Source: Vezdaea acicularis (taxonomy: Eukaryota). Taken from it: a stretch of DNA of 47,673 nucleotides. The stretch lies in NCBI GenBank assembly GCA_026025075.1, contig JAPEUI010000057.1, positions 62,001 through 109,673 of the forward strand. Direction: 5' to 3'. Below are positions 1-47,673 of the stretch, piece after piece. The position numbers and the translations under genes were made by a program. A model generated the notes under the pieces. It was not told the DNA's origin, did no database searches, and saw only the letters and a program-made list of their open reading frames with translations. Numbering within the stretch: position 1 is the first letter of the stretch; each line of letters begins with the position of its first letter.

Positions 1-1
1 G

Positions 2-145
2 AAGAGGGTGGGGGAGGGCGAATTCAATTATAAGCAGCTCGCTTTGGATGTTAAGGGGCACCAGCGGGTATGGCTGGAGAACGCAGATGTAAAAGCGGAG
101 CCTCTTGGAGAGAGTCGAAAATTCTTCGGTGTAAAGTGGAGATGA
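2..145 (+). CDS. TIM21: 3' end of mitochondrial inner-membrane translocase subunit Tim21 (partial; starts before the window)
   Basis: Frame 2 from position 2 is open: KRVGEGEFNYKQLALDVKGHQRVWLENADVKAEPLGESRKFFGVKWR, TGA at 143-145. The LDVKGHQRxxLENAD...FFGVKW pattern matches my recollection of fungal Tim21 C-termini. Absent from the ORF track because it has no start codon. Confidence 0.7.
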   Translation, partial: KRVGEGEFNYKQLALDVKGHQRVWLENADVKAEPLGESRKFFGVKWR

Positions 146-1229
146 GACGAAGGCAGCCTACCGGAATCCGAGTGGAATGCTCATGGTCATGTGCGGGTTC
201 GGGCTCACCGTAGGCCCCCCACATGCCACAATGGCGCTCAAGAAGAGCAGGCAGATGGAAATGGCTCCACTTGATCCATTCAAAAATGCTGATCAAGATC
301 CTGCGAGAGAGCGCGTTCACAAATCTAGCAGATCCTATCGACATGTATCACGAGAGAATTATCGTCAAAGGCATGGAAGATAATCTGGCGCTCATCCTGA
401 GTCTGGCATGAAACGTCGAGGCTAAGCCATCAATCAATCGTGGCGCTACGCTTCTACTGCTCAGCATGAAATGGTGCTCTGGGTAGATTGATAAAATGTC
501 AAAAGCCTTGGCCCGTTCTGCTACCTTTGCCCAGCTCAATAGAAGACCTTGAACGCCGCCACAAGATCCTTCAACCTTTCTTAAACTCCAGGGTATAGAC
601 CAACTTGACGTGGTTCCTCGATGTTCCGAGAAAGAAATGGCTTTTTGCGGGGGAAAGAAATCTTGGATGCAAATAATAATCATTTTTCCGCCGGGGTGCT
701 GTTCTAATGCTTTGCATGCCTAGAAACTTTTGACCTCTTGCAAGGCTTCAATCAGTGCAAAATGACTATGGCGAAATATCAAGAAATCAAGTCCATACAT
801 AACGCTAAGATAGAAATTCCAAGGCAATAGCTTTAGTAATGGGTTACCTGTTATTCCGACTCTCCAAGCTCTGACCGGGTCTACAAATCTGGCGCCAAAC
901 ACCCACAGCGCCCTTCGTCCGTGTGCAGCCAATCACCTCGAAGATTGAATCTGCACCGGTTGCGGATAACATAAGTCTATAAAATTCGTTGAAGGGGCAG
1001 GATAGAATCAGCTTGTTTTCCAACCGCAGCTCACGGTAAACGATATACCGCGACATTCTGAAGGCAAGCACGATGATTGAATGGAATATCATGAATGATA
1101 GCCGACGTTGCAAGTTGCTCGGTCGAAAAGGAGTTTCCATTCGACACCATGGGCGATACGAAGGGAGGCGGCCTAGACCAAAACGATCGAGTGTAGAAAT
1201 CGTGAACGAACGGAAATGAGGTGACCGTG

Positions 1230-2924
1230 TCAAGAGGCCAGGTTGGAATAGAATCCACGAGAGGCCTCGGAGCCCTGGAAGCGCGAGCATAGTTGAGGGA
1301 GTGGCTGGATCTTGGTCTCAGGCCAAACTCCCACTGGTTTAGAACCAAGCTTTGACAGGTCTCTAGACAAGGAGACAGGCTCGCTTGTCCTCTCATGTCG
1401 CGAAGCGGCCGATGGAAAGGACGTAAAGCCATTTCCAAGCCGAGTCTGGTTCATTTGTGACTCAAACAGCGAAGATGGATAATATTGGTAGCCGGGATAC
1501 TCTTCAATCGCACTCGACTCTTCGGCCGTGAGTATTGGCTCCAGAGGCGTGTCAAGTTGACCACCACTGGAGGATCGGCTCGAGATCGAATGTTCTGCTA
1601 GACTCTCCAGCGAACAAGACTGAGAGCTTAAGCCCAGGGAACTCTGATAGCTTGATCCGTTGAAGCCTGGATTAGAGCTGCCCACAAATGAATATGGGGC
1701 GCTCATCCCTCTAAAGCTCGTTGTTGCTCCTGTTCCCGCGATCGGCCCTCCGCCGCTCATATCACCACCTCCAGCAGAGGGGCCACTACTACTCGAGCTG
1801 CCTCGGCGATCATCTTGATAATGACCTGGCGACCGGCCACGGACCACCATGGGAACAGACGTCCGAGTTGCAACCTTGACCCAGTCGTTTTCTGATCCCG
1901 AGGAAGACGCCACCTCCGCATATAGCTCAACGACCAAGTGGTAATATTGCTGAGCAGCACGCCTCTTGCCATTGTTAGCTGTCGCAGACTTGAACTGGAT
2001 CCTTTCAAAGCTCGCAACGGTTTGCGGTTGGGGCGCTTGCTGTGTGAGCTGTGGTTCGTATTCTTGCAACGACGCTAGTGGAGAACCTTGATAGTGAGCG
2101 CTTACGCTGCCCATTGAACCTAGGTAGAGACCCGAGGGTGCGATGACGTGAGGTTGGAGTTTTATGCGGTCTGGCTTCCCTTGAGGACCTCGATCTCGCT
2201 TTGCAGTGTGCTGCACTAGCTCCACGGCCTTCTCCGGCTGCGCATCCACAACTGCAGAGATAGACATGGCGAACGACAAGATATTTTCAGCAATGTTAGA
2301 ACCGTTTCCGCGCGATAGATAGAGCGGGATGCTCAAGAATTGTGGCCTCAAAGTGTACGAGCAGGTTAGCGAGAAATAGTTCCGGCGGTAAGAAGTCCAT
2401 TCATGATCCGTAAAGAAGAAACCCTTTTCGATCTTTGCGTTGATCTCCGGTCTGACGATATCTCTTGTCGCGGTAGTCATATGCTGGAGTACACATGTCG
2501 GCTCCAATGGTGGAGTCTGCGTCTCCGATTGACTTAGGGGTAACAGTCTCGCAGTCTCGAGATGCAATGGGCCTCTTATCATACCATAGGGCAGATTCGA
2601 GGGCAGCGAATAGGGTGCAGTTTGGTTGTATGCGCTTCCGGACGACGCTGAAGTTGGAGAGCGTGGGGAGTGCGGTAGAAGGTCAAAGGATTGTCTTCCC
2701 AGCTGAGGTGTTGGGGTAGCGTATATATCGCGACTTGAGGTTGTAACAGTATTTGGTCTCCTGGGTATTTGGGCGGGCGATGGCATTCCAGAGGCCGTAG
2801 AGCTAAGTCTTCCGCCGTATGTCAGTTCGGATTTGTTCTTATATTCCTGGGCCATAGCCCAGGAAACTTCTTGAGGTCATGTTGCTACTCACAAAGACGG
2901 CATTCGTGGCCGCTGATCAGCCAT
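1230..2924 (-). CDS. NDT80: NDT80/PhoG-family (p53-like fold) transcription factor
   Basis: Motifs WTSYRRNYF, LVQHTAKRDRGP, FERIQFKSATANNGKRRAAQQYYHLVVEL and VVRGRSPGHY. Inferred exon 1 is 2924-2893 (MADQRPRMPS). Intron has GTGAGT at 2892, CTGAC branch at 2825-2821 and acceptor TAG (exon 2 from 2802) or AAG (from 2808), both in frame. Which paralogue this is (fsd-1/ndtA-like or other) cannot be determined by eye. Confidence 0.93.
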
Positions 2925-5900
2925 CTTGTGGGAAGGGTAGAGATCAAATGTGGCTGGAGACTTCGATTGCCGTGTGAAACAGTCTCCAGTATCAAAACTG
3001 CCGTTTGAGGAAGAGTATGTAAGGGGCGGTCAGGCACGGAAAGGCGCCCCTAGAGTTGGAGTGGCTAAGACCGAGCTTGTCGCTGGGCTTGACTGGGCTC
3101 AGGGGAGCTCCTGGCCCCGTCCGGAAACTGGACTCTCAAAAGAATGTTAGCTATGTATGCGAGTAATCCTTCGTCCAGACCGCTGCCCTCCAATATTTAT
3201 GAAAATATGACAGGAATGACAACGCCTGTCAGAGCCATCCTAGCAAGAACCGCGCGTGATGAAGGGTGTGGATGCACAAGCTTAGAGCTCGAACTTGCTT
3301 AAGAGCTGCCTAAGAGTTACCAGGTTGCGACGTGGTCTTGCCGCGGCCCGCGATTCATTCTGCAGATGTAGATTCAGGTCGCAGAACAGCATGCGGCGTG
3401 ACGATGAAATGGACAAGGTTAAAGGTCGATGAGAGCAGAGGCGATCTAGAACTACCGACGCTATGGGTCAGCGCAACTTCACGCACCGCGCAATAGTTTC
3501 GCCGTCAGGAAGCAACAGCGAGATGCGTTGCTTCTTCTTTGGCGGGTGCAGGGAGTGATAGTCAAGGGGGTCAGGCGGCTGGGAGACGTCCCCTGCGCAG
3601 TGGTAGTGAAGTTCGTGTCGCAATGTCGTAGGTCGTGCGGGACTGTGTTCGGCTTGTGGAGGGTCTGGGACGGAAGATGTCAGCGGTCTGCTCCTCCTGC
3701 TTCGAACCCTCCCATCTTTTCATCTCTATCACGGCCAGGGCGTGGGCTGAGATGGGGATCGTAGACTCTTCATGCTACATTCGATGCCGGCAAGCGATAT
3801 CACGACTTTAGCTTTGCCGCTGAGCAAAGAAATACTGGGACTACGCAAGCCTTGCTGATCTGCAAGCTGAGCATATGCAGTGTGTGGGCTCGAAGATTGC
3901 GGGCACTAGGCCTGAAGAGGAGTCGTTCGCCGTCGATTCTTCCGCCAGATAGTCTTCCCTTACCTCGTAGTGGATAAAGAGATCCGTAGTACTGTACTGC
4001 CCGATAGCCGGGGAGACTGGTCGCTCCTGTCCATGCACACATGTACGCCTTTCACGAGGCGGCAACGAGATCAAACTTACCATAGTTGATGTGAGGCTCT
4101 TGCACGACCATCCTCCGCTGCTACTCAGTGCTAAGATCAAGGGGGGGAAAGGGGAGGGGGGGGGGGTGTTAGGCAGAGCACGAGAAGGGTCTCCAAACGA
4201 GCCCGATCGGGCGATACAGCAGTAATTATCGGGTGATCGCGGTTCCAAAACCACCAGGCCGCAACAGACTACTCCGGAAATAGTCATGAGATTATCCTCA
4301 CAATCTGGCTATCTTCGGGCGCTGTTCGAGGCGCGCGTGAGGCAAAATTGTGGGAGATCGGTGCGGGAGAAACAGAAGATCAGACAAGGTCAATCGATTG
4401 GTCGCGCGCTCGAGCGCTTGAGGTGTCCAGTAAGCCGTGTCTCGGGCCTGCGAGTCTTCCACGGAGTGTAATCCGGACCAGATACGGGGACTAAACAGCC
4501 CTTTCGCCCCCGCAACTTGAGATTTGTCGGCAGTGATAGCATCCTGACCTGTGCATGTGACTTTCGATGCATTGACCTTTGTGAAGCTCAGTCATCGGCT
4601 GGATAGGTCAACAGGCCTATCGGGCGCTGATCAGACCATGAATCCGAAAAAGCTCGTTAAGGGGGATGTAGAGCCCATATTGTTCGGCCGCACTCGCTCC
4701 GGGAGAAGATTTTGAGGGGGTTGCAGAAGGGTGTTGAACTGCTTAGTCAAGCTCAACGTCCCCCAGATGCGTACTTTCTGCGCAATACCTGAGAAATGGA
4801 ATCTCACTAAGCGTCAATTCGATCTGTCTGGAGATGGTGGGTGTTCCTGGTGAATCATAAGAGTGCGGGATTTCTCTGGTCCAGAGAAGTCAATTAAATC
4901 AGGTGTAAATCAAAAGTTGAGATTGACGCTGGTCCGTCAGATGAAGATAATAGAGAAAAAGGATCGTCTTGCAATAGATAGCTCAAGATAGGAATCTCCA
5001 GCCGACCAAGATAGTAGGGGGTAGGAGGGTCGACGGCAAAGGAAATGAAGAGGGGGGAGCCTTCGAAGACGGCTGTGGCACTTGGTCGAGGCAAGGAGGA
5101 TGCCTTTTCCCCTGATTCCCTCCTCGTGCCTGCCATGAACATCGACATGGCATTGGAGATCCGGCTCCGCTCCGCAAAAGCCACGACGAGGCTTTCACGA
5201 GGAAGCAGCAAGGGCCGCACCATGCACACAATGGACAAAGGGGAGGCGATGTGCTGACGCCACCCAAGGCACCGCGGGCCTGAACCAATCGGGGAGGGAG
5301 GGAGAATGTGACGAGAGGGTGTGGTGCATATGGCGGCTGATGTGACGCGCCGCTCGCAGGAAAGGGCAGAGCCGACCTGGTCGACCTGGTCGACCCAGCC
5401 GCCAACCGCCAACCGCCAACCACATGGCCTCCAAGGGGACGTCGAGCATGGCCAGCGCCTTTGTTTTCGCGGGACACCTACAGTCTCATATCGTCTCGTG
5501 TCCGCGTTCCAGGCCGGAGGATGCGGTGCGGGGTCCTCGCCCCCACCCTCGCCCTTGCCTCTCCCGCGCTTCGCCGAATGCGAGCGACTAGAGCGACGTC
5601 GGGTCCGCACGCGCGACCGCATCACGCCAGCGGCTGGCTGTGGCGTCGTTTCCGCTGCCCCAAGCGCGATCGCCGAGCTTCAGATCTCCCGCGCGCGGCC
5701 TCCCGCGCCGGCCTCGCCCCCTCGCCCCTTCCCTCTTCCTCATGCGATATGCTGCGATACGAGACCTCGCACCCGCCGAAGGCTGTCACGTGCGTGCGGA
5801 CCCTCCGGCTTGTCAAGATGCGTCTCCCTCTCATGCCAAGCTCCGGATCGGCGCATTGGCCGGCCCCGGTCGCCGGCCTGCGATCGTCCGACCGATGCCG

Positions 5901-8900
5901 TTCCGAGGACATCAGCCTGTCGTTTCTTCGCGACCGCCGTCGACGACGTCGTAAGCGAGAGCACGCTAACGGGGCCCGGACCCAGGCGGCTTCCCGCACT
6001 CCGTGGGGGGGCTTCTCTTGAGTCGGCGCGGCCCACCATGCCTCAGCGTGGAAAATCCTCTCTCGTTACGTTGTCCGTTCGTGCGGCACCATCATCGCCC
6101 GCCGTGGCAGAGCGGGATCAGCCGCGGTAGGACAGACCCGCGACACGGGTGTCCGGGCAGGCACGTCGTCACCTCCCTTTCGCATCCGACCCTCGACCTC
6201 TTGCGCCGTTCCCTACCGGCAGCGACGTTGCAACCCTTCCCTAATTGCGCGCGTCGATACGGCAGGCGGTGGTGGATGAACGTCACAAGATAGACGCCCT
6301 CTTCAATATAGCCTATACAATGTATCTGACCCTCTCACTGGCGCATATCCGTCATCACATTCTCCAAGGCCAGCGGCGACGCGAAGTGTATCCGACTCAA
6401 AGCGTTGCTCCTCAAACCCTGCCAGATCGGCTGAAGCGCACCACAACCCGGCCAAGATGAGCTCCCCGTCGTCTGATCGATCCATCTCCAACCCGTGGTT
6501 GGCTGTCGGACGAACTTGCGGGCTCGACCAACAAAGCCCGCGGATACCACGTATGCCGCCGCCCAGCCACGTGGTTGCTCTCTCTATCTCGAAGATGGCC
6601 CCGGCCTATCGATGCTCGACTTTGACGCAGGGTGGGAATTTAGATCGTTCTCATGCCCTCTTCCTGGTGGCGGCAGCCCTCTGCGCGGCCGATTGCGACA
6701 TCCTCAAGCCTCCATTCTCAAAGGCGAGAGGGGCATGAGAGCCCTTCGGCTCCTTGGCTGCTTGGCCCGTTGACGGCTTGGGCGGTCTCGACAGTCGGAC
6801 GCGTAGTGATAGGGATATAGCGGGCGCTCCAATGAAAATGCGGTCTAGTCCGCGTTGCGGCTAATGCCGGCAGCCATAGCATCAACATGGTCATATTCCA
6901 TTGCCCCCTATGCGAACCCCCCTTCTGAAAGAGCAGCTGTCCGTGGCATTTCTGCGCCCCTTGCAATGCCGTACGTGGGCCATCTCAGACCTCTCGTTCC
7001 GTCGTCTTCTCGTGTGTTAATCGATTCCGCCGCCAACGGATCGGCTTTCGACCCCCTTTCCAGAGCCGCCGCCGGCCTTTCAGAAAGCCCTCGCAGTCTC
7101 CCCGAGCCCCCCCCCCTAGCTATACGCTTATCTCTGCAGCTGGCCTCGCTCGAGTCGTCGAGCGAGCTTGATAGAGTCCATTCGAGCATCCAACGCAACC
7201 AGTCCAGGCTGGCTGAGGTTGATGCGAAGTTCATGTCCAAGTCGGGCCATCAAATTCCAGCCACATGGCGGAAGTAGTTGGAAAGGTCACAGTCGAAACA
7301 TTCCCTTTGTAGAACTCTCTTGCCCTGCTTTTTGGACCAGGTCAGACTGGTATACATTTTCTGGTGGACGAACTTTCCAGCAGCCATTTCTCCTACACGA
7401 CCCGACGACATGGCCATCACCATTCCCAGAGGACATCCACTCCTCTCCCAGCATCAGTCTTGCCACTTTGCGCCAAACGAGTTGTCAGAGTGACATGTCC
7501 GCCTTGCATTGAGATGCAGTATCCCCTGTCCACCTAATAATTCGAGCTCGCCGAGGTGCCTCCTTCTTGAGTGGGCCGTTACAAGCCGCTTCACGCCGGG
7601 TAACAGCAGCATGGTGGCAGCGGACAATGTGACGGTTTTTTAGATAATGAGGGGGCTTACGAACGTCCGAGTCGGATGGCGAATAGTCACGGAGCAGCCT
7701 TGTCATGACAACCGGCAGATCCCGGCATTTCCTTTAGATTGAAGGAATCGATCGAGGGCTCGTGATCAAGTCGCAAGAGGAGGTCAGTGGCGTCTAGATG
7801 ACGGCCCGTCATTCGGTGAACGGAGACATCTCCACGCATCCAAGGAGCCTCCGGGCGTGGGGTTGTAGTGAGCGTTGTGTAACGTTACACAGCTTCGACA
7901 GCTTTAGAGAATGAGCAGGAACGAAGAGATCGCTTCGCTCATAGCGCTCAGACCCTCGATCTGGGCGCGCCCTAGCTGTGATTTGGCATATCGCGCCTTT
8001 TGAGAATTCAACGCATACCAGCGCCAAAATAAGGAAATACAAAATTTAATGGTACAACAGCTCTGATCAGGCAGATTTGGGAGAGATGGCGCCAGCTCTG
8101 GCTTCTTCGACTGCTCAAAGGCGAGCTCGCAGGTGCGACGGGGGCACGGTGATCGGTTCAATATTCAGGATCTATTCCTCGTGTCTTTGTCCCATCCTCG
8201 AGACGTCGTGTCTCGTATGACCGCCAAATTCTTGGTTCTTTTCGACGCTCTGGTCTCGTCCTGCGGAACGGGTGAGTGCGAATAGGGTGCTTCCGCCGTA
8301 TTTACCCCGCCTCAGTGCTGGCGCCTTATGCCCTCGGGCGTTAGCTCTCTTGGCCTCCTTCCCTTGGGCTGTAATTGCTTCCGATCGCACCAAGTCAACC
8401 AAAACCGGAACGCAGACCGTTGCATCGATGCATCGATGCCATTTCAGGCGCTGATTTACGTGAAGAAGCATAGAGGCAGCACAGGCTCTGGGAGGATGAG
8501 AAGTCTTCCTTCGGAGAGCGAAAGGCATTAGTGACGCTCCGAGATCACCCTAACATCCCGTTTCGGGAGCTTTCCGTGTCGTACAAACTGTCAAGCATTT
8601 CCTCTCCAAGTCAGATACATCGATCAGTAATCCTCGAGTCGTCAAGGATGGTTCTTGACGTGGCGATGATTGCCGCTCAACCTTTCGGGGGAGAATCAAG
8701 GCCAAAGTCACTGCGTAGAAGTCTATTTAAGCTTCTTCCTAGATAGTGACAGGTCAAATTGGAACCACCTTACCACAGCAACCATGCTACTCAGCAGCTA
8801 GACCAATCAAGACAAGGTAAGAGGGTATCGGGAAGCCAGTACTAGCCGGAGAGCAAGGTAGGCTCAACCCCGAGGGTGGCAACTCGTACCGGGTTCCAGC

Positions 8901-9890
8901 GTGCTGCTTTTGCATCCAGTGATTGCTTCATCGTCAGAGCGCTCATACTAAAAAAACGGCTCTGCACCAACAAGTTCAACACTCAGAATGTACTCGCGAT
9001 GACCGTGCATTGGCTGAATGATCTTAGGTACTCGGGAGGGAAGTGGTCATGGCGCCAGAGTACTTAAGGCATCTAGTAGTTGGATTTAGTACTCTTCCAG
9101 CGCAGTTAGCGCATTGATCAGCATACCTGAACGTGCGACCATATAACGCTTGATGCCCATTCAACCCTACAGCCGGGCGAGCCGAGACTTTTCTGGGCTA
9201 AACATAGACGCAGCGTTGTGGTGGGCTAGGCGCATCTGGGCTTTAGCTCCGTCAACAGAATCCAAGGTATCCACCAGAAGCACTTTGATTACAGTGGGCA
9301 CAGTCATCCTGCATTGCGGTGAGGACAGAAGGCAAAGCTAGTATGGTATGTATCTCCCGAGAGCCTGTAGGGTGTTCTGGAGTATGTCTCTGTCGAAGTG
9401 CGACCAGGTGAATACATGTGACGTAACATTTATGCGGAAGGGGCGAAGTCCTGTGGAACTAGATGCGAGTGCTAGGAATGTTAGAGTGTTAGCGACCAAC
9501 CAAAGAGAAGAGGTGTGAAGTCCGAAGTGATGAGATAAACTCATGACGGCTGTACCTCACCATTTCCATTCCCTCTTTTATATAGCGCTAGCTTTTCGAT
9601 TCGGCAAATGATCGGCCGATGAGACAAATGATACGCCTCCACCAGTTCCAGGTTTCAATTCGTTGAACTTAAAGAAATGATTAGCGTCAATAGTGCAACG
9701 CATGAGATACTAGAAGTTAGGGGGAAATTGGCACAAGGCGAGACAATAAGGAATGATCTCGTTGAGAGCAGTGACCTAAGATTTGCATCAACGGCATCTA
9801 CATGCAGTTTCGAACGGAGTTTTAAACTAATAGTACACACCACAACCGGCGCCCAAGGACTGCTCTCATTACCTCTAATCGCTTTTGACA

Positions 9891-11424
9891 CTAAACCCGC
9901 AAAAGTTTGGCTCCGTACTGCGTGATGAGATTTTCGTCTGGAAATGACATTGCTTCTAAACTTTGTGCTGCTACTCGTTAGCTTTCTTGCACTCGGCGGA
10001 GAGTCTGCAGCCTTACCGTATGGGGTTGGAACCTCTGCGCCTGTCACTCTGACCGCTGGTGCATCTAGATAATCAAACGCATACTCCATTGTCAGGGCCA
10101 AGATCTCGGATGCAACGCCAAAGCTAGGAAATCCTGATTCAACAGCAATGAGGTGGCCGGTCTTTTTCACTGATTTAACGATAGCTTCGACATCCATAGG
10201 TTTGACGGAACGTAAGTTGATGACTTCGGCTTCAATCCCGTACTTTTGTTTCATCTGCTCCGCTGCAACAAGAGATTGCCCAACACATCGGGAAAGAGTT
10301 ACGATGGTGAGGTCTTTCCCAGTTCGCTCAATCTTTGCCTTGCCGAACTAATAGCCCACATTAGTTTTCAAGTTATATGGATGAGCCTAGGGTTTGAATA
10401 TTACAGGCAGTATGAAGTCATCTTTTTGAGCCTCTTCGCTCATTGGAAACATGGTTCCATACATCAGTCTTGTGGACTAAGTTAGCTTTAACCCGATTGC
10501 GAGACTCTGAAATACTCACTCATTCTCTAGAACAACTACGGGGTTTGGATCTCGGATGGCAGCCTTGAGAAGCCCTTTCGCATCCTCCGAACTCCATGGT
10601 GCTACCACCTTTAGCCCCGGGATGCTGCCGTACCAACTGCTGTAATCTTGAGAGTGCTGCGCTGCCACTCCAGCAGCAAAGCCGTTGGGTCCCCGGAAAG
10701 TTATGTTGCAGGGTTGAATGCCTCCAGACATGTAGTGCGTTTTGGCCGCCGAGTTGATGATCTGATCGATGGCTTGCATAGCAAAGTTAAATGTCATGAA
10801 TTCACACTATAAAGAGTGAGCAAGCTTAGAGCTAGTTCCATCAGTCACAAAGTAGAAATGAAACATACCACAGGATGTAAACCAGCTAAAGCCGCTCCAA
10901 CTGTAAGGCCACAAAAGCCACTCTCTGTAATTGGGCTGTCTATCACTCGTTTCTCACCAAAGCGATCTAACAACCCTTTTGTGACTTTGTATCTATACCA
11001 CATTCATCAGCACGCTTCGTAGGAGTCGAAGATTCGCACTAAAAGGCTTAAGGATCCAGTATACAGCTGCAAATGATATCATTGATTTAATTCGACGTAT
11101 ATGGGTGTTTAAAGGGAACATCCTGGAGCATTTCCGTATGAGGGCGGTCAAAAGGGCGACTTACGCTCCATTGTATTGAGCAACCTCCTCGCCTAGGACG
11201 AATACTTTATCGTTGCTTTCTAGCTCTTCTGCTAGAGCCTCGTTCAATGCGTCTCGGACTGCAACCTCCTTGACGCCACTTGGTGTAGCAAGGCTTCTCC
11301 TCGGCTGATCTCTCATCAGGCGGGGCGATAACGATGCGTATGGCGGCGCATGTCGAAATCTAGCATTATGTAGTGGCGCCGAAAGAAGCCGTATCGCAGG
11401 CCGCGACAATCTTGAGGCAGCCAT
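9891..11424 (-). CDS. PDB1: Pyruvate dehydrogenase E1 beta subunit, mitochondrial
   Basis: Arg-rich presequence, then [34 protein letters not shown] and [17 protein letters not shown]. Exons 11424-11165, 10992-10869, 10806-10520, 10468-10405, 10347-10017 and 9967-9891, all with GT..AG introns in phase. Confidence 0.96.
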
Positions 11425-11906
11425 CGCAATTGGTACTGGAAACAAGAGGGAGGGTCTGCTGCTGGAGGTCGGCTCGATGGGCTACCACGAAGCTGTACTT
11501 ACCCAGCTGTGTCCGGGGAAGTATGAAGGTTGAGGAGTCTGAGATATACTGATGGGTGATGTGAGCGTGTTGGGTCCTTTCGCGAACGAGCCTCCACAGC
11601 TTCCGCTATATGGCGGAATCTTAGCGCGCTTCAACGAAACGAGACCAGGTTGGCAAAATGCCATTGTGGCTAATTAAAGACAATCACTCAGCATTCACGG
11701 TTATTCAGACAAGGTCCAGATGAATTAATTCTACATCAGATCTCTCGTGGACCTCTCGCAGGGACTACTCGCAGGATGAGCACAAGCAAACAGATACCCT
11801 AAAGTTAATGGCCACGCTCCTGGTGCACATAGTCTTTACGCTCCGGCTCTCAGGCATCATATGCCACTACAGCAAGCTTTTCACTCGCTATCATATTTTC
11901 AGCAAC

Positions 11907-13174
11907 CTACTCCGGCTTTCGAGCGATCATCAAGTACATCGGGGTGAATAAATCCTCCTTCCCGCCTGCCACAAGATTGTCTGCAGCCACTGCAAGAGAG
12001 TCGGCAGTCTTCTGACTTCCTGCTGGAAATAACTTAATCCGCTCTGCCATTCCACAGAGGTTGTGGACTACAGTTCTTCCAATCCAGGTTAACCTAAGTA
12101 TGGTAAAGAAATCAAATATACTCCCCATTTGCCGGAAATCGCCCGTCAAGGGCCAATACCAAGGCATAGTATCAGGTCGCTTGGCCAGATCTTCGTGCAT
12201 CTCAAGCTCAAATCCTGCAGCTTTGATTGCAGCAATTCCTTCTGATATTTTAACCATGTTAGAGATGCCATCACCTTGCTCGATCCCTAACCGGACTTCA
12301 CGATGATGGGGGTTATCATTGTCATAGTTATCCGTCATAAGCCATTCGTAAACGCCAAACACACCGCCCGGCTTGAGCACACGGTATATCTGTGAGTAGA
12401 CTCCTTCGAGAGATGGCGCATGAACCGTAGCCTCAATAGCATATACGGCGTCGAAAGAATTCGAGGGAAATGACATTTGCTATTAGCACATGACTGATCA
12501 GCGGAATTGTAGTTGCTAAATAGAGATCCTGGAGCAAATGGCTAGAATACTGACCATAAAATCACCCTTCACATAGGATAATCTGTCCGACAGACCTTCG
12601 TCGGCGGCATACTTGGTAGCTCGATCGATTTGGTAATCATTGTTGTTCAGCCCAACAACATTCACACCTGCGAACTTCGCAATCTCTCGTCCCGGTCCAC
12701 CAACTCCACAGCCAACGTCAAGGACATTCATCCCGTCTCGCAGCCCCATCATATGAGCTAAATAATGTTCGTGCCGAGCTATGGCTTGGTCAAATGGCTC
12801 GCCCGGTGCGAATCTACAGAAATGGAATGACCTTCCCCAGCCGTATTCGTAAAAGTCGGTGGCAAGGTTATAATAGCTATAGAGCGGAGGCTGTCAGGGC
12901 CTACATAGTTGGAAGATTCATAGTTGTGGACTTACTTTCTTGTGAGAGTTGCATATTGAGCTCTCCGGGTCTCCCTATCCTTGTCGGTCTCAACTGACGC
13001 AGCTTTATTGTCCCAATGCTTGAAGTACTCATCCACCGCCGCTTTTTGGGATTGAGCATCCTTCCCGATCATCGCACGAAAACCTCCTTGTTGGTTGGCA
13101 GATTTGCCGTGTAAGGCTTTATTGAACGCTGCATCGCGCGAATGGTCTTCTGGCTCGAGACTGATTGGAGCCAT
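11907..13174 (-). CDS. ERG6: Sterol 24-C-methyltransferase
   Basis: [17 protein letters not shown]-binding [21 protein letters not shown] and VLKPGG. Exons 13174-12936, 12876-12555 and 12479-11907. Confidence 0.96.
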
Positions 13175-13655
13175 CCTGGATTATTGTTGCGATTGAAGCG
13201 TGTACCTCCCAAATTCAGAGGGGATGATAAATTTTAATGAGTAGCCAAGGATAGGAGAATTGTTGAATGCGAATTGGGTCTTCCAACTTTAGCAGATGAG
13301 GAGCAAACGTGTCTGTCTAAACAGGAGATCAACAACGTTCACGGATGCTCAATCACCGAAACTTTTTTGGCAGGGGCACTTTGCGCAGGAACGGCCCCAA
13401 GCGAGCTCCCCCAACATCAGCCGATTTGGTACCCGGCAAAACCCTTTGCCGTTCTACAAGCGCCGCCTGATTTTCGGTTCCAGCCACGGCACTCTTCAGC
13501 CACAGACGTTTGGTAAGCGATGAGCCGTGTCACCAAGTAGGTGCCACTTCATGTATAACCAGGTGCCACTTCTTACATGCCCACAGCACTACCTGCATCT
13601 CCAACACCTCACCGACAGCTCCGGTAGGGGCCTCAACATAGAATTATAACATATC

Positions 13656-14855
13656 ATGCCACCACAGATCAAGCAAGATCTCAATCGGTCTGGCTGGGAG
13701 ACTACAGATTTCCCCTCAGTATGGTAGGTGCTTGATTTAGAGCGTTCACCAACCTTTACGCTACGTTCTGACCCTCTGGCTAGCGAAAACTGTCTTCCCG
13801 ATAATCCTTATGTTCAGATGCTCAAAGATGATCATGGCGCAGAGTGCAAGATATGCACTCGACCTTTTACTGTCTTTCGCTGGAAAGCGGACAGGACGGC
13901 TCGATCCAAGCGAACGAACATCTGCCTTACCTGCGCTAGACTAAAGAATTGTTGCCAATGCTGCATGCTCGACTTGTCTTTTGGACTTCCTATCGTCGTT
14001 CGTGATGCGGCTCTGAAGCTTGTTGCGCCGGGGCCTGGGAGCGCCGTGAACAGAGAATACTACGCGCAGGAGCATGAGAAGGAGATCGAAGACGGGCGAG
14101 GAGGTGTTGAAGAGTACGAAAAAACAGATGAGAAGGCTCGAGAACTCCTCCGAAGGTTAGCCAATAGTGAGCCTTATTACAAAAAGCAGCGACGAATGGG
14201 TCCAGGAGACGGAGCGCCAGCGACACATGCCAAAGATAGCCCAAAGCGGCCAATGCCTGGGCCAGTTCGAACAAAAGATGCGCGGGACGGGGCCGGGGCA
14301 CGGATCAGTGCTCGCGGTGGGCGGAGCGGTGGAAGGGTTCCTCGATCATTTCCCAGCACAGCGCAACTACCACCGGGGCCTCAGGACATCCTTCCGCCCG
14401 AAGACCTCACTATCACGTCGCTGTTCATCACAGGAGTCGAAGATGATCTCCCAGAACACGCCATTCGAACCTTCTTCGCTCCTTTTGGCGCCCTCCGCTC
14501 CGTCATCTGCTCTCATCGCTCGCATTGTGCCTTCATCAATTACACAACACGTACGGACGCTGAGACGGCCGCTAAGAGCTGTCAGGGCAAAGCCGTTATA
14601 GCAGGGTGTCCTTTGCGAGTACAGTGGGGCAAACCTCGTCCGCTCGACAGCATGGATCGGCAGGAGAGGATTGATACGAGGAAAGAAGGCAGAGTGGCCA
14701 TAGCAGGAGACTCCGAATCGATGCCTCTTGGAAATCTACAGACTGTGACCAGCTTGCCTTCAGGTAAACCGGAGGAGGATCTTGCAGGTCTTGAAGCAGT
14801 GGCAGCGCCTCCCGGGCAAGAGGACGTGAGATACGCAAGTTTGGCTGGCAATTAA
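13656..14855 (+). CDS. SLT11: Pre-mRNA splicing factor Slt11/Ecm2 (RBM22 family; Zn finger + RRM)
   Basis: Exon 1 13656-13723 (MPPQIKQDLNRSGWETTDFPSVC), intron GTAGGT..TAG 13724-13783, then CENCLPDNPYV, CKICTRPF, CARLKNCCQCCMLDL and a C-terminal RRM (SLFITGV..CAFINY..LRVQWG). Confidence 0.93.
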
Positions 14856-15664
14856 CATTTTTCGAATTGGGCGTCCGAGAGGTAAGGCACCAAACCTGTT
14901 GGCATTGGGGAATCGTTCCGGCCATTGTACCAATTTTTGGTATAGTACAGGTTCTAGAACCTTGTTTGTATACTGCACATAACTATACCAAATTCATTAG
15001 CAATTATAAAACAAAGGCTCACATGACATGGGAAGGTCCAAAATTATGACGGCACTGTCAGAGCGCTATCTACCGATGTTACATGTGAGCAGTAAGCAAT
15101 GAAGCCAGAAATTAGTCGCGGTCGTACTAGGTGTTGCCTCGGTAATGCTAAACAGACGTAGCTCTTACGTGGGGGGATGGTCCAATCAGTACAGCCAGCG
15201 CAGTGGTGCTCATGAAAGTCATTAACAGAGAACTAAACAGCTTGTGCAGCTAATGATAAAGGCTCATCTCATCACTCCCTTGAAGAGTCGTATCACAGGA
15301 TATTTTACGCGTGAACGAGCCGTCCATGTGTGTGCTCGGGAACAATTGAGTTTCGATGATTAAGGTGGGGCATACTCCCACACGCTTTCGGAGGGGATTT
15401 CTGCAGGCATTCTCGTCATCGTCTCCGCAGCTTCCGATCAATTGACTACTTCTGCTATCGCAGCTCCATCAGAAGCTCGCCAAACACTAACACATCTTCT
15501 ATACATCGCGTCATATCTCGAATACTCACGATTACAGTAGCGTGCTGAATATACCTCTAGTCGCAACCTCTTCGGCTTCGGTTTCACCGGTCATATCCTT
15601 GGAGGAGCAACCGATCCCAACTACAGGCAATCGAGCCACAATTCTACCCAACTCTCAACTCACC

Positions 15665-17486
<1,822 letters not shown>

Positions 17487-17863
17487 GGTATGCGATAAAG
17501 CCTATCTCGTTGATGGGGCTCTAGGGTTACTCGATACTGTACCAGCAGAGGATCTTCGCATACTTCCGGGCCTAAATTGGGTTGTTACCTTACTTTCTTG
17601 ACACAACTAGACCCGTAAATGTGGACTCGCGTATAGTTCAATGCGATATGCTGGTAAATCATGTAAATCAGATGCACAAAAGAGTCTCTTAGTCCGCAAT
17701 TGAGACTTTTCATGAAGGATCTATATAGTGACTGTGAACGGAAAATGGTGGGCTAAGGCCTGTGGCGCAGCTCGCGTGCCTCTTCACTTGAGACGTCGCG
17801 TTCAGGAAACTATGAACTGCCAATTCAATATGTGCAGGATTTGAATCTCCTTTAAAGACCGCT

Positions 17864-19045
17864 ATGATGACTCTAGCGCGGTCAGAATGGGTCACAGTTG
17901 TTACGCTATTGCTTGCCCTCTGCAATATTACAACGGCAGTGACGAGCGAAAAGCTATTGATGCCGGTGAGGAAAGCCACATATAAGGCCGGACAGACCAT
18001 CCCAGTGAGCTGTTTAAATCGCACCATGTAAGCTTCATTTTCCACATACCTATCTAGATACCGTTTGTATGTCAAGTTAGGAATGAAGGCTAACAGTAAA
18101 ATCTACGCATGAAAGTGATACGGGCGAGCATGTGAGTCTTCAAACACTTGTCATGGTAGCATGTACTGGAAAACACAAATTTCAGTAAGCTCAGCAGGTA
18201 TATATGTGCTAGATAGTGATAGGGTTTTGTAGATCTCGGATGAGAAAGGACAGCTCCAATACATACCGTTCCCGACTTGCAACGAGACGGGTCGACCGTT
18301 GGAACTCTACTTCGGGGTCGAGAAAGGTATTTCGTCGCTGTATAAGATGCGCAATACTCTTTTAACATTCCGCAAGATACTAATTGTACCATACCATTCA
18401 TAACGGATGAATTTTTCCACCTATTGGAGTTCTACATTCATAACGACGCCCCTCTGTCTTGTCGAATCCCAGCGCGACCGCTAGGAGATGGAGAGCGTGA
18501 AATCACGCCCTCGTCCACGGCCAGTGCATCTGACGAATACATCCCAATAAGTCTGTGTCCCATCTTCTCTGACAACGCAGTCGTATGAGCTCATAGCCTC
18601 TATAGTATTCGCTCTTCTTGGTACTCTTCAACTTTCTCACCTACATATATCCACTTCTCTCAACATACTCCTCCACTCATCCTCTCAGGATCCTTTCACG
18701 GTTGACTCTGCAACGGCATACTCTACCTCTCCCCTTACCTCTTCTACGCGCATTGTAATTGGCGATCCCCTGCCATTGAAATTATCTGTGCGGTGGTACC
18801 CGACTACGAATCTTCCCAGCGGCTGGACCGGCTTAGGTGGTCATCTCTACATTAGCACGGTAGTATATTGTGTTCTTGGGGCTATCGTGGGCGTGTTCGC
18901 GAGTATGGCATGGTTTAGGGGTGTAGAGCTGCCTCGGAGATTAAACAGCGGGCAGAGCGTTATGAATTTGGGCGGCGCCCACTGGGCAGGTAGAGGTGGT
19001 GGCTATGGATTACCGGCGAGGACAGGCTGGGGAAAGCGAGACTAG
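17864..19045 (+). CDS. Uncharacterised fungal protein with signal peptide and C-terminal transmembrane helix (type I membrane protein)
   Basis: Hand-spliced exons 17864-18027, 18116-18131, 18233-18326, 18377-18550 and 18606-19045 give one open frame: hydrophobic N-terminus, IPVSCLNRTIDTGEH, YIPFPTCNETGRPLE, EFFHLLEFYIHNDAPLSCRIP, TM segment STVVYCVLGAIVGVFASMAWF and a Gly-rich tail ending GKRD. Confidence 0.8.
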
Positions 19046-19394
19046 CAATTCTAGATGCATAGCGGGATGAACATACAACACCTAGCCTTCAAGAGACTTA
19101 TGAAGCGGAAACCTTAGATTAATCGAACTGGTCAATGGCCTATGCCGATACAACAAACGTCTTTCTCCAATACTTGGTTCATATTCAGCCACGAGGGATG
19201 TACTATAAGTTATTATTTATGACACGAGGAATGTTCTCAAGCTTTATCTCTAGTATGATCAGACAAGGGGCAACTAGTAGGTCAATCAACCATCCTCATA
19301 AGCTTCTCATGGTTTTGAGGAGAAGAGCGAGCCCCAAAAAATCCTTCGCCAAGTGATTGACAAATATGCACATCTAGCTTATTCCAACAAAATC

Positions 19395-20159
19395 TCACCA
19401 TCCCTTGTCCTTCATTGCCATAATCTTTTCCTTCGCACGTAAGAAGCTCGTCATGAACCTTGCCTCCTTCCTGGCCCTTTTCAACCTTTTCCTTTTCAGC
19501 CCTGGCCGCTCATGAAATCTTTGCCGGTTGGTGTCTCTCCTGATCCTATTTCTTGCCACTATTGCGTTCAACATGCCCAGACCCCTTAAGAGATCCACTC
19601 CCTTGTTTGGGTTGATTGATATTGTGCGCCCTGTAGATGCATTGAGTCGTAAAGGAAGCAGCTCCGATTTTGGAGGCGCTTCCCGGCCTCTGGCGGGATA
19701 TTTCCGATCAATCATCATGTGATTGAGAGCGTGGTGAGGTTGGTTTTTCTCTTGTGGACTCCACAATTGAGAGTGTGTTCGCTGATGGAGCTCTGGGATA
19801 TCTTTCCCGAACGATAGATTCGAGTTCTGCTGATTGTTCAACCTATCTGCAGGGTATGGTGGCCGGCGGGATGAACGGGGAATCAGATTAGCTATGCTGG
19901 CTAGGGGATCTGATTCTGTCTTAGGTTGCTCTTCCACCTCAGCTATGGGTTCTGATGAAGCAACGGCAGATTGTTGATATCTCGCGGAAGACATTACAAA
20001 TGTTCTCCTAGGGGGCTTGTGGCCTTTGGGAAGTACGCCCCGCGGCCGATGCTGGCGTATTTGCAATTGTGAAGGAAAAGGTAGTCTTAAAAAACTGTTG
20101 CGGCAGGGAGATCGGGTGATCCAATTTAAATTGGGGGCTGGTATTCGAAGCTGCATCAT
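19395..20159 (-). CDS. MRP21: Mitochondrial small ribosomal subunit protein bS21m
   Basis: Basic presequence-like N-terminus and C-terminal S21 motif NRIRRDTNRQRFHERPGLKRKRLKR..RF..MKDKGW. Single 254-aa ORF. Confidence 0.85.
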   Translation of the reverse strand: MMQLRIPAPNLNWITRSPCRNSFLRLPFPSQLQIRQHRPRGVLPKGHKPPRRTFVMSSARYQQSAVASSEPIAEVEEQPKTESDPLASIANLIPRSSRRPPYPADRLNNQQNSNLSFGKDIPELHQRTHSQLWSPQEKNQPHHALNHMMIDRKYPARGREAPPKSELLPLRLNASTGRTISINPNKGVDLLRGLGMLNAIVARNRIRRDTNRQRFHERPGLKRKRLKRARKEARFMTSFLRAKEKIMAMKDKGW

Positions 20160-20554
20160 TCGTGCGCTATTGAGGATTATTTAGATGATTGTGTGGAATT
20201 GGCAGAGTAATCGCAATGATGCCCGAGATCTTTTACGTTTCGCAAAGGCCAGTCTCGCGGGCTTTCATGGCGCCGCTTTTACATAATTGTTGACGAAGTG
20301 GCCGCTGCTTAGTGACCACACAAGTAGCACTGCAAAGAATTAACGAGGTTTCTAACATTCGTGATTTGGTGAGAAGGTACCTAGTTGAGTTTCTGTTGTG
20401 CCATCAATCTCGTCGCCCGGGAGTACAGTAGCGCCACGCCGCTTTATAGGTCATCTCCACGCGCAAGAAAATGAAAGAGGCACAAGTCACAACCAGTACG
20501 CTTCACGGTTGAATTAGTTAGATCAAAACAGGTTCACTGAGAGGATCTTGCGCA

Positions 20555-23166
20555 ATGTATAATCAATACCGGAGTAAGATTTCCCTATCACTTTTCAGAG
20601 AGATGTATGCTTCCATCTCTTAAGCGCCAAGAGCTTAAAGTCAAATGCTCAAAATCTTCTAACAGGTACACAATATGGTCGACCTCAAATGCCACCTGGA
20701 TATGGAGGCTTTGGTGGGCAGCCGGGTGTGCCCCCAGGCATGGGACATCCTCCAGGGACCGGTATGCTATTATTCAATACTATAATTATCAGAAGACTAG
20801 CTGACCTCAATAGCTTCATCGCCGCCTGGCATGTCACCAGCTCCAGGGGTCGGTCCAGCTCCAGGGATGCTGCAGACCGATTCACAACAGCCCGGGCGCC
20901 TCGGTGGTGTTCCAATGAGTTTTCATCCTCCGGCGAACATGCCGAATATTAATTTTTCGGCACCTGTAATCCGTCTTGGGACAACCGGACCTTCAAAACC
21001 ACTCACCACTCTAAGTGGTGACACTGCTGGACGTAAGGGAGGCATAATGGACGGTCAAGATCGACACAGATCGGGTCTAGGAGCTGGTCAGGGTATTGAA
21101 CAACAAAGGCAGGCATTAAAGGATAGCATGATGACTCTTGTGCCTCCGACAAAAGAAGAAGTAGTGCGAACAATCTTTGTTGGGGCTATCACCGAAGGCG
21201 CAGGTGGGGATGATGGGATAGAGCGGATCTTGCGTACGGCTGGTAACTTAAAGCGCTGGAACCGTGCAACTGATGCAGATGGGAAACAGTGCACTTTCGG
21301 GTTTGCGGAATATGATGATCCAGAGAGCTTAGGAATGGCAATTGAAGTTCTGAAAGATGTTGAGGTCCCAGTCATGAAGCAACATCCGAAGGCCTCTGGA
21401 TCTGAGGGAATGGTTAGTCCGGTAATCTCTGCGGAAAAGAGTAGGCTCTTGGTAATCTCGATTGCTCGATCGTATTGCTTCGACTATTGCTAATCCTAGC
21501 AGATCATTCACGATGAGAATTCGCTCGATTATCTCGAGCAGTATAGATCATCAAGAGGTGGCGAAGATCCAAGCACTGCTCAGTCGCGGCTTGACAACGC
21601 GCGAGCTTCACTAAATGATATATTGGCAGAACTTAGAAGTCCTTCTCTATCCACGGATCAGGATACCGACGGCGACGTCCCAATGCAAGACACAGCAAAC
21701 AAAACCGATGGAAGCCATGCCGAGATCGTCACAATACCTCTAACAGTAGAAGACGAACTTGCAGATATTCCAGCAGAAATGCGAGAGACGGTCGCTCAAG
21801 AAATTGCTGCATTCAGAGACCGAAGCAACCGCCGTGATATGGAGCGACTCAAAAGGGAAGAAGAGGTTGAGCATGCAGAAAAGGTCAGAAATGGGTATTC
21901 ACGAGGGCCCCGAATGGCTTCACCCCCGCCATCAGCGCCCAGTGGGCCGGCTAGTGGCGCGATTGGGATTCCCTTGGGCCCAAGAATGCCTACAGTACAA
22001 GGGGCTCCACTGGGACCAAAAGGCTTTCAGGGCCAACAAATGCCGAGAGATTATCAGAAGGGAGTCGCGTTCGTTAATGGGAGTGGGGTCAACGGAGCAG
22101 GGCCTGCTGGATGGCTAAACCGAGAAGATGAAGAAAGTGACGCTAGCGATGAAGAGCTTGAGCAAAGAAGGGTTCAAAAGAAGGAAGCTGAACTCGAGAA
22201 GCAGTATCTAGACCATGAGCGACGCTGGATAAATCGAGAGAAAAGTCGCACTGCAGCGGTAGAAAGAGAAAAACTCAGAGACAAAGAAGATTCGGCCCGT
22301 CAAGCGGCGGAAAAGGAAGCCATGGCTAAGCGTTTACGTGACTGGAACGACGATGTTGAAGCTAGGCGTAAGGTTGAGGAGTACTACCAAGACCGTAGCC
22401 TTTGGAACCGGAATCGTGCAAGCTTTCGCCGACGCGAGATCGATCTAGATGAAAGAGATCGTCTAGCTGAAGAGCGGGAGAACACAAGAGAGCAGGCTCA
22501 GCGTGAGCAGGCTCGAGGTGCGGCTGACCAGTTCCTTGCTCAGCAAGCTGAAGAGATGGCTATTGCTCCGAGCATGCGAGAACCACAGCGATTTAAATTA
22601 TCCCTTGGTGCTGCGGCCCAGAAGGTCCAGGCTGCAGCCCCTAGACGGACTGTAGCAGAAGTGGAGGGTCTTCTTGAGGATGAGGAAGAGGCCTCTGCTT
22701 CTACAAAGCGAACACTAATTCCAATTAAGTTTGATAGCGCAGCCGAAACCCGGGGCCTGCCCGAAGAAGAGCGGGAGCAAGCCGTTCGGCAGCTAGCGGC
22801 CGAGATTCCTACGGAAAAAGATGGGCTATGGGCCTGGCCCGTCAAGTGGGAGTTTGTCGACGATGCTGTGGTTGGCGAGAAGCTTAAGCCATTCGTGGAA
22901 AGAAAGATCGTCGAGTATCTTGGGGTCCAGGAGCAGATGCTTGTCGAGGTTGTCGAAGAACACATTAGAAAACGAGGCGGCCCCCAAGAACTTGTGGAAA
23001 TGCTTGAAGGAGTGAGTGCATCTCTTGTCTAAGGGTCTAATCGGTTGAACGCGCTGCTAACATAGCTTTCCAGGCTCTAGATGAAGAGGCTGAAGTTCTC
23101 GTGAAGAAGCTATGGAGGATGGTCATTTTCTTTTCAGAAAGTGAGAAGGGGGGGCTTTCAGCATGA
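20555..23166 (+). CDS. SNU71: U1 snRNP-associated protein Snu71/Usp107 (RBM25-like; RRM + coiled coil + PWI)
   Basis: Pro/Gly-rich N-terminus, RRM (TIFVGAI..FGFAEY), R/E-rich coiled coil and PWI domain (LKPFVERKIVEYLGVQE..LDEEAEVLVKKLWRMVIF). Exons 20555-20573, 20666-20761, 20814-21451, 21504-23011 and 23074-23166. Confidence 0.9.
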
Positions 23167-23856
23167 ATTGGGATATCAAACACTCATCCACCAACACTAG
23201 CAGCCTCGCTCAAGGTCTTTAGTTGAATAGAGCTTCTTGCTCTTCGCCTGATTAAAGATCAGATCGCAAGATTATATGATTATATGAGCAACATGCATCT
23301 CAAAGGATAGATCAGGCGTTGAGATTCCATGTGCCAATCACAGCTTCTTCTGATTCCTCATGATTTAGAATAAAGCTATAGTATTATGCGACTAACGTGC
23401 GAAGATGGAACCCTGGAATAGTACTTAGGACACGTTGTCGGCCTCAGTCTTTTATAGGACTAGCGAACAGACGCCGTGCCGATTCCATGGCCCACCAATT
23501 CAGCTGCATCCTGAACAGATCGATATCTGCGAAAACTGATACTGTTGTCTTGCAGCCTTCAAGATAGTTTGAGAAGTACTGCGGGTTTCGTATCTTCACC
23601 AATCAGAGACTGGGCGGCCATGACGAGATAGGCATGAAGGTAAAAAACAGTTTTTGCGCTTGGGTTGACCAAGCTTAGCGTCGGGCTTACCGCCCGGAAT
23701 CCTTGCCGCCAGATTGCCCAGCCCCGCCCCACCAATTTTGCGCCCATGACGAAGTTGGCGTCCTCGTGTCGATAGAGTGCACCGCTTTGCTGTCCTGTGA
23801 TGTCTACACTAACACAGCCTGCGCAACTTTCCTGATGCCCTTCTCAAAAGGTAATA

Positions 23857-23945
23857 TCTCTCTCTTTCTCTTCTTCCTCTCTTCTCTTCTCTTCTCCCTT
23901 CTCTCTCCTCCACTCTCTCCTCTCTCCCCCTTCGCCCTTTCGCAC
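23857..23945 (+). promoter_or_regulatory. CT-rich pyrimidine tract (CT-box-like) upstream of the repeat-protein gene
   Basis: About 90 nt almost entirely C/T, ~315 nt upstream of ATG 24260. Such tracts commonly sit near transcription starts in filamentous fungi. Confidence 0.5.
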
Positions 23946-24259
23946 ATCCTGCTATCGTCTCCGCTCCTGTTTCCGTCAACCTCATCCTGTGACGCAAAGA
24001 TTGTGATTGATATATACACAACCAACTATTGATGATTGCAGCAGCTTTGTATTTCTCTTCCTAGACTGGTCATAGCCCACGGCGAATGTGGCAGAACTTC
24101 CCTAAATTCATTTAGAACATCCAGTCAATTCATCAACTCACATCCGACGTCATCTTCGCCTGAGCTTATCAATCACACACAGTACGGAAACGCTAAGGAC
24201 CTCAACCTTTCTATTTAACATCAAAAGGCAACTCCGAGAAGAGCGCTGTATTCGCAATC

Positions 24260-26613
24260 ATGTCCGTTCGTGGCGATACATATAGATCGTCAGCTGGTGA
24301 GCTAGATATTTCCTTCCGCGAGGGTCCGCCAGGCAGCGGCCGGCGCGGCGAGCGATGGGATACAGAGCGCTTCGCTAGAGAACGCGAGCGGGTTGAGGCT
24401 GGCCCACGAAGGTTCGGTAACGGTCGGGAATACGAAGAGGACATCGAGATTGACCACTTCGAACGTGATGATGGACCTCGCCCACGCCGTCATGGCAGTG
24501 TGAGCCAGAGAGTCTTTGAAGGTGACTTCAGTCGCCAAGGCGGACGTGAACGCGGCCGTGTCTACTACGAGGACGATCGTTCGAGCAGTGGCAGCATTTC
24601 CCCTCCCCGCTCAGTTGTGTCGAGTGCGCTCCGTGGTCCTCGAGGTGGGCGTCGTCAGTCGATTACCATAGATAGAGATATCCGCGGACCACCTCCCGTG
24701 CCTCGAGGGCCAGCGCGCCCGAGTTACTTGCGACGCCAATCATCTCTTGACACATTTGATCGCAGGCCTCGTCCCCGGTTTGAGGAACACGAAGAAATAT
24801 CCATCCGTGATAATTTTCGGGCTCCCCCAGTTCGTGAACATAGACCTCCTCCTGCTGGGGAAGAGATACGGATCCGTGAAGAATTCAGAGGTGGCGGTCG
24901 CGAAGACATAAGCATCAGAGAAGACATTCGAGACTCGGGCAGGGACGATATTAGAATTCGTAACGACTTCAGAGGCCCTGGTAGAGAAGATATCAGAATA
25001 CGCGATGACTTCAGGGGTCCCGTTAGGGAGGACATCAGGATTCGCGATGATTTCAGAGGTCCCGGAGTGGAGGAGATCAAAATTCGAGATGATTTTCGAG
25101 GCCCTGGCAGGGAAGAGGTTAGGTTCCGAGATGATTTCCGGACCCCAGTAAGGGAGGACATCAGTATTCGAGACGACTACCGAGGCTCTGGGAGAGAAGA
25201 AATAAGCATTCGTGATGACTTCAGAGGCCCTGGGAGAGAGGAGATCAGTATTCGTGATGACTTTAGAGGCCCAGTAAGAGAAGAGATCAAAATCCGAGAA
25301 GATTTCAGACCTCCGCCTAGAGAAGATTTCAGACCTCCCCCTCGTGAACGCGAAGAGATCCATATACGAGAAGACCGGTTTCGAGACGACTTCAGACCTC
25401 CTATCAATGTTCCCATTCCCCTTCCTCGCCCAAGGAGATCCCCACCCCGATTTAAGGAGCGAGAATATGAAGAAATACGAATTGCAGAGCCTGATCGCTA
25501 TGGCGATGAAGGTTTCAGGGATTTCAGGAGACAACGAAGCGGAAGTCGAGTTGATATCCGAGAATCTAGCGAGAGCATGACAGTTGATGAACGAGAAGGT
25601 GGAAGAAAATTCCCTCGCCGTGGGAAAACAAAGATGCCCCGCAGGCTAATCGACCCCCGAGCTGTGATCCAGTTGGGTTATCCATACGAAGATGACGTAT
25701 GAGACCCATCCGCGGCCAGTTTGATACATAAGCTAACTTTCGAGCTCTAGGGTGATCATATCGTCATCCTTCTAGCATTAGGTGGAGATCAGATTGATGA
25801 AGTCATAAGCATTAGCGATAGAATGCGCAGAGATGAAGGAGGTGAGTCGCTATCAAGACTTTGGCATATGTTCATTAACACTCGTGTGTAGGCGCAGGGA
25901 TCAGGATTGAGAATACATCAAGAATGATCGAAGCACCTGCCCCGCCCCCATTCCAGCCCGAATTTGTTGAAAACAGGACGGAAATATTTGAGTCCAGTCC
26001 CCCACAACCACAAGTGATACAAATTCCTGCCCCTGCAAGTCAGATCATTTATAGTGCACCTCCGCCGCCTGCAAGAGCTGAGATACTCCCTGCGCACCAT
26101 CATGGACCACCGGCTTCTGAAGCCTGGGAGGTTGCTACCGTACGATCGGAAAGGCGCGAGTCCGAGCATGAGTCCGAGCGGCATAGTTCGCGAACAAGGT
26201 CTCGATCTCGTCGTCGAAAGTCGTCTCCCAAAAGAGAGATTATTGAAGAGTCCAGCGAAACAATTGGAGGGCCTCTGAGCTTGTTCAATCCTGATCGGCG
26301 CAAGAGTAAGAGTGAGCGTGATATCAAAGCTGAGATCAAAGCCCTTGAAGCAGAAAAGAAGGCACTGAAGCTAGAGCGAAGGGCAGAAAAGGAAGAACGG
26401 CAGGCGGAAAGGTACCGAGATAAAAGCAGGAATAGGGATAACTTTGAAGTGGTCGAAACAGATCAGGTTGAGATCAAAAGAGATCGTAAGGGTAGGTTAT
26501 CATTGGTTAAAGGTTGATAAAGGTCGGCCCTGATTTATTATGGGGTAGACCGAGAACACGAACGAACTCCCGATCCGAGATTGCTCCGATTGGCTTTGGG
26601 TACCCTTACATGA
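24260..26613 (+). CDS. Disordered Arg/Glu/Asp-rich protein with 14-aa tandem repeats and a small globular motif (PRRGKTKMPRRL..AVIQLGYPYE..ALG..IDEVI)
   Basis: Exons 24260-25696, 25751-25841, 25892-26491 and 26549-26613 join in frame across canonical introns. Retaining the last intron gives an alternative stop at 26517. Confidence 0.85.
24860..25322 (+). repeat. Coding tandem repeat, 42-nt unit x ~11, consensus E(D/E)IxIRDDFRGP(G/V)R
   Basis: Eleven consecutive 14-aa units read from the translation. Synonymous positions vary between units. Confidence 0.95.
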
Positions 26614-27541
26614 CCATATCTTTGGAATGTCCTTATCCTACAGTCGTCAACACCTCCAGTTCTCTAGATCTCCAGCACATAAGCTTTCTAGGCTCCGAGA
26701 AAGAGATAGTGCGATGTCGATTTGGTTCCCGACGATGATTAAGGGATTGATTTCTTACAACGTGCTTCCTCCTGCTGGAGTAGCAATCCCGACAGGTTTC
26801 TTTACTCTTCTTGGGTGAATGTTTTGTGAGGCAGAGCCAGCTCACTATGATTCGATGAATTCTATTAAAGTATGATTTGTTGGACGGCCTTAATCCCTTT
26901 GATATTGTAGACCGTATTTGAACAATTTATTGATGCATAAAGAAATTCCCTTGGATCGCATTTCGCAATCTAACACAATGCAATACAGATAATTAGAATG
27001 TCATATACCTTAAATGCTTTTGATACGATTTGGCGGTGCTTCTCAATACATATAGCCAAGGGTCAGCAACATTGTGCGAAACATAATGTTAGAGCCTCTT
27101 GAGCGGTGGGGTGGTGAACGAGCCGCTAGATTTCAAACGAGGCTATAACGGAGATGGGCGTCAGTGTGTCAGGCAAAACAACCCCAGCCCCACGCTCCAT
27201 TGAATACAAGCTTTTTCGACGGCCTGCACTCTCTTTCTGGTGCTGAGTCCATAACTGTTTAGTCGTGACTTCGCTTCAATTACTGACGAAGCCTCAATCA
27301 TCATTCGCTTTGTCAGACAAGTTCACCGCGACTAGCCACTTGTGGGACGCCGATATCTCGCGCCCGAGCATCTCACCAACTGCCGGCTCGCTTTAAACAC
27401 CTTCCATCAGCCTCGCAATTGATGCAGAAGAGCACAGCAGTGAGCCGACCAACAAGTCAAAAGCTGCAGCATCTCAAAATTCGCTTGCCGCTAGTTTGCG
27501 TCCTCAGGTTCCTGAACTTCAGCGCTTAAAATTCTGGACAG

Positions 27542-27910
27542 GTATGCTACAGTCAAATATATTCTATATGTTACCACGTTCTTCTTCGCCTTCACACGAT
27601 AAAGCGCCAGCCTCAGTGTACTATCAGGGGAGAATCCATTCTCTTTGAGACTCAAAGTGCACACATTGAGGTTCTACGGATACCTCATGGCATAAGCAGC
27701 TGGCCTCACCTCATAAATCACTATCAAACGAGACGGTTCCAGGAAGCTTGAGCTTGGAAACTCTTTCTACGCTCACTTCACATCCCATAAGGCAAATAAA
27801 TCAAACGTTTGTCACAAATTACAGAAATTTGACCGTTGGAGGAAAATCCCGAGGCTTTTCTTCCTTTGGACGCATTGAACACAAGCTAACGTTCACCTGC
27901 CGACGTACAG
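27542..27910 (+). other. Probable 5'-UTR intron of the RING gene
   Basis: CAG|GTATGC donor at 27542, GCTAAC branch at 27885-27890, TACAG acceptor at 27910, 94 nt before ATG 28004. Confidence 0.55.
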
Positions 27911-28003
27911 CCACCCTCAAAATACATTGCTGGCTTAATACACTCATTCAACATGTATACCTGAAACCCAAGTTTTGACTGTCAAATACACACGCCCTTC
28001 AGT

Positions 28004-30734
28004 ATGGGGCAAGCAGGCTCCTCACAGCGTGATGAAGCCCAGAGGCAACGCCCTCGGCCCCTGACACGCTTATGGTCTGATCGACCTTCCTTCAATCTAA
28101 GCACGGAGTCAAGCGCACTTGACGGCAGTGCTGAAACTACCAGGACAAGTCACATTTCCGCTAATCCGCTCGATGCTACGAGACGTCCCCTCTCCTCTCA
28201 TACAACACACGAGGTTGGAGCTGGCTATGATCCAAGAGGAAGGAACGAACAGCTCCATTCATCACAGTCTCTACACCTTCTACATTCAACCGGAAGCTCG
28301 ATGCAGGAATCTCCAATTTCCCAAAACGAAACTTCTGGTGAAGACGATCATGAGGGCGAGAGGAGAGTTCGTCGTAGACTTTCAACCCGGTTAGGCGAAT
28401 GGGCGCCCTCGAGACTAAGGACACCTAGTATCTTCACACCCCACGCAACGTCGTACCGCACCAGTAGACGCCGAACCGCCACCAATAATCCAGGGGTTCC
28501 ATCTCACGACCTTTTCGAAGGTCTAAATCCTGCTGTCACCACCAATGGGAGCTCTACAAGGCTAGGACCTGAAATTATCACTGGCGTTGATTCCACTCGG
28601 CTAAGGTCTCGACTTTCTTCCGTCCGTAACTCGCTATCCATTCCGCTAAATTTTTTCAATACGTCCGCAAGTTCTACGCAAGAACAAACTGACAATGATC
28701 AAGATCTTGATACCGCAAGATCCTCGCAAAGACCCTCTCGTTCCTCGTCAGCCATAAGGACCGATACTAACCTTCCTCGTTTGCCAACCCCCAACCTCGG
28801 AGACGATCTTGATTCTCGTGGTCTTGAAGTCTCAGACGTTTCCAGTAGCAATCATACGTCTCGTGTCACGCCCTTGCGAGGCCCTGATAATAGTCTTCCA
28901 TCCCGTATAGATCGCGGGATTCGAAGATTGCCAAGCGCCTTACGTGGTGGACCTACACGGCCACGACCTGGTGAAGACCACGCTGCTATGCTATCCAGGC
29001 TCTTATCTCAAGCAGCTGCGCTGACCGCGTCTTCCCTAGTCGGAAACAATCAGCGTGCACTAGCTTCTGCAAGGGATGTTGGTAGCGATAACTTGGATGG
29101 CACTTTTGAAGGGTTCTTGCAAGCACTCCGGGAAGGATGGCTCACAGCTGCTCTTAGAAATGGTAGCGATGAGCCTGAAAATGATTTCGCTGCTCAAAAT
29201 CGAGACGGTACCCTTGCACCTGTCAACTTCTTCCGGATGTTCCGTTTTGGATCTTTGAACGCAGGAAACACCACAGAGGACAACTCAAACTCGCCTGAGG
29301 GAAATGGTCAAGCGCATCCGGATCAGCCAAGTCGGTCCACAAGCCGTAGCAATAATGAAACGGAGGATGAAGGTCGTATGGTCCCAATAATCATAGTTGG
29401 GATCCGCTCGATGACACCTGAGGAGGGCATGGCCCGTGAAAATGGGGCTGGACCACCTCCATTCTTTGACATGCTCCAGAATCTTGCAATGCAAGAAGGA
29501 CCAACGAGAAGTCGTGGTAACTTTTTACGGAGAACGGACGGTAGATCCCGCTTTGGACGAAGTCGTCGAGAGTCTTTGAGCTCGACTTTCCCTGCTAATT
29601 ACGACAGTCAAAGGCATCATCGAGGATTGGGCTCAACTGCAGCACCTCAAAATGAGACGACTGATGCCCGAAGGACATCATCCCTGGGTTCTTTAGCCAA
29701 CGTGCTGTCAGAATCGCCCCCAGGCCCCCATCCACCTCCATCTACACCGGCCGAGCCTATCACTTCAAGGCTTCCATCTGGTGCTACGACGCCCAGTCGA
29801 CGACCGTCATCAGCCTCTGGTGGCCTTGCTTCACACTCTAGTCCCATCCAGGCGCCCCGGGATAATCTTATCAGGCGCCAGCCGGTGAACCAATCGGCGA
29901 ATCTTGAAGCAACGGAAGAGGAAAGGTTAGGACATGGAACTGATCGACGTAGACGAATGAGTGACACAGATTTTGCTAGGTATCGGAATCTCGCGTCTGC
30001 CGGCTCCAGTAGAAGGAATGGGTTTGTCGGAGATAGTGGTACGCCTGCAAGTGATGAATATGACGGCAGAGGAGGTAGAACTCAACTGGCAGACTCCACC
30101 GGCTCACAAAGCCGAAGCTGGATCATTTACGTTCTTGGTGGGAACTATCCCGAGGGCCACCCAATCTTGACCACTCCAAGCTTGTTTACCGATGTAAGCC
30201 TCCTTTTTTTCCTTTACTATAGAATGTCTTTCCTCTGGACGTACTAACTCAATCCTTCACTCTTTAGTCTCCATCGTATGAAGATATGCTTCTGCTTGCC
30301 ACCCTCCTTGGGCCAGCTAAACCGCCCGTTGCAAGTCAGGACGACCTCGCTTCCGCTGCAGGTGTCTACCGCATAGCTAGAGCTGATGGAGATCTGATTG
30401 GGTTGAGCTTGAGTTCAGACGGCGTTGACGCCGTTGGTACCATAACCATCACTGCAGGCGAGAGATGCCTAGTCTGCCTGTGTGATTACGAGACGGAGGA
30501 AGAGGTTCGAAAATTGTCTAGGTGCGCTCATATATTTCACCGAGAATGTATAGACGAGGTAAGGAAATAGATCCGACAGGTATGAAACGAGACTAATGGC
30601 GTTCTCAGTGGTTGATGACCGGTCGAAACTCTTGTCCTTTGTGTCGAGGACAAGGCGTTGAGGAGAAGCAAAGCGATCAATCTAGTCGCGCAACACAGCC
30701 TGGAGGAGAGTCAACACCAGGAACGGCACTATGA
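28004..30734 (+). CDS. RING-H2 finger protein (probable E3 ubiquitin ligase) with long disordered N-terminus and MG start (possible myristoylation)
   Basis: SWIIYVLGGNYPEGHPILTTPSLFTDSPSYEDMLLL and RING-H2 CLVC..CAHIFHRECIDEWL..CPLCR. Exons 28004-30193, 30268-30558 and 30609-30734. Confidence 0.9.
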
Positions 30735-32377
30735 TAAAGGTCCCATGTACAGCATGAACGAGCTTCATGGTCTTTTTCGGCCACTCTTTGGTGATAGTGG
30801 GTTGAGCATTTGCAAGGGTGTTCTGCATCGACTCTAGCTGGTGTATGGAAAGCGTTGACATGTGATCCCTGCTATATGGAGGGTTTGGTGGAATTGGTTT
30901 CATGTGGTACCTTTCAGAAATACAACTTATCCGTTTATGGTTCGTTTTTTGCATGACCACACGGACGGTATGAACCTCAATGTAGCTCAACGATAGACAG
31001 ATAATAAGGGATCTATTTAGAGAGCATCAGAGAAGTGCAGCATGGCTAGGATGCAGAAGGTGTGTTCCTTGACTAGTTGTCTGTTCCGCTCCTCAAGTTC
31101 ATTCGACCAGACGAACATACATATAGACCGGCCACCGGCCCCTGCATTTAAGCGCAGTCAAAAGCCGCTTCTTCCACCCGCTGCCTACAAAAAAAGCACT
31201 TAATCAATTGGTCATGGGAAGCAAATAGAGTGGATATCCGAGGTATTAACTCAGAAGCCTAGATGTCAAACTGATGAGTAGATAATTATTTGGGTAAATT
31301 ACATATTTTGAAAAACACTTTTTGATTTTGATATTATTAATAATAACTATGTTAATGTCCCTCCACATGTAGTGGAAAACCCTCCGTACTGGAAAATTTG
31401 ACGGATACTTTGAATTTGAGCCATTATAATTCGACGCACACGTCGTACTTTACAATTATTCGAAAAACCTTATATACCAGAGCAATTTTAGAGCATTTAA
31501 AAGTTGTTAAACCTGAAAGTTACATTTACGTTGTCGCCGCCTCGCCCAATACGCTCAAGGTCTGCTTTTAGGATAAAATAATCTCCCTTCTTTGCTGTAT
31601 GACCATAGCCTCTTTACTACTTAGAATATATATGTGAAGACGTTATCCGAGCCTTAGAACCTTGTTACAATGACCAGGAGTTATTATCAACTCTGTGCCT
31701 GCGGTCGCACGCCAATTCATACAAGATCCTCATGCTGGGAGGTACCTCTGATTGAAGGCTTTACCTATCTTAGTTAGTGCCAAACGAACCTGTATGACCT
31801 TCGCAATAATTACATTTATTTTATATCCGTCATTGGTACGCCAAGCTTGTGGCTGCAAGGCCATGACTCAAGGTGTGGCTCACTTTCTGGAAACATCTAT
31901 TTCGGGCGTGTCCCTCTCTTGGCGGGACAAGACATCAAAAATGTACCTCTCCTCATCTGGAAGTCGCCTGGTTGGTATTGCCATTGTTGCTAGGGCTAGA
32001 GATGAGCAAGGGGTAACGGTATTATCATGGGACCAATTTATCTATGTTGAACTCGAGCAGAGAACTGCATAAACAGAAGAACAAGCATGCAAACAGTAGG
32101 ATTAATTGTTCTTGAATTTGACTTAAGCTGTCAAAGACACAAGAATCAAGCAGGGTCTGCCTTGCAGCAGGTATTATACTCTACCAAGGTAAAACCAACG
32201 AAGTCGAGATGTAAGTGACCGAATTCTGCTTGCTGGATCGATTCTTCACGTAATGTCTTAAACATGAATTATTGTACCTAATCCAAGCAAATGAACTCAC
32301 GACGATTGATCGTTAGCCGAAGACTACCGCAGGTAAATAGGTACGGTCCCTCTCCTGTCTCTTTTTGTAGTGAAAAC

Positions 32378-34095
32378 CTAAGCATTTTGTCTTTCCATGG
32401 CCTGCGTAAGCGCTTGGACTACTTTTTCGTTCTTTTTGATGGTTGCAGCATTTAATGGCGTCCAGCCAGTGCTCTCAGTCAGCCACGGGTCTGCTCCATG
32501 CTCTAATAGTAAACGTGTGACCTCTAAGTGACCGTTCGTGGCCGCTGCATGTAATGGTGTAAACTGGCTCAAGTCCCTCACATTTGGGTCTGCAAGGCCT
32601 TCTTCAATGAGGACTCGGACTACTTCTTCATGTCCACACATACATGCTAAACAGAGCGGCGTGATTCCTCCTTCCGCTACTGCATGCACATTCACACCAT
32701 GCATCAGGAGTACAGACGCAATTTTAGGCTGGTTCGCTACTGCAGCTATATGCAGTGCATTTCGTCCGCCTGATCCATTCTCAATCATATTGACGTCTTC
32801 AGTGACACAAAGAACATGCTTGAGCGCATCTATACTTGGTGATGCTGCAGCGATAAGTAGAGGTGGAAGCGGCTGGGTATCTCTCGGAGACGGAGAGGTT
32901 CCCGTGGACTTCTTATAGTCTGTTGTGGTCAGTTTGTAGTCGCTACGCTACCTGTGTAGCATATTTTTTTACTAACCTGTGCTTTGCTGTGTCGTTAGTT
33001 CATTTCTTGGTTGATGTAACTCTTGGATCAGAGAATACATCTTCTCTTCATGCAACTTGAAAATTGTGAGAATTTCCTGGTGGCGAACACGTGCATCTAA
33101 GGAATATGTTCGTCAATGTTGAGAATCTCAGATACGGGCGAAAGTCATAACCTTGAGAATTGAATACTTCACCAATGTCCTTGCATGCAGCGTCTCGACG
33201 CCTAATGTCCGACAGAACCACCGACGGATCGTCCAAGTTGGGTATCGACCTTAGAAATCTAACTGTACTCAATAATATTAGTTGTAGAAGCACAACAAGA
33301 AGGGTTATTGTAATTCATGGTGTTTTTTTGATAATAGCATGCCGCTGTAATCTGATATTTGATTATATATTTATATAGTGCAACCAGACGAGCTTCAAAT
33401 TCTTGCTTCAGTGTTGTATCTTCACGCGTGACATATAAGAACTCAATTTCAGTGTACCGCGAAACGATGGTGGATACTTCCTCGGCTCCGGCCACCATGG
33501 CTGCATACTGGTCGGAGTCGTTGGTAGAGAGCTACAAGTATTTCAGCTGGCTGTCTTTCAATATCAAGGAACATCCTATTACCTGCATGATCAGACAAAC
33601 GCCTGCCCACGGTATTGCTGCGTGGGTCGGATCGAGACCAGCTGCAACACTAGCAAGGTCTTTAAAAATCTTGACGGCTTTCAAAAGCTTCTCTAATTGA
33701 TCACGGACGACAATTTCTTTTCCCGCAAGCCCAATCCTCCATTGCTTCCTCAACATAGAGTCGTGCGAGCGTTCAGTCGCCCGAATCAGTTGGCTGACTA
33801 CGTCGCCATCTGTTTGTGCCACTGCTTTCTGCACAGCTACGATTGTGCCTTCAAAAGCATGCTCTTCACTTTTTAGTTCTTCTGCTGCGAGCGACCAATA
33901 ATCTTTCTTTGATAATTTGTCGTACTCCGCGCCAGTCGAGACAGCGCTTCGGCTCGTAGCTGCGTCGTCGTTGATACAGATCTGATTCGAAGGAGTGAAA
34001 GACGATTGGATTTGCAGAGAGCTAGAAGGTTCCGGAGAGTCTTGAGCCGGGGAATTAGCATTACCTCGACCTTTTCAAACGAAAATCCGCTTCAT
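32378..34095 (-). pseudogene. Fungal NLR-type N-terminal helical domain (NWD NACHT-N-like) fused directly to ankyrin repeats; probable pseudogene
   Basis: DYWSLAAEEL..KIFKDLASVAAGLDPTHAAIPWAGVCLIMQ..YQI resembles NACHT N-terminal domains. C-terminal ankyrin repeats (NALHIAA, TPLCLAC, TPLHAAA, TPLNAA). Exons 34095-33583, 33531-33315, 33262-33152, 33096-32977 and 32919-32378. In-frame TGA at codon 7 (34077-34075); intron 2 donor at 33314 reads AT instead of GT. Confidence 0.75.
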
Positions 34096-34360
34096 TGCTG
34101 TATATTTATTTGAATAGGTGACGTATATATTATACTGACCTATTGGTGTGAGGAGGCAGCGTACGAGCAGGGAGCAGACTACGATCAATCAGGGATAGCG
34201 CCGGTGTGACGCAGGAGCAACGCAGGAGATAGATAGTAAAGTAGTAATAGTATAGTAGTCAACAGTAAGTCTTATATACGATTAAGTACTAAGGATCAAA
34301 TCTCCAGCGCTTCCCCGCTTCTAGATATGATAACGGTCACGTGACGCTGGCCTAGCACTG

Positions 34361-35545
34361 GGGTCTCGCAGCGGTCACGGGAGGGCAGGTTCATGACCAC
34401 CCTTGGCATACGGTCTCGCTAAGCGAGCGCCTTCACCTGAAGGCGGATGGTGGGCCTTCCACCGCCTATTCGAAAAGCCACGGGGCCTTCGGCCACCGGT
34501 GGCATTTGAGGAGCCTGCGCTTCAAGCGCCCAAACCGCTCCGTCGCTCTCGCCCGGCAGGGCTTGTGAGCGCTTCAAGCGCTCACAAGCGTATCGTGCCG
34601 GCCGGTCGCCCACGCATCAGGCGCTACCACAAGCGCTTGAAGCGCTCAGAGTGCATTTCGTCGGGCCTCTCGTCCAGCCTGCCGAGCGCTGCCACGAGCG
34701 CTTCAAGCGCTCCGAGCGCATTATGCCGGTCGGTCACCTCACGCATCAAGCGCTACAACGAGCGCTTCAAGCGCTCCGAGCGCTCTGTGCTGGCCGCTCG
34801 CCCCTCGCATCAAGCGCTGCCACGAGCGCTTCAAATGCTCTAAGCGCTCTGTGCCGTTCGGTCGCCCCTCGCATCAAGCGCTACCACGAGCGCTTGAAGC
34901 GCTCAGAGTGCATTTCGTCGGGCCTCTCGTCCAGCCGGCCGAGCGAAGCCATGAGCGCTTCAAGCGCTCCGAGCGTATTGTGCCGGTCGTGGTCTTGCTG
35001 GCTGACAGGAACCACAAGCGCTTCAAGCGCTTGGGGCGTATCAAGAGCAGCTGTCTTGTCCGGCCCATATGCAAGATCGCAGGCGCTTCAAGCGTTCCAA
35101 GCGCATTGTATCAGCCCATTCTCCAGGAAAAATTCCAAACGCTTCAAGCACTTGAAGCTTATAATGCCGGCCAGTCACCCTACCTGCCAGCTGAGATCAT
35201 GTTCACTCTGAGCACTCCGAGCGCTTCAAGCGCTCCAAGTGCATTTGTGCCAGCCTTTTCTTCCTGCCCGCATGCAAGACCGTGAGCGCTTCAAGCGCTC
35301 AATACGCATCATGCCCAACGGGGACATTTCAAGTGCTTATGGCCTTTTATGCTGACCACCTCGTCCTGCCTGCAGGGCAAGGCCATGAGTGGTTCAAGCG
35401 TTTCAAGTTTACCAAGCCGATCATCTCGTCGTACCAGTCTGACAAAACTGCAAGCGCTTTGAGCGCACGGAGTCCATTCTGCCCCCTGATCTCAACGTGC
35501 GTTCTGCCTGGCAGGTGATGCTATAGAATGCTTCGAGCGCTTCCT
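34361..35545. mobile_element. Element A: left terminus of an unclassified DNA element (hairpin cassette + subterminal repeat array); right end not seen
   Basis: 34361-34529 aligns collinearly with 38606-38777 (GGG..TCGCA...GTCACG.GA, CACCCTTGGCAT.CGGT, TAAGCGAG.GCCTT.AC, AGGCGG, CC.CCTATTCG.AAAG, GCCTGCGCTTCAAGCGC). Homology stops left of the GGG. Confidence 0.7.
34514..35542. repeat. ~64-bp tandem array centred on palindrome GAGCGCT-TCA-AGCGCTC, decaying rightwards
   Basis: Cores at 34567, 34631, 34696, 34760, 34824, 34888, 34953, 35016 and 35081, then degenerate copies near 35137, 35219, 35284, 35387, 35452 and 35526. Confidence 0.92.
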
Positions 35546-36184
35546 ACACGGCAATGCTCAGTGATGAGCCCCTGTCTCATTGGAAATGCTCCAAAAAGTC
35601 TCTTTTGAAGTCTGCCCCTTCCATCCCCTATAATATAGGCAGTAGCTAATCCTTACATCACCATAGGCATATCTTTTTGCTTGTTTAGAATTACCCATAG
35701 TCAATCCAACCAATTCCTCTGCAGGTCCATACGCTGTCAACATTACTTCTAGTGTTCCTGATCGCAAGAAAGAATCAACTTGAGCACTTCATTCATTGAC
35801 GCTCAATACTCGCACGTTTCAATTTGTTTGCAATCCGACACCGGCAAGATAACCATCAATGGTTCCCTTGAAATATTAATGTTTATGATAAAATGCCGAG
35901 CAAGTTACCCAAGATGCTAATTGGCAATGAGAAAGACACTTTGGTTTTACCTTACGACAGCAACGCTCAATAGCTGGGATGACTGGCTGCTGAACACTGA
36001 TCCTATGAAAAGTTGAGGCCAGCGGTTCTATCACAGGTACCTAAACTTACACACCAAGGGTTCAAGGTGTAAAGAGACTTACAACATCCAGTATCGTCAC
36101 CCTGCTCATCCTATCCGACTCAGATCTTTTGCCTTTGAGCTCTTTTAATACCGCCGATGATTGCGCAGTGCCATATGATCTGCT

Positions 36185-37540
36185 ATGTCAGCCAATATCA
36201 GTCCCGAAATAGATATATAAAGATTTAAAGAAGCATAGTTATCAAAGTTTTGCGAGCAGGTTCGAAGATTGAAGGCTCAATTGTTGTTCGATAGATAAGC
36301 TGAATGGGTTTCAAAGCTGTATTACCGTTATAATTGAAGCTTGGAGGCTCATTAGAAAGATGTAGAGGATTGAATCAGATTTCAGACAATCATCTGAAAA
36401 GAAAACTATCTGTAAGCATTCTTGGGCCAGTATATAAGTGACCAGAGAATCTAAGCTCGGCCCACAAGCGCAATGACAGCTTACAACTAAGAGTCTTAGA
36501 TCAAATGTCCCATGCTGATGATACTACGCCAAAGACACCTCAGTAACTGCACTTCATGTATGAGTATGTCACTAAAGCGACCACCACAACCTCACAGAAA
36601 CAGTAGTACCGACGACTCTCATCGTATAACATTTCTAGTAACCTGACGATCAAGGCTAGAAGACCATCTTGGATGCCCAGTCATCAATCTTTGATGCATT
36701 CTCAATGAAAAGCAAAGTACCTTACATCTCTATAAGCTTTGAAGCGAGATGATCTCAATGTTTGTCATGCAAGGCACCAAAGATCGATACAAGAAAACCT
36801 CTTCAGTTACGTTCACCTGACCAATATGGGTAGGTTTCAATTCAGCGTTCATGGAAACCCTAAATATAGCACGGCAAGGTTAGACTCTACCACCGAGCAA
36901 AAGGTTCTGTCTGTTGATGAGGATGATTAGGTTACCAACACTGCCGTAATACCGCCTGTGATTGACCAAGGTGAATGGTCCCATCGGTCGTCGCGTCAAG
37001 GCTTTCAAATCATCGATTGTATGTCTTATTCTCCCCAGTTCAGTCCCTTTTCTTATTCAGCCATTCAGCTTAGCACTATTTCAAAAATCTAAGCAAAAGC
37101 GCTGACGTGTGGGGACAACAGTGTGCAGATAGCTTTCTTAAATCCTCAGGAGTTAAGAACTTGTACGCAACATATCAAGAGCCAATCACTGAAGCTATGC
37201 ATATTTTGAACATTGTGACTGATGTACACGTATTTCTCGAGCTGCGGGCGTCTCCTCGTGTACTTGATTGTGTACAACGCCCATCCAATCTCACAATATT
37301 CCCAAACTCCTGTGACCACATTATTTAAAAGAAGCCGTCCATTGAGACACATGTCTTTTGTGTATCAGTTCTAACAACACCTGACGCCTCCGGAATAATC
37401 GTTGAAGAAAATGAAGCCTTAACCGTAAATCCTTATTTGCAATCTGCTAAGCACCGTTACCACCACATATATGACGTTTCAGTATAAGGACGTTGCCCCG
37501 CAAGAACATCAAGAGGTTCTACGGCACTTTGCTTCCCTTG
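36185..37540 (+). pseudogene. Decayed multi-exon gene of unknown family with many nonsense codons
   Basis: Protein-like reading from ATG 36185 (MSANISPEIDI*RFKEA*LSKFCEQVRRLKAQLLFDR*AEWVSKLYY...). Intron-like segments at 36558-36597, ~36717-36773 and 37019-37121 (GTATGT..GCTGAC..CAG). The last joins VKAFKSSI to CADSFLKSSG in phase. Confidence 0.45.
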
Positions 37541-37585
37541 ACGCAAAGCTCAAACTTTGATTTTAATGCCCAATCGTTCCGCCAC

Positions 37586-38290
37586 TCAAGTCGTTGGCAT
37601 CCCAATTCGCCTCCTCTTTTGGCCCGTCGTGGAACCTGAAAGTGTTAAGAGACAGTTGCTTGCAAACCGATCTTCTTGATGTTCCTCGGTGGCCCAGCGT
37701 TTTCGACCCATCTGGCCAGATAACGTAGCAGGAGCACATTCGTTGACGTCCAGAATGTATTTGACCAAAGTGTTACGTTCGGTAAACGACATGACTGAGA
37801 TTATTGGACGAATAGAGACCATAAGTCCGTCAACAGTGAATTCGGGCGCCGCGATGTTGCCGTTCCAGTCTTTCCGTTCCCAATACTCTGTCCAAGGTTT
37901 CCATATGCGTTTTTCCCTATTAATAAGCCGTCCCTCTTCATTGAAGACCTGCGTCTTTTCAAAAACGCCTTTCTTCTCAAGCCTATTTCCCTCATTACGT
38001 ACGTAGGTACGATACTTCGTGTCCACGTCTAGTGGCACTTTGCCCCTGTAGCCTAGATCCCACATGAGTTCCTCCCAGTTCTTTGCAGGATCTTCCCCTG
38101 CGATACCGCAATCTGTTTTCCGGACTTGATCGTGCCTGGCCATCCATCTTCTGACTATAAGCTGACTCTCCTTACTCAGCTGCTTCTTTCTAACGACTGC
38201 GGGGCCCCCTAGATCGGCGCAGGAGCCATCTTCATCGGATAGAGGTTTTGGTGGCCGTTCGAATGGGGCCCCTTTGGAGTTAACGCGCTG
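37586..38290 (-). pseudogene. Decayed gene of unknown family containing the 185-aa ORF 38143-37586
   Basis: Protein-like segment NWEELMWDLGYRGKVPLDVDTKYRTYVRNEGNRLEKKG..WKPWTEYWERKDW. The frame continues upstream through two in-frame stops to an intron-like GTTTGC..ACTAAC..CAG (~38341-38289). Confidence 0.45.
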
Positions 38291-38758
38291 CAGTACGCGG
38301 AGTTAGTCATTGTCAGAGATCATAAAGGTTCTTTGGCAAACCTTCAGTGACATTCCTTCTTCTGATGACTCGCGTGATGGTGGATAGTCGCACGCATGTG
38401 GTGATTCACGGGGAGAGTCAGTCTCATGCCTGGCCTGATCCTAAGGGGCGATAAGCAAAGATGCACAGGAATCAGAGTCCACACAGAGCCACATGACGTC
38501 TCACCATTGTCATTGATGGTTATAACAAGCGTTATCCCCTTTGTGTCAATCATATACGAGAACAGCAAGGTCGTTATTGCGGGCTCGGTTCATCCGATCC
38601 CAAATGGGAATCGCAAATGTCACGTGATAATATGGCATTTGCGCACCCTTGGCATGCGGTTTTTCGTAAGCGAGTGCCTTTACGAATAGGCGGTCGAAGG
38701 GCTACCATCCACCTATTCGTAAAGGCATGAGCCGTTAGCGAGCTATTAGCTACCGGCT

Positions 38759-39228
38759 GCCTGCGCTTCAAGCGCTCGAAGCCTGGGGCAGCCGGCTTCA
38801 CCCCGGGGTCGCTGGGGCGCTCCCGCAAGCGCTTCAAGCGCTCAAAGCTCTGGGCAGCTGGCTTCGCTCCGGGCTCGCTGGGGCGCTACTTCAAGCGCTT
38901 GAAGCGCTTGAAGCCTGGGGCGGCCAGCTTCGCTTCGGGCTTGCTAGGGCGCTTCCGCAAGAGTTTGAAGCGCTCCAAGCCTGAAGCGCTCCGGCAAGCG
39001 CTTGAAGCGCTTGAAGCGCTCAAATCCTCAGGCAGTTGATTTCGCTCCAGGCTTGCTGGGGGTTCTGCTTTAAGCGTCTAAAGTGCTTAAAGTCCGGAGC
39101 GGCCGGCTCTGCTTTGAGCTCAGTAGAGCTCTATTTTAAGCACTTGAAGCGCTTAAGCCTAGGGCGGCTGGCTTCGCTTTAGACTAGCTGAAGCGTTCTT
39201 ACAAGCATTTTAAGTGCTTTAAATGCCC
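38759..39228 (+). repeat. ~66-bp tandem array (left arm of element B) with 9-bp AAGCGCTT(G/C) sub-repeats
   Basis: Cores at 38761, 38827, 38893, 38959, 38996/39005, 39072, 39138 and 39203, with increasing C>T/G>A decay inward. Confidence 0.92.
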
Positions 39229-39761
39229 AAAATTTAATACATTCATTTTTGTAATATGTTTATTAAATCAAAAATTTAAATCTTTACACAATTGCAGTTT
39301 TGCTTATACTTAATATTTTAATTGCTTCAACTATTCTAAAAATATTAAATTAATTATGATACAACATGTATCAATATGAACTGCATAAAGGTTTAAATAT
39401 TACAAATAAAACAAATGAACACATCTATTAAATCTAATTGATTTATGTTTTAATTATTTTTTAAATATCAAATTGCAAGGAATTTTTCAAAAATGTTAGT
39501 ATTAGTTACTTTCAAATATGAATTGTTTTATTGCTCCAAAAAAATTCTTGATAAAATCGTACCAATGTTTTTCTATTAATTATTTTCATCAATATCTAAC
39601 AAGATTCTAACTATTTTTATCAATTATTTTTACTTTTAATATTAGATTAATTAATCTAGGAATTAATAATATTAAAATACTAAAATATTCTATTCAATAA
39701 TTAAAAGTATTTTTTTAGCAGTGCAAAAAGCTCAAAATAGGCAATTTGAGCGTGAATTGCA

Positions 39762-40029
39762 TTGCGCTTTAAGCGTTTCAAACGCTTGAAGCGCTTATAG
39801 GAGTACTCCAGCGAACTCAATGAGAAGCCGGCTGCCTGGAGCTTGAAGCGCTGAAAGCACTTCAAGCATCTTGAAAGCGCCCCAGCGAGCCCAGGGCACA
39901 GCCGATTGCTTTGGGCTTCAAGCGCTTGCTGCAGCATCTGGGCAAGCCCGGAGCAAAGCCGACCGCCCCAGGCTTCAAGCGCTTCAAGCGCTTGAAGTAG
40001 CGCACTAGCGAGCCCGGAGCAAAGCCAGC
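39762..40029 (-). repeat. Inverted copy of the 66-bp array (right arm of element B)
   Basis: GCTTCAAGCGCTTCAAGCGCTTG-type cores near 39765-39797, 39841-39868, 39915-39928 and 39972-39996, with reverse-complement linkers. Confidence 0.88.
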
Positions 40030-40440
40030 TGTAATGACTGTATTAGCCCCTAGCTTCTATCAAGTCTTTTGGGATGAATAAGGGGTAAGGAGGCTAGCTT
40101 TGCTTCAGCTTCGCTTCTGCTTCGCCTAGCTCTCTAGCACCTAGCATAAGGCCAGGTGGTTCTTAGATCACCTGACATAGACGAGATAGATATTAGAGCT
40201 GCCGCTTCCTTTAAAATAGCTCTTCAGCAATCAACTTATCTATTCATCTGAATAACTAGTAGGAAGGCATCCTCGCTTTGCTTCGTCTGACCTTTCTTCT
40301 ATCTTGCCTTGCCTCGTCTTGCCTTGCTCCAGCTACTATTGCTGCACCTAGTTTTTGTCTGCAAGTTCTTGAGTTTTTGGGAGTTAGCCCACACGCCTAC
40401 AGCCCCTTGCTCCCTGACAAAGCATTGGCCTGTCCTTACA
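40030..40440 (+). mobile_element. Degenerate LTR (probably the 5' LTR of an older retroelement)
   Basis: Starts TGTAA and ends TTACA (perfect 5-bp inverted ends), with a TATA-like TTTAAAA near 40210 and TpA-rich sequence. It begins exactly where element B's right arm is cut. Flanks CCAGC and GTTGA differ, so it is not a clean solo LTR. Confidence 0.65.
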
Positions 40441-40579
40441 GTTGAGTATCAACATTGAAGTCTAAATAGTCTTATCAAAGATAGAAGATGAGAAATTCCA
40501 TGGATCCAAGTGAAAATTCATCCAATACATGCGAAAAGAACATCAATATCAACTGGAGCAGGTCACTAGAGAGATATAT

Positions 40580-40695
40580 TATAAGAACGCGGTGGCATCT
40601 GCTTAAGGCGTGCCGGCGCATCCTAGACGGCTATTCTTGCTTAGTCACTGGCAGCGCTCAAGGGCGCTTAGTCAACACGCTTCTGACATATATAT
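40580..40695 (+). mobile_element. Possible U3 fragment of a second LTR, interrupted at its TATA box by the chromovirus
   Basis: Abrupt composition shift at TATAAG (possibly mutated TGTAAG), two GCTTAGTCA motifs, and an ATATATAT end directly before the next LTR. Confidence 0.4.
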
Positions 40696-41072
40696 TGTTA
40701 TGGGACACGAGGTAGGGGGCGTCTGGGCAGGAGGAAGCATTGCCCGGACATAGGGGCTAAAGGGTAGTGGCATCGCCCGGACATAGGGGCTAAAGGGTAG
40801 TGGCATCTGGACGCAAGGATAAGGAGCGATCATATGGCGTCTACTAATAGGGGCAGCGCTTGTACGTCATGCGACTGCCCTAGGACGGACAGCGCCTGCC
40901 GCAACTAGCAGCGCTGTCTTGTCCAGGCAGCCACAACCGGATATCCTTTGCCCTATATATATAGATGAACCCCCTAGCTAGATGAATGGAACAACTTCTT
41001 CATAAACACCGTTTACTGACAGGCCGCCCCGTGCCCTGACATATCGATGCCAGGACGCCCCGTGTCCTGACA
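40696..41072 (+). repeat. 5' LTR of the chromovirus (377 bp)
   Basis: TGTTATGGGACACG ... CGTGTCCTGACA imperfect inverted ends, TATATATATA box at ~40954-40963, followed by TATTGGTAGC. Confidence 0.85.
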
Positions 41073-41075
41073 TAT

Positions 41076-41088
41076 TGGTAGCAACACC
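41076..41088 (+). promoter_or_regulatory. Primer-binding site (TGGTAGCAACACC)
   Basis: TGG starts 3 nt after the LTR-terminal CA, as expected for pairing with a tRNA CCA end. Cognate tRNA not identified. Confidence 0.6.
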
Positions 41089-41408
41089 GTATCGCTTTGC
41101 ATATAACAAAGCGTTCGGTCAACCCAGACGGCAAAGACGTTTCGTCGTGTCCGTTAAGCATATAAGCCTTGTGGGACGTATAGCCCCTGGGATAGGCATA
41201 TAGGCTTGTTGCGTGGGTATCATACTCACCTCAACACGAAGCATATAAGTTCTGTGGGGACGTTCAGTCCCTGAATGAGCATATAGGCTCCGTGTCCTGA
41301 GCAGCGTTGTGTTTTTCGGGAAACTCTTAGAACAAGAGCTGTCCTAGCCTTATTATACTAGCTAAGCAACTCTATCTGGACAGGTCTAACTCTGCTATCC
41401 TCTTATCG

Positions 41409-43409
41409 ATGTCCTCAGACAGCCGGGCAGCCAGACTAGAAAACAGGAATCGACTGTCCAAAGAAGGCAAAACGGGTCGAAGGGATTTGAATAAGAATAT
41501 ACACGCGTCATCCCTAGATTTCAGCGAACCTTCTCCCGATCCCCTTACCCTAGAGGACGCAACCCGTCCTGACACCTCTCCGACATCGTTACTTCCGAGC
41601 TCACATAATACATCCATTGAGCCGTCACTTATGGCAACCTCCTCTGCAACTATACACACCGGTTCAAGAGATCTGGCTATGCCAGAGGACAGCGTAGTCC
41701 CAACTATAGAAGGAGATCCATCAGCTGTCCGGGCGGCCATAGGACGTAAGGATAAGGGCGGAGATAACTCCCTCACATACGAGAGGGATAGAAACGCCGA
41801 TCGAGACATGCGGGTACGACAGGATGACGGCTTGACCTATACCAAAACACAATGGAAGAAGGATGCTATGTTCCTTCAGATCGCCATTCAGGCTATAGAA
41901 AAGGAGGACGGGTACGAGGACTACTCGGAAGACTGGACAAACAGCGACAAAGTCAGCATCAACGCGTTAGCAAGGACGCTGGACAGCGCCAAGCGGGAGG
42001 AATACCAGGACTTAGCTCTAAAGAAGATGGCCTCGACCTTTAACCCCTTATCAAACCGAAACGCCTTTTGCGCACTGATAAGACAATACCGCAAGGGGCC
42101 ATCCTTAATGACTGACCCTGAGGCGCCTGAGAAGCCAGCCTCCAAAAGAAGAGATCATCAACGCTCGGACAGCAACGACCGATACAATGATCAGTACCAA
42201 CGACCCCCAAGGAGTCCTAGACGATCCCGACAAATCACTCGGGACAGAAGCATGTCGAGGGACCGTAGAGAGTTAGACAAGGCAGAGGAGGCGGCCAGAC
42301 GAATCAGGGAGCGAATGTCCAGGAGACGTTATACTCGCAATGACGATAATCAAAGCGAAAGAAGCCGGTCCTCAGGCCGCGACAGGTCAGACAGACGGCG
42401 ACAGACCCGAGATAGCTCAAGACGATACCGCGACGAAGTTGACGAGGACGATGATGATATGCTGTCTCGACGAAGGACGAAGGTGACCCCATCGGATATC
42501 GGAAAATTCGATCCACAGAAGGGACCCGTGTCCGTCTTCATCAAGCGTATAGAGCAGCTCGTTGAGATCTTCGGAAAAGAGACGGTCCTTATGCAACTTC
42601 CCCTGTGCTTACAAGGAGAAGCGTTGGAATGGCACACTAGCCTGAACCGAGCAGTGTCCCGGCAGATGCAAAGAAGCCTAAGCTCATGGATAGAGCAGCT
42701 AGAGAGACGATTCAAGGTCGACCGTTTTGAAGCCAGGGACACGGCAGACCAGCTCAAATTCCGGTTTGCTAACCAGAACAGCTTAAACCTGCGACAGTAC
42801 GTGACCAAAAAGACTAACCTCCTAGAAGAAGCAGGCATCTTTGATTCCGACGAGGTAGTTGAGCGCGTCTGGAAAGGGCTTGACCCCGTCCTAATGGCAA
42901 CTGTATCTCCCTACGAAGCCGGGAATTCCCTAGATGAATTCACGACACGCCTGTACCGACAAGAAGGCCCAGCAAAGCGTTGGTGGGAGGAGTCTTCATC
43001 AAAGCAAGGGGCTGCGTCAGGCCAAGCCCGAACACGCTCATCCGGGTATAAAGACGGCAAATATCTGACATCTTCATCAAATAGGAGCACAAAACAGGGC
43101 TCCACGGGGGCAATGATTCAGCAGGGTAGGTTCACGGCATCTTTACAAGGTAATTCTGGCCTCAAGCCAGGGATGCGTCCATGTCGCCACTGTGGCGGAC
43201 AACACATGGACAACGTATGTCCTACCAGCAAGAAGGCTCAGCCGGTCAGAGCGTTTTACGTGGACCCGGACGATTTGGAGGAAGAAGAGAGAGAAGTCCA
43301 TCTGGACGAGGAAACGCTGGCTGCCTTTCGAAGGCTGCAGTCTACCCCTATCACCGAGGATGAGGAAAACCAGGAGCCTGCACCGGAAAACGAGTCCTCG
43401 GGTTGCTAG
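41409..43409 (+). CDS. gag: Gag polyprotein
   Basis: 666-aa ORF with capsid-like region (DIGKFDP..LPLCLQGEALEWH..LERRF) and a Zn knuckle CRHCGGQHMDNVC, directly upstream of and overlapping pol. Confidence 0.9.
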   Translation: MSSDSRAARLENRNRLSKEGKTGRRDLNKNIHASSLDFSEPSPDPLTLEDATRPDTSPTSLLPSSHNTSIEPSLMATSSATIHTGSRDLAMPEDSVVPTIEGDPSAVRAAIGRKDKGGDNSLTYERDRNADRDMRVRQDDGLTYTKTQWKKDAMFLQIAIQAIEKEDGYEDYSEDWTNSDKVSINALARTLDSAKREEYQDLALKKMASTFNPLSNRNAFCALIRQYRKGPSLMTDPEAPEKPASKRRDHQRSDSNDRYNDQYQRPPRSPRRSRQITRDRSMSRDRRELDKAEEAARRIRERMSRRRYTRNDDNQSERSRSSGRDRSDRRRQTRDSSRRYRDEVDEDDDDMLSRRRTKVTPSDIGKFDPQKGPVSVFIKRIEQLVEIFGKETVLMQLPLCLQGEALEWHTSLNRAVSRQMQRSLSSWIEQLERRFKVDRFEARDTADQLKFRFANQNSLNLRQYVTKKTNLLEEAGIFDSDEVVERVWKGLDPVLMATVSPYEAGNSLDEFTTRLYRQEGPAKRWWEESSSKQGAASGQARTRSSGYKDGKYLTSSSNRSTKQGSTGAMIQQGRFTASLQGNSGLKPGMRPCRHCGGQHMDNVCPTSKKAQPVRAFYVDPDDLEEEEREVHLDEETLAAFRRLQSTPITEDEENQEPAPENESSGC

Positions 43410-46400
43410 GTGGCTGTAACCCGGGTAAGAATAAGTCCACAACTATCAATAAGCCTTTGTCTTCTACCCATGGAAACATTTTAATCGCAGACACAGACCC
43501 CGCAGAACCCTGTTACGGGACATCCTTTGCCCTCAATAATTCGCTTGCCCAGCCGGACGAAGCCGGTATCTACCATGTCGCCTTGCCAGGAGAATCGTTC
43601 CGGGGATATACGAATGCCCGTGCCACAACTATCACGGAGACAGGGAAGCATGTGGAGTTTTGCGTGGACACCGGCTCCGCGTTATCGCTAATAGATGAGA
43701 GGATGCTGAAGGAGCATTACCCCTCACTGAAGATACGTTTTATTCCTAACCATAGAAAGATTCAAATATCGGGTATTGGCAAAGGCCCCATTACTAATAG
43801 ATATGTCATGTTGCCCTTGTCTATGCCCACGACTAGTAGCAGTCATCTTGACATACTAGGGGAAGTTCACGTTGTAGAAACCCTGACATGCCAAATTCTC
43901 ATAGGAAACAACGTCCTTCGTCCCAATATGATTGAGATCAATTGGGGAAAGGAGGGTGAAGCGGATCATCTCCGCATAGGTAGCACTAGCGTGCCCCTTA
44001 ACGCGAGACAGGAGGACGCCGATCTCAAGCGTATGCCGGTGTTTGCTTCTAAAGAATATCACCTAGCCCCTGGAACTGGACAGACGGTAGACACCATGAC
44101 CAAACACCCTCCTCCCAAGGGGGATAAGGGGTTTTTATTTGAGCCTAAAAACGTGATCGATTTGAGCACGCATTCTTGTCTTTCTAGCCCTAATGCCCTA
44201 TTGCTGTACGCAACTCAGCCATTGCCCGTCAGTAACTTCGGGTTGACCAGACAAAGGATATTGAAAGGGCAGCTCTTAGGCCATATATGCCCCTATACGG
44301 ATAGAAAGGAGTCAGCCGCCACCGTCATGGTCAATATAACTCAAGTCTTGTCCCATCCCCTGAAGGGCGATTCCCAAACAGCCTCTGCCCCCGTATCAGG
44401 AGACGGTGGCCCAACCGCCGAAAATCCTCAAACAGTACCCATCAAGACAGACGACCTGCCATATTTGATACACTATCCTAGCGAAACCAAGACGGAGGCT
44501 GACATTTCAGTCCACTGGGGCGCTGAATACAAAGCGCGTGTTAGTAACCTTATTAACACACACACCCGTCTATTCCGTCCAAACCTAGGCATGTTCAACG
44601 ATGGCGTCACCATGCCAATACCGTTTCGCGACCCCAAAGACATAGGGGGCTTGAAACAGGCCCCCTATGGCCTGTCCCGGAAAGATAAAGACGCAATGGA
44701 CAGTATCCTTGATCCACTGCTTAAGGACGGTCGCATTGTCAAGGTCCCTCTCGGCACTCCTTCTGCCGCAGCCTCACCAGCTTTTGTGGTGTGGAAGGGG
44801 GAGAAACCGCGGGTGGTAGTCGACCTCCGTAAGGTAAACACCAAGTTGTATCCGGACGCATACCCCCTGCCCAAGCAAGATCAGATCTTGGGGGCGCTAG
44901 GCGGATCCATTGTATTCTCGAGCATGGATGTCACGAAAGGCTTCTTCCAGCAACCCATTGACCCTGAAGACCAGTGGAAAACAGCTTTTGTGACCCCACA
45001 TAGGGGACATGAGCAGCTTACGGTGTCAACGATGGGATTGGCAAATTCCCCAGGATTCTTTCAACATCGGATGGAGTCTTTATTCGGAAGATTCCTCTGG
45101 CAGTTTGTTCTGGTATACGTCGACGACATCATCGTCTTTTCGCGCTCCCTGGGGGAACATTTACAGCATCTGAATCAGGTATTAGACCTATTGGAAGCTT
45201 CGGGGGTCACACTTGCCCTGGCCAAGTGCCATTTTGCATATCCCACCTTGGTAGCACTGGGACACCACGTGTCCAGACTGGGGTTAAGCACCGTCCGGGA
45301 AAAGACGGATGCAATCCGACAACTAGCGTATCCTACAGATCTACGACAACTGGAGATAGGTCTGGGTTTCTTTGGCTACTACCGCAAGTTTGTACCGGGC
45401 TACTCGGATATTGCGCAGCCGCTCCTACGCCTCAAGACGGAAGGATTTAAGGGAGGTCCAATGAAAGGCAGAGCCAGGCAAAACTACGCGGACAACCACT
45501 CCCAAGAAAGGGGAACATTCAACTTCGATGGCCCTTGCCAGGCAGCCTGGGACAAGCTGAAAGAGCGGCTATGTAACGCCCCCACGTTAGCCTTTCCAGA
45601 CTTTGCCAAGGGGTTCATTCTATACTGCGATGGCAGTAAGGAAAGGGGGTACGGGGCCGCCTTACATCAAATTGGCCCGGATCAGATCGAGCGCCCTATC
45701 CTCTTTCTGTCCAAGCAGCTTAGCGCCCCGGAACGAAATTATTGGGCGACGGAGCTTGAGGTAGGGGCGTTGGTTTGGGCCCTTAAGAAACTGCAGGCAT
45801 ATGTGGACGGGAACGATCTAACTGTCTACACGGACCACGCCGCCATACAAGGCATTTTCCAGTCGGATGGACAAGGGAAAAGGAGCAACCGGTTGAATAA
45901 TTGGGCTCTTTTCTTATCCAAATATAGGAGCAATATGACTATCATACACCGCGCAGGGAAAGTCCATAAAAACGCGGATGGGCTGTCCAGATTGCAGGCG
46001 TCTACGTTCACTACAAGCGTCCTGCAAATTGACGACCAGTTGCGGAAAGCCATAGTCAGCAACTTGGTTAAGGACAAGCACCTAAAAAGCATATACCAGG
46101 CCATAAAGACACAGGTCAAGGCAACAGAGTCAAGCAAGGACGGTCCAAAGACGACTAAAGAGGCGTTCCGTTACGATAGGGACACCGGGCTGCTATATTT
46201 CATAGACAGCGACCGGCATGAACGCCTCTGTATCCCAGAAAAGGCGCAGCCACTAATCCTTACATGGGCGCATGACAATAGGTCTCATCCGGGCGCCAAC
46301 CGTACCTATGACTTCCTGAGGCAAAACGTCTATATGCCCCGGATGAAAAGAATTGTCGCTCGATATGTCCAAGGATGTCCGTCTTGCTCGGTCAGTAAAC

Positions 46401-47518
46401 CGTCCAGACATCCCCCCTATGGTGACCTGCATCCAATCCAGTCGCCACCAATGCCGTTTGCAGTACAGACCATGGACTTCGTGGGCAGCTTGCCACCATC
46501 GTCTAGAGGTAGTACGGCCATCCTCACGGTCACAGACAAATTTAGCAAGGCTATAAAGCTGGTGCCAGGACGAGACACGTTCACCGTCGTCGAATGGGCA
46601 GAAGCGTACTTTCGCCTTGTCTATAAGGATTGGGGAGCCCCTCAGGTCATAATATCAGACCGAGACGCCAAGTTCACCAGCTACTTCTGGAAGGCGTTGT
46701 TTAAAAGGGCCAGTACGCGTTTGGCCATGACTACGGCTTATCATCCGGCTTCAGACGGCCAATCCGAAAGAACAAATCAAACCGTCGAAATTGCTTTACG
46801 CTGCTTGCTGGCAGGCCTGGAGACAAAGTCGGGCTGGGAAGACATCCTTCCGGACGTAGAGTTTAGCATCAATACATCAGCAAACGTCACCACCGGGTCA
46901 ACACCCTTTGAGTTACTCTATGGTGTTGAAGCACGGACGGCGTTCTCTCCCCCTACGAGTATGAATGCTGGCGCCGACTCTTTTGTCGAGAACAGAGTAC
47001 AGATACGACAGGACGCGGCGGACGCTATGCGGATGGCACAGACTCGAATGAAGGTGTACTTTGACTCGAAGCACGCCCCAGTGACCCTGACCGGATCAGT
47101 GTACTTGCGTCTGGCCACTGGCATAAAGAAGGGATACAGGCTGGCCGGGGCAAGCAAGCTGTCTCCAGTCAAGATGGGTCCTTTCCGGATCAAGAGCAGG
47201 GTTGGAGATCTAGCTTATGAGATCGAGTTGCCACCCGATCTTCAGGATATCCATCCAGTAATATCAGTCGCGCACCTAGAGCAAGCGCCCGACGATTCAT
47301 TGACCGGGGACAGACGACTTCCGCCTCCCGGACCCCTTTTGATTGACGGGCATGAGGAATGGGTCGTCGAGAAGATATTGGGACAGGAACAACGGGGGGG
47401 GAAGAGTTTCTACAAGGTAAAATGGGACGGATACAGCAATCCAACCTGGGAACCGGCAGAGGACATTGCGACAGACGTCCCACGGCTGGTCCGCAGGTTT
47501 GAAAGGACACAGCGTTAG
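43364..47518 (+). CDS. pol: Pol polyprotein (protease, RT, RNase H, integrase, chromodomain), -1 frame relative to gag
   Basis: VDTGSA (PR); YPLP, KTAF and YVDD (RT); YCDGS, TELE and YTDH (RH); H-x4-H..CPSC, MDF, ISDRD and GQSER (IN); EEWVVEKIL..YKVKWDGYSNPTWEP (chromo). The frame opens after TGA 43361-43363 and has no early ATG. Confidence 0.96.
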   Translation, partial: GKPGACTGKRVLGLLGGCNPGKNKSTTINKPLSSTHGNILIADTDPAEPCYGTSFALNNSLAQPDEAGIYHVALPGESFRGYTNARATTITETGKHVEFCVDTGSALSLIDERMLKEHYPSLKIRFIPNHRKIQISGIGKGPITNRYVMLPLSMPTTSSSHLDILGEVHVVETLTCQILIGNNVLRPNMIEINWGKEGEADHLRIGSTSVPLNARQEDADLKRMPVFASKEYHLAPGTGQTVDTMTKHPPPKGDKGFLFEPKNVIDLSTHSCLSSPNALLLYATQPLPVSNFGLTRQRILKGQLLGHICPYTDRKESAATVMVNITQVLSHPLKGDSQTASAPVSGDGGPTAENPQTVPIKTDDLPYLIHYPSETKTEADISVHWGAEYKARVSNLINTHTRLFRPNLGMFNDGVTMPIPFRDPKDIGGLKQAPYGLSRKDKDAMDSILDPLLKDGRIVKVPLGTPSAAASPAFVVWKGEKPRVVVDLRKVNTKLYPDAYPLPKQDQILGALGGSIVFSSMDVTKGFFQQPIDPEDQWKTAFVTPHRGHEQLTVSTMGLANSPGFFQHRMESLFGRFLWQFVLVYVDDIIVFSRSLGEHLQHLNQVLDLLEASGVTLALAKCHFAYPTLVALGHHVSRLGLSTVREKTDAIRQLAYPTDLRQLEIGLGFFGYYRKFVPGYSDIAQPLLRLKTEGFKGGPMKGRARQNYADNHSQERGTFNFDGPCQAAWDKLKERLCNAPTLAFPDFAKGFILYCDGSKERGYGAALHQIGPDQIERPILFLSKQLSAPERNYWATELEVGALVWALKKLQAYVDGNDLTVYTDHAAIQGIFQSDGQGKRSNRLNNWALFLSKYRSNMTIIHRAGKVHKNADGLSRLQASTFTTSVLQIDDQLRKAIVSNLVKDKHLKSIYQAIKTQVKATESSKDGPKTTKEAFRYDRDTGLLYFIDSDRHERLCIPEKAQPLILTWAHDNRSHPGANRTYDFLRQNVYMPRMKRIVARYVQGCPSCSVSKPSRHPPYGDLHPIQSPPMPFAVQTMDFVGSLPPSSRGSTAILTVTDKFSKAIKLVPGRDTFTVVEWAEAYFRLVYKDWGAPQVIISDRDAKFTSYFWKALFKRASTRLAMTTAYHPASDGQSERTNQTVEIALRCLLAGLETKSGWEDILPDVEFSINTSANVTTGSTPFELLYGVEARTAFSPPTSMNAGADSFVENRVQIRQDAADAMRMAQTRMKVYFDSKHAPVTLTGSVYLRLATGIKKGYRLAGASKLSPVKMGPFRIKSRVGDLAYEIELPPDLQDIHPVISVAHLEQAPDDSLTGDRRLPPPGPLLIDGHEEWVVEKILGQEQRGGKSFYKVKWDGYSNPTWEPAEDIATDVPRLVRRFERTQR
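43385..43440 (+). promoter_or_regulatory. -1 programmed ribosomal frameshift signal (G GAA AAC + probable pseudoknot)
   Basis: Heptamer 43385-43391 in the gag frame, 5-nt spacer, stem CUCGGGUUGC/GUAACCCGGG, and loop GUGG complementary to CCAC at 43437-43440. Confidence 0.8.
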
Positions 47519-47673
47519 CTGTGTCTTGTCACATCGCGCAATTAAGGGGGTATTATTTTGATATAGTTACCCCTATATTCAAACTAGCTACCGAAATCGC
47601 TTATTTAGATCGCTAAATCAATTCTAGCTGAGCTGCAACCTCGCCTCACCTCATCTCGCTCTGCTTCACCTCA

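Follow-up and report, generated by a model that had tools for sequence, protein, structure and literature searches.

Overall organization of the locus

The stretch of DNA analysed here (the window) spans 47.7 kb of Vezdaea acicularis contig JAPEUI010000057.1 and contains two elements, A and B, that lie in the same orientation, 4.2 kb apart. Element A begins with a non-repetitive terminus that starts GGGTCT (34361..34515, + strand; delimited by alignment with a shuffle test, nhmmer and blastn), followed by a subterminal array of 16 palindromic cores with a period of 64 bp (34516..35546, + strand). Element B begins with a terminus that starts GGGAAT and is collinear with that of A (38606..38761, + strand; alignment, folding, nhmmer and blastn). 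It continues with a left array of approximately nine cores with a period of 66 bp (38762..39224, + strand), an AT-rich central loop of 18% GC (39225..39750; composition, periodicity and ORF list) and a right array that is an inverted copy of the left one (39751..40031, − strand; repeat families, unit alignment and single-strand fold). The A array and the B left array were defined by TRF, repeat families, core positions and unit alignment.

Between A and B lies a single gene, a three-exon orphan gene (37586..38507, − strand) on the strand opposite to the elements. Its model runs from an ATG at 38507-38505 through exons 38440-38342 and 38287-37589 to a stop codon, and the spliced translation is 100% identical to an annotated hypothetical protein of 267 amino acids from a V. 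acicularis MAG (P0130), in which a Pfam scan found no family. The start codon lies 98 bp from the B terminus, and the A terminus lies 287 bp from the 5′ side of a minus-strand NACHT_N ORF. The first-pass annotation had cast A as a gene-carrying member; this claim is weakened, as the sole intervening gene, an annotated one of three exons, lies on the opposite strand and next to B, and may as well belong to the host, its 5′ flank containing B, as be cargo.

The right array of B abuts an LTR-like sequence (40030..41072, + strand) that, by direct reading, extends from TGTAATGAC to CCTGACA and starts where homology to the left arm of B stops (40030-40032). Next come a PBS-like TGGTAGCA at 41076-41083 and a Gypsy gag–pol at 41331-47518, assigned by Pfam matches to gag and pol. 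No match to the LTR-like sequence is present in the final 155 nt of the window, and a 3′ LTR, if any, begins further on. The LTR-like sequence is the probable cause of the missing right terminus of B, which may be located outside the window. Together with an NLR-like gene fragment in the neighbourhood, the Gypsy element marks a TE-prone setting.

A and B share a sharply bounded terminus

Positions 34361-34512 of A and 38606-38758 of B align collinearly over about 152 bp, with 97 of the 155 columns identical (63%). The global alignment score is 31.5, against a mean of −27.3 (s.d. 5.4, maximum −11) for 500 dinucleotide shuffles, which bears out the first-pass proposal of a common collinear terminus starting GGG. 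The 152-nt left flanks of the two termini are unrelated to each other (score −30), and the edge of the similarity at GGG is therefore sharp. Blocks common to both termini include CACCCTTGGCATRCGGT, TAAGCGAGYGCCTT and CCRCCTATTCGWAAAG; the first of these, a 17-mer, occurs twice in the window, once per terminus, with no other occurrence at up to 3 mismatches. The flank of A reads CACTG immediately before GGG, and the junction of B reads CCAAAT followed by GGGAAT. Read along the + strand, the visible end begins with GGG...; along the − strand it finishes with ...ACCC or ...TCCC.

Searches across the window with both termini (nhmmer and blastn) returned A and B only, both on the + strand. No reverse-complement terminus of A or B occurs anywhere in the 47.7 kb, and thus neither paired ends nor a TSD are present there; 10-mers from the flanks recur within the window no more often than expected by chance. 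A scan of bacterial and archaeal sequence gave no terminus match, and a protein search with the ORF that spans the A terminus and the first units matched none of 259 candidates, a weak negative because it needs such ORFs to be predicted elsewhere.

A palindromic core is retained between diverged linkers

The arrays are built on the palindrome AGCGCTTSAAGCGCT, for which 26 matches were found at ≤2 mismatches (0.17 expected; none of 100 shuffles reached 26), all of them confined to 34516-35299 or 38762-39992. TRF reports a period of 64 (and 128) at 34567-34989 in A and of 66 at 38763-38983 in B. In A, nine consecutive core intervals measure 63-65, the core palindrome is perfect in 9 of the 16 cores, and a 257-bp higher-order duplication of four units is apparent (34609-34732 versus 34866-34989, 93%); from about 35082 inward, degenerate units follow one another at irregular intervals. 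The left array of B contains a 37-bp partial unit at 38960-39005, and its inner units have decayed chiefly by GC-to-AT transitions. Both arrays are thus best preserved beside the terminus and degenerate inward, and their GC content is 58-65%, against 41-48% in the flanks. Since the 64-bp period is not a multiple of three and all three forward frames are open across the A array, the repeats are non-coding.

The A and B unit consensus sequences have in common a 16-nt core, an AGC three bases after it and a GCGCT 6-7 nt ahead of the next core. By contrast, the linkers are not significantly alike (84 of 1,000 shuffles score equally well). TRF, core counts and linker shuffles thus agree with the earlier description of phased 64- and 66-bp arrays on one core with differing linkers. 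Both centre variants of the core, C and G, are present inside one array, pointing to a symmetric site, as expected of a dimeric binder. Because the core is common to A and B and the linkers cannot be aligned, we suggest that the site has been constrained and that each array has been homogenized independently, a pattern that neutral decay of a local duplication does not fit. Judged from sequence, this constraint supports the first-pass idea of a putative protein-binding site.

Element B forms long inverted arms

In its single-strand fold, B pairs 38855-39220 with 39750-40031. The segments 38855-38971 and 39915-40031 (117 nt) are 86% complementary, and further arm pairs exist; the inverted recurrence of the B array described at first pass is hence recovered, around a loop of 526 bp that contains no long ORF and no 66-bp periodicity, purine/pyrimidine code included. 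As the arms are 86% and not 100% complementary, they do not reflect a chimeric-read artefact. The right array ends at a point equivalent to approximately 249 bp before the terminus.

Each element displays a conserved terminus of about 150 bp and an array at one end, and inverted pairing is seen only in the array part of B. Long inverted arms made of tandem subrepeats, as in foldback elements, are present in B; the window contains no inverted A arm, and in its 47.7 kb the two extreme termini do not occur as inverted copies. The modular architecture (unique terminus, inward-decaying array of short repeats that resemble binding sites and, in B, inverted array around a loop) matches the type 2 foldback description in the available sections of the Muta1 papers, in support of the first-pass interpretation.

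A candidate family of foldback-type DNA transposons

We consider it slightly more probable than otherwise that a single family of cut-and-paste, foldback-type DNA transposons, likeliest Mutator-like, is represented here by the left ends of two diverged subfamilies, A and B. The terminus of about 150 bp would carry the cleavage and recognition sequence, and the phased 15-bp palindromic sites would take up multiple copies of a transposase that acts as a dimer or oligomer; by analogy with Muta1, this may make end pairing, cleavage and excision more efficient. B would be a non-autonomous foldback element (terminus, array, AT-rich loop and inverted array) whose right arm was interrupted at 40030-40032 by LTR-retrotransposon sequence, and A would be a left end whose array is the longer of the two and whose partner lies beyond the window or has been lost.

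A Pfam scan of the 71 ORF translations in the window found no transposase domain beyond the Gypsy element: only Gypsy pol/integrase matched, and no MULE, SWIM, hAT, CACTA or other DDE domain, in agreement with the first-pass remark that no transposase was recognizable. Non-autonomous copies would lack the MULE transposase. CACTA/En-Spm termini begin with 5′-CACTA/CACTG, and this class was rejected given that the A/B similarity starts at GGG and that the B junction reads as described above. Two further candidates were set aside. For a structured RNA gene, Rfam at E ≤ 1 gave four miRNA-model matches in the B array, at 20.7-23.2 bits against gathering thresholds of 49.5-100; for a SINE or tRNA-derived head, ARAGORN found no genes.

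An unlikely alternative is that the modules are not mobile, and represent a local, long-diverged minisatellite-like duplication upstream of genes that serves as a binding array for a host factor, the inversion in B being a local rearrangement. Each terminus faces the 5′ side of a gene or ORF on the minus strand, at the distances given above; this could mean a promoter-proximal module and counts against a transposon, although DNA transposons usually insert near gene 5′ ends and the two downstream genes are unrelated. In the available text on Muta1 and Os3378, reinsertions in yeast were mostly in or near genes (PMC5225508). The core is conserved in the manner of a transcription-factor site, and neither the bacterial and archaeal scan nor the ORF-based protein search gave a match beyond the window. 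However, a 16-site, 1-kb array, a knife-edge 150-bp block and an inverted array around an AT-rich loop correspond to no known promoter architecture, and termini that are 63% identical with unalignable linkers do not fit a single local duplication under neutral drift.

Very unlikely, in our estimate, is a mobile element moved by a non-DDE enzyme, either an HUH rolling-circle enzyme or a tyrosine recombinase (Helitron/Helentron-, Crypton- or Starship-like), that would recognize a structured terminus and use the arrays as iterons or an origin. A single kind of end is seen, twice and in the same orientation, and the B terminus contains two strong hairpins, at 38606-38648 and about 38674-38727 (z = −3.35 and −4.75; none of 200 shuffles folds as well). 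In rolling-circle origins, palindromic iterons adjoin a hairpin, and the B terminus and array resemble this arrangement. However, no gain in folding over shuffles is seen in the homologous segments of A (z = +0.44 and −1.40; entire termini, −2.59 for A and −5.31 for B). The first-pass label 'hairpin-rich' therefore holds for B and fails for A, and does not describe a conserved family trait; as A does not share the hairpins of B, the constraint acts on sequence and not on structure. Helitrons have 5′-TC and 3′-CTRR ends, a 3′ hairpin and Rep/helicase. A Helitron was rejected because the visible end is neither 5′-TC nor 3′-CTRR on either strand and the 71 ORFs contain no HUH, Rep or helicase domain, and a Starship because they contain no tyrosine-recombinase domain and downstream of the A terminus come a 1-kb array and then about 2 kb in which no ORF exceeds 84 amino acids. 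Tangerine, the one lichen Starship described, also differs (see below), and the inverted array of B is what a TIR element would have.

We give a similarly small probability to an undescribed DNA-transposon lineage of lichen-forming fungi, possibly a new superfamily, whose enzyme would recognize the terminus of about 150 bp together with a 15-bp palindrome every six helical turns, or to copies co-opted as promoter-proximal arrays, suggested by the short distance, under 300 bp, between each visible copy and a gene's 5′ side. On either reading, the binding protein is outside the transposase families that Pfam recognizes in the window.

Least probable is that A and B are tandem left TIRs of one composite element with a gene or gene fragment captured between them in Pack-MULE style: the two point the same way across a distance of 4.2 kb, tandem-TIR MULEs occur in plants, some of them amplified (available text of PMC3310237), and the intervening gene has homologues on other contigs (96%, about 95% and 79% identity), but those are no guide to copy number within one genome, and a 62% paralogue is the only other family member seen in the named V. 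acicularis MAG. Furthermore, annotation gives the intervening gene as a complete model of three exons, B, with an inverted arm to itself, looks self-contained, and termini that are 63% identical with unrelated linkers indicate different subfamilies and not a recent TIR duplication.

Transposons of lichen-forming fungi are poorly catalogued. Among the Vezdaea literature matches listed, as judged by title and abstract start, we found taxonomy, phylogeny, checklists and reviews, and none on transposons. If paired ends and further copies exist, the A/B family would add a fungal example of foldback-type elements and offer a clean natural experiment in which a 15-bp palindrome and phasing of about six turns were kept and everything between the sites diverged; the two subfamilies would then suit a study of the way in which transposase oligomers are recruited to subterminal arrays. 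Should the modules prove single-copy, the finding shrinks to two odd minisatellites of little interest. In practice, misassembly and hairpin-RNA production concentrate in such arrays and long inverted repeats, which merit masking and annotation in this genome.

Comparison with known systems

Set beside known systems, the A/B family is probably new and of a known kind, the foldback-type DNA transposon. Classical foldback elements (Drosophila FB, Arabidopsis FARE) have long modular inverted arms of tandem subrepeats around a loop and are mostly non-coding, as is B. However, FB arms consist of 10-31-bp repeats that extend to the very ends, whereas A and B have a conserved non-repeat terminus before the array, and the arms of B are 86% complementary, with the outer 249 bp of the right arm out of view. 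CACTA/En-Spm and Ac/Ds elements carry many short transposase-binding motifs across the subterminal few hundred base pairs and are similar in this respect; unlike them, the flank and terminus of B lack CACTA or CACTG, and phased 64-66-bp units are not known from those families.

Plant MULEs with multiple tandem TIRs likewise present two tandem TIR-like ends and intervening DNA that can be partly genic, but in the amplified families covered by the available text both TIRs are conserved (PMC3310237), whereas the termini of A and B have 63% identity and their linkers are unrelated. The Tangerine Starship of Xanthoria is also a mobile element of a lichen fungus with NLR-type genes nearby. Its direct repeats measure 4-5 bp and its TIRs 10-12 bp, its first 5′ gene is a tyrosine-recombinase captain, and a search of the available text gave no occurrence of the term 'tandem repeat' (bioRxiv 10.1101/2025.11.25.690456); no captain is present in the window.

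The closest resemblance is to Muta1 of Aedes aegypti. In the available text of two papers (PMC5499845, PMC5225508), its 145-bp TIR consists of the terminal palindromic motif GGGTCTACCC and nine 12-bp subterminal repeats; added repeats led to more transposase binding and higher excision in yeast and were required for cleavage in vitro. Subterminal tandem repeats are described there for 10 of the 12 long-TIR MULE families of A. aegypti, and MULEs are defined by long TIRs, of >100 bp, that often carry short tandem repeats in subterminal position (PMC5225508). Muta1 has a 10-bp terminal motif, 12-bp repeats, 3-4-bp linkers, a known DDE transposase and an 8-9-bp TSD; A and B have a unique terminus of about 150 bp, 64-66-bp units, a 15-bp palindromic core, arrays of 0.5-1 kb and a fungal host, with no transposase seen in the ORFs of the window. 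The unit length and array size, several times those of Muta1, count against the transposon reading. The earlier suggestion that a G-initiated terminus fits MULEs gains a lead, and a lead only, from GGGTCT of A, which equals the first six bases of GGGTCTACCC; the match is limited to these 6 nt and to A. As in Muta1, a terminal motif is followed by many phased subterminal repeats with linkers, in which the differences are concentrated. Muta1 likewise has non-autonomous derivatives in which the TIRs are retained around heterogeneous, unrelated interiors, with repeat number varying between ends, and in Muta1 a role for the subterminal repeats in oligomeric transposase binding, cleavage and excision has been proposed and tested.

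Genomic setting

Elements A and B, two diverged foldback-like elements in the same orientation, lie in the right part of the window together with an NLR-like gene fragment and a Gypsy gag–pol (41331–47518; Pfam). The left 31 kb of this fungal window carries housekeeping genes, namely an NDT80-like gene, a transketolase C-terminal domain, a sterol methyltransferase, phosphoglucose isomerase, ribosomal protein S21 and a RING protein. The closest named relatives of the phosphoglucose isomerase exon are lichen-forming Teloschistaceae (88–89% identity); Vezdaea acicularis is placed in Vezdaeales, leotiomyceta incertae sedis. Within this left part, a 42-bp tandem repeat (126-bp higher-order unit, about 8.5 copies; 24953–25342) is contained in a 501-aa ORF (24197–25702), which gave no Pfam match and probably encodes a repeat-containing protein. 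The NLR-like fragment (NACHT_N and ankyrin by Pfam; 32378–34074, minus strand) is split, with NACHT_N in two frames (33259–33531 and 33532–34074) followed by ankyrin repeats (32378–32947). No NACHT NTPase domain was seen in it, and its N terminus has no in-frame Met; a pseudogene is possible, as is a gene with many introns.

The termini of A and B share sequence

The non-repeat ends of A (34361–34512) and B (38606–38758), aligned end to end, are identical in 97 of 155 columns. The global score of this alignment is 31.5, against −27.3 ± 5.4 (maximum −11) for 500 dinucleotide shuffles and −30 for the left-adjacent 152 nt of A and B. blastn found no common sequence in the 550-nt left flanks; since these are unrelated, the similarity sets in abruptly at GGG, and the collinear terminus proposed in the first-pass annotation is borne out. 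Among its conserved blocks is a 17-mer present in the window at these two places only. The same annotation had called the terminus hairpin-rich. This holds for B (z −3.35 and −4.75), but the hairpins are absent at the homologous segments of A (z +0.44 and −1.40); sequence rather than structure is thus what both termini retain.

The palindrome GTCACGTGA(C) occurs in the window only at 34336–34345, 25 nt outside the boundary of A, and at 38619–38627, 14 nt inside the terminus of B, where the aligned counterpart in A reads GTCACGGGA. Local alignment of the A flank with the termini was not significant (203 and 215 of 1,000 shuffles equalled the score). The window contains no reverse-complement terminus of A or B, and the 10-nt left flanks of both, used as queries for a TSD, gave matches at chance level.

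Phased arrays are built on a palindromic core

The termini are followed by arrays whose unit is a 15-bp palindromic core, AGCGCTTSAAGCGCT, plus a linker. With up to two mismatches allowed, the core has 26 matches in the window (0.17 expected), all of them within A and B, which also hold 43 of the 61 AGCGCT hexamers. TRF periods are 64/128 bp in A and 66 bp in B, so that the earlier description of phased arrays with a common core and different spacing stands. Sixteen cores were placed in A and about nine in the left arm of B. The unit consensuses of A and B have in common a 16-nt core, AGC three bases past it and GCGCT 6–7 nt before the next core; the remainder is not significantly alignable (84 of 1,000 shuffles were as good). 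The centre base of the palindrome is C or G and varies among units of one array, which indicates that the site is read symmetrically.

Both arrays are best kept beside the terminus and degraded inward, in B mostly through changes from GC to AT, the direction of 15 of the 19 transitions that the 39073 unit has undergone. RIP was considered and rejected: the composite index is negative throughout the region, and TpA/ApT is 0.9–1.0 in the AT-rich loop of B. A includes a 257-bp higher-order duplication of four units (93% identity), evidence for array turnover via unequal exchange or slippage. All three forward frames are open across the A array and the 64-bp period is no multiple of three; hence the repeats are non-coding. 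Rfam at E ≤ 1 returned only four sub-threshold miRNA-model matches over 34000–40200, a tRNA scan gave 0 genes, and searching the literature for the 15-mer palindrome as text found no occurrence.

B has an inverted arm

In B, the array returns inverted, as the first-pass annotation had noted; it lies past a 526-bp loop (39225–39750; 18% GC), with 86% complementarity over 117 nt, and as a single strand B is predicted to fold into one long stem. The arms are imperfect and bear indels, which excludes a chimeric-read assembly artefact. The loop was also considered as a decayed array and this was rejected, as it has no 66-bp periodicity in R/Y code.

The right arm stops at 40031, about 249 bp before the expected terminus. 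Directly past it, TGTAATGAC... opens an LTR-like sequence of about 1 kb that ends in ...CCTGACA and is adjoined by a PBS-like TGGTAGCA, shortly before the gag of the intact Gypsy gag–pol. This LTR-like block holds a 33-bp tandem duplication (40737–40807). Past the pol stop, the window closes with 155 nt (47519–47673) that contain a PPT-like AAGGGGG and match nothing in 39900–41500; the 5′ LTR assignment is therefore unconfirmed, and a 3′ LTR, if present, is further right. Either the 3′ LTR starts past the window or the 40030–41330 block belongs to something else. On the reading favoured below, in which a retrotransposon inserted into B, CCAGC (40025–40029) would recur past the 3′ LTR as a 5-bp TSD, and B would resume there as the reverse complement of 38854→38606, ending ...TGCGATTCCC.

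An orphan gene lies between A and B

The three-exon orphan gene between the elements (37586–38507, minus strand) has a translation 100% identical to P0130 (267 aa), an NCBI hypothetical protein from a Vezdaea acicularis MAG. Its ATG (38507–38505) is followed by a 64-nt intron, an exon (38440–38342), a 54-nt intron (branch point ACTAAC, acceptor CAG) and an exon (38287–37589). The family is tiny and fungal (8 relatives among 1.84 billion representatives), with motifs conserved around HDQ..K.DCG..GED..KNW and W..WT..W...WDG; among the relatives is a 62% paralogue from the same MAG, and one 599-aa member bears the domain twice. No Pfam family matched the gene. The AlphaFold2 model of its product is poor (pLDDT 57, pTM 0.29), no PDB structure passed E ≤ 0.001 in Foldseek (the best had 0.5), a PDB sequence search gave one match (E 0.71), and the best scores of an Atlas search were 0.76–0.77.

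Truncation of this gene by B was considered and withdrawn for two reasons. The identical public model is complete and begins at 38507; and P0006 and P0007, which are remote homologues, likewise lack the long N terminus of the paralogue P0003, whose N-terminal 172 aa are not matched anywhere in the window. The first-pass annotation had A carry a gene; no observation marks this one as its cargo.

Search for a transposase and further copies

Besides the Gypsy pol, 71 ORF translations across the window contained no transposase, Rep/helicase or tyrosine-recombinase domain; for 35551–37586, the Pfam scan took each ORF of 45 aa or longer on its own. An ORF across the A terminus and array, used as a protein-database proxy for sister copies, had 0 matches among 259 candidates. 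Against bacterial/archaeal contigs, the terminus pattern gave 0 matches and the phased-core pattern a single locus (L001, 1–260) in a Syntrophomonadaceae MAG, where about three copies of a 63-bp tandem repeat at the contig end carry the same 15-bp palindrome; the 8 nt ahead of it (CGCTACCA) match some A units too. We rejected this locus as a relative and consider the resemblance probably coincidental, given that its linkers are not significantly like those of A or B (32–349 of 500 shuffles equalled the score).

A proposed foldback-type family, possibly Mutator-like

The feature is real, and its first interpretation is partly supported: the architecture is foldback-like as described, while the case for a terminus hairpin-rich in both members and for a gene carried by A is weakened. 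Both termini point towards the 5′ side of a gene or ORF on the minus strand, the NLR-like one 287 bp from A and the orphan gene 98 bp from B. This placement is compatible with insertion into promoter regions and also with a non-mobile, promoter-proximal array acting as a regulatory module, which we regard as improbable in view of the architecture and of cores conserved while linkers are unalignable. Still less probable is a non-DDE mobile element, since hairpins are not conserved between A and B, and B has an inverted arm. A single composite element with tandem TIRs, a type described in PMC3310237, is the least likely, as the termini of A and B are only 63% identical.

By analogy with described elements, we somewhat favour a single cut-and-paste family with two subfamilies, A and B each representing the left end of one; B would be a non-autonomous foldback element into which a retrotransposon has inserted. 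The kind of element is known, and the family itself most likely new. The arrays would then offer a transposase, dimeric or oligomeric, phased sites on which to load. The repeats of the host genome are not known to have been described; by title and opening of the abstract, the Vezdaea papers among the matches listed are taxonomy, phylogeny, checklists and reviews, none on transposons.

The cut-and-paste reading draws on the agreement of this anatomy with the type 2 foldback element of Liu and Wessler, Muta1, a Mutator-like element of Aedes aegypti. As reported in PMC5499845, the Muta1 TIR has a terminal palindromic motif, GGGTCTACCC, and then nine subterminal repeats of 12 bp that are separated by short linkers; transposase–DNA complexes increase with the repeats, a repeat is needed for in vitro cleavage, and excision in yeast grew with repeat number. 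Such subterminal repeats are borne by 10 of 12 long-TIR MULE families of Aedes, whose non-autonomous derivatives keep their ends around unrelated interiors (PMC5225508). MULE is our guess at the superfamily, suggested by the long structured ends, by the subterminal repeats and by the G-start, which A has in common with Muta1 for six bases; it is a lead rather than an assignment of membership.
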